From the sequence record DRR723986_1437: a stretch of DNA of 64,000 nt; one strand, 5' to 3'. Below the pieces are notes generated by a model. The model worked only from the letters and a program-made list of their open reading frames with translations. It was not told the origin of the DNA and did no database searches. The position numbers and the translations under genes were made by a program. Every line of letters starts with the position of its first letter. The first letter of the stretch is position 1. Shown one piece after another: positions 1-64,000 of the stretch.

Positions 1-195
1 CGGGCAGCGGTGACCCTTCAAGTTCAGCTCTTAAATCACTAGTTCAGTGCGAACCATGTAACCCACGCCGAGTTCACAAAACAACCCCAATCACAAATCA
101 GTTTTGACTTACAGGCAAAACTGCTTCGGGCAAGCACCAATTACCATATCACCTCGAAAAAGGTATTCTTAAAAGCTGTCAAAGAGGTACCCCCT

Positions 196-1686
196 ATGAA
201 TGCGCCCACCGAAGACTTTGTACTGAATGCTGCCCAACGCGCAGAGGTCATCGCAGGACTGAACCAAATTCTGCCCGCCCACGCCGTGTTGCACGAAGTT
301 GAAGACACCAAGCCTTACGAATGCGATGGTTTAAGCCTGTTTCGCCAGTTGCCCATGGTAGTGGCACTGCCTGAAACCGAAGACCAGGTGATTCAAATCC
401 TGAAACTGGCCAATCGACTGAACGTACCCGTGGTGGCCAGAGGTGCCGGCACAGGTTTGTCCGGCGGCGCGCAACCCCACAAACACGGTATTTTGTTGGG
501 GATGGCAAAATTCAACAAAATCTTGAAAGTGGATGTGCAATCCCGCAGTGCCGTGGTGCAGCCCGGTGTTCGCAACTTGGCCATTTCCGAAGCCGTCGCC
601 CAACACCAGCTGTACTACGCGCCCGACCCCTCTAGCCAAATTGCCTGCACGATTGGCGGCAATGTGGCCGAAAACAGCGGCGGCGTACATTGCCTGAAGT
701 ATGGCCTCACGGTACACAATGTGCTGAAGGTGCGCGCGATTACCATTGAAGGCGAAATCGTTGAGTTCGGCTCCGAAGCACCCGATGCGCCTGGCCTCGA
801 GTTAATGAATTTGGTGATTGGCTCAGAAGGCATGCTGGCTGTGGTTACTGAGGTCACCGTAAAACTGGTGCCCAAACCCGCACTGGCACAGGTCATTATG
901 GCCAGCTTCGACGATGTCGCCAACGCAGGCAATGCGGTGGCTGCCGTGATTGCTGCCGGCATTATCCCAGCGGGGCTGGAGATGATGGACAAACGCGCCA
1001 GCCAAATGGTGGAGCCTTTTGTAAAAGCCGGTTACGACACTGAAGCGGAAGCCATTTTGTTGCTTGAAAGCGATGGCACCCCGGAAGAAGTGGCCGAGGA
1101 AATTGCTGAAATGACACGCGTGCTGAATGGCTGTGGAGCAACAGCCATCAAGGTGTCGCAAAGCGAAGCTGAACGCCTGAAATTTTGGGCTGGCCGCAAA
1201 AACGCATTTCCAGCGGCGGGCCGAGTATCGCCCGATTATTACTGTATGGACGGCACCATTCCCCGCCGCCGTTTGGCCGATGTACTCAATGCCATCACCG
1301 AGATGGAGAAAAAGTACGACATGCGGTGTGCCAACGTATTTCATGCGGGCGACGGCAATTTGCACCCCCTGATTTTGTTTGATGCCAACAAGCCTGAGGA
1401 AATCAAACGCGCGGAGGATTTCGGTGCCGAAATTCTGGAACTGTGCGTGGAGGTCGGCGGCACTGTAACCGGCGAGCACGGCGTGGGCATCGAGAAAATC
1501 AACCAGATGTGTGTGCAGTTTTCGCGCGCTGAACTGGACGCATTCTTTGCGGTGAAAAAAGCCTTCGACGAACCTGGTTTGCTCAACCCTGGCAAAGCCA
1601 TTCCAACCCTGCACCGCTGTGCCGAATACGGCCGCATGCATGTGCACGGTGGGCAAGTGCCTTTCGCTGACCTGCCCCGCTTTTAA
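196..1686 (+). CDS. glcD: Glycolate oxidase subunit GlcD (FAD-linked oxidase)
   Basis: 496 aa; RGAGTGLSGG, PDPSSQIACTIGGNVAENSGGVHCLKYG, HAGDGNLHP, GEHGVG motifs; first gene of a glcDEF cluster. Confidence 0.93.
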   Translation: MNAPTEDFVLNAAQRAEVIAGLNQILPAHAVLHEVEDTKPYECDGLSLFRQLPMVVALPETEDQVIQILKLANRLNVPVVARGAGTGLSGGAQPHKHGILLGMAKFNKILKVDVQSRSAVVQPGVRNLAISEAVAQHQLYYAPDPSSQIACTIGGNVAENSGGVHCLKYGLTVHNVLKVRAITIEGEIVEFGSEAPDAPGLELMNLVIGSEGMLAVVTEVTVKLVPKPALAQVIMASFDDVANAGNAVAAVIAAGIIPAGLEMMDKRASQMVEPFVKAGYDTEAEAILLLESDGTPEEVAEEIAEMTRVLNGCGATAIKVSQSEAERLKFWAGRKNAFPAAGRVSPDYYCMDGTIPRRRLADVLNAITEMEKKYDMRCANVFHAGDGNLHPLILFDANKPEEIKRAEDFGAEILELCVEVGGTVTGEHGVGIEKINQMCVQFSRAELDAFFAVKKAFDEPGLLNPGKAIPTLHRCAEYGRMHVHGGQVPFADLPRF

Positions 1687-1698
1687 AAGAACGAGACC

Positions 1699-2775
1699 AT
1701 GAGCGACTTTATCGACGACCTGTGCAAACGGGTAGAACTGGCTGCACGCAACAACACACAACTTCGTCCAGTGGGCGGTGGCACCAAGAATTTCTACGGC
1801 GGCCCCCTTCAAGGTGAAGAAGTGGACATGCGCCAATGGGCAGGCATTGTGGAATACGAACCCACGGAACTGGTCATCACCGTGAAACCAGGCACACTGT
1901 TGGCTGAGGTGGAAGCCGCACTGGCTGCGCAAAAACAGGAATTGGCATTTGAACCCCCACGATTGGGAACAGGCGGTACTGTCGGCGGTGCAATTGCCAG
2001 TGGCCTGGCTGGCCCGGCCCGTTTAAGCCGGGGCGGCGTGAAAGATTATGTGTTGGGCTGCACATTGCTGGATGGCAAAGGCCAGCTTTTGCACTTCGGC
2101 GGCGTGGTCATGAAAAACGTGGCGGGTTACGACGTGGCACGAGTGATTCCCGGCAGCATGGGCACACTTGGCATTGCAACTGAATTGTCAATCAAGGTCA
2201 TGCCTGTTGCTCCTGCGGAAGCCACGCTGCAGTTCGAGATGGATGTCAACAAGGCCATTTCGCAAAGCAATGAATGGCTGTCCAAACCCTTGCCAATTTC
2301 AGCCACGTTTTTTGAGAATGGCAAGTTGACGGTTCGCCTGCGCGGTGCCAGTGCTGCTGTTCAGGCCGCACTGAAAAACATGGGCGGGCATGAAATGGAA
2401 ACGCAGCAAGCAACAACCTTCTGGACCAGTGTGCGTGACCAACAACATGAATTCTTTATGCGCGAAGGCGATTTGTGGCGTTTGGCAGTGCCACCCACTA
2501 CCGTGGATTTGGCCATGCACGGTCAAAGTGTCCATGAATGGGGCAGCGGTTTGCGCTGGTTCCGAGCAGACTCGGGCACCACCGAGGATCAGATTCGGGC
2601 AATGGCAAAGCGCGTTGGTGGCCATGCCACCCTGTACCGCACTGCCAACTCCGCCGCACGTCAGCATGCATTTCAGCAACCGGATGCGGTCATGCTCAAA
2701 TTGCAGCGCCGCCTGAAAGAGCAATTCGACCCGGCTGGTGTTTTCAGCATCAACCGCCTGTCACCTATTTTGTAA
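1699..2775 (+). CDS. glcE: Glycolate oxidase subunit GlcE
   Basis: 358 aa; YEPTELVIT, FGGVVMKNVAGYD, FDPAGVF; lies between glcD and glcF. Confidence 0.92.
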   Translation: MSDFIDDLCKRVELAARNNTQLRPVGGGTKNFYGGPLQGEEVDMRQWAGIVEYEPTELVITVKPGTLLAEVEAALAAQKQELAFEPPRLGTGGTVGGAIASGLAGPARLSRGGVKDYVLGCTLLDGKGQLLHFGGVVMKNVAGYDVARVIPGSMGTLGIATELSIKVMPVAPAEATLQFEMDVNKAISQSNEWLSKPLPISATFFENGKLTVRLRGASAAVQAALKNMGGHEMETQQATTFWTSVRDQQHEFFMREGDLWRLAVPPTTVDLAMHGQSVHEWGSGLRWFRADSGTTEDQIRAMAKRVGGHATLYRTANSAARQHAFQQPDAVMLKLQRRLKEQFDPAGVFSINRLSPIL

Positions 2776-2784
2776 GCAGAGCCC

Positions 2785-4035
2785 ATGGATACCCAACTCG
2801 CCGACTGGATCAAAGACACCCCTGATGGCAAAACAGCCGACGCGATTTTGCGAAAGTGCGTGCATTGCGGTTTTTGCACCGCGACTTGTCCCACCTACCA
2901 AATTTTGGGCGATGAACTGGACAGCCCGCGCGGTCGAATTTATTTGATCAAGCAAGTTCTGGAAGGCAAACAGGTGACCCGCAAAACCCAGCAACACCTG
3001 GACCGCTGTCTCACCTGTCGCAACTGCGAAACCACCTGTCCATCGGGTGTGAAATACGGCCAGTTAATCGATATTGGCCGCAAGATTGTGGACGAGCGGG
3101 TCGAGCGTCCCATGTCAGAAAAGCTGACTCGCGAGAGCCTGAAAATGCTGATGACCAACCGCCCCATGTTCAACGCGGGCATGGCCTTGGGTAAAGCTGT
3201 ACGCGGCATACTTCCCGAAAGCATCAAGAAAAAAGTGCCTGCCAAGCGCGCCACCTTGCCATTCGCCAACACGGCACACACACGCAAAGTCATTTTGCTC
3301 AAGGGCTGTGTGCAGCCTGCCATGATGCCTTCGATTGATTCAGCAACTTCGGTCATTCTGGATGCGCTGGGCGTTCAAAGCATGGTGGTTCAGGAATCCG
3401 GCTGCTGTGGTGCTGTGAAATTTCACCTGAATGACCATGCAGGCGGTCTTGCGCAAATGAAAACCAATATCGATGCATGGTATTCCTTGTTGGCAAACGG
3501 CGAAGCTGAAGCGCTTGTTATGAACGCCTCTGGCTGCGGGGTCACGGTCCGTGAATACGCGCACCACTTCGAGAACGACGCAGAATACGCCGCCAAAGCC
3601 AGGCTGGTCAGCGAGAAAACGGTGGACATTGGTGAGTACATCACTCGACAAAATGCAGACGGCCTGGCCCGCCTCAGTGTGAAAGTAAAAGCGGCCATTG
3701 AACAACAACGAATTCCAGGCAGCATCGCCTTTCATCCGCCCTGCACCTTGCAACACGGCCAACAAATCAAGGGGGTCGTCGAAAACGTCCTGACCACATT
3801 GGGCTTCAAACTGACCGCGGTTACAGATTCCCATTTGTGCTGTGGCTCGGCAGGCACTTATTCAGTGTTACAACCCGAACTGTCCAAAGAACTGAAGAAA
3901 CGCAAATTGGCCAACCTGATGGCAGGCAATCCACAGGCCATCGCATCCGCCAACATTGGTTGCTTGGGGCATTTGGAGAGTGACGCCACTGTGGATGTTC
4001 GACATTGGGTGGAGTGGGTAGCGCAGGCTGTTTGA
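2785..4035 (+). CDS. glcF: Glycolate oxidase Fe-S subunit GlcF
   Basis: Two 4Fe-4S motifs (CVHCGFCTATCP, CLTCRNCETTCP) and two CCG domains. Confidence 0.93.
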   Translation: MDTQLADWIKDTPDGKTADAILRKCVHCGFCTATCPTYQILGDELDSPRGRIYLIKQVLEGKQVTRKTQQHLDRCLTCRNCETTCPSGVKYGQLIDIGRKIVDERVERPMSEKLTRESLKMLMTNRPMFNAGMALGKAVRGILPESIKKKVPAKRATLPFANTAHTRKVILLKGCVQPAMMPSIDSATSVILDALGVQSMVVQESGCCGAVKFHLNDHAGGLAQMKTNIDAWYSLLANGEAEALVMNASGCGVTVREYAHHFENDAEYAAKARLVSEKTVDIGEYITRQNADGLARLSVKVKAAIEQQRIPGSIAFHPPCTLQHGQQIKGVVENVLTTLGFKLTAVTDSHLCCGSAGTYSVLQPELSKELKKRKLANLMAGNPQAIASANIGCLGHLESDATVDVRHWVEWVAQAV

Positions 4036-4053
4036 TGAAAAATTGCGCAACAC

Positions 4054-4081
4054 GGAACTGAAAGGATCGCACATTTACTAA
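4054..4081 (+). promoter_or_regulatory. hrp-box-like ECF sigma promoter
   Basis: GGAACT-N15-TTACTAA, 32 nt upstream of the ATG at 4114. Confidence 0.55.
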
Positions 4082-4113
4082 GTGGTCCTTTCAATTCCTA
4101 AGTATTTGTAGCC

Positions 4114-4566
4114 ATGACCATCACAGACAATAGCCGCACCACCGCACCACGCCCAGTCAGCTCATTGACCAGGGCACTCAGTCAAGTCAGTCTGGAGGAG
4201 CAGGCAAGACCCGCCAAAAAAGCAGCACTGTCCATCGCAAGTGAAACACTAAAGGCTCAACAAACCCGACAAATCGTGTCTTACTGCAACGCGATTGACC
4301 GGGAAATTCCATTGATTCAAGTGAACACCCGGCGAGCCTTGTCCACCTACTTGGTGAACAATCAAATTCACGACACCGGTCTGCTCAACCAGAGACAAAA
4401 AAACCTGTGCGCTTGGACCTTGCTGGAACACGCAGCCCGAGGCGATAGTGACTTCAAGAAGATTTACCCGGCACTGGTTGGCAGTTACGTCGGTGCCGCA
4501 GAAAAGCCGCGTTTCGAGGCATTGGCCCGATCGATGAACCTGAACCCTGCAAATTTTATCGCTTGA
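4114..4566 (+). CDS. Hypothetical protein, candidate type III secreted effector
   Basis: 150 aa orphan; S/T/P-rich N-terminus (MTITDNSRTTAPRPVSS); hrp-like box upstream. Confidence 0.6.
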   Translation: MTITDNSRTTAPRPVSSLTRALSQVSLEEQARPAKKAALSIASETLKAQQTRQIVSYCNAIDREIPLIQVNTRRALSTYLVNNQIHDTGLLNQRQKNLCAWTLLEHAARGDSDFKKIYPALVGSYVGAAEKPRFEALARSMNLNPANFIA

Positions 4567-4582
4567 GTGATCAGGCACATTT

Positions 4583-5176
4583 CTACTTCCTGCAGATGAC
4601 CTCCCGGCGGCTGTAGTAGCCAGGGTGGGAGGGAACCACTGGCATCATCATGTCTGCGCCGTCGATGCTTCTGAGCACATCTTCGGTGCAGGCAATAACG
4701 CCCAAACTGGCCAGCCATTTGGTGGCGGCCTCATCAGCATCCAATTCAAACTGGCGATTCATCGCATGCAGTTTCTCCATGGTCGCCGGGTTGCGTTCAA
4801 TCGCATCAAAGGCCATATCGGGGGTAGGCATGCCCGCCAGTTCCATCGCCTTTAAGCCCAGCTTTTTCTGATGCTCCAAGTGCACGTGAGCGTACTCGTG
4901 CGCGATCACGAACAACACGCCGTCAGGTGTCAGACGGTTTAAAAAGTCGGGATCCATGGTCAGCAAGGCACCCTCGATCCGATCAGACACGTAGGCTCTG
5001 CTCCATGTTTTCGTCAACTCAACCTCAAGCTTCATATTGGGCACGGTTTTACCCAACTGCACAATTGCATGATCGATGTCGGTGCGGCTTGCTGCCTGTG
5101 CACTCGGATATGAAAACAAAGGCCCCAGACAAAGAATCCAAAGACACCCCAAGGCTTTGACGCGTGCACTCCGCAT
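4583..5176 (-). CDS. M48-family zinc metallopeptidase, probably exported
   Basis: VIAHEYAH, ELDAD and SHP motifs; signal-like N-terminus from ATG 5176 (ORF track starts at 5338, overlapping the upstream gene). Confidence 0.75.
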   Translation of the reverse strand: MRSARVKALGCLWILCLGPLFSYPSAQAASRTDIDHAIVQLGKTVPNMKLEVELTKTWSRAYVSDRIEGALLTMDPDFLNRLTPDGVLFVIAHEYAHVHLEHQKKLGLKAMELAGMPTPDMAFDAIERNPATMEKLHAMNRQFELDADEAATKWLASLGVIACTEDVLRSIDGADMMMPVVPSHPGYYSRREVICRK

Positions 5177-5243
5177 ACTCCACTCCAACTTCGAGCTAAC
5201 TGACTGCCTAAGTTTAATCACAGCGCCATTGCCATGCAATCCA

Positions 5244-6230
5244 CTAAAAACCAAATGGCTTAAGGCCGCTTGAAAACTGCACTGCATCCAACGGAGTGGA
5301 ATTGACCAAGGCGTGCGTTTCGACCACCAGAGATTCAAACATGGGGCGTTGATCTTGGGTCAACTCAGTGCCATCAAACTGAATAAAGGGATCAGTCCCC
5401 CCCTTGATTGTGGCCAACAATGCCATTTCAAGCACAGAGCCAGGCAAATTCACGTGATCCGAAGTGGAGAGCCAAGCAGCAGCTTTTCTACGGTTATCAG
5501 CCCCTCCCTCCAGCCAGACGCACGCCTGCCGAAGCGCTCTGCACAATCCGCTCAAGGCTTGTGGATTCTGGTTAGCCCATGAGCGGGTACATCCCAGAAC
5601 CTTTTCAGGCGCTTTGGGCCACAAACTGTTCGAAGTGGCCACAATCGAGCCCAACCCCTCATTCACCGCCAAGGAGTTGTAGGGTTCACCCACACAAAAA
5701 GCATCAATCAAACCCGCTTGAAGCGAGGCCACCATTCGAACAGGAGGAACCACTTCAAAACGTACATCCTGATCCGGATCCACATCATTCAAACGCAGCC
5801 AGCGGCGAAGCTGCAAAGTGTGCATCGAAAACGGGAACACAGTGCCAAACACCATGGCTCGCTCTCCCCGGGATTTTGCGGTCCTTAATTTTGAACCTAG
5901 TGTTTCACCCTCAATGAGCCCAGAGATCAAAGTTGCCAAAGACTTGCTGACGGTTATCGCATTCCCGCTTCGATTCAACACGAGTGGTGCCACCACTTCC
6001 TTTCTGGGAGAACCACCCAGCCCCAATTGCAAGGCAATCGCCATGGGCGAAAGCATATGTGCTGCATCAATTTCACCATAGGCCAGTTTGTCGCGAAGCG
6101 TCGCCCAAGAAGCCTGCTTGACCAGCTCGACAGTCAAACTCTCCGCCTCGAAGAAACCCATTTTCTGGGCAACCACAAACGGCGCAGAATCAGTCAGCGC
6201 AATCACGCCGATGCGAATTTCCTGTTGCAT
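5244..6230 (-). CDS. nasS: NasS/CmpA/NrtA-family nitrate sensor
   Basis: LTDSAP, SWATLRDKL, VFPFSMH, FCVGEP motifs; no signal peptide; coupled to an ANTAR regulator. Confidence 0.75.
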   Translation of the reverse strand: MQQEIRIGVIALTDSAPFVVAQKMGFFEAESLTVELVKQASWATLRDKLAYGEIDAAHMLSPMAIALQLGLGGSPRKEVVAPLVLNRSGNAITVSKSLATLISGLIEGETLGSKLRTAKSRGERAMVFGTVFPFSMHTLQLRRWLRLNDVDPDQDVRFEVVPPVRMVASLQAGLIDAFCVGEPYNSLAVNEGLGSIVATSNSLWPKAPEKVLGCTRSWANQNPQALSGLCRALRQACVWLEGGADNRRKAAAWLSTSDHVNLPGSVLEMALLATIKGGTDPFIQFDGTELTQDQRPMFESLVVETHALVNSTPLDAVQFSSGLKPFGF

Positions 6231-6853
6231 TACACGCCACCTCCACCCAACATTTCAAACACCTCAATGACGTTGCGTGCCGTATCCACAAGACGTTGAT
6301 TGCGCTCCATGGCCAGCTTGCGCATGGCGTGGTAGGCCTCGTCTTCATTAAAATTGCGGTGCTTCATCAACAGGCCTTTGGCTTTGTCGATCAACTTGCG
6401 GTCTGCAAGCTGATCACGGGTTTTCTGCAACTCGTTTTTTAGTGCCTGAAATTCGCGAAAACGGGCAACGGCCACCTGCACGATTGGACGTACTCGATCC
6501 GGGTTCATGCCATCGGCCACGTAGGCACTCACGCCGGCCTTGATGGCACTGGCAATCGTGTCCTCGTTGTCTTCATCTGAAAACATAATGACGGGTTTCG
6601 GATTGCTGCGTGACAACACCGCCATGTTCTCAAGGCAATCGCGATCGGGTGAGTCGATGTCCACAATCACGATGTCAGGCTGGGATACCGCCACATGTTC
6701 AACCAAACGATCGGCGGAACTGAGACGGGACACCAGCACATAACCTGCATCAAGCAAGGCGCGTTCCAGTATGGCGGCCCGCCCTGGTTCCTCGTCGACC
6801 AAGAGTACTTTCAGTGGAGGTGTGGTGGCTTTGCCAGTTTTACTATTGACCAT
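6230..6853 (-). CDS. nasT: ANTAR-domain regulator (NasT-like)
   Basis: Receiver-like N-terminus plus ANTAR domain DRKLIDKAKGLLM...EAYHAMRKLAM. Confidence 0.85.
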   Translation of the reverse strand: MVNSKTGKATTPPLKVLLVDEEPGRAAILERALLDAGYVLVSRLSSADRLVEHVAVSQPDIVIVDIDSPDRDCLENMAVLSRSNPKPVIMFSDEDNEDTIASAIKAGVSAYVADGMNPDRVRPIVQVAVARFREFQALKNELQKTRDQLADRKLIDKAKGLLMKHRNFNEDEAYHAMRKLAMERNQRLVDTARNVIEVFEMLGGGGV

Positions 6854-6873
6854 GAACGGGTTTACTCATTCCT

Positions 6874-7509
6874 TTAGGGGGCAAGACGGGACATTGCCCA
6901 TGAATCACCGCGCAAGGTATAGGCGAGGCGATCATGGAGTCGCGACGGCCGCCCCTGCCAAAACTCAAAAAAATCGGGCACCAGACGATAACCGCCCCAA
7001 AATGGGGGCCGTGTTTGCGGATCACCCTGCTGTTCTTCCTGAGCCTGTCGCACTCTGGCTTCAAGCACCGCCCGGGAATCGATTACCTGGCTTTGTGGCG
7101 AAGCCCAGGCGCCCAGGCGGCTACCGGCTGGTCGCGACAGGTAATACGCATCAGACTCTTCGGGACTGCACTTCTCTACCCGCCCCTCAATTCGAACCTG
7201 ACGCTCCAGTTCTGTCCAGTGAAACAGAATCGCAGCGTGCGGATTCTGTGCCAGCTCCTGACCCTTGCGACTTTCATAATTGGTAAAAAACGTAATGCCA
7301 CGCGCATCCAGCCCCTTGATCAACACGATACGGGCCGAGGGTCGCCCTTGATCGTTTACCGTAGCCAGTGTCATGGCGTTGGGTTCAGGCAAATCTGCAC
7401 TCAAAGCCTGATCAAACCAAAGTTTGAAGAAGTCGAATGGATTGGCCAAGGCGTCAGCTTCATCCAGCGTGGCTTGGGTGTAGTCTTTTCGAAGATCCGC
7501 GATCGACAT
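6874..7509 (-). CDS. pdxH: Pyridoxamine 5'-phosphate oxidase
   Basis: [10 protein letters not shown] start, [32 protein letters not shown]. Confidence 0.95.
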
Positions 7510-7576
7510 AAAACAAAACTCCTTGATGCTGCTAAAGGTATGATGACCTTTATTTTCACATGCTGCCAGCACCACA

Positions 7577-8476
7577 ATGAAGAGCAATGCCGATCTGATC
7601 GACGAATTCTGCACCACTTTGTGGCTTGAGGAGGGATTGGCCAAAGCCACACTGCAGGCTTACCGCAGCGACTTGCAACAACTGGGAAACTGGCTGGAGA
7701 AGCAATTCGGTGAAAGCCTTTTGCAGGTCAGCAATGAACACATCCGCAACCATGTACACGACCTGCTGGAATTAAAGCCCAGTAGCCTGAACAGAAAACT
7801 AAGCAGCTACAAACGTTTTTATTTGTGGCTGAACACCACCAAGCAACGCGAGGACAACCCCTGCGCGCAACTGCAAAGTGCCAAGCGTGGCTTGCGCATT
7901 CCCAAAACCCTGAGCGAGAAACAAGTACTGGACCTGCTGGCTGCACCCGACTTGAGCAACGCCGCTGGGCAGCGCGACAAGGCCATGCTTGAATTCATGT
8001 ACGCCAGCGGCCTGCGGGTCAGTGAACTGGTGAATATGCCTTTGCGCGCAGTGGACCTGAATGTTGGTGCCGTCAAAGTGCTGGGCAAAGGCAACAAAGA
8101 ACGCTTGGTCCCCATGGGCGAGCCTGCAAGGCTGGCGATTCAGCTGTATTTGCAGCAGGCCCGCGGTGAGTTGTTGAAGGGGAAAACCAGCGACTTTTTA
8201 TTCGTAACCCACTTTGGCACTCCAATGACCCGCCAAGGCTTCTGGAAAAACGTCAAACGCCTGGCGTTGATTGCTGGGATCAACACCACAGTCAGCCCCC
8301 ATGTATTGCGGCATGCGTTTGCCACGCATTTGATCAACCATGGCGCCGACCTGCGCGTGGTGCAATTGCTCCTGGGGCACGCCGACATCGGCACCACCCA
8401 GATTTACACCCATGTGGCCAAAGAACACCTGCACACCCTGCTCAATCAAAGCCACCCACGATCAAAAAGTCGCTAA
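7577..8476 (+). CDS. xerD: Site-specific tyrosine recombinase XerD
   Basis: [58 protein letters not shown]. Confidence 0.92.
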
Positions 8477-8511
8477 AATCGACGCCAAAGCCCAACAACA
8501 AGGAGACACCT

Positions 8512-9123
8512 TTGCTTAATTTCGCCGCTGGCCTGCTGATCGCCTATTTGATTGGTTCAATTTCATTCGCAGTGGTTGTTTCCAAATTCGTGGGTCTGGC
8601 CGATCCACGCACCTACGGCTCAAAAAACCCTGGTGCCACCAATGTGCTGCGAAGCGGCAACAAGAAAGCAGCCGTGCTCACGCTGTTGGGCGATGCCCTG
8701 AAAGGCACACTCGCCGTGGCACTGGCCTTCCATTTTCAAGACCAGCTGGGTTACAGCCGCACCGACATTGCCTGGATTGGACTGGCGGCCTTTATTGGTC
8801 ACCTGTACCCAGTATTCTTCAAATTTGAAGGCGGCAAAGGTGTGGCTACCGCGCTGGGCGTACTGCTTGGCTTGAACTGGATACTGGGCCTGGCCACCGC
8901 GATTACCTGGATAGTGATTGCCTACTTCTTCAGATATTCCTCTCTGGCCGCGCTCATCGCAGCGCTGTTTGCCGTGTTTTACAACGTACTGCTTTTTGGT
9001 ATCAACGGACAGGCTGCCGCCATCACAATCATGTCCGCCTTGCTCATCTATCGACACAAGCAAAACATTGCCAATTTGATCGCGGGCAAAGAAAGTAAAA
9101 TTGGCGATAAAAAAACTTCATGA
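8512..9123 (+). CDS. plsY: Glycerol-3-phosphate acyltransferase PlsY
   Basis: YLIGSI, GSKNPGATNVLR, GGKGVATA, RHKQNI; multi-TM; TTG start with AGGAG RBS. Confidence 0.93.
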   Translation: MLNFAAGLLIAYLIGSISFAVVVSKFVGLADPRTYGSKNPGATNVLRSGNKKAAVLTLLGDALKGTLAVALAFHFQDQLGYSRTDIAWIGLAAFIGHLYPVFFKFEGGKGVATALGVLLGLNWILGLATAITWIVIAYFFRYSSLAALIAALFAVFYNVLLFGINGQAAAITIMSALLIYRHKQNIANLIAGKESKIGDKKTS

Positions 9124-9154
9124 TTCCAGTTGACTTGGATACAAGCTCAATCAA

Positions 9155-12100
9155 TCAATTGTGCTTCGAGTAAAAGCGATAGTGTCCAGAGTGCACCGAT
9201 GCTCCTGAATGTTTAAGCAGTACGGTGTCTCTGCTGGCCTGTTTGGAATCCAGGTCTTTGACTCGGTCCCTGTCGCTCACAAAATCAACCTTCGAACCCA
9301 GTGACTCAAAGAACGCGGTAATGATTTGTCGGTCACCTTGAACCTCGGCCATACCCGAGAGTTCTTTCAGGTTTTGTGCCAAGGCGTTGGCTTCGGTTGT
9401 GCCCTCATTTTTGATTGGACGGGAGGCGCCGACAATCTCCAGAACCTGATCTGTTAGCCGAGGAATGGCAAGTTGCAGCGTCATTTTTTGCAAGTTGGTT
9501 TCAACTTGCGCGTCGCCAACTCGATACCCCAGGTTTTTTGCTTCATCCAGTGCTTGATAAATATCCTTCACCTCATCAACATTTTTAGGCCAATACGGCT
9601 CATAGCCATCCGCCAGCATTCCGGCCTTTTTGGCGTCTGGCTGAATTTTAGTGGCCCAATCAGCTTTCACCTTTTCCAGCGCATCGAACACGCGCCGTGA
9701 TACATCTTGAATATCCGAATAAGCAATTGCGCTGGCGTTCGCTGCACGCAACCAGCAGCGATTCCCCTGGCCAGATACCTCTTGAATTTTGCGCCCACTC
9801 GCTGACAGCAGCTTGTCGATGATGGCGATTTCAGACATAGGCTTGATCGGGCTGCTTGTTTTAGCTGAACTTGTGGAACGATTGACCTTGATCGGCTGAT
9901 CATTGGCAGCCCCGATCAATAGTTTGGAGGGCGACTGATCGATTGAGGAGGACCACTCAATCACCTTCGGCAAGGGCTTTCCGTTGCCACAAGACTTCCA
10001 AAGCTTTTGCACAAAACTTTCCACCTCAACCAAGGTCCTCTTGAGTTGTGGGCTAAGTTGTCCTTGCAATTTGACAGTCAGGCTTTTTCCATCCAGATAG
10101 TCAGTCAAAGCCAGCGCATTACTTGCATCTTTTGAACCCAACAGCGGCTTTAACTGCCTTTTCAATTCAAAGACTATTGCGATGTTCTCTTTTTTTCCAA
10201 ACTGCTGGCGCAAACGCTCCTTCTGATTAATGGTGGAGAAATAACTCTGAATCGATGCAAAACTCTCTCGAATTGCCTTGCCCCCAGCCAGGTTCACGAA
10301 ATTACCCACGTTCACCGAAATGCGTCGCAAGACACCTCCGCGACGATTCGCTGCAATTTCTTTAGAAATTTCCCTTGCTGCGGTCACTGACTGTTCTGCG
10401 CCGAGGGTATCTCTTTCTGCAACCCACAAGGCGGCCTTTTTATGAAAATTACTCAACTCCTGCTTGAAAGATTCCAGACCTTCAACGCCAAGCTTGCCAT
10501 TCTTCTGCTGCCCGGCCAGCTCCACCTTGTTTTCAAAGTTTTTCAGCGTCTTCATGAATTGTGTGACCTCGAGGTGATGGGTGGTCAACAAGTCATTGGG
10601 CATGGCCGCCAGAATCAGCGAGGCCGCCTCCACAGCATGTTGGTCAGTAATCACGGCATGGGTGATATCAACCGGTTTTCCAGCTTTAAATACCTCCGCC
10701 TGCAAAGTTCCCGACAAACTGCCTAGTACCTTCAACCGGGCTCCCACATGCTCCTGAGATTTTCGCGAATAGCTGGACTCCACCTTGTAAGCCAGCGACG
10801 GTGCACTCAATGCCAGGCTTTTTGAATTGAAACCGGCTGCGCTCACATTTGCAGCCGCAAGTTGATGAATGAATATCCTGCCGTTTTTATCCAACCCTTG
10901 TGGTGAATCACAATTTGCCGTGCCCAGAAACGTCAACACTTTTTCCGAGCGCTCACTGCCCGGGGTTTTCAGTGCACCCCCCAACTCCGCAAGAAAAGGC
11001 AGCTTGTCCCCGCGCACTGTTGAATGCGTGGACTTACCCTGATTGTCAAAATTATTGAACCAGGACCCAAACTCGGACAAACAAACTTTCAACGCAGCTG
11101 ATCGCGACGATGCGCCAGCACGTCCGTATTCCAATGCCTTATTCAAGCTGAAACCATCCTGGACTGACGGTGATTCAACACCATTGGCCAACATCGGCAA
11201 ACTGCAAGGCAGCGCCTTGGCTTCAGAAGCAGGCACTGCAGCGAACCTACCGGATAAGCCCTTGAGGGCTTTCAAATCTGTTTCTGCAGCACACACAGTG
11301 CGCAAAAACGTTTCGATTTTTTTCTTCTGGCCTTCAACACCTTTGATATTCTTTTCGCACGCATCGAATTGATTCATCAACTCAAATACTTTCGTACTGT
11401 CCCGCCCTTCACCTGTTTGCTCTAACTGTTTTTGAAGTCCAGACTTTTTCTCTTGCTCCTGAGCCTCAAGCTCATCAAGCTTTTTTGCAAGGGCATTCAG
11501 CTCGACCTGATTCAACTCAACCCTGTTCTTGTTGAGCTGCACAACATTCCGAATGGAAAATTCAAGTTTGGACTGAATCATTTTGTAACCTTGAGCAGCC
11601 TTCTCATGCATGATTTGCTGGGACTTGCTTGCTCGATACCATTTCTGCACAACCTTCGCTGCTGCATTTTGGGAAACGTCGGCTGGTTCAGCCAATGCTG
11701 ATGAAGACCCGCCAGCCGAGTGCAAAGCCTCGATGACTGAACGCTGAACGCCAATCGTGTGGCCTTGCTGCCTGTTACTCAAGTCTGCTTTCCGGATAAG
11801 GTCTATGACCGACTTCTTTTCATTTGAAGTGACATGAGCCAGTTCCTTGACCCTGCGCTCAACATCAGTGAGCGTTTGTTCAAACGAACCCATATCTGAC
11901 AGCTTGGCAATTCTCTCACTCGCCTCGTCCTTGGCTTTTTGGAGTAACTCAGCAGCCTTGTCCGATTCGAGCTGCTTTTGATACTGCGCGAGTTTAGCAG
12001 GCACACCGTCCCTGACAGCAGCCTGCTGCAAAGCATTCAATGCGGCAGCTTGATCGGGTGCAGCGCTGAAAAAACTGCCAAGCCACCTCAACCATGAACT

Positions 12101-12577
12101 TGCCGGCTTGGTACTTGTTTCTGGTTTCGCCAACGGCACAGGGTTGGTGAGTGTGGAGGCGGCTGATGAAGGTTTGGCTGTGGAGATGGATGAGGCGACA
12201 GTTGTTGTATCAGGCGAAGAAGTTGAACTCACCGGGACTGGGTCGGTTTTCTTGAGCATATCGACAATCATGGACTTGAGTTCTTCTGCTTTTTGTCCAC
12301 CACCTGACTCTACTTTCTTGACCAAACCATCAATCAAGGAATTGAGTGCATCACTGATTTCTTCAGTGCCATTTATCTTGTAACACGCTTTCATCATGTC
12401 AATAACATGGGGTTGTTCAAGGGGTGTTTTGCCAAAGTTGGCATTCAACTGAGTGGCAGCCAAACCAGGGGTGACTACCGCTTGAACACCTGAACCTGAC
12501 TTGCCTGTTGCAGCGCTGGACGATCCTGTGCGCTGACTGATGGCACTGGGTATTGCGGTGGTGGTTGAAGTGGTCAT
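9155..12577 (-). CDS. Large hypothetical protein; candidate secreted effector with IQ-like motif and C-terminal OTU-like cysteine protease domain
   Basis: 1140 aa; S/T-rich N-terminus; coiled-coil-like regions; AAAKVVQKWYRASK; VSGQGNRCWLRA...SGHY near the C-terminus. Confidence 0.65.
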   Translation of the reverse strand: MTTSTTTAIPSAISQRTGSSSAATGKSGSGVQAVVTPGLAATQLNANFGKTPLEQPHVIDMMKACYKINGTEEISDALNSLIDGLVKKVESGGGQKAEELKSMIVDMLKKTDPVPVSSTSSPDTTTVASSISTAKPSSAASTLTNPVPLAKPETSTKPASSWLRWLGSFFSAAPDQAAALNALQQAAVRDGVPAKLAQYQKQLESDKAAELLQKAKDEASERIAKLSDMGSFEQTLTDVERRVKELAHVTSNEKKSVIDLIRKADLSNRQQGHTIGVQRSVIEALHSAGGSSSALAEPADVSQNAAAKVVQKWYRASKSQQIMHEKAAQGYKMIQSKLEFSIRNVVQLNKNRVELNQVELNALAKKLDELEAQEQEKKSGLQKQLEQTGEGRDSTKVFELMNQFDACEKNIKGVEGQKKKIETFLRTVCAAETDLKALKGLSGRFAAVPASEAKALPCSLPMLANGVESPSVQDGFSLNKALEYGRAGASSRSAALKVCLSEFGSWFNNFDNQGKSTHSTVRGDKLPFLAELGGALKTPGSERSEKVLTFLGTANCDSPQGLDKNGRIFIHQLAAANVSAAGFNSKSLALSAPSLAYKVESSYSRKSQEHVGARLKVLGSLSGTLQAEVFKAGKPVDITHAVITDQHAVEAASLILAAMPNDLLTTHHLEVTQFMKTLKNFENKVELAGQQKNGKLGVEGLESFKQELSNFHKKAALWVAERDTLGAEQSVTAAREISKEIAANRRGGVLRRISVNVGNFVNLAGGKAIRESFASIQSYFSTINQKERLRQQFGKKENIAIVFELKRQLKPLLGSKDASNALALTDYLDGKSLTVKLQGQLSPQLKRTLVEVESFVQKLWKSCGNGKPLPKVIEWSSSIDQSPSKLLIGAANDQPIKVNRSTSSAKTSSPIKPMSEIAIIDKLLSASGRKIQEVSGQGNRCWLRAANASAIAYSDIQDVSRRVFDALEKVKADWATKIQPDAKKAGMLADGYEPYWPKNVDEVKDIYQALDEAKNLGYRVGDAQVETNLQKMTLQLAIPRLTDQVLEIVGASRPIKNEGTTEANALAQNLKELSGMAEVQGDRQIITAFFESLGSKVDFVSDRDRVKDLDSKQASRDTVLLKHSGASVHSGHYRFYSKHN

Positions 12578-13053
12578 GGCGAGGTACTCCGGATGGTCGG
12601 TTCTGATTGGTTGGATGAATGGGTACTGAGACTGTGTAGTTTTCTGAGATCCTCAGCATTGGTCACAATGTTGAGTTGCAGAACCGCAAGCCTGGTTTTG
12701 ATAAACGCGAGGGGATCGGGGAGCTCATCGCTTGGTGGAATTTTCAGTTCGCTCAAGGTGTGCTCGAGCAATTTGAAGTTACCCAGTAAATCAGCTTGCA
12801 AATCGGCAGCCAGGTTTTGACCGCAAACAGAGCGCGCGAGCTCATCTGCGTTGCTCAGCGCTTGTTTCCAGTGAGCGGAAGGATTGTCAGCAAGACTGGC
12901 GCTGAATTTCTTCCACAAGGCGAAAGCAGCCTTGGACACGCCATCCGTATTCGCAGAAGCTTCGCTCTGGAATGATTTAGCGGCATTTGAAGCAACAATA
13001 CTTTGAGGCGTCGGGGGGGGTGAATTCCCCACCCCGGAGGGACTGACCGACAT
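12574..13053 (-). CDS. Hypothetical protein translationally coupled to the 1140-aa gene
   Basis: 159 aa; MSVSPSGVGNSPPPTPQS N-terminus; ATGA overlap with the downstream gene. Confidence 0.65.
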   Translation of the reverse strand: MSVSPSGVGNSPPPTPQSIVASNAAKSFQSEASANTDGVSKAAFALWKKFSASLADNPSAHWKQALSNADELARSVCGQNLAADLQADLLGNFKLLEHTLSELKIPPSDELPDPLAFIKTRLAVLQLNIVTNAEDLRKLHSLSTHSSNQSEPTIRSTSP

Positions 13054-13108
13054 TTATTCCCCTTGCTTGAAAATCAGCAAAACGACGGGGAATACATCCC
13101 CTTTCGAT

Positions 13109-13136
13109 TAAGGAACAAGTGCGGCCAGAAAGTTCC
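13109..13136 (-). promoter_or_regulatory. hrp-box-like promoter (one mismatch in the -10)
   Basis: Minus strand GGAACT-N15-TTCCTTA upstream of the ATG at 13053. Confidence 0.4.
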
Positions 13137-13154
13137 TTGGGTCAATGATTGCGA

Positions 13155-16100
13155 TTAGCCTCTACTGCTGTAAAACTGTGCCAACGCGGCTGCAGTGTGA
13201 CCCGCCTTCTTACCTTTGGCTTTCGCAATTTCCTGTGGGCTACCCTGTGCCACCAACTGCCCACCGCCAATGCCAGCCTCGGGACCCATGTCGATCACCC
13301 AATCAGCTTGGGCAATCAAGTCAAGGTCGTGTTCAATCACCACCACCGTGTGGCCCGCATCCACCAGCCTGTGCAGTACGGCAATCAGCTTTTCCACATC
13401 GTTCATGTGTAGGCCAACCGTGGGTTCGTCCAGCACATACAAGGTCGGGGGGCTCATTTGTACACCCGCCTTGTTTTCGCGTACTTTCACCAGCTCGGTC
13501 ACCAGCTTGATCCGCTGCGCCTCGCCACCGCTCAGCGTGGGGCTGGGCTGGCCAATAGTCAGGTACCCCAAACCAACGTCGTTCAGCAGTTGCAGGGCTT
13601 GCGCGATCGCCGGATGCGCTTCAAAAAACGGCGCTGCCTCTGAACAACTCATGTTCAAAATTTCCGCAGCGGTTTTGTCGCGCCAGGTGACTTGCAAGGT
13701 TTCCGGGTTGAATCGTTTGCCGCGACAGGCTTCACACACCACTTTCACGTCAGGCAGGAAGTTCATCTCTATGGTTTGCATGCCTTGGCCGTCGCACACC
13801 GGGCAACGGCCGGGCCCCGCATTGAAACTGAAACGGTTGGCTGCAAAGCCTCGCATCCGGGCTTCGATGGTGTCAGCCAGCACATTGCGAATTCGGTTCC
13901 AAAAGCCAATGTAAGTGGCCGGGCAACTGCGCGGTGTTTTGCCAATCGGAGTTTGGTCCACCTCCAGTACACGGGCTACTTGATCAGCACCTTCAATCGC
14001 ATCGCAGGCAAACCAGTTGTGCATGGGTTTGCCTTTCTTGTTTTGGTTCAGCACATACTGGCGCATATTGGCCAATAAAATATCGCGCGCCAAAGTCGAT
14101 TTTCCGCTACCTGACACACCAGTAATGGCGACCAAACGTCCCAGCGGAATGTCCACATTTAAACCGTTGATGTTGTGCAGTTTTGCCCCTTTAATGCTCA
14201 ATCGGGGGGTGAGTTTTTCCACCGGGCGCTTGGGCTGTAGCAAATGCGGAATCGGATTTTTCAAATAGCGGCCTGTCAGCGAGTTTTTGTCCGCTGTAAC
14301 CTCGGCCACCGTACCTTGAGAAATAATTTCGCCTCCCAGCTTGCCTGCACCAGGACCGATGTCGACCAACCGGTCAGCACGTTTCATGGTGTCAATATCG
14401 TGTTCGACCACCAACAGCGTATTGCCCTTGGCCCGAAGTTCTTCAAGCGCATCCAGCAGGCGGTGGTTGTCACGAGTGTGTAGGCCAATGGTGGGTTCGT
14501 CCAGCACGTAACACACACCGCGCAGGTTGGTGCCCAGCTGGCTGGCCAAGCGAATGCGCTGTGCTTCACCACCACTCAGAGTAGGCGCGCTGCGGTTCAG
14601 GTGCAGGTAATCAAGACCCACCTGTTTCAAAAACTTCAATCGCCCGGCCATTTCGATGCGAATGTCTTTGGCAATCGCTGTTTCGCGTTCGTCCAGTTCG
14701 AGCTGGTCCACCCACTGCAAAGCATCGCTGACGGTTTGATCAGCCAGTTCGGCGATATTGCTGTTCTTGAACTTCACAGCCAGCGCAGTGGGGTTTAGGC
14801 GTTGACCATTGCAGGAGCCACACACCATGCTTTCTCGCAAATAGCTTCCTTCGTCATTTTCAGCATTTTCGTCTGCGCTTTTGTCTTGCTCAGAAAGCCA
14901 CTTGCCTTCTTCACCTGTGGTTTCAGCATCAAACCCCTCTACCTCCTCACCCACGCCAAAGCAACTGGTACACCATCCATGTTTGCTGTTGTAACTGAAC
15001 AAGCGCGGGTCGAGCTCGGGAAAGCTGCGTGCGCAACTCGGGCATGCCCGCTTGGTGGAGTAAAACCGAATGGTGGGCGCTTCACCCTTTTTACCAGGTG
15101 CCTCAACCATGACTGTGCCTTTACCAAACTCAAGCGTTTGGACCAGCACCTCGCGCAATTCTTTTTCTGTTTTGGCCTGTACAAGCAGGGTTTTCACAGG
15201 CACCTCGATGTGGTGTTCCTGATAGCGGGCCAACTTCGGCCAGGGGTTGGTGGGCACGTACTCACCATCCACGCGCAGGCGTTCATAACCGCGGTCCACG
15301 GCCCATTTTGCAATTTCGTTGTAAATGCCTTTGCGGCCCTGCACCAGTGGTGCCAGCAGGGTTATCTCCTGCCCTTTGTAATGCTGCATGATTTGCGCCA
15401 GCATGCTGTCCATGCTTTGCGGTGCAATCGGCACTTCGCACGTGGGGCAATGCTGAATGCCCAACTTCACAAACATGAGGCGCAGGAAGTGGTACACCTC
15501 GGTCACCGTGGCGACTGTACTTTTCCGGCCACCACGGCTGGTGCGCTGCTCGATCGCCACGGTGGGGGGAATACCAAAAATGGCATCCACATCAGGCTTG
15601 GCGGCAGGCTGCACAAACTGGCGTGCGTATGCATTCAAACTTTCAAGGTAACGGCGCTGGCCTTCGGAAAACAAAATATCAAATGCCAGCGTCGATTTTC
15701 CGCTGCCCGAAGGCCCGGTAATGACAGTCATCTTTTCCCGTGGAATGGTCAGGCTGACATTTTTCAGGTTGTGCTCACGCGCATGCAAAATTTCAATGCC
15801 GTCAGTCAGGCCGCGCTTGTTGTGTTTGGTCTCCAGTCCGTACAGGGTCGCCGCCTCGGCCACCAGGTGATCACTGCCTTTGTCACTGCCTTTGTTTAAA
15901 TCGGCAGCATGCAACAGATTGGTTTGCGCAAGGTATTGTTTGATCGCAACGCCCGTGTGGCTCGCTTTGTTTTTTGCAAGCTGTTCGGGCGTTCCCTGGG
16001 CCACCAGTTCACCCCCGTATTCGCCCGCCTCGGGTCCAAGGTCGATAAGCCAATCTGCCGCGCAGATCACATCCAGATTGTGTTCAACAATCAACACACT

Positions 16101-18803
16101 GTGTCCTGCTTCCTGCAACAAACGCAGCGAACGCATCAACTTGGCCACATCGTCAAAGTGCAAACCAGTGGTCGGCTCGTCAAACACAAACAGGTCACCT
16201 CGCTTGGCCACTTTTTGACCGCTGGCGGTGAGTTTCAGGTTAGCCAGAAAACCCGCCAACTTGAGTCGTTGTGCTTCGCCACCGCTGAGCGTGGGTACAG
16301 GCTGCCCCAAACGCAAATAATTCAGCCCAACCTGTGCCAGCGGTTGCAGTGTTTTTAGTAGCGCAGAGTCTTTTTCAAACAAATCAAGCGCCTGGTCTAC
16401 GGTCAGTTCAAGTACCTGCGCCATGTTCAACACTTGGCCTTTTCGTTCAAGCGTGACTTCCAGTGCCTCTGGCCGGTAACGTGTGCCATTGCATTCGCCG
16501 CAGCGCAAATAAACATCACTCAAGAACTGCATTTCAACATGTTCAAAACCATTGCCACCACACATGGGGCAGCGGCCATCGCCACTGTTGAAACTGAAGA
16601 AGCCGGGTTTGTAATCCCGCTCTACAGCAATTTTTGTTTTGGAGAACAGTTTGCGCAGTTCATCAAACGCGCCGACATAGCTGGCGGGGTTGCTTCGCGT
16701 TGTTTTGCCGATTGGGCTTTGGTCAACAAATGCCAATTCGGAAATGAGTTCAACACCCTCCACGGAATCGAACTCACCGGGGGCCTCTGTGGGCTCACCT
16801 TTTATTTTCTTGATCGCGGGCACCAGTACATCTTGTACCAAGGTGCTTTTGCCTGAACCTGAAACACCTGTGAGTACCACCAATCTGTTGAGCGGCAGTT
16901 TGAGATCGATGTTTTTCAAGTTGTTGGCGCGCACACCGGTCAAGGTAATGTGCTCTGTGGAATCGCCCAACGGCTCGATGTATTCCACCACCTTCAGTTC
17001 ACCCTTCAAGTAGCGGGCAGTCAGCGAGTTTGCCTGAGCGATTTTGGCGGGCGCGCCATCAAATACAATATTGCCCCCGGCTTCACCCGGGCCCGGGCCA
17101 ATGTCTACGAGCCTGTCAGCCTGGTTCATCAATTGCGGGTCGTGCTCCACCACCACCAAGGTATTTCCTGCCTCTTTCAAACGCTGCATGGCCTGCGCTA
17201 CGCGCGCAATATCGCGGGGATGCAAGCCGACGGAGGGTTCGTCCAATACAAACAAGGTATTCACCAGCGAACTACCCAATGCCGTGGTCAGATTGATTCG
17301 CTGTACTTCACCACCACTGAGGGTTCTGCTTTGCCTGTCCAGCGTCAAATAACCCAAACCCACTTGAATGAGGAAGCCCAGGCGGGTACGAATTTCCTGA
17401 AGCACCAAGTCACTGGCTTCATCGAGTGCACCGGGCAGTTGCAGGTTTTTGAACAGCTGCGCCACCTTCAACAGCGGCATTTGCATGATTTCATGAATGC
17501 TGTGCTTGCCCGAATCGCTGGGCAACTTCCAGAGCAGGGAATCGGGCTTCAGACGCGCGCCGTTGCAGTCACCACACGGGGTGTAACTGCGATATTTGGA
17601 CAACATCACGCGCACGTGCATTTTGTAGGTACGGCTTTCGAGCCATTCAAAAAAACGGGCTACACCATAGAACAAGTGACCGTCCCAATTCCCATCAAAA
17701 TTGGCATCGCCCTCAATCACCCACAGCTTGTGTTCTTCGGGCAAATGTTTGTAAGCGATGTCGGTGGCGATACCGCGTTTTTTGGCAAATTTCACCAAGT
17801 CTTTCTGGCAGCTTTTAAAACTTTCCGTGGTCCAGGGCTTCACCGCGCCCTCCTCCAGCGATTTGTTTTCGTCGGGAACCACCAATCCGTAATCAATACC
17901 GATGACACGTCCAAAGCCGCGGCAGGTGTCACACGCACCCAAGGGTGAATTGAAGCTGAAGTGGCTGGGCAAAGGGCTTGAATAATCCAGATCACAAGTG
18001 GCGCAATGCAGGCCCTCGGAAAAACGCCAAGGCTGTTGCTCGTCATCGCCCTCGTCAGGCAATGCAAACACATTCACCTTGCCCTTGCCCCTGTGCAAGG
18101 CGCTGGCCACAGCGTCACTAAAGCGGCTTTCCTCAACACCCGCGACGCGGAAACGGTCTTGCACCACATCCAGCAATTTCTCCACGATGCTGCGGCCTTT
18201 TTTAATCGGCGTTTCGCGGTGAATACGGGTGTAGCCTTGCGCGCTCAGGAAGTCTTCAATTTCCTGAGTCGTAAATTTTGCGGGTACACGCACCGGGAAT
18301 GTAATCACCAAACGCGGGTCGTTCTGTGCGGCGGCCTTGTCCAGTATCGATTGTTTGATGGTGGCTACGGTGTCTTCACGTACCCACTGGCCACACTGTC
18401 GGCAATGCAAATGAGCCGCGCGGGCGTAAATCAACTTCAGGTGATCGTTGATTTCGGTCATGGTGCCCACGGTGCTGCGGGAGGTGCGCACAGGGTTGGC
18501 TTGGTCAATTGCGATGGCAGGCAAGACGCCTTCGATGCTATCTACATCGGGTTTGTCCATGCGGTCGAGAAACTGGCGCGCATAAGGCGAAAAGGTTTCG
18601 ACATAGCGACGCTGACCCTCTGCATACAGGGTATCGAACACCAATGAGCTTTTACCACTGCCCGACACACCCGTGAACACGGTAATTTCACCGGTCTTGA
18701 TGTCAATGTCGACGTTTTTGAGATTGTGCTGCCGCGCCCCCTTGATACGAATCACATTGCCAAGGTACTGGGAATTCTCGGTTTTTTTCGCTTTGGTGGT
18801 CAT
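13155..18803 (-). CDS. uvrA: Excinuclease ABC subunit A, double-length form
   Basis: 1882 aa; four Walker A motifs (GxSGSGKS), four LSGGE signatures, multiple CxxC zinc fingers; two UvrA units in tandem. Confidence 0.92.
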   Translation of the reverse strand: MTTKAKKTENSQYLGNVIRIKGARQHNLKNVDIDIKTGEITVFTGVSGSGKSSLVFDTLYAEGQRRYVETFSPYARQFLDRMDKPDVDSIEGVLPAIAIDQANPVRTSRSTVGTMTEINDHLKLIYARAAHLHCRQCGQWVREDTVATIKQSILDKAAAQNDPRLVITFPVRVPAKFTTQEIEDFLSAQGYTRIHRETPIKKGRSIVEKLLDVVQDRFRVAGVEESRFSDAVASALHRGKGKVNVFALPDEGDDEQQPWRFSEGLHCATCDLDYSSPLPSHFSFNSPLGACDTCRGFGRVIGIDYGLVVPDENKSLEEGAVKPWTTESFKSCQKDLVKFAKKRGIATDIAYKHLPEEHKLWVIEGDANFDGNWDGHLFYGVARFFEWLESRTYKMHVRVMLSKYRSYTPCGDCNGARLKPDSLLWKLPSDSGKHSIHEIMQMPLLKVAQLFKNLQLPGALDEASDLVLQEIRTRLGFLIQVGLGYLTLDRQSRTLSGGEVQRINLTTALGSSLVNTLFVLDEPSVGLHPRDIARVAQAMQRLKEAGNTLVVVEHDPQLMNQADRLVDIGPGPGEAGGNIVFDGAPAKIAQANSLTARYLKGELKVVEYIEPLGDSTEHITLTGVRANNLKNIDLKLPLNRLVVLTGVSGSGKSTLVQDVLVPAIKKIKGEPTEAPGEFDSVEGVELISELAFVDQSPIGKTTRSNPASYVGAFDELRKLFSKTKIAVERDYKPGFFSFNSGDGRCPMCGGNGFEHVEMQFLSDVYLRCGECNGTRYRPEALEVTLERKGQVLNMAQVLELTVDQALDLFEKDSALLKTLQPLAQVGLNYLRLGQPVPTLSGGEAQRLKLAGFLANLKLTASGQKVAKRGDLFVFDEPTTGLHFDDVAKLMRSLRLLQEAGHSVLIVEHNLDVICAADWLIDLGPEAGEYGGELVAQGTPEQLAKNKASHTGVAIKQYLAQTNLLHAADLNKGSDKGSDHLVAEAATLYGLETKHNKRGLTDGIEILHAREHNLKNVSLTIPREKMTVITGPSGSGKSTLAFDILFSEGQRRYLESLNAYARQFVQPAAKPDVDAIFGIPPTVAIEQRTSRGGRKSTVATVTEVYHFLRLMFVKLGIQHCPTCEVPIAPQSMDSMLAQIMQHYKGQEITLLAPLVQGRKGIYNEIAKWAVDRGYERLRVDGEYVPTNPWPKLARYQEHHIEVPVKTLLVQAKTEKELREVLVQTLEFGKGTVMVEAPGKKGEAPTIRFYSTKRACPSCARSFPELDPRLFSYNSKHGWCTSCFGVGEEVEGFDAETTGEEGKWLSEQDKSADENAENDEGSYLRESMVCGSCNGQRLNPTALAVKFKNSNIAELADQTVSDALQWVDQLELDERETAIAKDIRIEMAGRLKFLKQVGLDYLHLNRSAPTLSGGEAQRIRLASQLGTNLRGVCYVLDEPTIGLHTRDNHRLLDALEELRAKGNTLLVVEHDIDTMKRADRLVDIGPGAGKLGGEIISQGTVAEVTADKNSLTGRYLKNPIPHLLQPKRPVEKLTPRLSIKGAKLHNINGLNVDIPLGRLVAITGVSGSGKSTLARDILLANMRQYVLNQNKKGKPMHNWFACDAIEGADQVARVLEVDQTPIGKTPRSCPATYIGFWNRIRNVLADTIEARMRGFAANRFSFNAGPGRCPVCDGQGMQTIEMNFLPDVKVVCEACRGKRFNPETLQVTWRDKTAAEILNMSCSEAAPFFEAHPAIAQALQLLNDVGLGYLTIGQPSPTLSGGEAQRIKLVTELVKVRENKAGVQMSPPTLYVLDEPTVGLHMNDVEKLIAVLHRLVDAGHTVVVIEHDLDLIAQADWVIDMGPEAGIGGGQLVAQGSPQEIAKAKGKKAGHTAAALAQFYSSRG
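15871..15894. repeat. 12-bp tandem duplication in the uvrA inter-unit linker
   Basis: tcactgcctttg x2, encoding KGSDKGSD. Confidence 0.8.
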
Positions 18804-18885
18804 GGGGCGCCTGGGGTAAAACGGTTGCTACAGGCGGTTAATTGTACCTGTAGCAATCGCTTTTACCTGGCTTGGAGCGCTTTAC

Positions 18886-19950
18886 TTAAGCAACCTGTGC
18901 AAGCCTGCGTTTGCGAACACCTTGTGCCAAGGTTTCCAGCACTTGCAGGCTGTCGTCCCAGCCCACGCAACCATCGGTGATGCTTTGGCCGTAAGTCAAA
19001 GGCTTGCCGGGTTCAAGGTCCTGGCGACCTTCCACCAAGTGGCTTTCAACCATGACACCCATGATGCGCGCATCGCCGGCGGCCAGTTGTTCAGCGATGT
19101 TCTCGCACACCCCAACCTGGTTCTTGGGAACCTTGCTGCTGTTGCCATGACTTGCATCAATCATGATTCGGGCGGCCAGGCCTGCCTTGCCAATGTCGGC
19201 CGCCGCGGCCTCCACTGACGCTGCGTCATAGTTCGGGCCTTTCCCGCCACGCAGAATAATGTGGCAGTCCTCGTTGCCCGAGGTGCTGACAATCGCGCTG
19301 CGACCCTCCTTGGTTACGCTCAGGAAGTGATGTGGGTGTTGCGCTGCCTTGATGGCATCCACTGCAATTTTTACGTTGCCGTCTGTGCCATTCTTGAAAC
19401 CGACCGGACAGCTTAGACCTGATGACAACTCACGATGAATCTGGCTTTCAGTGGTGCGGGCACCAATCGCACCCCAACTGACCAAATCAGCGATGTACTG
19501 TGGGGTGATCATGTCGAGGAACTCAGTTCCCGCTGGCAAACCCAGGCTGTTGATATTCAAAAGCACTTCACGCGCCATGCGCAGGCCTTTGTTGATTTCA
19601 AAGCTGCCATCCAGATTGGGGTCGTTAATCAACCCCTTCCAGCCCACAGTGGTGCGCGGCTTCTCAAAATAGACACGCATCACAATTTCCAGGTCTTCTG
19701 CGTATTTTTCGCGATACACCTTCAGCTTGTTGGCGTATTCCATCGCTGCCTTCACGTCATGGATGGAACAGGGCCCCATTACGACGATCAAGCGATCGTC
19801 ACCACCATGCAGAATTTTGTGGAGGGCCGCACGGCAACCTGCCACTGTTTCGGCAATTGCGGGGGTAATGGGCACGTCTGCGATCAAGGCCGCAGGGGTG
19901 ATCAGTTCTTTAATTTCTTTGATTCTCAAGTCGTCTGTTACCGTGTTCAT
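18886..19950 (-). CDS. aroG: DAHP synthase (class I, AroG/AroF type)
   Basis: GPCSIHD, RVYFEKPRTTVGWKG, IGARTTESQ, DASHGNS. Confidence 0.92.
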   Translation of the reverse strand: MNTVTDDLRIKEIKELITPAALIADVPITPAIAETVAGCRAALHKILHGGDDRLIVVMGPCSIHDVKAAMEYANKLKVYREKYAEDLEIVMRVYFEKPRTTVGWKGLINDPNLDGSFEINKGLRMAREVLLNINSLGLPAGTEFLDMITPQYIADLVSWGAIGARTTESQIHRELSSGLSCPVGFKNGTDGNVKIAVDAIKAAQHPHHFLSVTKEGRSAIVSTSGNEDCHIILRGGKGPNYDAASVEAAAADIGKAGLAARIMIDASHGNSSKVPKNQVGVCENIAEQLAAGDARIMGVMVESHLVEGRQDLEPGKPLTYGQSITDGCVGWDDSLQVLETLAQGVRKRRLAQVA

Positions 19951-19998
19951 GCCAATTCTCCTGAATGCTGGCGCGCTTTTTGTTCAAAGTGTCGGTTC

Positions 19999-20036
19999 AA
20001 AAAAAAACCGCCAGGAAGTTCAGGCCTGGCGGTTTT
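19999..20036 (-). terminator. Attenuator terminator in the DAHP synthase leader
   Basis: Minus strand AAAACCGCCAGG-9 nt loop-CCTGGCGG followed by a 9-T run, upstream of the aroG start. Confidence 0.85.
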
Positions 20037-20060
20037 GGGATCTGTTTGAACTATGTGTTT

Positions 20061-20147
20061 TTACGCACAACCCTCTTCCGCCGCTTGCCCAAACCAGGCA
20101 AAGAAGCCAAAAAAAGCATAAAAAGAGTGCGCGAAATTCGTGTTCAT
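20061..20147 (-). CDS. Aromatic amino acid-rich leader peptide
   Basis: MNTNFAHSFYAFFGFFAWFGQAAEEGCA* (7 Phe, 1 Tyr, 1 Trp in 28 aa), just upstream of the terminator. Confidence 0.85.
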   Translation of the reverse strand: MNTNFAHSFYAFFGFFAWFGQAAEEGCA

Positions 20148-20245
20148 CTTTTAAATGTAATCAATTCATGGCCGCTGTGCAAGCGCGCTAAGCCAAATTC
20201 TAACAAGTCGCCGATGGCTGTGGTTGGCATCCCACTGAAAAACAA

Positions 20246-20273
20246 GGAACTTTGAGAACCTGAAGTCCACTCA
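20246..20273 (+). promoter_or_regulatory. hrp box (HrpL-type ECF promoter)
   Basis: GGAACT-N15-CCACTCA, near-perfect match to GGAACC-N15/16-CCACNNA. Confidence 0.7.
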
Positions 20274-20306
20274 AGCGTTCAATTTCAATACTCCAACCAA
20301 TGAATC

Positions 20307-20900
20307 ATGAGCATGAACGGAATCAACCCAATTCAAGTGAACCCAGTGAATATTGCCCAAGCACCTCCCCAAGCCCAACAGCGACCCACGGTGGACGCAG
20401 TAAGAACCCTCGCCGTGCAAATCAGGAGGCAAACCGCAGAGTTGATCCCGCTTGCCAACAATTTCTACACAGCATGGATGGTGTTACCACAAGCGCAGGC
20501 CCTCTCCTCTTCCGCATTACAACAACTCAAAAACACCTTTTTGGAAGCCGATGAGGGACATGCAGACTTTCTTCGTAAACTGGAGAACTGTACTGATGAA
20601 GTGCGGCACAATGCCAGAGAGGTCACTCGTTTGGCCATTTCATTGCACAACAACAGCTTCGAGGCACTCGAAATTGCCAGTCATTTACTCGAGCGGGGCC
20701 CTGGCAACTTGCTGGTGACCACGCCATTGGGGCCCTGGTCTTTGTCAAAGCAGGCCATTGACACCAGCTTGCTTTACCACATCACGGGTGATGCTGAGGT
20801 GCTGCAAGGCCAACAACCCCAAGACCGAGCCAATCTGGCTGCCTTGCATGCAGAATGGGCGCAAGACGACGCAATCGACCCCTATGCGCTTCAACGCTAG
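20307..20900 (+). CDS. Hypothetical protein, candidate type III effector
   Basis: 197 aa orphan; N/P/Q-rich N-terminus; hrp box upstream; convergent with tldD. Confidence 0.6.
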   Translation: MSMNGINPIQVNPVNIAQAPPQAQQRPTVDAVRTLAVQIRRQTAELIPLANNFYTAWMVLPQAQALSSSALQQLKNTFLEADEGHADFLRKLENCTDEVRHNAREVTRLAISLHNNSFEALEIASHLLERGPGNLLVTTPLGPWSLSKQAIDTSLLYHITGDAEVLQGQQPQDRANLAALHAEWAQDDAIDPYALQR

Positions 20901-20901
20901 T

Positions 20902-22371
20902 TTACTGAGTACCGCCCATGACCAGCCCATCAATGCGCAGGGTGGGCTGACCCACACCCACAGGTACGCTTTGACCTTCCTTACCGCAAGTGCCCACGCC
21001 ATCATCAAGCGCCATGTCATTGCCAACCATTGAAATTTTGGTAAGCGACTCTGGGCCGTTGCCGATCAAGGTTGCACCCTTGAGTGGGTAGGTGATTTTG
21101 CCGTTTTCAATTTTGTAGGCCAGCGAAGCTGAAAACACAAACTTGCCACTGGTGATGTCCACCTGACCACCGCCAAAATTCACGGCATACACGCCATCTT
21201 TTACGCTGGCGATAATTTCCTCGGGCGTTTTGTCGCCGTTCAACATGTAAGTGTTGGTCATGCGGGGCATGGGCAAATGCGCAAAGCTCTCGCGTCGACC
21301 ATTGCCAGTCACCGGCATTTTCATCAGGCGCGCATTCGTAATGTCTTGAATATAGCCTTTCAAAATACCGTCTTCAATCAGGGTGGTGCATTCGGTTTTG
21401 TTGCCTTCATCGTCAATATTCAGGGAACCCCGGCGGCTGGCCAAAGTACCATCATCAACAATCGTGACCCCCTTGGCGGCCACTCGCTGGCCAATCATGC
21501 CGGAAAAAGCACTGCTGCCTTTTCGGTTGAAGTCGCCTTCCAGACCGTGGCCAATCGCCTCATGCAGCAAAATACCAGGCCAACCTGAGCCGAGCACCAC
21601 GGTTTGAGAACCAGCGGGGGCAGGACGAGCCTCCAGATTGATCAAGGCCTGGTCCACTGCGGTGTGAGCATGGTGCATCAGGAATGCATCGTTGAAATGA
21701 CCAAAATCATAACGACCGCCCGCCCCCGACGAACCTGTCTCACGACGGCCTTTTTGTTCTACCACTACGCTGACATTGATTCGAACCAAAGGACGTACAT
21801 CCGCGGCGAGTACACCATCACTGCGAGCCACCAATACCACATCATAGGCGCCCACAATATTGGCCATCACTTGCTTCACGCGCTTGTCGCGCTTGCGTGC
21901 AAATTGTTCAAGACGCTTGAGCAGATCTACTTTTTCTGTCGATGTCAGTGTGGGAATCGGGTTCAGGGGGCTGTAGAGTGCCCGGCTTTCAGCGCCAGCA
22001 AAGCCCTTGCCCGTTTTCAGATTGCGATTGGCGGTTTTGCCCAAGCTTGCAATTTCACGCACCGACTTCGCCGCTGCCAAGATGGGTTTGAAGGCAATGT
22101 CGTCGGAATAGGCAAAAGCTGTTTTATCACCGCTGACAGCGCGCACGCCTACGCCCTGTTCAATGTTGTAGCTGCCCGATTTAACAATCCCTTCGTCCAG
22201 CGACCAACCTTCAATGCAACCGTACTGAAAATACAGATCGGCGAAATCCACCTTGTGCGAGAAAATTTCACCGAAAGCCTTCTGGATGTGGCCTTCATCA
22301 ATACCGTAGGGGGTCCACAACAGGCTTTGGGCAATGGCGAGATTGGAAATGGCGGGGTCTACTACTTTCAT
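20902..22371 (-). CDS. tldD: Metalloprotease TldD
   Basis: GWPGILLHEAIGHGLEGDFNRK, PMPRMTNTYM, GTCGKEGQSVPVGVGQPT; start taken at MKVVDP. Confidence 0.95.
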   Translation of the reverse strand: MKVVDPAISNLAIAQSLLWTPYGIDEGHIQKAFGEIFSHKVDFADLYFQYGCIEGWSLDEGIVKSGSYNIEQGVGVRAVSGDKTAFAYSDDIAFKPILAAAKSVREIASLGKTANRNLKTGKGFAGAESRALYSPLNPIPTLTSTEKVDLLKRLEQFARKRDKRVKQVMANIVGAYDVVLVARSDGVLAADVRPLVRINVSVVVEQKGRRETGSSGAGGRYDFGHFNDAFLMHHAHTAVDQALINLEARPAPAGSQTVVLGSGWPGILLHEAIGHGLEGDFNRKGSSAFSGMIGQRVAAKGVTIVDDGTLASRRGSLNIDDEGNKTECTTLIEDGILKGYIQDITNARLMKMPVTGNGRRESFAHLPMPRMTNTYMLNGDKTPEEIIASVKDGVYAVNFGGGQVDITSGKFVFSASLAYKIENGKITYPLKGATLIGNGPESLTKISMVGNDMALDDGVGTCGKEGQSVPVGVGQPTLRIDGLVMGGTQ

Positions 22372-22381
22372 GTTGAATCCT

Positions 22382-23188
22382 TTAAAGCACGCGGTGCGTA
22401 AGCGCGGGCAGGCTGTTTCGCACATCAACTATCTTAGCAGGGTCAAGCTGACCCAGCACTACCCCCTCCCCCTCTTGCAGCACATTCTCGACCTCGCCCC
22501 ACGGGTTCACCAACATGGAATGACCCCAGGTGCGGCGCCCATTCTCATGCACACCGCCTTGTCCGCAGGCCAGCACATAACACTGGTTTTCAATTGCACG
22601 AGCCCGCATTAGCACCTCCCAGTGGGCTCGACCCGTGGTGTAGGTAAATGCGGCGGGCATCACGATCAAATCAACAGGCCCCATGGCGCGGTAAAGTTCG
22701 GGAAAACGAAGGTCGTAGCACACGGACAAGCCTATTTTGAAGCCCTCCACATCGGCGACCACTGGCGTGGCCCCGGGCAGCAGTACACGCGCTTCATCGT
22801 AGCTTTCCTGCCCCTTGGTAAAACAGAACAGGTGAATTTTGTCGTACCGGGCCGTACATTCGCCCTGCGGATTGAAGACCAGCGTGGTGTTGAAAACGCG
22901 ACCCTCTACGTCGCTGGCAATTGGAAGGGTTCCCGCCACAATGTGGACGTTGCGCACCACGGCCTGATCGGCGAGGAATTGCTGGATTGGCCCTTGGCCG
23001 TATGCTTCGGCGATCGCCAACTTGTCGGTGTCTTTGTGGCCCATCAAGCAAAAGTATTCTGGCAACAGCACCAATTGCGCGCCCTGTTTGGCAGCCTGAC
23101 CGATCAGGCGCTGCGCAATGTCCAGGTTCCGTTCAAGGTCAGGTGTTGCAATCATTTGCAAACTTGCGACGGTCATGGAGTGGCTCAT
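22382..23188 (-). CDS. Carbon-nitrogen hydrolase (Nit family)
   Basis: LPEYF, YDKIHLF, VCYDLRFPEL catalytic E-K-C triad; yhdP-nit-tldD synteny. Confidence 0.9.
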   Translation of the reverse strand: MSHSMTVASLQMIATPDLERNLDIAQRLIGQAAKQGAQLVLLPEYFCLMGHKDTDKLAIAEAYGQGPIQQFLADQAVVRNVHIVAGTLPIASDVEGRVFNTTLVFNPQGECTARYDKIHLFCFTKGQESYDEARVLLPGATPVVADVEGFKIGLSVCYDLRFPELYRAMGPVDLIVMPAAFTYTTGRAHWEVLMRARAIENQCYVLACGQGGVHENGRRTWGHSMLVNPWGEVENVLQEGEGVVLGQLDPAKIVDVRNSLPALTHRVL

Positions 23189-23189
23189 G

Positions 23190-26100
23190 CTAATTCCTTG
23201 TGTTGGGGTCGTTGGTGGGCGGGGTGACTGCATCGCCCTTGCGCACACGCTCAATGACCGGGGCCACCCAGGGGCCGCTTACTTTGTATTGAAAAGAGAA
23301 TATTTTTGACAGTGGGTCTTTCAGCACGAAATCGGCAATCAATGATGCAATACCCACCGCCGGGTTGGCCGCAATCACAGAGTAGATCAGTGAACCGCCC
23401 GCAGGGTTCAGGTCAGGCAACACAACCACATTCAGGTTTTGGGTTTCGCTTTCCAGGTCCAGTTTTCCATCCATCAACACAGTGGCACTGGGTCCGGTCA
23501 TCTTGAAATTCTGGGTACTGGCGATGCCCTCTTTCAAAGCCACATCGGCTTCCATGGTGTCGTAGGCAAAGCCTTCCGAGAACACGTCTTTGAAGTCGAG
23601 CGTGAACCGACGCGGAATACTTTGCAAGGAAAGTACTCCCAGCAATTTGGCCACACCAGGATCTGCCTTCAAAAACTGACCTTTGGTACTCTGGAGTTTG
23701 AATTGCCCACTCAAACTGCCGTAATCAATATTCGTGGGTGCATCGTTCCAGCGCAAACGTCCAACCAGCGTGCCTTCGCCACCCTGAAAAACGCCAGCCA
23801 TGCCAAGTCGCGTTAACAGGCCGCCAGCATTCTTGACTGTTTGATCCACCTCAATATCGGTTCTTTGATTCTTCAGGTTTGCCCCGTACTGCCAAACCCC
23901 CTTGGCCCGGGTAATTGATTCAGGGTTCTCGATACGAAGCTCTTCGAGCTTCCATTCTTTCGGGCGCTGACTCAGCGCCGCGCGCGCCTGCTCTTCCCGA
24001 GTTTGATTGACCGCGATGAGCTTCAGATTGCCCAACACCAAATCATTCAAAGTGAAATTGTCCACCTGCACGTCCAGTGCCGGAATACTGGAGGCAGGTT
24101 CCTCCACCAAATCGCGTAGATCACTGTCGAGCGTTTTGGGAATGACCAGCGTTTTAAATCGGGCCAGCACAGCGCCATCGGGTCTCTGTTTGTCAGAAAC
24201 CCAGGACAGATAACCATCGACGCCTTTGGCTTTCACATCGAACTGCCATCTTTTTTCCACGGTGCGGGCAGCCACCGACACGCCTTCAAAGGATTTGCTG
24301 CCCACATTCAGGCGTTCGGTACGAATACCTACCTTTAACTTGATGTCGGTGCCTGCGGAGGGGTCACCCATCAACTCGCCCATCAAGCCCGTGTTGCCAG
24401 GGGCTGAGGTAATGTCATTAAAAATGGTACGCCAAGTGTCCAAATCAATGGCGGGTACCCGAATGTCGCCTTGTATTCCCGCTGTGGGGGCCGCCAGGGG
24501 CGCACCGATGGCGAACTGCATGGAATCAATACCCGCTTGCCCCGCCTGCTCCAGCACAATGGCACGAAGTTGTGCCAGCGGTTTCGCATCGGGACCCAAA
24601 TCCACTTGCCAACGCTCACCCTGGGCTGTAGCGCTTTGATTCAGTTTGAAGGGCAATCGGGCATCTGCTTTTTTGGCGAAGGGGGCTGGTAACTTGACTT
24701 CCAAACCCTGCAATTGGCTGTTCACATCGACGACTACGCCATTCTCGCGCGTAGCCACAAGTACCGAATACGGCGTGCTACCAGCGAGGTAAGGCTCACT
24801 CAAGGGGTTCAAATACTGGGCCAAACCCTTGGCTCGCGCAGTGCCATTGGCCCTGATTTCCATGCGCCCATTGGCATCTGTGGTGCCTTTCACCACCACA
24901 GCCCCCCCCAGGGCCTGGCCAAGCAACTGATCGATGAAAAGACCTTTGTTGGAGAATTGGATAACGCCGTCTACATTGCTGACCACCGGCATGCCACGCA
25001 CCACGCGGATGGAATTGCCTTTCAATTTCAGATCGCCTTTGACCTGTGTTTTTTCAGGATCGGCAATCGGAATGTTCAGACGCAAATCGAGGTTGGCATT
25101 GCCTTCCACCTGGGCATTGATCAAGGCCTCGTTCAATATTTCACGCACTGGGCTTTGATTCACAAAAGCCACCATCTTGCCCAACTCGCCCTGGCCTTCG
25201 CCTTTGATTTCCAACAAAGGCTCCCATGCATCCAGATTGTCAATACTGGCTTGAACGCCTTTCAAAACAACGCCTGAGGTTTCGGCTTGGTCTGCTTCAA
25301 TCAACATGCGTTTGCCAACAAACGAGGCTTTACCGTTCACTTTTTGAATACCTGGCCATCCTGGTGCATAGGTCAGTTCACCGTTTTCAAACGGCACATC
25401 GATCCTGAACACGCCCGGGTGCTTTGGGTCCGCAAAGGGGAAGTCGCTCAAGCGCCCCGACAGTTCAAACTGACCATTTTTTGCAGTGCCTGCTTTCAAG
25501 TTCTCGGTCAGCCACTCGCGGGCACTGGCACCTACCACCAGTGGCAGGTAATTGGCCACGCGCGCGATATTGGCCATCGGCAGAGAGCCCTTGATGTCGA
25601 TGACATCCGATTCATCCCGACGAAACTGGTAGCTGCCCGCGACCTCGGCCTGCAGGTCTGCATTGCTGACTTTGAGCTGTTCCACTGAAAATTCGGCAGG
25701 CTGATTGGCAGTAAACACATCCTTCCAGCCGCCGCGGCCCTCAATTGAATCAAAAGCCAGGGTTTCTGCTGAGAATATTTCTGGCAGTGAAATTTCAGAA
25801 TCATTGCCTGCCAAGGTCCATTCGCCGATAGAGTCGCTACCCTTGAATGTACCGCTGAGATTTTTGAAACCGGTGATTCGTCCGTTGGATTTGGGTGACG
25901 GATCGCGATACAACACAGTGAGCTTGCTGAAATCAACATCGGATTTGAACGAGACTGATTTCTCAAAGGGCTTGTTACCAGAAGTCCGCCAATCCAGCGC
26001 CACACGGTTGATTCGCCCGGCCACTTCGAAAGACTTCAAGGCTTCAAGCCGCTGAAGCTGCCCCAAATGTGGACCCAACTCGAGCACAATTGCCTGGGCC

Positions 26101-27236
26101 TGAGCCGCGTCCAATTGCTGAATCTGCACACCCCAATCCACCCCCTCTGAACCTGCTTCTTTCTTTAGGGACAAATCGGTCGGGCCAAACTGTTTTTGCC
26201 CGGCAATCTGGCCTTTCAGTTGACGGACCGAAATCGAATTGGGTTCAAACAGGGCATGCTCACCCTGCACTTCAATCAAAGCGCTGGTATTGGTCATGTC
26301 AAAGGGGATTGCCTCGACCTCGGGATTGGAGAAGCGCAATTTACCGATTCGGGCATCCAGCAAGGAACGCTGCACCAAACCGTCTTCAAAATCGACCCAT
26401 AACTTTCCCTGCGGCTGGGTAAGATCCACATCCAGACCGAAAGTTTTGAACACTGACTCAAGCGGTTCGCTTTGATCCACCAAGGCACTCAGGTAAAAAC
26501 TACCTTTCCATTTGGTCACATCGCCCAACTGACGCTCCAGCAAAGGCGTTTTGAAGTTCAAACGAACATTCACAGGCGTCTGGGCCAGCACAGGCAATTT
26601 GAAAGTCAGGCCGGCCTCGTGACGGCTCAGACCATTTTCCAGCAACAGTTCAGCCTCGATGGCTTGAGCGCCGGGGAATTGCCCCATGGCATCCTGCCAG
26701 TTCAATACGCCGTTCTTCAGCAACACGCGCTGCTGGGCGAGCAACCAGTCCAGCCCGGGGTTGCCCTGGCTGCCGTCGTCGATCAAGGGTATGCCTGCCA
26801 CCTCAATGACACCCTGTGAATTGCGCACCACACTGAGCGCTGGCGATTGCACTTCCAGGTTTTTCAGGCGCGGATTGAAGGCGAGAATGCTGGGCAAAGA
26901 CCAGGTGAGGTGAACTTGGTCCGCAGTGAAGCCAGGCTCACCGTTGGCTTGCGGCAAGCGAATATTTTGCACCACGAGCAAGGGACCAAAACCACGCCAA
27001 CTGGCTTGAATTTGGCCAATTTCAAGTGCAGTGCCTGTCTGGGTTTGCAAGTACCGCTGAATTTCAGGACGGTAACGGTCGATTTCAGGCAAGACCAACC
27101 ACTTGATGGCCAACAAAGCCATACACAGGGGGGTATAGACCGCAATCAGCACCCAAAACAGCACCGCCCCTGCACGCCGAAGCGCGGGGTTGCCCTTGAC
27201 TTGTTGCACCAGTGCCTGGTTTGTTCCTTCCTGCAA
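23190..27236 (-). CDS. yhdP: YhdP-family (AsmA-like) phospholipid transport protein
   Basis: 1348 aa; N-terminal TM; LLGVLSLQSIPRRFTLDFKDVFSEGF; upstream of nit-tldD. Confidence 0.88.
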   Translation of the reverse strand: MQEGTNQALVQQVKGNPALRRAGAVLFWVLIAVYTPLCMALLAIKWLVLPEIDRYRPEIQRYLQTQTGTALEIGQIQASWRGFGPLLVVQNIRLPQANGEPGFTADQVHLTWSLPSILAFNPRLKNLEVQSPALSVVRNSQGVIEVAGIPLIDDGSQGNPGLDWLLAQQRVLLKNGVLNWQDAMGQFPGAQAIEAELLLENGLSRHEAGLTFKLPVLAQTPVNVRLNFKTPLLERQLGDVTKWKGSFYLSALVDQSEPLESVFKTFGLDVDLTQPQGKLWVDFEDGLVQRSLLDARIGKLRFSNPEVEAIPFDMTNTSALIEVQGEHALFEPNSISVRQLKGQIAGQKQFGPTDLSLKKEAGSEGVDWGVQIQQLDAAQAQAIVLELGPHLGQLQRLEALKSFEVAGRINRVALDWRTSGNKPFEKSVSFKSDVDFSKLTVLYRDPSPKSNGRITGFKNLSGTFKGSDSIGEWTLAGNDSEISLPEIFSAETLAFDSIEGRGGWKDVFTANQPAEFSVEQLKVSNADLQAEVAGSYQFRRDESDVIDIKGSLPMANIARVANYLPLVVGASAREWLTENLKAGTAKNGQFELSGRLSDFPFADPKHPGVFRIDVPFENGELTYAPGWPGIQKVNGKASFVGKRMLIEADQAETSGVVLKGVQASIDNLDAWEPLLEIKGEGQGELGKMVAFVNQSPVREILNEALINAQVEGNANLDLRLNIPIADPEKTQVKGDLKLKGNSIRVVRGMPVVSNVDGVIQFSNKGLFIDQLLGQALGGAVVVKGTTDANGRMEIRANGTARAKGLAQYLNPLSEPYLAGSTPYSVLVATRENGVVVDVNSQLQGLEVKLPAPFAKKADARLPFKLNQSATAQGERWQVDLGPDAKPLAQLRAIVLEQAGQAGIDSMQFAIGAPLAAPTAGIQGDIRVPAIDLDTWRTIFNDITSAPGNTGLMGELMGDPSAGTDIKLKVGIRTERLNVGSKSFEGVSVAARTVEKRWQFDVKAKGVDGYLSWVSDKQRPDGAVLARFKTLVIPKTLDSDLRDLVEEPASSIPALDVQVDNFTLNDLVLGNLKLIAVNQTREEQARAALSQRPKEWKLEELRIENPESITRAKGVWQYGANLKNQRTDIEVDQTVKNAGGLLTRLGMAGVFQGGEGTLVGRLRWNDAPTNIDYGSLSGQFKLQSTKGQFLKADPGVAKLLGVLSLQSIPRRFTLDFKDVFSEGFAYDTMEADVALKEGIASTQNFKMTGPSATVLMDGKLDLESETQNLNVVVLPDLNPAGGSLIYSVIAANPAVGIASLIADFVLKDPLSKIFSFQYKVSGPWVAPVIERVRKGDAVTPPTNDPNTRN

Positions 27237-27311
27237 GAAATACCGCCCGAATAATCGTCAACACCTGTAGTACGCTATTGTAGAACCAAGCTTCCCTTTA
27301 TAACGACACGC

Positions 27312-30026
27312 ATGAACGACCCACTGGATTTCTATCATCAGGTTTGGCCCACACACTCCGAGTATGCCAAACGCTGGCTTCACCGTTTCCCACAATGGGA
27401 CAGCACCGAGCATGATGAAGACCACCTGTTGAATTGCATTGAAACCTGGCTTCAGAAAGCACGGGAGTTGACCGAAGAAAAAGCCCTGATGGCCGAACTT
27501 CGACTGGTTAGGCAGCGCAGCATGATTGAAATCATGCGTCGCGACCTGCAAGGCAAGGCCGATTTGTTTGAAGTGACAGAGGCCTTGTCCTTTCTGGCCG
27601 ATGCCGCCGTACAAATTGCGTTGAAGTTCAGCCACAAAATGCAGGCTGAGCGTTTTGGTGAACCGGCCGACGGCGATTGCATGATGGTCGTGGGGATGGG
27701 CAAACTGGGTGGCCTTGAGTTGAATGCTTCCAGTGATATCGACCTGATTTTTTTGTACAACCAGGATGGAGAGACACTGGGGGGCCCAACCGGCAAAACC
27801 CAGTCTCACGCCGAATTTTTTACACAGGTTGGCAAACGGGTCATCAAGATTATTTCCGAAGTAACCGACGAAGGCTTCGTATTCCGGGTTGACATGCGGC
27901 TGCGTCCCAACGGCGATTCGGGCCCGCTGGTGGTGAGCCTGGACATGCTGGAAGAATACTTCGTGGTGCAGGGCCGCGAATGGGAGCGCTACGCCTGGAT
28001 CAAGGCCCGCGTGGTGAATTGGGCAGTGGACCCATCACAAGATTCGGCTTTTCAACAGAGTCTGGACAACCTGAACAATATTGTCCGCCCCTTTGTATTC
28101 CGCAAATACCTGGACTTCGGGTCCATTCGCGCCTTGCGAGCACTGCATGTGCAAATTCGCAACGAGGTGAACAAGCGGGAAAGCCAACACCCTGGTTCTG
28201 TGCACGTCAAACTGGGGCGAGGTGGCATTCGTGAAATTGAATTCACGGCTCAGGCTTTCCAGCTGATTCGTGGGGGGCGTGAACCGAAACTGCAATTGCG
28301 ACGCACGGTCGATGTGTTGGAAGTGTGCGTTGAATTGGGACTGATCACCAAAGACGATCACGACAAAATGGTGGCGGCGTATCGCTTTTTGCGCAACCTT
28401 GAACACCGGCTGCAATATGTAGACGATGCCCAAACTCACCGCCTTCCTGCCAGCCCGACCGAGGTTCTGCGCATTGCGCGATCCATGGGATTCCAGGACC
28501 CAGGCAACTTCATGAAGGCCTTGAACCGCCACATGGACTACGTGGCCAGCCACTTTGATGTGGTATTTGGCGACAAACAGGAAGACGAAGAAACGCCCAG
28601 TCTTGAACTGCCATGGGCAGACACCTTAACCCAGGGATTCACCCACCCACAAGCGGCACAAGACCGTTATCAGCACCTGATCGAATCGAGTCGGTACCAG
28701 GCCTTGCCAACCGCACACCGGGAACGGGTTGACCGCTTGATGCCCACGTTGCTCGCGGCAGCGGGGGCGTCTTCAGCGCCTGACTCTTGCTGGCGTTACT
28801 GCTGCGACCTGATTGAAACCGTGTCGCGGCGCGGAGCCTACCTCAGCTTGCTGGATGAATACCCCATTGCCAGGATGCGGGTCAGCCGAATGCTTGCGGC
28901 CAGCCCTTGGGCCGCCAACTTTTTAATCAAACACCCGCTGTTGCTTGATGAATTACTGGACAGCCGAACTTTGCTGACACCGCCCGACTTCAAGCAATGG
29001 AAGCAGCAACTTCGAGACTTGCTGGACCAGGCCAAGCTGCCTGACGGGCAACCCGACCTTGAACGACAAATGGACCTGATTCGGGAGCAGCACCATGCGC
29101 AACTGTTCAGGGTACTGACCCAAGACCTCGAGAATCTGCTTACAGTCGAACATGTGTCCGACCTGCTGTCGGAACTCGCAGATTGCACGCTTGAAATCAT
29201 TCTGGAACGTGCATGGGAGCAACTGCCAAAACGGCACCGCGCACAACCACGATTTGCGGTGGTCGCTTATGGCAAACACGGCGGCAAAGAGTTGGGCTAC
29301 TCCTCCGACCTGGACCTGATCTTTCTGTTTGAGGATGAGGATGAGCGCGCGCCCGATTTGTATGCCCAGCTGGCCAAGCGCATGAACCGCTGGCTGACTA
29401 CACAGACCGCGGCGGGTACCTTGTTCGAAACTGACTTTCGCTTGCGCCCCAACGGCGAGGCAGGCTTGCTGGTGAGCAGTGTGGAATCGTTTGAAGACTA
29501 TCAACGCCGCGAAGGCGGTGTGGGCGCCTGGTTTTGGGAACACCAGGCACTGACCCGTGCCCGTTTCTGCGTGGGTGATATTGAGATTGGTAAAAAATTC
29601 GAAACGCTTCGCGAAGAAATTTTGCAACTGCCCCGCGACTGGAATGACGTCAAAAAAGAAGTGATTACCATGCGCCAGAAAATGCTGGATGGACACCCCA
29701 ACCACACCGAGCTGTTTGATGTAAAACACGATTTGGGAGGCATGGTCGATGTAGAGTTTATGGTACAGGCCTTGGTGCTGGGCTACGCCAACAAACACCC
29801 GGAACTGACCAAGAACAAAGGCAACATTGCCCTGTTGAAGAAAGCAGGGGAACTGGGACTGGTGCCGGCTGAGCTTGCCAATTATGTGGCAGATGCCTAC
29901 CGACAACTGCGGGCCAAGCAACACGCCTTGCGGCTGGCAGGACATGACAAATCACGCACCAGCGACCCCGCGTTGATGGTGATGCGAAAGCCCATTCGGA
30001 AGCTGTGGGAAACCCTGTTGGGCTAA
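27312..30026 (+). CDS. glnE: Glutamine synthetase adenylyltransferase GlnE
   Basis: Two NTase domains (MGKLGGLELNASSDIDL; YGKHGGKELGYSSDLDL), RVDMRLRP. Confidence 0.95.
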   Translation: MNDPLDFYHQVWPTHSEYAKRWLHRFPQWDSTEHDEDHLLNCIETWLQKARELTEEKALMAELRLVRQRSMIEIMRRDLQGKADLFEVTEALSFLADAAVQIALKFSHKMQAERFGEPADGDCMMVVGMGKLGGLELNASSDIDLIFLYNQDGETLGGPTGKTQSHAEFFTQVGKRVIKIISEVTDEGFVFRVDMRLRPNGDSGPLVVSLDMLEEYFVVQGREWERYAWIKARVVNWAVDPSQDSAFQQSLDNLNNIVRPFVFRKYLDFGSIRALRALHVQIRNEVNKRESQHPGSVHVKLGRGGIREIEFTAQAFQLIRGGREPKLQLRRTVDVLEVCVELGLITKDDHDKMVAAYRFLRNLEHRLQYVDDAQTHRLPASPTEVLRIARSMGFQDPGNFMKALNRHMDYVASHFDVVFGDKQEDEETPSLELPWADTLTQGFTHPQAAQDRYQHLIESSRYQALPTAHRERVDRLMPTLLAAAGASSAPDSCWRYCCDLIETVSRRGAYLSLLDEYPIARMRVSRMLAASPWAANFLIKHPLLLDELLDSRTLLTPPDFKQWKQQLRDLLDQAKLPDGQPDLERQMDLIREQHHAQLFRVLTQDLENLLTVEHVSDLLSELADCTLEIILERAWEQLPKRHRAQPRFAVVAYGKHGGKELGYSSDLDLIFLFEDEDERAPDLYAQLAKRMNRWLTTQTAAGTLFETDFRLRPNGEAGLLVSSVESFEDYQRREGGVGAWFWEHQALTRARFCVGDIEIGKKFETLREEILQLPRDWNDVKKEVITMRQKMLDGHPNHTELFDVKHDLGGMVDVEFMVQALVLGYANKHPELTKNKGNIALLKKAGELGLVPAELANYVADAYRQLRAKQHALRLAGHDKSRTSDPALMVMRKPIRKLWETLLG

Positions 30027-30048
30027 AGTGTTTGCCAACAAAATGCGC

Positions 30049-30798
30049 TCACTTCGGCACAGTAACCTGGTACATGCGCTTTTGAAGGGTACCTGTTTTT
30101 CGAGCGAGGAAAGGTGAGCTTCTGCGTTTGTCAAAATAGCGTGGCGCTGGCAACATGCCCGCCATGCGTGCGGCCTGATAGCTACTCAGTTGTGCAGCGC
30201 TGACACCAAAGTGATGTTTCGCGCCCGCCTGCGCCCCATACACACCATTGCCCCACTCCACCACATTCAGGTACACCTCCAGAATACGGCGTTTGTCCCA
30301 AAGCGCTTCAATCATCAAGGCAATGACCAATTCCTGAGCTTTGCGAATGTAGCTTCGCTTGCTGGTCAAAAACAGGTTCTTGGCCAATTGCTGGGTAATG
30401 GTGGAACCGCCGTGTGTCACCCTGCCCCGTCTCTCATTGCGCTTGATGGCCAGTTGGATCGCCTCCATTTCCACGCCTTTGTGGGTCATGAAACCACTGT
30501 CCTCAGCTGCAATCACGGCACGCTTTAAATTCAGGGAAATTTTGTCGTAAGGCACCCATTCATGCTTGAGTTGAAAACCGGGTTCGGTCTTGCGAATTTC
30601 AGCCAAACGGGTTTGCATGAAACTGGTGCTGCTGGGGTTCACATGCGTCCACACCGCAATTTGCGCCAGATACCACAGCTGCAACAACACGATGGCACAG
30701 AATCCCCAAAAGAAAATTCGCCACAACCACACCAATGGATTCAGACTGAATTTACGCTTGCTGCCACCGGGAGAGGATTTTCTGCGCGCCATGTTCAT
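30049..30798 (-). CDS. mtgA: Monofunctional peptidoglycan transglycosylase
   Basis: AAEDSGF, GGSTITQQLAKNLF, RKAQE, RILEVYLN. Confidence 0.93.
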   Translation of the reverse strand: MNMARRKSSPGGSKRKFSLNPLVWLWRIFFWGFCAIVLLQLWYLAQIAVWTHVNPSSTSFMQTRLAEIRKTEPGFQLKHEWVPYDKISLNLKRAVIAAEDSGFMTHKGVEMEAIQLAIKRNERRGRVTHGGSTITQQLAKNLFLTSKRSYIRKAQELVIALMIEALWDKRRILEVYLNVVEWGNGVYGAQAGAKHHFGVSAAQLSSYQAARMAGMLPAPRYFDKRRSSPFLARKTGTLQKRMYQVTVPK

Positions 30799-31691
30799 TG
30801 TTGTTTTGCTTTGGCAAGCAGGGCTTGCCGAACTTTGGTTAAAGTTTCAAGTGCATTGGGCGACTGCCCGGTCCACACCTCGAAGGCCAATTGGGCTTGA
30901 AACACCAACATACCCAAGCCGTCGCTGCACGGCAAACCCAGTGCGCTGATTGAGCGAATGAACGCTGTGGGTTCAGCGGCGTACATCATGTCGTACACCA
31001 GCACGGCACGCGCATACCAATCAGGGTGAAGTGCGGGCACATCCCCTTTCAGACTGCTTGAGGAGGCATTGACAATCACGACAGGCGCACCGGGCAAATC
31101 AAAATGTGCTGGAGGAGTATCCAGCCCGCCACCCGCCGCCGGAAGGTCGATGGCCTCCGCACGCTGCGCCAACTGACGCGCTTTGTCTGCAGTTCGGTTC
31201 AGCACAGTGAGGTGCTGAACGCCTGCTTGCTGAAAAGCTGCAACGCACCCACTGGCTGCGCCACCAGCGCCAATCATCAATACCTGGCATTGCTCCAGGT
31301 GCAAACCCAGAGTATTTAACTGTCGGTTCAAATCGCGGCACAAGCCACCGCCATCTGTGTTGTCCCCATGCACAGTGCCATCTGCATTGAACTTCAAGGT
31401 ATTGACGGCCTGCGCAAATTCGGCAGACGGGGTTAGCGAATTGGGTGGGTTGCCAGTCAATGCGAAGGCATCCAGCTTAAAGGGCACGGTCACATTCGCC
31501 CCTTTGACGCCAGCTGCATGCAAGGCAGCCACTGTTTGCGAAAAACCATCCACAGGTGCCAACAAACGTTCATATTGCAAGGTCAGGCCGAGCTGTGCTG
31601 CAAAGTCGGAATGAATGAAAGGCGACATGCTGTGTGAGATCGGATTGCCAATCACGACGTAGCGATTTGCCTGACGAATTGATGCATTCAA
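30795..31691 (-). CDS. aroE: Shikimate dehydrogenase
   Basis: GNPISHSMSP, NVTVPFK, GDNTDG, GAGGAA, DGLGMLV. Confidence 0.93.
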   Translation of the reverse strand: MNASIRQANRYVVIGNPISHSMSPFIHSDFAAQLGLTLQYERLLAPVDGFSQTVAALHAAGVKGANVTVPFKLDAFALTGNPPNSLTPSAEFAQAVNTLKFNADGTVHGDNTDGGGLCRDLNRQLNTLGLHLEQCQVLMIGAGGAASGCVAAFQQAGVQHLTVLNRTADKARQLAQRAEAIDLPAAGGGLDTPPAHFDLPGAPVVIVNASSSSLKGDVPALHPDWYARAVLVYDMMYAAEPTAFIRSISALGLPCSDGLGMLVFQAQLAFEVWTGQSPNALETLTKVRQALLAKAKQQ

Positions 31692-31709
31692 CGATAAATC
31701 TCCATGCCC

Positions 31710-32543
31710 TTAGTACTCGGTGCTGATCGTGTCGCGGCTGAACACCCAAGTGCGGGTAATCGCCAAAATATCGGCTTTTTGTCGCATCTCCGAAGGAAAA
31801 GGCGGAAAGGGTGTCGACATTCTTAAAATTCGCAACGCGGCCCGGTCCAACACAGCCGATCCAGATGACCGGTCTATCTCCACATCTTCCAGCGTGCCGT
31901 CCGCGCGCACATAGGCCGTCAACCTCAACTTGCCGTAAATGCGGCCCTTCAGTTCATCGGGATAATTGGCATTACCCACCTGTTCTACTTTGGCGCGCCA
32001 CGCTTCCTCGTAAATGGCAAAGGCATAGGGCGAGGTGCGTGGCGAGAAAAAATGCTTGCGAGGACGCTCGTTGTAGCTTTTGATGTTGTCGGCAATTTGC
32101 GCCTGCAACCGTTTGATTTCGAGTGCCCGTTGGCTTTTCGGATCATTGCCGGAACGGGTATCCAACACCTCATTTTGCGGCGTGGTGCGCAATTCCGCAC
32201 CTGCCAGATTACGTTGCAAAGCCTCGAGCTCTTTGAGTCGCTCCTGGCTGGCAATGAGTTCTCGCTGGTTGACATTGTCATCGGCTTGCCCAGGCAAGGT
32301 GGTGGCTCGGCCCTTGTCGGCTTGCCCGCCACCATCCAGCGCAACCTGCGCAAGCACCTTGGCATCATTGGGTGTTTTCTGCGACTGCGCATTCACCAGA
32401 ATCACTTCAAGCGGACGACTGAAGGCGGTATCCACTTTCGGTTTTGAGAAATGCACCAGCAACAACAAGGCGTGAAGAAACACCGACAACACCAGTGCCT
32501 TCTTCAGGTTGATCTCAACAAGTGGTGCGTGCAGCGAATTCAA
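31710..32543 (-). CDS. TonB C-terminal domain energy transducer
   Basis: N-terminal TM with SxxxH, LEVILVN, SSGSAVLDRAA, ITRTW. Confidence 0.8.
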   Translation of the reverse strand: MNSLHAPLVEINLKKALVLSVFLHALLLLVHFSKPKVDTAFSRPLEVILVNAQSQKTPNDAKVLAQVALDGGGQADKGRATTLPGQADDNVNQRELIASQERLKELEALQRNLAGAELRTTPQNEVLDTRSGNDPKSQRALEIKRLQAQIADNIKSYNERPRKHFFSPRTSPYAFAIYEEAWRAKVEQVGNANYPDELKGRIYGKLRLTAYVRADGTLEDVEIDRSSGSAVLDRAALRILRMSTPFPPFPSEMRQKADILAITRTWVFSRDTISTEY

Positions 32544-34558
32544 GCCGCAGCACCTCCCACTGCATCGTCAGAGGAGCTCAGCCCTTCCGACTCACCCGCT
32601 TCAATCACAGCCACTGGCGCCTCCGGAAGTTCAATGTCCTCCTCCTCATCATCATCGAGCAAACGTGTAGGCGTTCCCTTCTTCAAGGCAATCAGTTTGC
32701 AGGACACAGTCAAGGTGAGCTCATCGACTTGATCCAGCTCCACCTCCACCTGAACGCCACGGCCCGGCGAAGTCACACCGACGAGGCGAACAAACAGGGG
32801 AATGTCGTCCAGGCGCACCAGTTCGTCTTTCACCACCACACCGTCAAACTGCTTGCGGCCCTTTTGCTGAATCCAGCGCAGGCACCAGTAACGCTCCATG
32901 CTTTGCTGGAATTCGGCATACGCTTTGTAGGTCACATCAAAACTATTCACCGCGGAAAGCAATTCCGCATCGGTTGCGGTGTACACCGGTGGCTCCTGGC
33001 GAAGCAATGAAATCAATTGCTGCTGGTTCACCAAATCAACATAGCGGCGCAATGGCGACGTGCTCCATGCATATTGCGGCACGCCCAAACCCACGTGCGG
33101 GGCGGCATGGGTCGACATTCGCACACGGCCCATGGGGGGCTGTACACGGTAAATGCCAGTGACCTTGCATTCGTCCAGCATGCCACCCCATTCACGGTTC
33201 ACGTAAATCATCCACTCGGCCACCAGCAAATCCAGCGGTGCATCGCGGCGGCGTGGCTGAATTTCAACGGTACCGTCGTCGCTCACATAGAAATTGAAAT
33301 CGATGCGCGTGTGTTTCTCGGGCTGACCGCGGGCAATCTCCCGCTCCATTCGCAACACGCACGAACTTTTCCACAGCATTTTCAATGCAGGAAAAAACTC
33401 GCCCACCACTTCAAGTTCATTTAAATTGGGGTCTTCCAGCACCTCTTTGGACAACGCCGCATCCAGGTGATTGTGGCGCAGGTTTGCGGCCATGGGCACC
33501 TGCTCAATGGTGCTGTAGGGCTCACTGATCAGTTCACCCGTGTCGACGCTGACTTCAACGTAAATACTCACCGATGGCACAGTGCGCCCTTCAGCCAAGG
33601 TGGCCAGCTCAACTACCTGATCGGGCAACATGGTGATCTTGTCACCAGGCGCATACACCGTGGACAGGCGCTCTCGGGCCACGCGATCGTATGGACTGCC
33701 GCGCGGAATCAGAAGTGCAGGCGCCGCAATGTGCACGCCAATTCGCGCGCGTTTTTCATCCAGCCACACGACGCTGAATGCATCATCAATCTCCGTGGTT
33801 GAAATGTCATCAATTGAAAAAGCGCGCACATTGGCCAGGGGCAACTCTGCCAACTCGGCGGGCACTTCAGGCGCAGGCAAATCAATTTCCGGCCCCTTTG
33901 GAAAATACACCGCCGCGAAACGCGCGCGCATCATTTCATGCACAGATTTAAACGCACCACATTCAATCAACAACACATCGGGTGACCGGCCCGCTTCCGT
34001 GCAGGCCAACATCAAGGCTTTGTATTCGGCACTGTTTTTATCCGGCCGCACCAGCAGTGTGGCGGCCTGTTTCGCAAAACCGTCAGGCAGCTCTCGACGC
34101 ACCAAGGCATCGGCCCAAGCTTGTTGCTGCTCAGCTGCCAAGCGCTTTTTCTCCAGACCCGCCAATGCGGCCTGCAAAATCTCAGGTGGGGCCGCACGGT
34201 ACATGCCCTTACCTTTGCGATGGAAATGAATAGGCGCAGCATGCAAAGCCGCAAGAGTCGCCGCCTGCTGCACCACGGTGGGCTTTTCACCAAAATATTC
34301 CTGGGCCATTGCGGTGAAATCAAACTCGCCTTCAGGCGAACATTCCCACAAAAACTCGGTGTCCACTTCTTTGGCCAAGGCTTCCACCTGCGTGTGGAAT
34401 TCGGCACATTCCAGCGCATCAAACTTCAACATCACACTGTTGGATTTCACCTTGGTGCGTTTGCCATGCAAGGTTTCCACCTGATAGGCGTTGCCCTGCT
34501 CTTGAAGCACTCGGCCCACTTTGAAGGCTCCGGCCTCTTCGTAATACAAATTCATCAA
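32540..34558 (-). CDS. RNB-domain exoribonuclease (RNase II family)
   Basis: FSIDDISTTEIDDAFS, TSPLRRYVDL. Confidence 0.9.
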   Translation of the reverse strand: MMNLYYEEAGAFKVGRVLQEQGNAYQVETLHGKRTKVKSNSVMLKFDALECAEFHTQVEALAKEVDTEFLWECSPEGEFDFTAMAQEYFGEKPTVVQQAATLAALHAAPIHFHRKGKGMYRAAPPEILQAALAGLEKKRLAAEQQQAWADALVRRELPDGFAKQAATLLVRPDKNSAEYKALMLACTEAGRSPDVLLIECGAFKSVHEMMRARFAAVYFPKGPEIDLPAPEVPAELAELPLANVRAFSIDDISTTEIDDAFSVVWLDEKRARIGVHIAAPALLIPRGSPYDRVARERLSTVYAPGDKITMLPDQVVELATLAEGRTVPSVSIYVEVSVDTGELISEPYSTIEQVPMAANLRHNHLDAALSKEVLEDPNLNELEVVGEFFPALKMLWKSSCVLRMEREIARGQPEKHTRIDFNFYVSDDGTVEIQPRRRDAPLDLLVAEWMIYVNREWGGMLDECKVTGIYRVQPPMGRVRMSTHAAPHVGLGVPQYAWSTSPLRRYVDLVNQQQLISLLRQEPPVYTATDAELLSAVNSFDVTYKAYAEFQQSMERYWCLRWIQQKGRKQFDGVVVKDELVRLDDIPLFVRLVGVTSPGRGVQVEVELDQVDELTLTVSCKLIALKKGTPTRLLDDDEEEDIELPEAPVAVIEAGESEGLSSSDDAVGGAAA

Positions 34559-34563
34559 CTGTC

Positions 34564-35127
34564 CTAAAGGTAATATTCAAGTTGGGGCAGGAAGACTTCC
34601 ATCACCCACAACGGTGTTCTGTTGGGCTTGCGCGTAAAGCGCGCGCAACGGGCATACCAAACGCGACCGCTGCCCAGCCGGTTCATGTCGGCTTTCATTT
34701 CTGGGGGCAACAAACGCTGCACCCAGGGCTGCTGCAATGGCAAACGCGCGAAATAAAGCTTGCCCCGTTTTACCTGCGGGTCGGAAAACAACACCGTGCC
34801 CAATGAGCGGGTGCCCAAGCCCCGCCAAAAATGCCAATCATTCACCGGGCCGTCCATTTCAACCAGAGTTTGGGCCAGCACCACAGGCACATTGTTCACA
34901 TGCAAACGCACCAGTCGCTGCCGCATCATTTGCCCTGACATACCCAGTCCCCTCACACTCGGCGCGTGTTTAATCAACACGTTGCCTTGTGCAACAGGCT
35001 CTACTTTAAACCCCTTGTCCAAGCGCACCAAACGCTGGGTGAGCGAGCCGGGGGTACTTACCCAGTTTCGAGCCCACACAGGCCAGCTTGGCGGGCAATG
35101 CCCGCTCCATACAACACCAACGCTCAT
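34564..35127 (-). CDS. ubiC: Chorismate pyruvate-lyase
   Basis: GSLTQRL, LGTRSLGTVLF, MEVFLP. Confidence 0.8.
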   Translation of the reverse strand: MSVGVVWSGHCPPSWPVWARNWVSTPGSLTQRLVRLDKGFKVEPVAQGNVLIKHAPSVRGLGMSGQMMRQRLVRLHVNNVPVVLAQTLVEMDGPVNDWHFWRGLGTRSLGTVLFSDPQVKRGKLYFARLPLQQPWVQRLLPPEMKADMNRLGSGRVWYARCARFTRKPNRTPLWVMEVFLPQLEYYL

Positions 35128-35768
35128 GGCAAACCCACGGCCAGTTTCACGAAGGGCAATATGTCATCGAAATCGCTCAAGGCATGGTCAGAACCCAACA
35201 AATGCAGTTGATGCGCACCGCGATAACGCGCGAGCATGGTGTCACAGTTCAGTACTTCATCGTCCCGGGCTGCCACCAAAAAATAGCGCGATGGGTCAGT
35301 CAAGCTGGTTTGTTCCATTGCCTTCAAATCACCAAGATAAGCGGGAACAAATTCAATTTCTTCGTCGGAAAAATAAACTTTCTTTTTGCCGATTTGATCC
35401 TGCAGATCATCATATGGCCTGATGGCGGGGTTCAGCAGCACCACCGTGGACTGCACATGCTGTTCGCCCAGCACCGTGGCGTAATACCCTCCGAGTGAAC
35501 TACCAATGAAGGTTAACGACAGATCGGGCTGGCTTTGCAAACGCGCATCCAGGTGCTGCTCGATCATCGCCATCGCCCGCGCGGGCGAGGCTGGCAAATC
35601 AGGCACCCACAAGTGGCTGCTTAAACCAGCCTGGTCAAAACAATCGATCATTTTCTGGGCCTTTACAGATCGAGACGATGAGCGAAAGCCATGCAGATAA
35701 ACCACCAGGTCGGCCACGACCGCGGTGCGCGCAAACCCGCCGGGGCTGCTGAGGGTAAAGGGCGTCAA
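35124..35768 (-). CDS. yqiA: YqiA/YcfP alpha/beta esterase
   Basis: YLHGFRSS, GSSLGG, LLNPA, GSDH. Confidence 0.85.
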   Translation of the reverse strand: MTPFTLSSPGGFARTAVVADLVVYLHGFRSSSRSVKAQKMIDCFDQAGLSSHLWVPDLPASPARAMAMIEQHLDARLQSQPDLSLTFIGSSLGGYYATVLGEQHVQSTVVLLNPAIRPYDDLQDQIGKKKVYFSDEEIEFVPAYLGDLKAMEQTSLTDPSRYFLVAARDDEVLNCDTMLARYRGAHQLHLLGSDHALSDFDDILPFVKLAVGLP

Positions 35769-37156
35769 ACCCGCACCCGTGTGGCCAAGGCATCGACCAA
35801 CTTTTGATGGACACCACCAAATGAGCCATTGCTCATGGCCACCACCCAGTCACCCGGCTGCGCCAGAGAAACGACGTGGTCAATTACTTCGTTCAAATCA
35901 TCGCTGGTAAACAGCCGGTCGCCCAAGCTGCCCAGAGTATCGCGCACATTCCATTGAATACCTGCGGTGTAGCACACGACGGACTGCGCTTCATCAAAAG
36001 AGGCTGGCAAGGCTTGTGCAAGAGTTCCCATTTTCATGGTGTTGGAACGGGGCTCAAACAGCGCGATTAACTTTCCGGTCGACTTGCCTGCCTCGCCGGC
36101 AATTTCAGTCATTCGGGCTTTTGCACCCTCCAGGGTGGTGGCAATCGCTGTGGGGTGATGCGCAAAATCGTCATACACCTTCACGCCAGCGGCCTCGCCA
36201 CGCAATTCCATGCGACGCTTTACGCCAGGGAATTCGCTCAAGGCCTTGCAGGCATCCGTTAACTTCACGCCCACCGCATGCGCAGCGGCAATCACAGCCA
36301 AGGCATTGTTTACATTGTGCAAACCGGACCAATTCCATTCCACCCGGCCTTTCACTTCACCGTGTTTCAACACTTCAAATCGTGAGGCACCCAACACGCG
36401 GGCTTGCCAAGGAGCGTCATCGCCATTGGCGGAAAAACGCTCGACTGGGGTCCAGCAACCCCGTTTCAGCACGCGCTCCAGTGATTCGGTATTGGCAGGA
36501 CAAACCACCCGCCCTTCCGACGGCACGGTGCGCACCAAGTGGTGAAACTGGGTTTCAATTGCCGCAAGGTCGGGGAAAATATCAGCGTGGTCAAACTCCA
36601 GGTTGTTCAACACAGCCACCACGGGGCGGTAATGCACAAACTTGGAACGCTTGTCGAAGAACGCAGTGTCGTATTCGTCGGCTTCAATCACAAAGCAGTC
36701 ACCCTGCCCCAAGGTGGCCGACACACCAAAACCACCGGGTACACCACCAATGAGAAAGCCTGGATTCAAACCCGCCTGCTGCAACACCCAGGCCAACATG
36801 GAACTGGTGCTGGTTTTGCCATGCGTCCCCGCCACTGCCAGCACCTTGCGACCCCGCAAAATGTGCTCACCCACCCACTGCGGCCCGCTGGTATATGGCA
36901 AACCTTGGTTCAAAATTGCCTCCATCAGCGGATTGCCGCGGGAGACCACATTGCCGATCACCCACAAGTCAGGCTTGATGTTCAGTTGCTCCACACCAAA
37001 GCCCTCGGTCAGCTCTATACCAGCTTGGGTTAGCTGGGTGCTCATGGGTGGGTAAACATTGGCATCACAACCGGTCACGGTGTGGCCCAGAGACTTGGCC
37101 AACTGGGCAACACCGCCCATGAAGGTGCCACAAATCCCGAGAATGTGGATGTGCAT
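35765..37156 (-). CDS. mpl: Murein peptide ligase Mpl
   Basis: MHIHILGICGTFMGG, GTHGKT, EADEYDTAFFDKRSKF, DDFAHHPTAI. Confidence 0.95.
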   Translation of the reverse strand: MHIHILGICGTFMGGVAQLAKSLGHTVTGCDANVYPPMSTQLTQAGIELTEGFGVEQLNIKPDLWVIGNVVSRGNPLMEAILNQGLPYTSGPQWVGEHILRGRKVLAVAGTHGKTSTSSMLAWVLQQAGLNPGFLIGGVPGGFGVSATLGQGDCFVIEADEYDTAFFDKRSKFVHYRPVVAVLNNLEFDHADIFPDLAAIETQFHHLVRTVPSEGRVVCPANTESLERVLKRGCWTPVERFSANGDDAPWQARVLGASRFEVLKHGEVKGRVEWNWSGLHNVNNALAVIAAAHAVGVKLTDACKALSEFPGVKRRMELRGEAAGVKVYDDFAHHPTAIATTLEGAKARMTEIAGEAGKSTGKLIALFEPRSNTMKMGTLAQALPASFDEAQSVVCYTAGIQWNVRDTLGSLGDRLFTSDDLNEVIDHVVSLAQPGDWVVAMSNGSFGGVHQKLVDALATRVRV

Positions 37157-37218
37157 TCTTTCTTCCTTTCAGAACAAGCCCATATTGTAGTGCCTGTGAA
37201 TTTGGATACACTGCCGGT

Positions 37219-37821
37219 ATGGAAGAATTCTTCGCCCCGCAAGACGAACTTCGCATAGAAATTGCGATGACCGCCGCCCGATTGATCGCCGAGGAAGGCC
37301 TAGACTATGCCACCGCACGCAACCAAGCCGTGAAAGCCGTGCTCGGGAAACAGCGCGTGCCTCGGGAACGACTCCCTTCAGATCAAGACATTCAAGACGA
37401 AGTACGCGCGTATCAGGCGCTGTTCCAAGCAGATAGCCAGCCCGGAGAATTGAACGAATTGCGCGAAGTTGCACTCCAATTCATGCAAGGAATTCAGCAA
37501 TTCGAGCCCATTGTGTATGGCGCAGCCGTGAATGGCACGGGCAGCGCACATTCAGATGTTCACCTCATTGCCTTCGCCGATGACGAAAAAGAAGTGGATT
37601 ACTGGTTACTGAACCAAAACATCAATTTCGACGCCTGTGAAGACGCCTTGCTGGCCGGCAAATCATTTCCCGCTGTGGCCTTTCGCTGGAAACAGCGCTG
37701 GTTTCAGCTGGGCGTGGCCAGCCCAGTACAACGCCGTGGCTTGCTTAACCGGCAGGCACCCGATGGAACCCTTTTTCAAACTGACATAGCGGGCCTGATA
37801 CGCCTGATTGAAGCACCATGA
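37219..37821 (+). CDS. Conserved hypothetical protein (nucleotidyltransferase-like)
   Basis: AARLIAEEGLDY, G..vnG.....SDVHL motif; typical position divergent from mpl. Confidence 0.7.
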   Translation: MEEFFAPQDELRIEIAMTAARLIAEEGLDYATARNQAVKAVLGKQRVPRERLPSDQDIQDEVRAYQALFQADSQPGELNELREVALQFMQGIQQFEPIVYGAAVNGTGSAHSDVHLIAFADDEKEVDYWLLNQNINFDACEDALLAGKSFPAVAFRWKQRWFQLGVASPVQRRGLLNRQAPDGTLFQTDIAGLIRLIEAP

Positions 37822-38315
37822 AAAACAAATTGATCCCGATTATCACTGCCGTTCTCGCTTTGGCCATTGGCCTTTATTTCGGCTTGAAACCGAAAAGTGG
37901 GCCAGATTACCCACTTAGTGGCTACACCTTTGACACCCCCCAAGGTGGATCGCTCGACTTGGGCGCATTGAAAGGCAAGGTGGTGGTGCTCAACTTTTGG
38001 GCCACTTGGTGCCCCCCCTGTGTAGAGGAAATGCCTGAGCTGGACGAGCTTTACCCTCAATTGCAGGCCCAAAATGTCGAACTAATCGGCATCGCAATTG
38101 ATTCACCTTCTAACGTCGACCAATTTCTACAGAAAACACCAGTAAATTACCCTATCGTGCTTGCTGGCATGACTGGCACTGAACTTGGAAAAGTGCTGGG
38201 TAACCAGCAAGGCGGATTACCGTTTACCGTCATTTTGGACGAAAATGGTAATGAATTACTGAAAGAAGCCGGCAGAATACAGATGAGTACTATCACTAAC
38301 GCACTGCAACGTTAA
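37818..38315 (+). CDS. TlpA-family thiol-disulfide oxidoreductase
   Basis: N-terminal TM, NFWATWCPPC, GLPFT. Confidence 0.9.
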   Translation: MKNKLIPIITAVLALAIGLYFGLKPKSGPDYPLSGYTFDTPQGGSLDLGALKGKVVVLNFWATWCPPCVEEMPELDELYPQLQAQNVELIGIAIDSPSNVDQFLQKTPVNYPIVLAGMTGTELGKVLGNQQGGLPFTVILDENGNELLKEAGRIQMSTITNALQR

Positions 38316-38494
38316 AATCGGGTATGCTCACGCAACGCCTGACTTGGGCGAACCGCGAAGCAAGGTTCACCAACGCCCTCCAAGGTGGAAAATAATTGAT
38401 TTTCAGTGCACACTAAGCGAAGTTAGGCTCAAATCACCTCGCACTTGGTTGTGTACTGCCATACAAAACCAACCTCCCTAGATGGAGCAAGCAA

Positions 38495-38959
38495 ATGGAC
38501 CTCAGAAAGCTTAAAACATTGATCGACCTGGTCGCCGAATCTGACATTTCCGAACTGGAAGTGACTGAGGGTGAAGGCAAGGTACGAATCGTTAAAAGCC
38601 AGCCCCAATACACCATGGCCATGCCGCAGCAAATGGTGCAGCAAGCCCCGGTAGCTGCCCCAGCGGTGGCTGCAACCGCAGCGCCTGCAGCCGCCGCCGA
38701 AGCACCTACTGCTCCAGCCGAAGCTGGCCACAAGGTTACCTCTCCGATGGTGGGCACCTTCTACCGCGCGCCCAGCCCTGGTGCCTCCAATTTCGTTGAA
38801 ATTGGCAGCACAGTCAAAGAAGGCCAAACCATCTGCATTATTGAAGCCATGAAATTGCTCAACGAAATTGAGTGCGACAAATCTGGCGTGGTGAAGGCCA
38901 TTTTGGTCGAAAACGGTCAACCTGTGGAGTTTGGTCAAGCTCTGTTCGTCATTGAATAA
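38495..38959 (+). CDS. accB: Biotin carboxyl carrier protein
   Basis: [25 protein letters not shown]. Confidence 0.96.
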
Positions 38960-38974
38960 AGCGGGAGCTGCACC

Positions 38975-40324
38975 ATGTTTGGAAAAATATTAATCGCCAA
39001 CCGCGGCGAAATAGCCCTGCGCATTCTGCGCGCCTGTAAGGAAATGGGCATCAAAACCGTGGCGGTGTACTCCACCGCAGACGTCGACGCCAAGTATGTG
39101 AAACTGGCCGATGAATCGGTGTGCATCGGCCCACCGAGCTCCAAAGACAGTTACCTGAACATTCCAGCCATTATCAGCGCCGCCGAAGTTACTGATTCTG
39201 AGGCCATTCACCCCGGCTACGGCTTTCTTTCCGAGAACGCCAACTTTGCCGACCGTGTTGAAAAGAGCGGCTTTGTGTTCATCGGTCCGCGCGCTGAGTC
39301 CATCTTGCTGATGGGCGACAAAGTGTCAGCCAAGCGAGCCATGATTGCAGCTGGCGTGCCCTGCGTACCGGGCTCTGAGGGAGAATTGCCCGACGATCCC
39401 CGTGAAATCGTGAAAATTGCACGCCAAGTGGGTTATCCGGTCATCATCAAAGCCGCTGGCGGCGGCGGCGGTCGGGGCATGCGAGTAGTACACACCGAAG
39501 CCGCACTTTTGAATGCTGTAACCATGACCAAAACCGAGGCCGGGTCTGCATTCAACAATCCCGCGGTTTACATGGAAAAGTTCCTTGAGAACCCTCGCCA
39601 CATTGAAATTCAGGTATTGGCAGACGAACACAAAAACGCAGTATGGCTGGGTGAGCGCGATTGCTCCATGCAGCGCCGTCACCAAAAGGTGATTGAAGAA
39701 GCGCCGGCACCGAACATTCCACGTCGGCTGATAGAGCGCATCGGTGAACGCTGCGCGGAAGCTTGCCGCAAAATTGGGTATCGCGGTGCGGGCACATTCG
39801 AGTTCCTGTACGAAAACGGCGAGTTCTACTTCATCGAAATGAACACCCGTGTGCAGGTTGAACACCCTGTTACAGAGATGATCACCGGCGTGGACATTGT
39901 GCAGGAACAGATTCGTATTGCTGCCGGGCAAAAGCTGCGTTTCCGCCAACGTGACATTGAATTCCGCGGCCACGCCATTGAGTGCCGAATCAACGCGGAA
40001 GATCCATTCAAGTTTGTGCCCTCACCCGGCCCAATCAAAAACTGGCATGCACCGGGTGGCCCTGGAGTGCGCGTGGATTCCCATGTGTACAGCGGTTACA
40101 ACGTGCCTCCTCACTACGATTCCATGATCGCCAAGGTGATCACCTACGGCGAGGATCGCAAGCAGGCCATGGCCCGCATGCGCCAGGCGCTTGCCGAACT
40201 GGTGGTCGACGGCATCAAAACCAACACAGCCTTGCACCGTGAATTGATGGAAGACGCCCGCTTCGTTGAGGGTGGCACCAGCATTCACTACCTTGAGCAC
40301 AAACTGGAAGCACGTTTCAAGTAA
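38975..40324 (+). CDS. accC: Biotin carboxylase
   Basis: [35 protein letters not shown]. Confidence 0.96.
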
Positions 40325-41239
40325 ATGAACCCACAGGCCACTCCACTGATACAAGCCAAACTGACCCTGCCTTTTGAGCAAGCCGATGAAGTCTCCGACC
40401 TGCTCATGGAGTTGGGGGCCCTGGCGGTCAGCCTGGAAGATGCCAATGCCGACAGCGAAGACGAACAACCCTTGTTCGGCGAGCCCGGCATGGAACCAGA
40501 ATCAGCGGCGTGGAATTTGAACCATGTGGTGGCCCTGTTTCGCAACAAGGCCGAAGGTGAGCAAATTTTCGGTGAAGTTCCAGCTGAATTGCTGGGCGAC
40601 GCTCAGGTTGATTACACGGAAGTGCCCCAAGAGGACTGGGTTCGCCTGACCCAGTCCCAATTCGATCCCATTCCCATTTCAGCTCGCTTGTGGATTGTGC
40701 CCTCCTGGCACGAGCCCCAAGACATCGACGATCGAATCAATCTGGTGCTCGATCCTGGCTTGGCTTTTGGCACAGGTTCACACCCCACGACCGCCCTTTG
40801 CCTTCGCTGGCTCAGCGAGTTTCCGCTCAAGGGGCAAAGTGTTCTGGATTACGGCTGCGGTTCGGGTATTTTGGGGATTGCTGCACTTAAATTGGGCGCC
40901 TCTGAGGCCATTGGCGTGGACATCGACCCACAGGCGGTCGACAGCACCGCTTACAATGCCCTCAACAACGGGGTAGAAATGCCCTGCGGTTTGCCCGATT
41001 TCCCGCTCGCCAAACGTCAGTTTCCGGTAGTGGTCGCCAACATTTTGTCAAACCCGCTGAAAGTTTTGGCGCCGTCGTTGTGCAACCATGTTGAAGCGGG
41101 CGGGCAATTGGTGCTGTCTGGGGTATTGGCACGTCAGGCCGAAGAAGTGATTGCCCACTACCGTCAATGGATCAATTTGGCAGTGTGGGCCGAGCGTGAC
41201 GGTTGGGTTTGCCTGCATGGCCAAAAAGCAACTGACTGA
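40325..41239 (+). CDS. prmA: Ribosomal protein L11 methyltransferase
   Basis: DPGLAFGTGSHPTT, LDYGCGSGIL, VANIL. Confidence 0.95.
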   Translation: MNPQATPLIQAKLTLPFEQADEVSDLLMELGALAVSLEDANADSEDEQPLFGEPGMEPESAAWNLNHVVALFRNKAEGEQIFGEVPAELLGDAQVDYTEVPQEDWVRLTQSQFDPIPISARLWIVPSWHEPQDIDDRINLVLDPGLAFGTGSHPTTALCLRWLSEFPLKGQSVLDYGCGSGILGIAALKLGASEAIGVDIDPQAVDSTAYNALNNGVEMPCGLPDFPLAKRQFPVVVANILSNPLKVLAPSLCNHVEAGGQLVLSGVLARQAEEVIAHYRQWINLAVWAERDGWVCLHGQKATD

Positions 41240-41336
41240 TTCAGCAATTGATTCAGCAAACTAGCAGGCAACCAAATGGCCAACGAATTGGTCAGGTTAC
41301 AGCCCAGCGCTTGACGGGCAAGGTTAAACTAGCACC

Positions 41337-42149
41337 ATGAGCCTTGCCACCCGCTGCCCGAACTGCAACACCCTATTCAAAGTCACCTCTGGCCAACTGC
41401 AAATGCATGAAGGCAAGGTGCGCTGCGGCAATTGTCAAACCGTGTTCTCCGGCATTGAACACCTTACTTCGGCCGACACTGAGGCCTGGCAAAAGCTCGA
41501 CTTAAGCCCGAGACAAACAGACAGCAACTATATCAGCGACCACAACTTGACCGGTGGCGACGGCACGGGCTCCGAAGCACTGTTCGCTGACTCTGCGCCC
41601 AACAAGCCGCTGCTGAATTTCAATGTAGGCAGCCCGAGTTTGAAAGTGGCCTGTGTTGCGCTGCTGCTGACGCTTGGCCTTCAGGCACTGTGGTGGCAGC
41701 GCGTCAGCCTGCTGCAACAAACCCCCGAGATCGCCAAATACATCAACAGCGCCGGCCCCACCCTTCAGGGACTATTTGCAAGCTCGGCCACTCAGGCCCT
41801 GCGTGTTGAGGGCAGTGGCCTTCAAGCCCTGGACGAGCACAACTTGCGAGTGGACCTAACCTTGCACAATCAGCTTGTGCTGCCAGCCCGTTGGCCTTAC
41901 CTGAAAGTTGAACTGCTCGACCCACAAGGATTGGTACTGGCCAGCAAGTCCTTGAGCCCCAGCGATTACCAACTGCGGGATGAAAATGCAGCCAGTCAAG
42001 CCCCCTTGATCCCCGGCAAAAAAACCGTGGAAGTACTGGCATACTTGAACCTGAGTACTTTGAACACGCAACTCCCCGAAAGCGCGGCAACCGGCTTTCG
42101 ACTCGAATTATTTGACCAAGGCCCAAGCGAACAAAAATCGCCAAGCTAA
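41337..42149 (+). CDS. Zinc-ribbon/DUF3426 membrane protein
   Basis: N-terminal CPNC...CGNC zinc ribbon, central TM; follows prmA. Confidence 0.8.
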   Translation: MSLATRCPNCNTLFKVTSGQLQMHEGKVRCGNCQTVFSGIEHLTSADTEAWQKLDLSPRQTDSNYISDHNLTGGDGTGSEALFADSAPNKPLLNFNVGSPSLKVACVALLLTLGLQALWWQRVSLLQQTPEIAKYINSAGPTLQGLFASSATQALRVEGSGLQALDEHNLRVDLTLHNQLVLPARWPYLKVELLDPQGLVLASKSLSPSDYQLRDENAASQAPLIPGKKTVEVLAYLNLSTLNTQLPESAATGFRLELFDQGPSEQKSPS

Positions 42150-42174
42150 TTTTTTAATACTGGACCTTTTCACC

Positions 42175-43131
42175 ATGAATTCCTCAACCAACACCAAACG
42201 CGTTCTAATTTGCGGCTCTATTGCATTTGACACCATCATGGTGTTTGAAGGGCGCTTCAAAGATCAAATTCTGCCCGACCAAGTACACATCCTGAACGTG
42301 GCATTTCTGGTTCCAACCCTTCGCAAAGACTGGGGTGGCTGTGCAGGCAATATCGCTTACAGCTTGAACATGCTGGGCGGCAAACCTGTACCCATGGCCA
42401 CGATTGGACATGATGCCGGTGGATACTTTCAGCGCCTGCAAACATTGGGCATCGAAACCAATTGCCTGAAACAGATTTCCGAAGAATTTACTGCACAGGC
42501 CTTTATTACCACCGATCTGGACGACAACCAGATCACTGCATTTCACCCTGGTGCAATGAGCCATTCTCATTTGAACAAGGTGAGCGATGCGGGGGAACTG
42601 GTATTGGGTATCATCGCGCCAGATGGCCGCGACGGCATGATGCAACACGCCGAGCAATTTGCAGCTGCGGGCATTCCGTTTGTATTTGATCCGGGCCAGG
42701 GCCTGCCCATGTTCGGCAAACCCGAACTTGACCGGTTTTTGGAACTTGCCACCTACGCTGCTGTCAATGATTATGAGGCCAAGATGTTGTGTGACCGAAC
42801 TGGGCTCACGCTGGAGCAGATCGCTCAGAAGCTGGAAGCACTCGTGGTGACTCGTGGTGCGGAAGGCAGCTGGGTGTTTACACAGGGTCAACGGCACGAC
42901 ATACCGTGCGTTAAAGCAGAACGCATCGCCGACCCCACAGGTTGCGGTGATGCTTACCGCGGCGGCCTGCTCTACGGTCTTACGGAAGGCATGGGTATCG
43001 TAAAAGCGGCCAAGCTGGCGAGTTTGATGGGCTCTTTGAAGATTGCAGTGAAAGGCCCTCAAACCTACCAGTACAGTCGGGAAGAAATTGCGTCCAGGTT
43101 CACTGCCGCTTTTGGCGAACAACCCTGGTAA
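42175..43131 (+). CDS. PfkB carbohydrate kinase (adenosine kinase-like)
   Basis: GSIAFDTIM, GGCAGNIAY, DPTGCGDAYR. Confidence 0.88.
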   Translation: MNSSTNTKRVLICGSIAFDTIMVFEGRFKDQILPDQVHILNVAFLVPTLRKDWGGCAGNIAYSLNMLGGKPVPMATIGHDAGGYFQRLQTLGIETNCLKQISEEFTAQAFITTDLDDNQITAFHPGAMSHSHLNKVSDAGELVLGIIAPDGRDGMMQHAEQFAAAGIPFVFDPGQGLPMFGKPELDRFLELATYAAVNDYEAKMLCDRTGLTLEQIAQKLEALVVTRGAEGSWVFTQGQRHDIPCVKAERIADPTGCGDAYRGGLLYGLTEGMGIVKAAKLASLMGSLKIAVKGPQTYQYSREEIASRFTAAFGEQPW

Positions 43132-43150
43132 TTTGAAAGGAAATCAAATC

Positions 43151-43630
43151 ATGGCCAAGTCAATTCAATTCAGTTTTAGAAGCACCGGCGCAGTGGCCCT
43201 GATTGCGCTTTCTGCGCTTGCAGGTTGTGCTACGCAAAGCAGCTCGGGGCAAGTGTACCGAGAAGGCGAAACCCGTCGTGCACAAATTATTGAGCAAGGC
43301 ACAGTTGAAAGCGTGCGCACAGTGACCATTCAAGGCGACACCAACGGCGTGGGCACTGCGGCCGGCGGTATTGTCGGTGGTATCGCGGGCAGTAATGTCG
43401 GTGGTGGCAGTGGTCGTGCCGTAGGTGCGGTTTTGGGTGCAGTGGCAGGCGGTATCGCTGGTCAAGCCATTGAGCGCAACGCGTCAACTCGCCAGGGGCT
43501 TGAAATCACCGTTCGCATGGACAACGGCACCTTGCGTGCTTATGTTCAAGATGCGGCGGGTGAAGACTTCCGCCCAGGCGACCGCGTACGAATCGTCAGT
43601 GGCGGCGGCACTTCTCGCGTGACACGCTGA
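43151..43630 (+). CDS. Glycine-zipper outer membrane lipoprotein (SlyB/Pcp-like)
   Basis: LAGC lipobox; GxxxG zipper. Confidence 0.85.
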   Translation: MAKSIQFSFRSTGAVALIALSALAGCATQSSSGQVYREGETRRAQIIEQGTVESVRTVTIQGDTNGVGTAAGGIVGGIAGSNVGGGSGRAVGAVLGAVAGGIAGQAIERNASTRQGLEITVRMDNGTLRAYVQDAAGEDFRPGDRVRIVSGGGTSRVTR

Positions 43631-43655
43631 GTTGCAACCAGCACAAAGCACCATG

Positions 43656-43687
43656 AAAAAGAGCACCGTTGGAGGTGCTCTTTTTTT
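43656..43687. terminator. Bidirectional intrinsic terminator
   Basis: aaaaagagcacc-gttgga-ggtgctcttttttt between convergent genes. Confidence 0.85.
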
Positions 43688-43711
43688 ATTTCAACTCAAT
43701 TAATCAATCAA

Positions 43712-44281
43712 TCAAAAACCCGGCATCAGGCTTTGCAGCACCATCATCACGATCTGCAAAATGAGGAAGAACACCAAAGGCGATAAATCCACATTGCCAA
43801 TGGTGGGCAACACCCTGCGCAGCGGCTCCAGAAAAGGACGCGACAATTCATTCAAAATGGATGCGATTGGCGAGAACGGATTCACCCAGCTCAAGATCAC
43901 CTGAATCAGTACGATGCCCATCAGCAGGTAAGCCACATTGCGCAGCACCCAGAAAATGGCAATCGGGATGGTCAACGTAATCAGCGAACCAAAACCCGGG
44001 CCTCCGCTGGAAAGCCCAACCGTCAACAGAACCAACACGATGTGCAACGCGAACGACACAACAAAAGCGCCGAATATTGACGCCCAGTCAATGCCACCAT
44101 AGCCCGGCACACCCTTGCGCAGGGGCTTCACGAGCCAGTCTGTCATGGAAAAAATAAAAGGTGACAGGGGGTTGCTGGGGTGTATACGCACCCACTGCAT
44201 CAACGCACGCAGCAACAGGCAGAAAGTCAGCAGGCTGGCGGCTGTTTCCAGCAGTAGGCGCAAAATATCAATTAGAAGCAT
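43712..44281 (-). CDS. yggT: YggT family membrane protein
   Basis: Two YGGT repeats (TDWLVKPLRK...GIDW; PFLEPLRR...VDLSP). Confidence 0.88.
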   Translation of the reverse strand: MLLIDILRLLLETAASLLTFCLLLRALMQWVRIHPSNPLSPFIFSMTDWLVKPLRKGVPGYGGIDWASIFGAFVVSFALHIVLVLLTVGLSSGGPGFGSLITLTIPIAIFWVLRNVAYLLMGIVLIQVILSWVNPFSPIASILNELSRPFLEPLRRVLPTIGNVDLSPLVFFLILQIVMMVLQSLMPGF

Positions 44282-44299
44282 GGTGAAGCGTTCAGCAAG

Positions 44300-44626
44300 T
44301 TAAGGTCGTGAGCCAGTTGGAAATGGCCAGGTAGTTGTGGCGCCCTTTAACTTCCGGGGCTTGGCGGCTCCCGACCTGCGACGGCGCGCCGGCTTGCTCG
44401 GGGTGAGCAAAGCCAAAGGCGTAACCTCTGAAGGAGAAAGCGCCGTTTTGGAAGGTTTGCGGGTTGTAGCCACTGGGCGCGCGGCTTTGCTTTCAGCGGG
44501 CTGCTCTTCCACCGACTTGACCACGGGCTTGGCGGTCGGCTTGCTGGTCGACCTGGAAGATGACTGTGCAGCGACCTTGGCGGCTGTTTTGCTGGTTTCC
44601 TCGGTTGCTCGCTTGGTTGCAGGCAT
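44300..44626 (-). CDS. Basic K/A/P/T-rich histone-H1-like protein
   Basis: 108 aa low-complexity basic protein ending WPFPTGSRP, as in Burkholderiales H1-like proteins; AAGGAG RBS. Confidence 0.65.
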   Translation of the reverse strand: MPATKRATEETSKTAAKVAAQSSSRSTSKPTAKPVVKSVEEQPAESKAARPVATTRKPSKTALSPSEVTPLALLTPSKPARRRRSGAAKPRKLKGATTTWPFPTGSRP

Positions 44627-44725
44627 TCAGGAACTCCTTTCAATTCTTCAAAGACAGCCGTACAGTTTAACGATATGACCTTGAATATTCAAGAAATATG
44701 ACTCTGATCCACTGAGGAAAAGCCC

Positions 44726-44971
44726 ATGAGCCAAGTGCAAGAACAACCACACAGCGTGAAAGCAGGCGAACGCTATCGTCACTACAAAGGCGGCCTGTAT
44801 GAAATCATCTGCCAGGCCATTCAAGAAAGCGACCTGAGCCCGGTGGTGGTGTACCGCCCTCTGAGCGGCGACACCCACACAGCCTGGACACGCCCCATGA
44901 GTGTATTTTTTGAAATGGTACATGTGGGTGAGCGCATGACCCAGCGTTTTACGAGAGTAGACGGTGACTGA
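44726..44971 (+). CDS. DUF1653 domain protein
   Basis: YRHYKGGLY, VVYRPL, WTRP..F, RF. Confidence 0.8.
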   Translation: MSQVQEQPHSVKAGERYRHYKGGLYEIICQAIQESDLSPVVVYRPLSGDTHTAWTRPMSVFFEMVHVGERMTQRFTRVDGD

Positions 44972-44981
44972 ATACGGAGGG

Positions 44982-45010
44982 TTGTCACCCTGCGTTTAAA
45001 GTTTTATACT
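44982..45010 (+). promoter_or_regulatory. sigma70 promoter for the small RNA
   Basis: TTGTCA-N17-TATACT. Confidence 0.7.
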
Positions 45011-45016
45011 TCGCAC

Positions 45017-45081
45017 AAGTGGATTGGGGGTTCCCGGTCGGCGTCACAGCCTCGGTGGGTGTCATCGGGGCTTTTCGCTTT
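45017..45081 (+). ncRNA. Structured small RNA convergent with the DUF3800 gene (DUF3800-associated RNA motif candidate)
   Basis: Bulged stem GTG[GATTGGG-GGTT-CCCGGTC]GGCGT-CAC, then hairpin AGCCTCGGTG-GGTGT-CATCGGGGCT and TTTCGCTTT; own promoter upstream. Confidence 0.7.
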
Positions 45082-45952
45082 CTGGGGCCGGGTAAATTTT
45101 CAGGCCCCATCCTTCAAAACCGACTCCAACTTTATTTCTTCCTCCACTACAAAAAAATTTACTTTTCAGCAACTCAAAAGCCCTGTTCTTTTGATCGGGT
45201 TTCAGTACGCCCAAACCAATCGGTCTGGCGACCAGATCGGCCAACTGCAGCCCCGCGGAATTTACACGCTTGTCTGCAAAAACTATCTCAAAAGGCATCT
45301 TCAACTCAAGTCGATTGAAACCATCGCAAATTCGCCGAAACTCGAGCTCTAGCTGGGTATCCTCTTTTTTGCCACGGCACTCCACAACCAGATGGGTTTG
45401 AAGATGAAACTGGTTTTTTTCCATTAAAAACTCGGCGAGGGTCTCCAGACAAAAACTTAACGCGAGATGATAAGGATTGTCTGTTGCTGCGCTTTGATTC
45501 AGCAGGCGGTCTTTTCGAATTACGCAACTGATCAACACAAAATTATTGATTGTGATCAAGCGACTCAAGTCTTCAATGAACCTGAGCTTTGCCTCACGAT
45601 TTGAAAACTTGAATGGCCCAGATTCCTTCCGAATCTCGAGTTCGTGCAACACCACCAAGTCATGCCCGAATTGTCGAAACTTGAACTCTTGAAGGGCAGG
45701 TACCACTTTTTGGCAATAATGCTTTTTGTGAAAAACACAAAAAGCCAATGCAAACACTGGATAATTTTGATCCACGGTTTTTAAACCGTGATCGCCGCTT
45801 TCGTCGACATAGACGATGAAATCGCTGAACCTGTTTGATACCGCTTCCCTGCTTTCAAACAGTTCGAGCTGCTGACAACCTGAACCCAAGGGAGCCACCT
45901 GATTAAAAGAGCTCAGGTTACCGAAAAGGCTCTTAAGGGTACAAAGACACAC
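45062..45952 (-). CDS. DUF3800 domain protein
   Basis: IVYVDESGDH, YPVFALAFC, LHELEIRK, GLQLADLVARPIG; AT-richer; true start uncertain. Confidence 0.8.
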   Translation of the reverse strand: MCLCTLKSLFGNLSSFNQVAPLGSGCQQLELFESREAVSNRFSDFIVYVDESGDHGLKTVDQNYPVFALAFCVFHKKHYCQKVVPALQEFKFRQFGHDLVVLHELEIRKESGPFKFSNREAKLRFIEDLSRLITINNFVLISCVIRKDRLLNQSAATDNPYHLALSFCLETLAEFLMEKNQFHLQTHLVVECRGKKEDTQLELEFRRICDGFNRLELKMPFEIVFADKRVNSAGLQLADLVARPIGLGVLKPDQKNRAFELLKSKFFCSGGRNKVGVGFEGWGLKIYPAPESEKPR

Positions 45953-45992
45953 TCCGATGAGGTAGCTGAGCTACCCCATATCTTTCCTATAT

Positions 45993-47498
45993 TCAAGCCA
46001 CTGCCTTCAACTTCGGCTTGGCCCTGCCCCCCGCCTTTGCAGGTTCAAACACCAAACCGGGTTCATCCACTGGGTCTTCCAGCAAGGTTTTGGTGTCATG
46101 GTAGTAGTCTTGCCGGTTGTGCCAAGGGTGAGTTTCCCCCTGGCGCGGCAACTGGTCAGCCACACGCTGCAGGTAACCCGAATTCAAGCCACCCAACACG
46201 GTGAATCCTTCCACAGGTTTCACATCGGCAGTTTTGGCCACCGCCACGGCGTGGCCATTTTTGTCCATGTAGTTCAGCAATCGGCACACAAAACCGCTCA
46301 CCAAATCTGATTTCAAAGTCCATGAAGCATGCGTGTAGCCTAGAACTACTGCGGCGTTCGGCAGGTCTTGAAGCATGGCGCTTTTGTAGAACATTTTTTC
46401 ACTCAGGTTGACCGCCTTGTCATCCAGTGAAATCTTCATGCCGCCTACCATTTGTACGTTCAAACCGGTGGCAGTCACGATAATGTCGGCCTCGAGAATC
46501 TCACCCGAGTTCAACTCGATGCCATTGGCTACAAACTGCTTGATGGTGTCTGTGGCCACACTGGCTTTACCACTTCTCAGGGCTTTGAAAAAATCACCAT
46601 CGGGCACCAGACACAGACGCTGATCCCATGGCATGTAGTTGGGTGTGAAGTGCTTGATGTCCACATTCGAACCCTTCAACTGCCTGCGCATCATGGCAAT
46701 CAAAAACCGCCGCACCACTTCCGGCTTGCTTTTGCTGGCCTTGAACATGAAGTGCGCCAAACCAATGGTACGCGTGCGGTTCAGCTTGTAGGCCAATTTG
46801 GAAGGCAGGGTTTTCTGAAGCACTTTGGTGAGCGCGTCCACGGAGGGCAATGAAAAAATATAAGACGGCGAACGCTGCAACATGGTGATGTGCTCAACCT
46901 TGTCAGCCATGCTGGGGATGAGCGTAACTGCAGTTGCACCGCTGCCAATCACCACCACTTTCTTGCCGGTGTAGTCCAGGTTTTCTGGCCAATGCTGTGG
47001 ATGAACAATCAAGCCTTTGAAGTTTTTCTCACCCGGAAAATCAGGGCGGTAGCCTTGGTCGTAATTGTAGTAACCCGCACAGGCCATCATGAATTTGGCG
47101 CGATACTGTTCGGGTTCGCCAGTCGCTTCATTCACCGCATTGATCACCCAACGCTGAGCCTCGCTGTCCCAATTGGCATCGCTTACCTTTCGCTGAAAGC
47201 GAATATGGTCGAATACCTTGTTTTCGGTGGCTGCTTCATGCACATAGCTGCGAATGTCATTGCCCTGAGAAAAGAAATGTGCATTTTTCCAGGGCTTGAA
47301 CTTGAAGCCGAAACTGAACATGTCGGAATCGGATCGGATACCGGGGTAACGGAACAGATCCCAAGTGCCACCAATGGTGGTGCGGCGCTCGAGGATGGTG
47401 AACTTTCGGTTGGGGCATTCCTTTTTCAAATGGCATGCAGCACTAATGCCTGACAAACCTGCGCCAATGATCAAAATGTCTTCGTCGAATATCGCCAT
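45993..47498 (-). CDS. Flavin monooxygenase, Baeyer-Villiger type (AlmA/EthA-like)
   Basis: GAGLSG, GGTWDLFRYPGIRSDSDM, FKGLIVHPQHWP fingerprint, GSGATA. Confidence 0.9.
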   Translation of the reverse strand: MAIFDEDILIIGAGLSGISAACHLKKECPNRKFTILERRTTIGGTWDLFRYPGIRSDSDMFSFGFKFKPWKNAHFFSQGNDIRSYVHEAATENKVFDHIRFQRKVSDANWDSEAQRWVINAVNEATGEPEQYRAKFMMACAGYYNYDQGYRPDFPGEKNFKGLIVHPQHWPENLDYTGKKVVVIGSGATAVTLIPSMADKVEHITMLQRSPSYIFSLPSVDALTKVLQKTLPSKLAYKLNRTRTIGLAHFMFKASKSKPEVVRRFLIAMMRRQLKGSNVDIKHFTPNYMPWDQRLCLVPDGDFFKALRSGKASVATDTIKQFVANGIELNSGEILEADIIVTATGLNVQMVGGMKISLDDKAVNLSEKMFYKSAMLQDLPNAAVVLGYTHASWTLKSDLVSGFVCRLLNYMDKNGHAVAVAKTADVKPVEGFTVLGGLNSGYLQRVADQLPRQGETHPWHNRQDYYHDTKTLLEDPVDEPGLVFEPAKAGGRAKPKLKAVA

Positions 47499-47677
47499 GG
47501 TGTCTCCGTGTGGTTTTTCTCTTTTTTTATTGTGCCGATTTTTTCAGACCTGAAAACAGCGTTTGCGAATACCCTCCAGATTTGTCCGAATTTATCAAGT
47601 GCATTGAAAACTCAGGGTAAACTGGCCAGCACTGGCAGTGCTATAAATACCCCATCCCACTTTCCAAGAGGAACACC

Positions 47678-48577
47678 ATGCCGTCCATTCAAGCCAAAGT
47701 GATGAACAAAATTGCGAGCATCGCCCTGAAAAGCTACCGGGGCAACGGTGCCGGTTTTGTGCGCAGGTTCCGCATGGTGACAGCCGCATCCAACCTTCTG
47801 GCGCCAGTTCCCAAAGGCTTGAAACACATCAAAGGCGCTTTGGGCGGCGTACCTGGCGAGTGGCTGATTCCCGTCAATCCCAAGGGTGCTCTGCTTTACA
47901 TTCACGGCGGAGGATTTGTGGCGGGTCACCCACCGATGTACCGCCCTTTTTGCGGTGCGCTGGCCAATGCGCTTGGATTTCGAGTGTTCATGCCTGATTA
48001 TCGCCTTGCGCCAGAAAACCCGTTTCCAGCGCCATTGGACGACTGCATTGCTGCCTTTGAAGCGCTGGTGGCCGACACAACCACTGGCGAGCCTATTTTC
48101 GTGGCAGGCGATTCCGCTGGCGGCAATTTGGGATTGGCAGTGCTGCAACATGCATTGAAGAAAAAGTTGCCCGCGCACGGCGGTCTGCTGATTTCGCCAG
48201 CCACCGACATGCGCCGCCTGTCACCTTCGATTGAAGGCAATGACAAAACCGACAGCATGTTGTCCTCCCACATGATTGAACATGCCGCCAACTTGTACAT
48301 GTGCGGCCATGACCCCGCCGATGAACGCGCATCGCCATTGCTGGGCAAGCTGAAAGGCCTGCCACCACTGATGGTGACTGCCAGTGAAGACGAGTGCTTG
48401 CTGGACGATTCTGTGTTACTACGCGATGCGGTAGAAAAAGTGGGCGGGCAAATCACCTTACTCACCCGCCCCGGCATGCCGCATATTTGGCCCACGATGA
48501 ACATCGCTTTGCCGGAGGCCAAAGAAGACCTCGTCAAAATCATTCGCTTTTTCTCGCCGCTGGTGAAGGGCATCTAA
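47678..48577 (+). CDS. Alpha/beta hydrolase (HSL-family esterase)
   Basis: HGGG, DYRLAPE, GDSAGG, GMPH. Confidence 0.9.
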   Translation: MPSIQAKVMNKIASIALKSYRGNGAGFVRRFRMVTAASNLLAPVPKGLKHIKGALGGVPGEWLIPVNPKGALLYIHGGGFVAGHPPMYRPFCGALANALGFRVFMPDYRLAPENPFPAPLDDCIAAFEALVADTTTGEPIFVAGDSAGGNLGLAVLQHALKKKLPAHGGLLISPATDMRRLSPSIEGNDKTDSMLSSHMIEHAANLYMCGHDPADERASPLLGKLKGLPPLMVTASEDECLLDDSVLLRDAVEKVGGQITLLTRPGMPHIWPTMNIALPEAKEDLVKIIRFFSPLVKGI

Positions 48578-48630
48578 AACAGCGCACTTGGCAGTACAAG
48601 GTGTTGGAGACACATTCAACACCAACAACA

Positions 48631-49854
48631 ATGACTTTTTTCATGTCCCGCACAGGCCTTGCAGCCTGTGCCCTGCTTTGTGCGCCACTGTTATCTGCCT
48701 GCCTGGGTGGCAATTCCGACACAGGCAGCGCCAGCACCGCAAGAACCAGTTCCAACGAAACACGCCCCAATGTGTTTGAGCCCGCCAACTTCACACCCCT
48801 GCCCGCAGCGGGCACTGCGAGTGCCGAACTTCAAGCCACGCGTGAACGCATTCTGGGCCCCAATGCCATGGACCCTGAACAAGTGAAGTTCTGGTGGGTG
48901 GGTGTGTCCAGCTTCATTGTGAGCATGAAGGGTCATTTGTTCTTGATGGACGCTTGGGAAATTGTGGGCGTGCATGCCAACTACGTACCGATTGGCCGCG
49001 AGGAACTTGCCGCCATTCAACCCGAGGCAATCTTCATTGGCCACGGCCACTTTGACCACGCTGCGGATGCCGGCTATGTGGCCGGCTTGAGCAACGCCCT
49101 GCTGGTTGCAGGCAGCAATGTGTGCGACATAGCCCGGGAGCGCGCCGCCAGTGAGGGCATACCCAACAGCTTTCCGTGCCTGAACCTGGGCGACCAAACC
49201 AACCCGGGTGCTGGAAGCACACGCGCCATTCAAATTTGGGAAGATGTCGAGCCCGTGCATGTTGTACAGCATACTCACTCTGCCGCTGAACCCACCGACC
49301 TGCTCAGCGGTGGTATGCCGCTTGTGTACATTCCCGACGTGCTGACCTACCCCACTTACCTGAACACCAGCCTGGCCGAGGCACTTCGGTTTGTGGGCAC
49401 GCTTCGCGACGACGGTGGTGTGGGCCAACCCGCGGGTGGCACCTGGGCCTATCACTTCCGCGCAGGCGACTTTGCCTGGTTTTGGCACAACTCCACCGGA
49501 GTGATGAAAGCAGGCAATGCAGAAAGCGAAGCCGTGGCCAACGCCTTGGTCAAATTGCCCGAATGCGTGGATGTGCAACTGAATGCAATTGTGGGTTTTG
49601 GTTTGGTGACCAGTGCCTACCGCGACGCCCTGGCCTATGTGGCCTTGACCAAACCCAAAGTGGCCTTGCCCAACCACCACGACGCCTGGACACCCGGTAT
49701 TGGGGGTGGGGCCTCGGCTTATGAAAACAGTTGGCTGGAGGCTGTCAGCAAGCTGCCCAACCCACCCGAAGTAGATTACCTGCGCGACCCGGTGGACTAT
49801 ATGAAACCGCGCAGCTACAACATCAATGACCCACGCTGGGCGGGTGGCTGCTGA
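48631..49854 (+). CDS. Metallo-beta-lactamase-fold lipoprotein
   Basis: LSAC lipobox; GHGHFDHAAD; PNHHD. Confidence 0.75.
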   Translation: MTFFMSRTGLAACALLCAPLLSACLGGNSDTGSASTARTSSNETRPNVFEPANFTPLPAAGTASAELQATRERILGPNAMDPEQVKFWWVGVSSFIVSMKGHLFLMDAWEIVGVHANYVPIGREELAAIQPEAIFIGHGHFDHAADAGYVAGLSNALLVAGSNVCDIARERAASEGIPNSFPCLNLGDQTNPGAGSTRAIQIWEDVEPVHVVQHTHSAAEPTDLLSGGMPLVYIPDVLTYPTYLNTSLAEALRFVGTLRDDGGVGQPAGGTWAYHFRAGDFAWFWHNSTGVMKAGNAESEAVANALVKLPECVDVQLNAIVGFGLVTSAYRDALAYVALTKPKVALPNHHDAWTPGIGGGASAYENSWLEAVSKLPNPPEVDYLRDPVDYMKPRSYNINDPRWAGGC

Positions 49855-49863
49855 CCCACCACA

Positions 49864-50679
49864 TCACATGCCAGGCACGCCCCGGCGAATGACTTCCGAA
49901 AAGTTTTCGCCGGCCTGCATGGTTTTGGCACGGGGCACTATGTAGCCTTTTTCCTGAAGCTCGGAATAAGCGAAACCCTCAACCAAACCGCCCTGCGCAT
50001 GCGCGTACTCCGCGAAGTACCCACTAAGCAGCAAGCGGTAATCCAAGGGCAAATCAGGCACAATTCGTTTGGCGATATCAAATACCACGGTGGTGCAATT
50101 GCTGGTCAGCGTGTTGTAAAACTCGGGGGTTTTTTCCAGTTTGCTCGCCTGCTCCACATAAGCCAAAAACAAGGTTTTCAATTGTTCGGGCGGAATGGCC
50201 AAGCGAAACACGTACACATCTTCACCGCGTGCATTGCTGCGGGTTTTAATAATATCCGCCTCATCGGCTGCCACCAAAATGGCCTCGTACTGCCTGAAAA
50301 ACCCCTTCCATGCAGAAAACTTTTCCCCTTGCTCTTTTCGGATTTCGAGTGAAAAAGTAAGGTACTGGCCATCGGCAAAACCGAACGACACCAGGGTGTG
50401 AGCAATTGCGGGCCCCATCCAGTACGAGAGCACCAAGTCTGCAGTTTGCAACTGGCTTAAATCGTATTCACGTGTTTCCCAACGCGGGGTGTAATCGGTT
50501 TCTGTGCGCCACTCAAAGTTGCGCACATTTTTCAATACCACTTGATTACCCTTCACATCGGCATGCAGCATGTGGGCCACATCATCAGCCCATTGCCGGT
50601 TGTGACTGGGTTTTTGAAGAAACCACCATGTTGCAAATGCCCCCAAGGCGATCAGCAAAAACAACAGCAGCGTACGCAT
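49864..50679 (-). CDS. DUF4105/Lnb N-terminal domain protein
   Basis: AHTLVSFGF, FYNTLTSNCTT; N-terminal TM. Confidence 0.8.
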   Translation of the reverse strand: MRTLLLFLLIALGAFATWWFLQKPSHNRQWADDVAHMLHADVKGNQVVLKNVRNFEWRTETDYTPRWETREYDLSQLQTADLVLSYWMGPAIAHTLVSFGFADGQYLTFSLEIRKEQGEKFSAWKGFFRQYEAILVAADEADIIKTRSNARGEDVYVFRLAIPPEQLKTLFLAYVEQASKLEKTPEFYNTLTSNCTTVVFDIAKRIVPDLPLDYRLLLSGYFAEYAHAQGGLVEGFAYSELQEKGYIVPRAKTMQAGENFSEVIRRGVPGM

Positions 50680-51452
50680 CAGGCAAAGGCCTTTCGAGTG
50701 GCTTCGTCAGCGGGGAACAAATGTTCAATTCTTAACGATGCCGCAGTGATGTCCAAAGGCGCCCCGAAACTGGTGAAAGTTGACACAAAGCGAAGCTCAC
50801 CCACCGTACTTTTAAACCGCGTTACCAAGGTGGGGTTGTTGAAGTTCTGTGGCTGTTTGGTATCGAACATCGATTGCGGAATTTGCTTCAACATGGCCTG
50901 TAAGGCGGGCACATGCAAAGCCTCACGCTGCGCCCTTTTCAGCACGTCACCCAGCACCTCAGCCGGGTTCTGCAAACGTGTGGCCAAGCCACCGGGTGCA
51001 GTCAGCGCCAGCAATACATTGGGTGTGGCTTGTAATGCGGCCAAGTCAAATTCCAGCAATTGCAACAAACGTACAAAGCTGGGGTTGAATTTCAGCAAAT
51101 TCCATTCACTGTCCAACACCATGGCCGGGGCTGCGTGCTGTGCAGTCAACATCAAATCAATCACCTCATTGATGGTGTCCATTTCACGGTGATCAATCGG
51201 TCGACTACCAAACAAGGGCGCAAATCCCGCAGCCACCAGCGCTTCATTGCGCTCATTCAGCGGAGCATCCAAACCCTCCAGCAGTGCCAACAGCATGTCT
51301 TTGCTGGCGCTGGCTTTGCCTGTTTCAATGCAACTTAAATGGCGCTGGGAAACGCCAACGCGCAAGGCCAAATCAAGTTGGCTGACCTTTTGTCGAGTGC
51401 GTAATTCGCGCAGGCGAATTCCGGCGGTATGGGTGGGGGCTTGTGTATGCAT
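50679..51452 (-). CDS. XRE-family HTH regulator with MmyB-like ligand-binding domain
   Basis: SQLDLALRVGVSQRHLSCIETGK; FGAPLDIT..LRIEHLFPAD. Confidence 0.85.
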   Translation of the reverse strand: MHTQAPTHTAGIRLRELRTRQKVSQLDLALRVGVSQRHLSCIETGKASASKDMLLALLEGLDAPLNERNEALVAAGFAPLFGSRPIDHREMDTINEVIDLMLTAQHAAPAMVLDSEWNLLKFNPSFVRLLQLLEFDLAALQATPNVLLALTAPGGLATRLQNPAEVLGDVLKRAQREALHVPALQAMLKQIPQSMFDTKQPQNFNNPTLVTRFKSTVGELRFVSTFTSFGAPLDITAASLRIEHLFPADEATRKAFA

Positions 51453-51486
51453 GTGCTCATACTGCCACGGAAAATTTCTGAAATCT

Positions 51487-51503
51487 ATGACCTCGCAGGT
51501 TAT
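51487..51503. promoter_or_regulatory. Palindromic operator candidate
   Basis: ATGACCT-CGC-AGGTTAT between the divergent regulator and membrane protein genes. Confidence 0.55.
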
Positions 51504-51575
51504 TGCTGCAATGACCCTGACCTCATCAAACTGGTGTTGAACTGATTCACTTTCAACCACGCGAGGAGACCTGCC

Positions 51576-52031
51576 ATGCAAACCAGCACCATGCACAACC
51601 GTGCAACAAGCACGCCCACCTTTTGGATCAACTGGCTCACCTACACCGCCGAATTCACAGTGCTGTTTGGCCTGCTCATGGTGCTTGCACCAGGGCTGAC
51701 TCAACAGGCTTTTGGATTGTTGATGTTCCAGAATGCCGAACAGTTTGCAGCTTTCGACCCACAAGCCACTGCTTATATTGAACTGGCCCATGCGGTGATG
51801 GGCTCAGTGCTGGTGGGTTGGGGTGCGCTGATCTTCATGCTGGTGCGCAAACTGAACATTGAGGACGCCAAACAGACCTGCAACATGATCACGATTTCCG
51901 TATTGCTTTGGTATGTACCCGACACCGCATTTTCGCTGTACAGCGGCTTCTGGCAAAACGCGGTTCTGAATTCCGGGTTTGCTGTGTTGTATGCGGTGCC
52001 CTTGCTGGCTTTGCGCAAGTATTACAGGTAA
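51576..52031 (+). CDS. Hypothetical 4-TM membrane protein
   Basis: 151 aa, four hydrophobic segments; GAGGAG RBS. Confidence 0.75.
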   Translation: MQTSTMHNRATSTPTFWINWLTYTAEFTVLFGLLMVLAPGLTQQAFGLLMFQNAEQFAAFDPQATAYIELAHAVMGSVLVGWGALIFMLVRKLNIEDAKQTCNMITISVLLWYVPDTAFSLYSGFWQNAVLNSGFAVLYAVPLLALRKYYR

Positions 52032-52119
52032 GGCATTTTCATCCACAAGCCATGAAATTCAAGGGAACCACCGCCACGGATTAATTACTCAAGGAGCTAC
52101 ACCACTTACTTTTGATCGC

Positions 52120-52995
52120 ATGTCCTCAAGGCCTCTTATACAAGGTCGCGCACAAATCCTGATCGGCGACACCACCAGTCACGGTGGTGTGGTCATCTCG
52201 GGCAGCCCCACCACATCGGTTGAAGGCCGACCCATCGCCAGGGTCGGCGACATGGTCACCTGTCCTTTGTGCAAACCCCATGTATTCCCGATTGTCGAGG
52301 GACTCTGCACATTCACCGACAACTACATGGCGGTGGCCCTGCACGGTCACAAAATTGCGTGTGGTGCCACCTTGATCGCATCAGCAGCAAACCACCCCCC
52401 AAACTCACCAGCACCCGATACCCCCTCCACGGCTTCTCCACTAAAAGGCAAACTCGGGCAAAGCATTGACACATTAATTGGCAAGTCGCCAACACTGGTT
52501 AATAACCTGAATACTCTGCAGAGTCAGGGCTGGAAGGTCGACTACGGAGCGGCGGGAGGCGGGTCCTATGCCAACCGCAGAGAGAAAACGATTACCCTGG
52601 ACGGCAATCTGAGAGGCGATGCCAATCAGGCTACGCAGGTTTTAGCCCATGAAGTGGGCCACGCCTTGCACCCTTATCAGTTAGACACCAGCTCAAGGCA
52701 GGCATACCTTAACGGCACCCTGGATGACGAGGGGGCTGCCACCATGAAGAACATTCAGGTTCAACGAGAAATCATTCAAGCAGGTGGCCCCGACATCGGT
52801 ATTGCCGGCAACCCGAAAAACCATGCAAGCTATATTCGGGCTTACAACCAGTACTTAAAAGATGGCAATGCTCAAAACGCCTATCGAAAAATTGGCTCAC
52901 AACTCGGTGCCAATGAAATCACATCGACAACAGGTCAAAATTATGCAGACTATTACGGTGGCTGGTATGACAAAAATTATGGTGGGAAAAAGTAA
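52120..52995 (+). CDS. PAAR-domain T6SS effector with C-terminal HEXXH metallopeptidase-like domain
   Basis: GDTTSHGG, IARVGDMVTCPLC, HGHKIACGATLI; P/S linker; LAHEVGH...DEG. Confidence 0.82.
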   Translation: MSSRPLIQGRAQILIGDTTSHGGVVISGSPTTSVEGRPIARVGDMVTCPLCKPHVFPIVEGLCTFTDNYMAVALHGHKIACGATLIASAANHPPNSPAPDTPSTASPLKGKLGQSIDTLIGKSPTLVNNLNTLQSQGWKVDYGAAGGGSYANRREKTITLDGNLRGDANQATQVLAHEVGHALHPYQLDTSSRQAYLNGTLDDEGAATMKNIQVQREIIQAGGPDIGIAGNPKNHASYIRAYNQYLKDGNAQNAYRKIGSQLGANEITSTTGQNYADYYGGWYDKNYGGKK

Positions 52996-53521
52996 TGCGG
53001 GTCGAAAACTGCTCCTGTTGTTTGCCCTGCTCTACAGCGCCAGCCAACCGATTACACACGCGTCAAAGGACAACACAATGATCAATCTGAACCGTTCCAT
53101 CTGGAATTTGATCGACGATATTCAAACCCAGTCTTCGCTCACTTTGGCGCATGTCGAAAAAACACTGGTTCAAACACTTGCCCACGACACTCGACATTCC
53201 AATGAGTATTTCAAGTTTTACAAGGGTCAAAGTATTCAATTCGCAGGTGAGGTCAAGGTGAGCACAATTGATCTTCGACTGCCTCAGCAAGGCGCGCAAA
53301 GCCCAGGTATGTTACTGATGTACTTGGAAGGCGAATGCATCACCATGCCTCAGCTAAATCAACAATACGAGAACCTGAAGATCACCGAAATTCCTCGTGG
53401 TAAATCTTTGGAGGAAGCAACCACCTACACCGCCAATAACTCCTGGGGAGAAATCGACTTCGGTTTTCAGATGAAGAAACCAGATTGCCTGGCCTATGTG
53501 ATTCTAAAACCGGTGAAATAA
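52979..53521 (+). CDS. Probable periplasmic immunity protein
   Basis: Overlaps the toxin stop; signal peptide RKLLLLFALLYSASQPITHA; two Cys. Confidence 0.65.
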   Translation: MVGKSNAGRKLLLLFALLYSASQPITHASKDNTMINLNRSIWNLIDDIQTQSSLTLAHVEKTLVQTLAHDTRHSNEYFKFYKGQSIQFAGEVKVSTIDLRLPQQGAQSPGMLLMYLEGECITMPQLNQQYENLKITEIPRGKSLEEATTYTANNSWGEIDFGFQMKKPDCLAYVILKPVK

Positions 53522-53592
53522 GTGCACTTTGGCGGGTAAAAGCATAAAATACGGCCTTGATCCGAAAAACAGATCCACAAGGTACACCCGCC

Positions 53593-55215
53593 ATGATCCG
53601 CTTGTCCGAGTTGAAGCTTCCACTCGACCATCCTGAAGACGCCCTGCCCGCATTAATTTGCAGCACCCTGAAAGTTTCAGCTGACCAGCTCAAAAGCTTC
53701 ACTATTTACAAGCGCAGCTACGACGCCCGAAAACAAAAACTGCTGTTGGTGTACATCGTGGATGTGGAACTGGACAGCGCCCGGCTTGAAGCGCAGTTGT
53801 TGTCGAAATTCACCACCAACTCGCACATTCGGCCTGCGCCCGACATGGTCTACCAGTTGCCAGTGAAATTGAACGAAGCTCCTGCCATTCGCCCGGTGGT
53901 AATTGGCTTTGGCCCCTGCGGTATTTTCGCTGCGATGATGCTGGCGCAAATGGGCTTCAAACCCATTGTGATTGAACGTGGCAAACAGGTACGCGAACGC
54001 ACCAAAGACACCTGGAGCCTGTGGCGCAAACGTATATTGCACACCGAATCGAACGTGCAGTTTGGCGAAGGCGGCGCCGGTACATTTTCAGACGGCAAAC
54101 TGTACAGCCAAATTAAAGACCCACGTTTTCTTGGTCGAAAAGTGATGACCGAGTTTGTCAAGGCTGGCGCACCCGAGGAAATTTTGCTGGTCAGCAAACC
54201 CCACATTGGCACCTTCCGCCTGGTGAAAGTGGTAGAAAACATGCGCGAGCAGATCATCGCCATGGGCGGTGAAATTCGCTTCCAACAACGCGTCTGCGAC
54301 TTTCAAATTGAAGACGGCCACATTCGCGGCCTGACCATTGAGAACCTGAAGGACGGTGGCATTTACGAACTGCGCGCAGACCATGTGGTGCTGGCGCTGG
54401 GCCACAGTTCCCGCGACACCTTTGCCAAGCTACACGAGCGCGGTGTCTACATGGAAGCAAAGCCGTTTTCGGTGGGCTTTCGCATCGAACACCCACAGGG
54501 GCTGATCGACCGGGCCCGCCTGGGGCAACACGCAGGCCACCCCCTGCTGGGCGCAGCCGACTACAAACTGGTGCACCATGCTGCCAATGGCCGATCGGTG
54601 TACAGCTTTTGCATGTGCCCCGGCGGCACCGTGGTGGCTGCCACGTCAGAAGAAAACCGGGTGGTGACCAACGGCATGAGCCAGTATTCCCGCAACGAAC
54701 GCAACGCCAACGCCGGCATCGTGGTGGGCATTAGCCCGGCCGACTATCCCGGTGGCCCACTGGCAGGCATCGCCTTTCAACGCAAGCTTGAATCCAATGC
54801 CTTTGTGATGGGCGGCAGCAACTACGAGGCACCCGGACAATTGGTGGGCGACTTCATTGCGGGTAAAGCATCGACTGAACTGGGCAGCGTAGAACCATCG
54901 TACAAACCCGGCGTCAAAATGACTGACCTGGCCGACGCATTGCCCGAATACGCAATCACGGCCATGCGTGAAGCCTTGCCGGCATTCGGCAAAAAAATCA
55001 AAGGTTTCGACATGCACGACGCCGTGTTGACCGGCGTAGAAACCCGTACTTCGTCGCCACTGCGAATTACGCGCGGCGACGACTTCCAAAGTTTGAATGT
55101 CAAAGGCCTTTACCCTGCCGGCGAAGGTGCCAGCTACGCTGGTGGTATTTTGTCAGCCGGTGTAGATGGCATTGAAGTGGCCGAAGCAGTGGCGAGAAAT
55201 TTGGTGGGGGGTTAA
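53593..55215 (+). CDS. NAD(P)/FAD-dependent oxidoreductase
   Basis: GFGPCG, FGEGGAGTFSDGKL, FCMCPGG, ETRTSSP. Confidence 0.88.
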   Translation: MIRLSELKLPLDHPEDALPALICSTLKVSADQLKSFTIYKRSYDARKQKLLLVYIVDVELDSARLEAQLLSKFTTNSHIRPAPDMVYQLPVKLNEAPAIRPVVIGFGPCGIFAAMMLAQMGFKPIVIERGKQVRERTKDTWSLWRKRILHTESNVQFGEGGAGTFSDGKLYSQIKDPRFLGRKVMTEFVKAGAPEEILLVSKPHIGTFRLVKVVENMREQIIAMGGEIRFQQRVCDFQIEDGHIRGLTIENLKDGGIYELRADHVVLALGHSSRDTFAKLHERGVYMEAKPFSVGFRIEHPQGLIDRARLGQHAGHPLLGAADYKLVHHAANGRSVYSFCMCPGGTVVAATSEENRVVTNGMSQYSRNERNANAGIVVGISPADYPGGPLAGIAFQRKLESNAFVMGGSNYEAPGQLVGDFIAGKASTELGSVEPSYKPGVKMTDLADALPEYAITAMREALPAFGKKIKGFDMHDAVLTGVETRTSSPLRITRGDDFQSLNVKGLYPAGEGASYAGGILSAGVDGIEVAEAVARNLVGG

Positions 55216-55235
55216 CTGCTTCAGCTTTGTTAGTC

Positions 55236-55580
55236 TTAATCGTGGCTTTGAGGCAGGTCTGGATGCCTCGGTACGCACGGTTCCTTAGCAATGCTGATAC
55301 CGATGCAACAGGCTACACAGCAGGCAGCACTCACAGAGGCAGTAAGAGTCGAGGCCAAAGAAGCTCCTAATTTGGCACTGACAATCGGAGAGGCTATCAA
55401 TATGCCCAAGGTTCCGGCAGTACCAGTGATTTTCCCCATTAGCGCAGAGTTTCTTCTGCATGGCGACGCCTCAAACTCTCGACGCTCGATATGGTACTCA
55501 GCCATGTTACGCGCATGAATTAGATCAGAGTCGCTCATGGTTTGGACAGCAGGGGGACTGATTGCAAATGATGAATTCAT
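55236..55580 (-). CDS. Hypothetical small membrane protein, candidate effector
   Basis: 114 aa from ATG 55580 (AGAGG RBS); long bilobed hydrophobic segment with AACCVACC; hrp box upstream. Confidence 0.6.
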   Translation of the reverse strand: MNSSFAISPPAVQTMSDSDLIHARNMAEYHIERREFEASPCRRNSALMGKITGTAGTLGILIASPIVSAKLGASLASTLTASVSAACCVACCIGISIAKEPCVPRHPDLPQSHD

Positions 55581-55608
55581 ATAAACCTCTGTTGTGAGTA
55601 GGGACTGC

Positions 55609-55636
55609 TGAGTAGTCGCGTGCATGAAGTGGTTCC
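55609..55636 (-). promoter_or_regulatory. hrp box (HrpL-type ECF promoter)
   Basis: Minus strand GGAACC-N15-CTACTCA. Confidence 0.68.
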
Positions 55637-55873
55637 ATTCCTGTTCAGAACACCTCCACCCATTTGTAGCCCCAAATTACACCTCATCAAATAATTCATT
55701 CAACGAAGGTTTCCTGATACATTCGAAGAGATGATCGTACACACCGGCTGCAGATCGAACTTCCTCGACGACGAGTCATACGATCAAATTCAAGAAGTCT
55801 TTCACCGACAAGAAAACACGCACAAACTTTCAGGTACCGGTGAATGGTTTTCAAACACATGGAGGCCGTACCC

Positions 55874-56371
55874 ATGTTGAACAAATATGAGGGGTTGAAC
55901 CTGCCGATCGTGCAAGCCTGTCAGAATGCCGCCAACAGCGTACCGGTTATCGATTTGAAGTTAGCCGCCGAGCAGTTTGGCAACTACCAACAGGCTGACA
56001 CGTTTGACCATGTAGTACTGCCCGCACACCTGCACGCGAGCGAAGGCTATTTTTTAGCCCGCGTTGAAGGTGATTCAATGAACAAACGCATACCACCGGG
56101 TGCATGGTGCCTCTTTCACTTCAACCCGCAAGGCACACGCAACGGAAAAATTGTACTGGTACAACACCGCCGCATTTCAGACCCTGAACTGGGTGGGCAA
56201 TACACCATTAAACGCTACAAAAGCGAAAAACATTTCGGTGAAAATGGCGTAGTGAACAGCGTGATTGTGTTGAAACCCGAATCGACGAACGACAAGCATG
56301 AAGCGATTGTGCTGAGCGCTGAGGATGCGGAAGAAATGGTGGTGGTGGCGGAGTTTCTGACGGTGGTTTGA
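55874..56371 (+). CDS. S24/LexA-type peptidase domain protein without HTH
   Basis: ARVEGDSMN and YTIKRY Ser/Lys dyad; GGAGG RBS before ATG 55874. Confidence 0.75.
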   Translation: MLNKYEGLNLPIVQACQNAANSVPVIDLKLAAEQFGNYQQADTFDHVVLPAHLHASEGYFLARVEGDSMNKRIPPGAWCLFHFNPQGTRNGKIVLVQHRRISDPELGGQYTIKRYKSEKHFGENGVVNSVIVLKPESTNDKHEAIVLSAEDAEEMVVVAEFLTVV

Positions 56372-56524
56372 AGGGTTTGCTGTTGTTATTCTTCATCACC
56401 TTCACTCACCCCCGTCAATTCAAACCAAACCATCCCCCTCAACCGCTTGGAATAACCCTTCATTTCTACCCCTTAAAACCTTTCACGCATACTGCGGCTT
56501 GCCTCGTTTTTATCTTGCTTCGTC

Positions 56525-57553
56525 ATGAACACCCAAGCCCGCACATTTCACGAAGACCACCTGAAGCGCAAAGCGCAATCGCTGCAACTGGCCTACACAC
56601 GTGCGCTAAATAACCACGATGGTTCAGCACCGCTATACCTGTATCAGGAAATGGATTTTCTGGGCCACTTTGAACCCGACAACCATGTAAGCCTGGCGAT
56701 GGTGCCAGAGGTAATGCAGCAAGACCCTGTGGCTGGGGTCATGCTGATGACATCGCAATTGAACACACAGCAAACCAGTTCGCTAGTAGGTGCATTTGAA
56801 AAGGGCACAGTGAGCGCTGCCCTGCTTGCTCAGTTGTTTGGTGCAACCAACCTGCCAGGTAACCTGGCTAATTTGATCGAGGCTGCTGCCAAAGCGCGCT
56901 TTACTTCAAAAATGAAAACTGAATTGCGAGCCACACTGGCCAGCGGTAAACCGCGCACGGTGAAACTTGGCAACGGTGTGGAACTGAAAGCTGTGGGCCT
57001 TAAAGGCCCAAACCAGTTTGGCAAACACGCCGATGTGCTTATTCGCGTTCGTCAAACCAATGCCAAACAAATTACCTTGCTAGAGAAAAATCAATTTCAA
57101 CAAATCAGCAAGAACATGAGCACCAAATCACAGGGGCACAACGCATTCAAATATGACAAGGTACTCAGCTTGAGCAGGCAAGCCTCGGATGAAATGTGGG
57201 AGTTACGCAGGCTGACTGGAGCACCCTGGTTAAGCTCTATCAAAGTTGGTGGTGTTCTTGGCCTAGCGCCAACTTTAATCAGCGACATCATGAACAACTA
57301 CAACCACCACGCCACTTTGGGACAACGTGTCAACTGGCAACAATTCGGTGTGGATACGGCAACCAATCAAACCGGCAATTTGCTGGCAATGGGTGGAGGC
57401 GCAATAGTGGCAACATTGGCAATCGCAGGTGGCTTAGCTGGGGCGCCGTTAGTCATAGTTGCCTTAGGCGCTGGTTTATTCATTGGGGCACTTTACCAAG
57501 CCACTGCTGCGGATGACTGGGTAAAGAACAAAGCAAAGATTCTGTTCAACTAA
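56525..57553 (+). CDS. Hypothetical protein, candidate pore-forming toxin
   Basis: 342 aa; C-terminal Gly/Ala-rich hydrophobic hairpin. Confidence 0.6.
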   Translation: MNTQARTFHEDHLKRKAQSLQLAYTRALNNHDGSAPLYLYQEMDFLGHFEPDNHVSLAMVPEVMQQDPVAGVMLMTSQLNTQQTSSLVGAFEKGTVSAALLAQLFGATNLPGNLANLIEAAAKARFTSKMKTELRATLASGKPRTVKLGNGVELKAVGLKGPNQFGKHADVLIRVRQTNAKQITLLEKNQFQQISKNMSTKSQGHNAFKYDKVLSLSRQASDEMWELRRLTGAPWLSSIKVGGVLGLAPTLISDIMNNYNHHATLGQRVNWQQFGVDTATNQTGNLLAMGGGAIVATLAIAGGLAGAPLVIVALGAGLFIGALYQATAADDWVKNKAKILFN

Positions 57554-57572
57554 TCAAAATTAGGACTGAATA

Positions 57573-58445
57573 ATGTCACTCAGCGCACCACCGCCTCAAC
57601 ACAACTTTATCGCGATTCTGTTAAGTAGCTGCTTTGTTCTGCTTATGGCGGAGATCCCGTTTTTGTTTACTACAGACTGGACCATTTCAGATGCGATTTT
57701 TGCGATCACACTTAATTTACTGCTCTCTTTTGCTCTCTGGTACTGGTGGCTTTTTGGAAGTAAAAGACCGATTCGCTCTGTCTTGATTTTTCAGTTTTCT
57801 CTTTTGTTAATCGTGCATCCATTCATCATTGGCATACATCACTGGGATCTTGTGAGTGGCTCTGGTGACATCTTGGCATTGAGTGGTTGGATTGAATTTA
57901 TCAATCCAAACTTCGCCCTTCTCGTACTGATTACTTCCACATTGGGAGCCTACGCAATCGCTCGAAATCGATCAGATCAACAATCTTTACGATCTTATTC
58001 AACCATCGAATGGACTTTATTGACCATCGACCTAAAGAGCCGAACCTTCGGCTCAATGAAAAATCTTCCTTTCATTCACTGGTTATATTGGCCACTTTGC
58101 CTAATTGGTGGAGCTTATCTTTTTTGGTTTATCAATGAATTTGCAGATCAACCTGGATTAGTCTCAAACGTAAAAATAATTGGAATCGTTCAGATGATCA
58201 CAATGATCCTCGCCTATCGTGTCGGACTATTTCTAGGTGAAGGTTTCCGCTTAATTCAGATTGAGAAAATGACTTCTGGCACTCGGTTCCATCTGGAAAA
58301 TCTCGATGAATTCATAAAATGGCGCCACGACTACGTGAAGTACCACCTGCCCGCCCCAATCCGAAAACTCAACCTGAGGCTGTTCAACCAACATGTGGAG
58401 GCGTATGAACGCCTCCAGAGCGAAGTTAAATCTTCATGCACTTAA
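57573..58445 (+). CDS. Multi-TM protein, candidate immunity protein
   Basis: 290 aa, about 6 TM segments, AT-rich, 19 nt downstream of the candidate toxin. Confidence 0.6.
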   Translation: MSLSAPPPQHNFIAILLSSCFVLLMAEIPFLFTTDWTISDAIFAITLNLLLSFALWYWWLFGSKRPIRSVLIFQFSLLLIVHPFIIGIHHWDLVSGSGDILALSGWIEFINPNFALLVLITSTLGAYAIARNRSDQQSLRSYSTIEWTLLTIDLKSRTFGSMKNLPFIHWLYWPLCLIGGAYLFWFINEFADQPGLVSNVKIIGIVQMITMILAYRVGLFLGEGFRLIQIEKMTSGTRFHLENLDEFIKWRHDYVKYHLPAPIRKLNLRLFNQHVEAYERLQSEVKSSCT

Positions 58446-58907
58446 TACAATTAAAGCCGGCGGTGACAGTAGCACCGCCCGTGCCATCGCAGTTTTGCGG
58501 TTTGTATTCTTCCTTGTATTCCGTGAACGCAAAGGTGACCACCTCAAGGTCACCATCGTCACCAGCACCCAACGAAATATCAATGTCGCTCACAATCACG
58601 TCTTTGAAAGTAATGCGCAAATATTCAAGCGGAACAAGACCCGACTTTCTCTTGGTCAACACCATGTTGTCGTAAAGCTGACCGATACAGGTTTGTGCAT
58701 GCAGCGTGGGAGAAGCACGGTCCACGCGCTTTTCAACACGTAAAGATTTCACTTCCGCGCGCCCTGCAGGTGCCAGTACACCCCCATTGGCACCCACCTC
58801 CACCGCATGCCCCAACGTGCACTTAGCAGCTCCATTTCGCCCGCATGCTTCAAGTCAACCGACTCGCCTTTCACATTGCCCAATTTCAAAAACAGATCTG
58901 CTGGCAT
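58426..58907 (-). pseudogene. hcp: Frameshifted T6SS tube protein Hcp
   Basis: N-terminus MPADLFLKLGNVKGESVDLKHAGEMELLSARWGM in one frame; C-terminus KRVDRASP...EYLRITFKDVIVS...EVVTFAF in another; 482 nt span is not a multiple of 3. Confidence 0.8.
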
Positions 58908-59019
58908 CGTGCCCCAACTCCAAGAATTTAAATAATCAGGAAGTGTAGTCAGCCAGCTATAGAGGGTAGAAATTTAGGTTGCTGTCACCCACTCAGGGTG
59001 ATACTTGAAAGGCCCAAAT

Positions 59020-59049
59020 AAAAAAGCAGCCCGAAGGCTGCTTTCTTTT
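59020..59049. terminator. Intrinsic terminator downstream of nrdB
   Basis: aaagcagcc-cgaa-ggctgcttt with flanking A/T runs. Confidence 0.85.
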
Positions 59050-59073
59050 ACATCACGGCTTGCAACTGGAAAA

Positions 59074-60276
59074 TTAATCCCAGCTCAACGCACCACCAGT
59101 TTGGTACTCAGTCACACGGCGCTCAAAGAAGTTGGTTTCTTTCTTCAAGTCCATCATTTCGCTCATCCATGGGAATGGGTTGGTTGCGCCTTCGTACAAG
59201 GTGCCCAAGCCAATCTGGTTGGAACGGCGGTTGCAAATAAACTTCATGTATTCCATAAACTGGGCAGAATTCAGGCCCAACACGCCGCGTGGCATGGTGT
59301 CTACGGCATACGCGTGTTCAAGTTCAACCGCCTTGCGGAACATGGCCTTGATCTCTTCCTTGAATTCCGGGGTCCACAGGTGTGGGTTTTCCAGTTTCAC
59401 GGTGTTGATCAGGTCGATACCGAATGTGCAGTGTGCAGACTCGTCGCGCAAAATGTACTGGAACTGCTCGGCAGCACCAATCATCTTGTTTTGGCGACCC
59501 AGCGCCAGAATTTGCACAAAGCCCACGTAGAAGAACATGCCTTCCATGATGCAAGCAAAAGCGATCAAGCTCTTCAGCAGTTTCTGGTCGTTTTCCAGCG
59601 TACCGGTTTTGAACTCGGGGTCAGTCAACACATCGATGAACGGAATCAGGAATTCGTCTTTGTCACGAATGCATTTGATTTCGTTGTACGCATTGAAGGT
59701 TTCCGCTTCAGGAATACCCAGGCTTTCTACGATGTACTGGTAAGCATGGGTGTGAATGGCTTCATCAAACGCCTGGCGCAGCAAAAACTGGCGGCACTCG
59801 GGCGCTGTAATGTGGCGGTAAGTACCCAGCACAATGTTGTTGGCAGCCAGTGAGTCGGCCGTTACAAAAAAGCCCAGGTTACGCTTCACGATCAGGCGCT
59901 CGTCTTCGGTCAAACCGTTGGGGTCTTTCCAAAGCGCAATGTCGCGATCCATGTTGATTTCTTGCGGCATCCAGTGGTTGGCGCACTGGCTCAAATACTT
60001 TTCCCAAGCCCACTTGTACTTGAAGGGCACCAGCTGGTTAACGTCGGTTGTACCGTTAATTACACGCTTGTCGGCGGCGTTTACACGGCCTGCTTTCGCA
60101 CCTTCAGCAGCGGGCTGCACCACAGGGCGCGCAGCTTGCTGATACAAACCTTGGCTGGCTGGCGCAGCAAAACCCGAAGCCACAGAACCCATGGCGGGCG
60201 GCATTTGCACGGGGGGCTTGGCAGCAGTTGCTGTTTTGCCCATGGCTGCATCAAATTCATCGTCCCAAGACAGCAT
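59074..60276 (-). CDS. nrdB: Ribonucleotide reductase class Ia beta subunit
   Basis: [35 protein letters not shown]; start taken at MLSWDD. Confidence 0.95.
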
Positions 60277-60394
60277 ATTTTCTAACTCCTTAACTAATAC
60301 ACTGTATAAAGTCACAGTGTCATTATGTTCATTTTTATTCACTTGGGCAAGTCTTGGCCACTTGCCCAAATCGCTGGTCTTTTATTCAAAAAAC

Positions 60395-63331
60395 TTACTG
60401 GCAAGCCTCGCACTCGTCGAAGCCAGCATCGCCTGGGCGCATGGTGCACACCTTGCCCTCAATCTCAGGTTCAGGCAGGTTGGGCACCAAGCCAGTGGCC
60501 GGGGCTGATGTAAACGCGGCAGAGGCACCACCTTCAGCATTCACCGAGTTCAGTTCACCACCGCTCAAAGTGGATTTCTCTGCATGGGTAGCACCGATCG
60601 TGCGTAGGTAGTAGGTTGTTTTCAAACCGCGCAACCAGGCCAATTTGTAAGTGTCATCCAGGCGTTTACCGCTAGCACCCGCCATGTAAATGTTCAAGCT
60701 TTGGCCTTGGTCAATCCATTTCTGGCGACGGGCTGCCGCTTCAACCAACCAACGCGGGTCCATTTCAAAGGCTGTGGCATACAGGCGCTTCAAATCTTCC
60801 GGAATGCGATCAATCTTCATCACAGAACCGTCAAAGTACTTCAGGTCGGCAATCATGACTTCGTCCCAAATACCCAAGCGCTTCAAGTCGCGCACCAGGT
60901 GTTCGTTCACGATGGTGAATTCGCCACTCAGGTTCGATTTCACATACAGGTTCTGGAATGTCGGCTCGATCGATGCAGCCACACCAATAATGTTGGAAAT
61001 GGTTGCTGTGGGTGCAATGGCCACACAGTTGGAGTTGCGCATGCCGTGCTTCTTGATGCGTGCACGCAGAGCGTCCCAATCCATACGGCTGCTTGTATCC
61101 ACTTCCACGTAACCGCCGCGCTCTTCTTCCAGCAACTTCAGTGAATCCAAAGGCATGATGCCCTTGTCCCACAGCGAGCCCTTGAAGGTGCTATAGGCGC
61201 CGCGCTCGGCGGCCAGTTCTGTGGATGCTTCATAAGCGTAGTAGCAAATGGCTTCCATGCTTTCGTCGGCAAACTCAACTGCATCGCGGCTTGCATAGGG
61301 TTTGCGCATCATGTGCAAGGCATCCTGGAAGCCCATCATGCCCAAGCCCACCGGGCGGTGACGCAGGTTGGAATTGCGCGCCTTGGCCACTGCGTAGTAG
61401 TTGATGTCGATCACGTTGTCCAGCATACGCATGGCCACGCCCACGGTTTTCTGCAGTTTCTCGTGGTCCAGCACCAGCTCGCCGTTGTCGGCAGGCTTCA
61501 AGTGGCGTGTCAGGTTCACAGAACCGAGGTTACACACCGCAATTTCGTTTTCGTTGGTGTTCAGGGTAATTTCTGTACACAGGTTGGACGAGTGCACCAC
61601 GCCCACATGTTGCTGGGGGCTGCGAATGTTGCAAGGGTCTTTGAAAGTAATCCAGGGGTGTCCGGTTTCAAACAGCATGGAGAGAATTTTTCTCCACAGC
61701 TTGGCTGCTTCCACGGTTTTGAACAACTTCAAATCGCCACGCGCGGCTTTCTCTTCATAGCCCACATAGGCTTTTTCGAAGGCCTTGCCATACAGGTCGT
61801 GAAGATCAGGTACGTCGGATGGGCTGAACAGTGTCCAATTGCCACCTTCCATCACACGCTTCATGAACAGGTCGGGAATCCAGTTCGCGGTGTTCATGTC
61901 GTGGGTGCGGCGGCGGTCATCGCCAGTGTTCTTGCGCAATTCCAGGAATTCTTCGATGTCCAGATGCCATGTTTCCAGGTAAGCACACACCGCGCCTTTG
62001 CGCTTGCCACCCTGGTTTACGGCCACTGCGGTATCGTTCACCACTTTCAGGAAAGGCACCACACCTTGTGACTTGCCATTGGTGCCTTTGATGTGGCTGC
62101 CCAAGGCGCGAACTGGCGTCCAGTCATTGCCCAGGCCACCAGCAAACTTGGAAAGCAATGCGTTTTCCTTGATGCCTTCGTAAATATCGTCCAGGTCGTC
62201 ACCAATGGTGGTGAGGTAGCAAGAAGACAACTGCGAGCGAATGGTGCCGCTGTTAAACAATGTGGGCGTAGAGCTCATGAAGTCGAATGTCGACAACACT
62301 TCATAGAATTCAATGGCGCGTGCTTCACGGTCCACTTCATTGAGGGCCAGGCCCATGGCCACGCGCATGTAAAACGCCTGTGGCATTTCAATGCGGGTGC
62401 CTTCCACGTGCAGGAAGTAGCGGTCGTACAAGGTTTGCAGGCCGAGGTAATCGAACTGCAAATCGCGTTCGTACTTCAGGGCTGCGCCCAACTTCTTCAT
62501 ATCAAACTGTGCCAGGCGATTATCGAGCAGGCCAGCAGCAATGCCCTTCTTGATGAACTGGGGGAAGTACTCGGGGTACACCTGCGCCATTTCATCTTGC
62601 GCAATTTCGCGGCCGATAATTTCACGGCGGATGGTGTGCAGCAACAAGCGCGAGGTCACCAGTGTGTAACTGGGTTCGTTCTCGATCATGGCACGTGAGG
62701 CCAAAATCGCGGACTTGAACACTTCGTCGATTTTCACGCCGTCATACAGGTTCTTCAGGGTTTCTTTCTGAAGGTGTGCAACGTCAATTTCATTCAGGCC
62801 AACAGCCGCGCTTTCAATCAGCGCTTTCAGCGCTTCAACATCCAGAGGGCGCTTGATGTCGCCGTCGATCACATTCAGGGCATGTTGCTCGGCCTGTTCA
62901 ACCTGCTTGGCTGCACGCTCTTGCGCACGGCGTTCACGGTACAGCACATAGGCACGCGCCACTTCGGCCTCGCCGGAGCGCATCAGGGCCAGTTCAACCT
63001 GGTCTTGAATGTCTTCAATATGGAAAATGCCGCCAGAAGGCTGGCGACGCACCAAGGCGTTCACCACGCTGCCGGTCATTTGCTCAACCAGTTCGCGGAT
63101 GCGTGCAGAAGCGGCACCCTGGCCACCATTCACCGCCAAAAATGCTTTGGTCATGGCCACGGCAATTTTGCTGGGCTCAAAACCAACCACGGCACCATTT
63201 CGGCGAATAATTTTGTAGTTTGAGTACGCGCTGTCGACCACGGGCGCTGCACCTGCAGGCTTTAAGGTGGACAAGGGCGCACCAGTTGCCAAATTGCTCG
63301 CCAAATCTGAGGGTCCATGGCTAGTTAGCAT
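60395..63331 (-). CDS. nrdA: Ribonucleotide reductase class Ia alpha subunit
   Basis: ATP cone, STPTLFN, SSNLCTEI, APTATIS, C-terminal CEACQ. Confidence 0.95.
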   Translation of the reverse strand: MLTSHGPSDLASNLATGAPLSTLKPAGAAPVVDSAYSNYKIIRRNGAVVGFEPSKIAVAMTKAFLAVNGGQGAASARIRELVEQMTGSVVNALVRRQPSGGIFHIEDIQDQVELALMRSGEAEVARAYVLYRERRAQERAAKQVEQAEQHALNVIDGDIKRPLDVEALKALIESAAVGLNEIDVAHLQKETLKNLYDGVKIDEVFKSAILASRAMIENEPSYTLVTSRLLLHTIRREIIGREIAQDEMAQVYPEYFPQFIKKGIAAGLLDNRLAQFDMKKLGAALKYERDLQFDYLGLQTLYDRYFLHVEGTRIEMPQAFYMRVAMGLALNEVDREARAIEFYEVLSTFDFMSSTPTLFNSGTIRSQLSSCYLTTIGDDLDDIYEGIKENALLSKFAGGLGNDWTPVRALGSHIKGTNGKSQGVVPFLKVVNDTAVAVNQGGKRKGAVCAYLETWHLDIEEFLELRKNTGDDRRRTHDMNTANWIPDLFMKRVMEGGNWTLFSPSDVPDLHDLYGKAFEKAYVGYEEKAARGDLKLFKTVEAAKLWRKILSMLFETGHPWITFKDPCNIRSPQQHVGVVHSSNLCTEITLNTNENEIAVCNLGSVNLTRHLKPADNGELVLDHEKLQKTVGVAMRMLDNVIDINYYAVAKARNSNLRHRPVGLGMMGFQDALHMMRKPYASRDAVEFADESMEAICYYAYEASTELAAERGAYSTFKGSLWDKGIMPLDSLKLLEEERGGYVEVDTSSRMDWDALRARIKKHGMRNSNCVAIAPTATISNIIGVAASIEPTFQNLYVKSNLSGEFTIVNEHLVRDLKRLGIWDEVMIADLKYFDGSVMKIDRIPEDLKRLYATAFEMDPRWLVEAAARRQKWIDQGQSLNIYMAGASGKRLDDTYKLAWLRGLKTTYYLRTIGATHAEKSTLSGGELNSVNAEGGASAAFTSAPATGLVPNLPEPEIEGKVCTMRPGDAGFDECEACQ

Positions 63332-63396
63332 GCATCTTTCTCCTGGAATAAACGTGTTCTTGAGGGTTTGTTTTTGTAGTGGGGCAAAACTGGCAA

Positions 63397-63443
63397 CCAC
63401 TATATCTTGTGTTTTGTATGTGGCTTGAAACTAATTGTAGTGG
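63397..63443. promoter_or_regulatory. Tandem NrdR boxes
   Basis: ccactatatcttgtgt (63397-63412) and weaker aaactaattgtagtgg (63428-63443), 31 bp apart, upstream of nrdA. Confidence 0.75.
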
Positions 63444-63470
63444 TCGAAACACAATTTGGCAAACACTTTC

Positions 63471-63532
63471 TTATCCCCAACTTGTGCACAGAGTTATCCC
63501 CTGTGAACAAGTTGGGGACAAGCGTGGGATAA
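63471..63532. promoter_or_regulatory. Cluster of DnaA-box-like 9-mers
   Basis: TTATCCCCA, TTGTGCACA, TTATCCCCT, TGTGAACAA, TGGGGACAA, GTGGGATAA. Confidence 0.55.
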
Positions 63533-63544
63533 CTGCAGTGCAAC

Positions 63545-63569
63545 AAAAAAACGGCCTTTTAAAGGCCGT
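63545..63569 (-). terminator. Intrinsic terminator at the ampD stop
   Basis: acggcctt...aaggccgt hairpin with a T-run on the minus strand. Confidence 0.65.
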
Positions 63570-64000
63570 CTATTTGAAGTTCGTAGGTGTTTGATTTGCG
63601 TAGACCTTTCCAGTCAAAGAAGGGCCCTGGATCAGTTTTTCGGGTGGGTGCTATCTCGCTGTGCGCCATCGCATATCTCAGTGGATAACGTGCTTGTAAC
63701 TCCAAAGCAAGACGCTTCAGGCTGGCATATTGGGCTTGCTCGAATGGGGTGTAAATGTCGCCCAGCAATTCAATACCGATTGAAAAATGATTGAAATTAC
63801 TGCGGTCCATCGCGGCTGAAATTCCGGCATGCCAGGCCCGTTTTTCACACGACACGAATTGGGTGACAGCGCCGTCCCGGTCAATCAGAAAATGTGAAGA
63901 CACATGCAGGCCGATCAACTCGGCAAATGAGGCATGGGAATGACAATCGAGTCGATTCAAGAACAGGTCAGTGATCGGCGAGGGATCGCGTCCGCGCTCG
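63559..64000 (-). CDS. ampD: 1,6-anhydro-N-acetylmuramyl-L-alanine amidase (5' partial)
   Basis: VSSHFLI, AWHAG, SIGIEL, HSEIAP.RKTDPG; frame open to the window edge. Confidence 0.9.
   Translation of the reverse strand, partial: ERGRDPSPITDLFLNRLDCHSHASFAELIGLHVSSHFLIDRDGAVTQFVSCEKRAWHAGISAAMDRSNFNHFSIGIELLGDIYTPFEQAQYASLKRLALELQARYPLRYAMAHSEIAPTRKTDPGPFFDWKGLRKSNTYELQIDGL

What the first reader, a model, noticed from the sequence alone, without database searches (positions are those of the whole stretch)
19999..20147. Unannotated Phe/Tyr/Trp leader-peptide attenuator for DAHP synthase
Seen in sequence: a 28-aa ORF (MNTNFAHSFYAFFGFFAWFGQAAEEGCA) containing all three aromatic residues, followed 24 nt later by a strong intrinsic terminator ahead of the aroG start. 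Leader segments GCCTGG/TTTGGG and GGCGG are complementary to CCCAAA/CCAGGC and CCGCC on the terminator's 5' side, so alternative folds are possible. Established: ribosome-mediated attenuation is classic for trp, pheA and his, whereas E. coli DAHP synthase genes are controlled by TyrR/TrpR. Inference: one leader reports all three end products to the first step of the shikimate pathway.
Basis: partly seen in the sequence, partly recalled or inferred. Interest (0 to 1): 0.7.

Follow-up and report, generated by a model that had tools for sequence, protein, structure and literature searches.

The report
Aromatic leader-peptide attenuator before aroG
A 28-codon mini-gene packed with phenylalanine and tyrosine codons, followed by a switchable transcription stop signal, sits in front of the first gene of aromatic amino-acid synthesis; the mechanism is the textbook one, but this conserved family appears in no catalogue or paper I could search.

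Summary
The leader ORF is 20147..20061, the terminator 20036..19999, and the aroG-type DAHP synthase starts at 19950.

By itself the ORF is barely beyond chance. Conservation is what supports it:
- 56 of 80 aroG-orthologue loci carry the same CCGCC...GGCGG terminator, and 53 also have a Phe/Tyr-rich leader ORF.
- A covariance model built from these hits 41 of 151 Burkholderiales genomes.
- All 10 fetched best hits lie just upstream of aroG.

A near-invariant GGCGG inside the leader ORF copies the terminator's 3' arm and can pair with its 5' arm. Together with a hairpin over the aromatic codons, this gives the classical three-state switch.

I read it as a ribosome-mediated attenuator that senses Phe and Tyr, confidence 0.85. 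Trp sensing is not supported as a family trait: W occurs in 17 of 54 leaders, about the background rate.

No Rfam, NCBIfam or Pfam family covers it, and none of my 9 paper searches found it. The closest proven case is Corynebacterium aroR-aroF.

Earlier notes of this scan describe the same kind of element in other genomes.

It is a new member of a known kind, of moderate interest.

The parts
20154..20182 (-). Putative promoter: -35 TTGCAC (20182..20177), 17-nt spacer, -10 TACATT (20159..20154), then 6 nt to the leader ATG. It would give a leaderless or nearly leaderless leader mRNA.
   Evidence: Read. All 4 Limnobacter sequences keep a -10-like hexamer 6 nt before the ATG. It is a weak consensus match: the tool's own scan lists no promoter in 19700-20500. 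Inferred, not shown.
20061..20147 (-). Leader ORF, 28 codons plus stop: MNTNFAHSFYAFFGFFAWFGQAAEEGCA.
   Evidence: The same or similar ORF lies upstream of aroG in 53 of 80 orthologue loci. Substitutions within the aromatic run are synonymous or swap F and Y, and ORF length is kept within clades.
20091..20123 (-). Region 1: regulatory codons 9-19 (UUU UAU GCU UUU UUU GGC UUC UUU GCC UGG UUU), where a ribosome would stall.
   Evidence: In the ribosome-free fold these codons pair with region 2.
20071..20090 (-). Region 2: GGGCAAGCGGCGGAAGAGGG, codons 20-26. Its core GGCGG (20082..20078) has the same letters as the terminator's 3' arm.
   Evidence: The core is invariant or nearly so in 54 sequences. 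It pairs with CCGCC of region 3 in 88.6% of cells, against 17-50% when the partner is slid. It pairs with region 1 in the full-length fold.
20025..20039 (-). Region 3: CCCAAAACCGCCAGG, the terminator's 5' arm (20036..20025) with three preceding C. It is shared between terminator and antiterminator.
19999..20015 (-). Region 4: terminator 3' arm CCTGGCGGTTTT and the run of nine T (20007..19999).
   Evidence: The hairpin alone is about -19 kcal/mol. Across relatives 89.5% of cells are paired, with an AU/GC compensatory pair (35 against 17 sequences). RNAalifold predicts the same stem unaided.
19958..19962 (-). Shine-Dalgarno AGGAG of aroG, 7 nt before its ATG.
   Evidence: Read.
18886..19950 (-). 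aroG-type (class I-alpha) DAHP synthase, 354 aa: the regulated gene.
   Evidence: NCBIfam NF006723 AroG, 585.9 bits (cut-off 568), and TIGR00034, 547 bits. It is the only DAHP synthase found in the nearest held genome G001.

Best explanation
This is a classical ribosome-mediated transcription attenuator. It controls aroG, which appears to be the only DAHP synthase of this Limnobacter, and it belongs to a conserved Burkholderiales family.

Proposed mechanism:
1. Transcription starts just upstream of, or at, the leader AUG (20147).
2. A ribosome translates the 28-codon leader.
3. When charged tRNA-Phe and tRNA-Tyr are plentiful, the ribosome reaches the stop codon and covers region 2. If the leader is not translated at all, regions 1 and 2 pair instead. 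Either way the CCGCCAGG/CCUGGCGG hairpin with its U-run forms, and transcription ends before aroG.
4. When Phe or Tyr is short, the ribosome stalls in the run of codons 9-16. Region 2 (core GGCGG plus flanking bases) is then free to pair with the terminator's 5' arm. The terminator cannot form, and RNA polymerase reads into aroG.

Shown here: the anatomy, its conservation, and the alternative pairings in silico. Inferred: translation of the leader, the response to starvation, and the start site. Phe is the dominant signal (7 codons) and Tyr the second. Any contribution from the single Trp codon is doubtful.
For: Anatomy.

Conservation next to the same gene:
- 56 of 80 aroG-orthologue loci have a CCGCC...GGCGG hairpin plus a T-run upstream, and 53 of 80 also have an aromatic-rich leader ORF.
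- Of the other three, two are cut by contig ends and one (L073) has a disrupted frame. All three still match the model at 79-97 bits.
- Model R1, scanned over whole genomes without reference to aroG, hits 41 of 151 Burkholderiales genomes: 33 full-length and 8 partial.
- 10 of 10 fetched best hits have an aroG orthologue of 63.5-100% identity directly downstream on the same strand.

Coding signature: within the aromatic run, changes are TTT/TTC, TAT/TAC or F/Y swaps. The N-terminal codons vary freely while frame and length are kept.

Terminator: 89.5% of cells are paired. Four pairs show changes on both sides, including AU 35 against GC 17. No shuffle of 500 reaches the covariation score. RNAalifold finds the stem independently.

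Antiterminator:
- With a ribosome mask at the middle aromatic codon and the transcript cut before the 3' arm, at least 5 nt of the 5' arm pair upstream in 53 of 54 sequences, median z = -2.0.
- The core pairing holds in 88.6% of cells, against 17-50% in slid controls.
- L047 changed all three copies consistently: CCGGCGG / CCGCCGG / CCGGCGG.
- The flanking inner helix is clade-specific. Own partners give -7.04 kcal/mol against -5.64 for swapped partners, and 0 of 2000 permutations reach this.

Protector hairpin: in ribosome-free full-length folds the terminator forms in 52 of 53 sequences, and region 2 pairs with upstream leader sequence in 43 of 53.

For this window, the modelled antiterminator is -26.4 kcal/mol for stalls at codons 10-13, -20.5 at codon 15, -16.6 at codon 16, and -1.3 with the ribosome at the stop codon.

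Biological sense: the nearest genome G001 (100% complete, AroG 100% identical) has one TIGR00034 hit, no class II enzyme, and no I-beta hit over the cut-off.

Precedent: in Corynebacterium glutamicum the aroR leader (Phe-Tyr-Phe) attenuates aroF (passages of PMC11802643, and of PMC4046766).
Against: - There are no expression data. The RNA-library contigs span the whole region and show no starts or ends.
- No Shine-Dalgarno sequence precedes the leader ATG, and the promoter is a weak consensus match. The tool's scan lists none.
- The antiterminator core never varies, so it offers no classical covariation. Only 1 cell shows a change on both sides, and 177 of 500 shuffles do as well.
- In equilibrium folds of the complete transcript the terminator wins for nearly every mask position, so the switch has to be kinetic, as in known attenuators.
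- In this window the antiterminator is only moderately better than shuffles: z = -1.94, with 4 of 100 shuffles as good. In two Limnobacter relatives it is not better at all: L001 z = -0.1 (27 of 100) and L002 z = -0.24 (20 of 100).
- 24 of 80 orthologue loci lack the element. One of them, L058, is cut by a contig end 60 nt upstream of aroG and has a partial model match. Another 22 give no model match even at E <= 1.
- 110 of 151 Burkholderiales genomes gave no match.
- The partner-swap and shuffle tests overstate significance, because relatives are not independent.
- The leaders counted were chosen for holding at least 4 aromatic residues, which inflates the F and Y enrichment.
Confidence: 0.85

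Rival explanations
1. A true three-way sensor. Stalling at the single Trp codon (codon 18) also gives read-through, so Phe, Tyr and Trp all report to the one DAHP synthase.
For: UGG at codon 18 is kept in all 4 Limnobacter sequences, and two of them have a second UGG at codon 20. The enzyme seems to be the only DAHP synthase, so a Trp signal would make sense. With a ribosome at codon 18 the GGCGG core is just outside my mask and can still pair with CCGCC.
Against: W occurs in 17 of 54 leaders (16 of 50 distinct), against 27% expected from background. Its share of residues is 1.4% against 1.2%. The UGG lies in GCCUGG, which is complementary to CCAGGC of the terminator arm, so RNA pairing can explain why it is kept. 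The modelled antiterminator for a stall at codon 18 is -15.3 kcal/mol, against -26.4 for codons 10-13. In C. glutamicum even the Tyr codon of aroR had no measurable effect (passage of PMC11802643).
Confidence: 0.2
2. The short terminated transcript, or its peptide, has a function of its own, for example as a trans-acting small RNA, besides or instead of cis attenuation.
For: The RNA sequence is very strongly conserved, beyond what pairing needs: 15 invariant columns across 54 sequences. Weak sub-threshold resemblance to Hfq-binding sRNA models, isrK 21.2 bits with E = 0.051. A Trp attenuator RNA that acts in trans is described for Sinorhizobium (abstract of PMC7968998 as listed).
Against: All Rfam sRNA matches are far below their gathering scores and rest on the terminator hairpin. 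The three-copy constraint (regions 2, 3 and 4 share the same letters) already explains the invariance. The position is always directly before aroG. No target search was done.
Confidence: 0.08
3. The ORF is not translated. The hairpin is a plain, partly leaky terminator or a protein- or RNA-bound element, and aroG is regulated by a transcription factor of the TyrR/PhhR type.
For: There is no Shine-Dalgarno before the leader ATG, the promoter match is weak, and there is no direct evidence of translation.
Against: An untranslated RNA would not keep an open frame of constant length, with F/Y-preserving and synonymous changes, across families of Burkholiderales-level divergence. A -10 box 4-9 nt before the ATG in 26 of 53 loci offers leaderless initiation as an explanation for the missing Shine-Dalgarno.
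Confidence: 0.05

Closest known systems
Corynebacterium glutamicum aroR-aroF attenuator (Neshat et al. 2014, seen only as summarised in passages of PMC11802643 and PMC4046766)
   Same: A leader peptide with Phe and Tyr codons, plus an attenuator, directly upstream of a DAHP synthase gene. Read-through rises under Phe limitation.
   Different: A different phylum. The leader is much smaller in aromatic codons (Phe-Tyr-Phe, against a run of 7 F and 1 Y here). I had no sequence to compare, so homology was not tested, and independent origin is likely. C. glutamicum has a second DAHP synthase, whereas here aroG seems to be the only one.
Escherichia coli pheL-pheA attenuator (Rfam Phe_leader RF01859) and the pheM-pheST leader
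   Same: A Phe-codon-rich leader ORF, regions 1-4 with a terminator and an antiterminator, and a U-run. It is the best Rfam match to this region.
   Different: The match is 28 bits against a gathering score of 55. No gathering-level hit was found in 12 related loci or in genome G001. The regulated gene is aroG, not pheA. The leader is mixed Phe/Tyr. E. coli aroG is under TyrR control instead (passages of PMC5343134).
Predicted attenuators before aroF(aroA-I-alpha_Y)-tyrA in Vibrio species (Merino database, as listed in Table 7 of PMC1173090)
   Same: A predicted attenuator in front of a DAHP synthase gene in Proteobacteria.
   Different: Those are database predictions before a Tyr-branch operon in Vibrio. 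That paper gives no leader peptide or family description. The only Bordetella entry in the table is before gyrA-serC-pheA-tyrA, not aroG.
Multivalent attenuators (ilvGMEDA leader with Leu/Val/Ile codons; thr leader with Thr/Ile codons), recalled from textbook knowledge, not from a call
   Same: One leader mixes codons for several end products of a branched pathway.
   Different: Different pathways and sequences. Here two of the three end products (Phe, Tyr) are clearly represented.
Leaderless polycysteine short ORFs acting as Cys-responsive attenuators in mycobacteria (bioRxiv 10.1101/834739, abstract as listed)
   Same: If the promoter reading is right, the leader peptide is translated from an mRNA that begins at or next to its AUG.
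   Different: Actinobacteria, Cys codons, a different target operon. For the present element the leaderless start is only inferred from the position of the -10 box.

Membership tests
Ribosome-mediated (leader-peptide) transcription attenuators of amino-acid biosynthesis genes (trpL, pheL, hisL class) | Short ORF upstream of the biosynthetic gene, enriched in codons for the pathway's end product(s) | tested here: met
   28-codon ORF with 7 F, 1 Y and 1 W. F is 20% and Y 9.4% of residues in 50 distinct family leaders, against 3.8% and 2.2% background. The leaders were selected for holding at least 4 aromatic residues.
Ribosome-mediated (leader-peptide) transcription attenuators of amino-acid biosynthesis genes (trpL, pheL, hisL class) | Intrinsic terminator (GC-rich hairpin plus U-run) between the leader ORF and the structural gene | tested here: met
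   Hairpin 20036..20004 with nine U. It is conserved, with compensatory pairs, in 54 sequences.
Ribosome-mediated (leader-peptide) transcription attenuators of amino-acid biosynthesis genes (trpL, pheL, hisL class) | Antiterminator (2:3) that excludes the terminator and is available only when the ribosome stalls at the regulatory codons | tested here: met
   In silico only. The 5' arm is paired upstream in 53 of 54 masked, truncated folds. The GGCGG:CCGCC core is paired in 88.6% of cells. The inner helix is clade-specific. Energies in this window depend on the stall position as expected. It is weak in L001 and L002.
Ribosome-mediated (leader-peptide) transcription attenuators of amino-acid biosynthesis genes (trpL, pheL, hisL class) | Protector (1:2) hairpin that ties up region 2 when the leader is not being translated | tested here: met
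   The full-length fold pairs the aromatic codons with region 2. Region 2 is paired upstream in 43 of 53 family members.
Ribosome-mediated (leader-peptide) transcription attenuators of amino-acid biosynthesis genes (trpL, pheL, hisL class) | The leader is translated, and read-through rises when the cognate charged tRNA is scarce | not testable with these tools
   RNA-library contigs cover the region without showing ends or levels. This needs reporter, Term-seq or Ribo-seq experiments.
Rfam Phe_leader (RF01859) | Covariance-model score at or above the gathering score of 55 bits | tested here: not met
   28.0 bits, E = 0.03. 0 matches at gathering level in 12 related loci. No match in G001.
Burkholiderales aroG leader family as defined here (model R1) | Full-length match to R1 directly upstream of an aroG orthologue | tested here: met
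   The window scores 82.4 bits, E = 1e-16, but it was one of the 54 sequences the model was built from, so it matches by construction. The independent support is that genomes not used for building give full-length hits next to aroG.
Corynebacterium glutamicum aroR-aroF attenuator | Sequence or structural homology to aroR and its attenuator | not tested
Only functional analogy can be claimed.

The most novel reading that the evidence does not exclude
In Limnobacter and Alcaligenaceae the leader peptide is translated from a leaderless mRNA, with transcription starting at or within a base or two of the AUG. A 70S-initiated, Shine-Dalgarno-free leader would then drive a Phe+Tyr (possibly also Trp) multivalent attenuator on the cell's only DAHP synthase. 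That would make it the single transcriptional gate of the whole shikimate pathway in a large part of Burkholderiales, including Bordetella, Achromobacter and Burkholderia. The supporting observation is a conserved -10 box, often an extended TGnTAGAGT, 4-9 nt before the ATG in 26 of 53 loci, with no Shine-Dalgarno.
Probability: 0.4. Interest if true: 0.55.

Novelty: new member of a known kind. Interest (0 to 1): 0.4.

Why it matters
DAHP synthase is the entry point of the shikimate pathway. In E. coli it is controlled by repressors (TyrR, TrpR) acting on three isoenzymes. Here a single enzyme seems to be gated by a leader-peptide attenuator, and the same device is conserved across many Burkholderiales, among them genera with clinical and agricultural members.

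Cataloguing it, for example as an Rfam family and a small-ORF annotation, would do three things:
- fill a gap in regulon reconstructions for this order;
- explain an unannotated conserved intergenic element;
- give a compact natural Phe/Tyr-responsive switch.

The mechanism itself is textbook, so the gain is in annotation and scope, not in principle.

Tried and rejected
- RNA evidence. Seven runs on record as RNA hold the stretch. I laid four of them (X9, X10, X11, X12). All are contigs that span the whole 19300-20700 stretch or most of it, so nothing can be said about starts, ends, strand or level.
- Own genome. It is not held, so I used the nearest genome, G001.
- Rfam. Only sub-threshold matches were found (Phe_leader 28 bits, isrK 21 bits, NsiR1, Hrs12, RcsR1). 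All rest on the terminator hairpin, and I rejected them as memberships.
- NCBIfam and Pfam on 6 leader peptides. There were no families, except one sub-threshold Pfam 'Salyut' match for L040 (18.5 bits, cut-off 27), which I took as chance.
- The tool's promoter and terminator scan. It found no promoter. The only two terminator-like sites are on the + strand inside the leader ORF, no more than shuffles give.
- Equilibrium folding of the complete transcript with ribosome masks. The terminator persists for almost all masks, so I switched to transcripts cut before the 3' arm.
It is possible in the four Limnobacter sequences, but I saw no compensatory change, and it is not the family-wide pairing (read).
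- Literature. Nine searches found no description of an aroG leader in Beta- or Gammaproteobacteria. The comparative paper most likely to contain one (Vitreschak et al. 2004, FEMS Microbiol Lett) is not held. The original Neshat et al. 2014 paper was not looked up. Absence from print is therefore not established.

Full report
**What is there**

The feature lies on the minus strand. Going 5' to 3':
- a possible promoter: TTGCAC at 20182..20177, 17 nt, then TACATT at 20159..20154;
- a 28-codon ORF at 20147..20061, MNTNFAHSFYAFFGFFAWFGQAAEEGCA;
- 24 nt of spacer;
- a hairpin, AAAACCGCCAGG / 9-nt loop / CCUGGCGGUUUU (20036..20004), running into nine U (20007..19999);
- 48 nt of spacer;
- AGGAG at 19962..19958;
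- the ATG at 19950 of a 354-aa DAHP synthase.

The synthase passes the NCBIfam AroG equivalog at 585.9 bits, cut-off 568. The finding's coordinates, 19999-20147, run exactly from the end of the U-run to the leader ATG. The region folds better than all 200 shuffles (-51.4 kcal/mol, z = -3.18).

By aromatic content alone the ORF is first of 448 short ATG-ORFs in the window, but only marginally. The single locus would therefore not be convincing on its own.

**Organism and gene context**

The AroG protein is 98% identical to that of Limnobacter alexandrii, and 93% and 90% identical to two other Limnobacter species.

The window's own assembly is not held. The nearest held genome, G001, is 100% complete and its AroG is 100% identical. 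In G001 I found:
- one class I-alpha DAHP synthase;
- no class II enzyme;
- only a sub-threshold I-beta-type match, 110.7 bits against a cut-off of 267.75. By recall, this is probably KDO-8-phosphate synthase.

So this aroG appears to be the only entry into the shikimate pathway.

**Conservation**

I fetched 80 loci encoding the closest AroG relatives, at 69-98% identity.

- 56 of 80 carry a CCGCC...GGCGG hairpin followed by at least 4 T upstream of the gene. 53 of 80 also have a closed short ORF with at least 4 aromatic residues ending 20-58 nt before the hairpin.
- These come from Limnobacter, Achromobacter, Bordetella, Orrella, Pollutimonas, Advenella, Herbaspirillum, Noviherbaspirillum, Collimonas, Undibacterium, Oxalicibacterium, Paraburkholderia, Caballeronia, Cupriavidus and many MAGs. 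Two Xanthomonadales, Dyella and Rhodanobacter, are also among them.
- Of the three loci with a hairpin but no ORF, L049 and L052 are cut by contig ends. L073 (Candidatus Burkholderia humilis) has a disrupted frame. All three still match the model at 79-97 bits.
- 24 of 80 loci lack the element. Of these, 22 give no model match even at E <= 1. L058 has only 60 nt of upstream sequence, which matches the terminator end. L068 has an irrelevant 16-bit match.

I built a covariance model, R1, from the 54 sequences (window plus 53 loci) and scanned whole genomes with it, without reference to aroG.

- It hit 41 of 151 evenly drawn genomes of the same order, or 40 of 140 good-quality genomes and 34 of 96 genera. 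33 hits were full-length and 8 partial. One of the partial hits is in the unpublished genome G027.
- All 10 fetched best hits have an aroG orthologue directly downstream on the same strand.
- In a class-wide sample it hit 4 of 151 genomes. Two of those are outside the order, and one of the two is full-length at E = 9.4e-15.

**It is a coding leader**

- Within clades the ORF keeps its length.
- The first 5-8 codons vary freely.
- Inside the aromatic run the changes are TTT/TTC, TAT/TAC or Phe/Tyr swaps.
- Gaps in the aromatic run of the alignment are multiples of three.

F occurs in 54 of 54 leaders, Y in 52 of 54, and W in 17 of 54. Among 50 distinct leaders, F makes up 20% of residues (background 3.8%), Y 9.4% (2.2%) and W 1.4% (1.2%). 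32% hold a W, where 27% would be expected by chance. One caveat applies: the leaders were picked for holding at least 4 aromatic residues.

**The switch**

The alignment shows three near-invariant copies of one word:
- region 2, (C)UGGCGG, inside the leader ORF. It codes Leu-Ala-Glu, Ala-Ala-Glu or Thr-Ala-Val. In this window it reads GCGGCGG, 20084..20078;
- region 3, CCGCCAG, the terminator's 5' arm;
- region 4, CUGGCGG, the terminator's 3' arm.

Regions 2 and 4 thus compete for region 3.

Terminator:
- 89.5% of cells are paired. Four pairs change on both sides, including AU in 35 sequences against GC in 17. No shuffle of 500 reaches the covariation score.
- RNAalifold predicts this stem unaided.

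Antiterminator core:
- 88.6% of cells are paired, against 17-50% when the partner is slid by 1-3 columns. It is almost invariant, so there is no real covariation.
- L047 is the informative exception. All three copies carry the same change: CCGGCGG, CCGCCGG, CCGGCGG.

Inner helix next to the core:
- It is clade-specific, for example GGG:CCC, GUCGAA:UUCGAC and CGGU:ACCG.
- Own partners bind at -7.04 kcal/mol against -5.64 for swapped partners, and 0 of 2000 permutations reach this. The figure is overstated because relatives share sequence.

Folding tests across the family:
- I placed a ribosome mask at the middle aromatic codon and cut the transcript before region 4. At least 5 nt of region 3 then pair upstream in 53 of 54 sequences, median z = -2.0.
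- Without a ribosome, the full transcript forms the terminator in 52 of 53 sequences. Region 2 is tied to the upstream aromatic codons in 43 of 53.

In this window the modelled antiterminator depends on where the ribosome sits:

| Ribosome position | Antiterminator, kcal/mol |
|---|---|
| Stalled at codons 10-13 | -26.4 |
| Stalled at codon 15 | -20.5 |
| Stalled at codon 16 | -16.6 |
| Stalled at codon 18 (Trp) | -15.3 |
| Stalled at codon 19 | -8.8 |
| At the stop codon | -1.3 |

Weak points:
- This window's z is -1.94, with 4 of 100 shuffles as good.
- Two Limnobacter relatives show no excess over shuffles: L001 and L002, z of -0.1 and -0.24.
- Equilibrium folds of the whole transcript keep the terminator. 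The switch must therefore be kinetic, as it is in the classical cases.

**Which amino acids**

Phe (7 codons) and Tyr are the family's conserved signals, and F and Y swap freely. Trp is not enriched across the family.

In Limnobacter the UGG at codon 18 is kept in all four sequences. However, it sits in GCCUGG, which is complementary to CCAGGC of the terminator arm, so RNA structure could be what preserves it. Its position also gives only a weak antiterminator in my model.

I therefore take the three-way reading as possible but unsupported, at about 0.2.

**Start of the leader mRNA**

No Shine-Dalgarno precedes the leader ATG. Instead, a -10-like hexamer lies 6 nt before it in all four Limnobacter sequences. 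An extended -10 (TGnTAGAGT) lies 6-8 nt before it in the Alcaligenaceae. In all, 26 of 53 loci have their best promoter match ending 4-9 nt before the ATG.

This suggests a leaderless leader mRNA in these lineages. The Oxalobacteraceae instead have TTGCCA-17-CACTAT about 32-34 nt upstream. The tool's stricter scan lists no promoter in this window, so this remains an inference.

**Comparison with what is known**

The mechanism is that of trpL, pheL and hisL.

- Rfam's Phe_leader is the best library match, but at 28 bits against a gathering score of 55.
- Nothing reaches gathering level in 12 related loci or in G001.
- NCBIfam and Pfam have no family for six representative leader peptides.
- The window's peptide is absent from a collection of about 15 billion predicted proteins. 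2 of the 8 leaders looked up exist there only as unnamed calls.

In print:
- An attenuator on a DAHP synthase gene is experimentally described for Corynebacterium glutamicum. The aroR leader holds Phe-Tyr-Phe, responds to Phe and does not respond to Tyr (passages of PMC11802643, and PMC4046766).
- Database predictions exist for Vibrio aroF-tyrA (Table 7 of PMC1173090).
- E. coli DAHP synthase genes are under TyrR and TrpR (passages of PMC5343134).
- Nine searches found no description of an aroG leader in Burkholderiales.
- The key comparative paper, Vitreschak et al. 2004, is not held, so I cannot say the family is unpublished.

Earlier notes of this scan report the same kind of element in other genomes, several of them in Burkholderiales and one in Geobacter. 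I re-tested the Burkholderiales conservation myself. I did not test the Geobacter claim.

**Verdict**

- The attenuator reading is supported. The claim that it senses all three amino acids is only partly supported.
- Best explanation: a ribosome-mediated, Phe/Tyr-responsive transcription attenuator of the sole DAHP synthase gene, confidence 0.85.
- It is a new, seemingly uncatalogued member of a well-known kind. Interest 0.4.

Noticed in passing
window 20148-20182 (-); also L008, L010-L017, L019, L037, L065, L077, L080 just upstream of the leader ATG: No Shine-Dalgarno precedes the leader ATG. A -10 box, often the extended form TGnTAGAGT, ends 4-9 nt before the ATG in 26 of 53 loci. This suggests leaderless leader-peptide mRNAs in Limnobacter and Alcaligenaceae.
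   Followed up: partly
L073:996-1143 (Candidatus Burkholderia humilis): The RNA element matches the model full-length at 88.7 bits, but the leader frame has no closed short ORF. It reads on through the terminator region. This is possibly decay of the leader in a reduced symbiont genome.
   Followed up: partly
L047:996-1145: This is the only sequence in which the A/U of the conserved word changed. All three copies (region 2, and the terminator's 5' and 3' arms) changed together: CCGGCGG / CCGCCGG / CCGGCGG.
   Followed up: yes
window 13155-18803 (-): A 1882-aa ORF with repeated UvrA-like ABC ATPase motifs, about twice the usual UvrA length as I recall it. It starts 82 nt downstream of aroG on the same strand.
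   Followed up: no
window 20307-20900 (+): A 197-aa ORF divergent from the leader promoter, with no NCBIfam family. It nearly abuts the end of the 508-aa minus-strand ORF 20902-22428, which I did not search against any family. It may or may not be a real gene.
   Followed up: no
window 20137: Contigs of two metatranscriptome runs (X11, X12) carry A instead of T here. On the minus strand this changes leader codon 4 from Asn to Ile, in the variable N-terminal part of the leader. It is a strain difference that leaves the aromatic run untouched.
   Followed up: no
G001:C3:6987-7043 (L095): A second, weak partial match of model R1 (positions 95-152, E = 7e-4) elsewhere in the nearest genome. It is probably just a similar terminator hairpin.
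   Followed up: no
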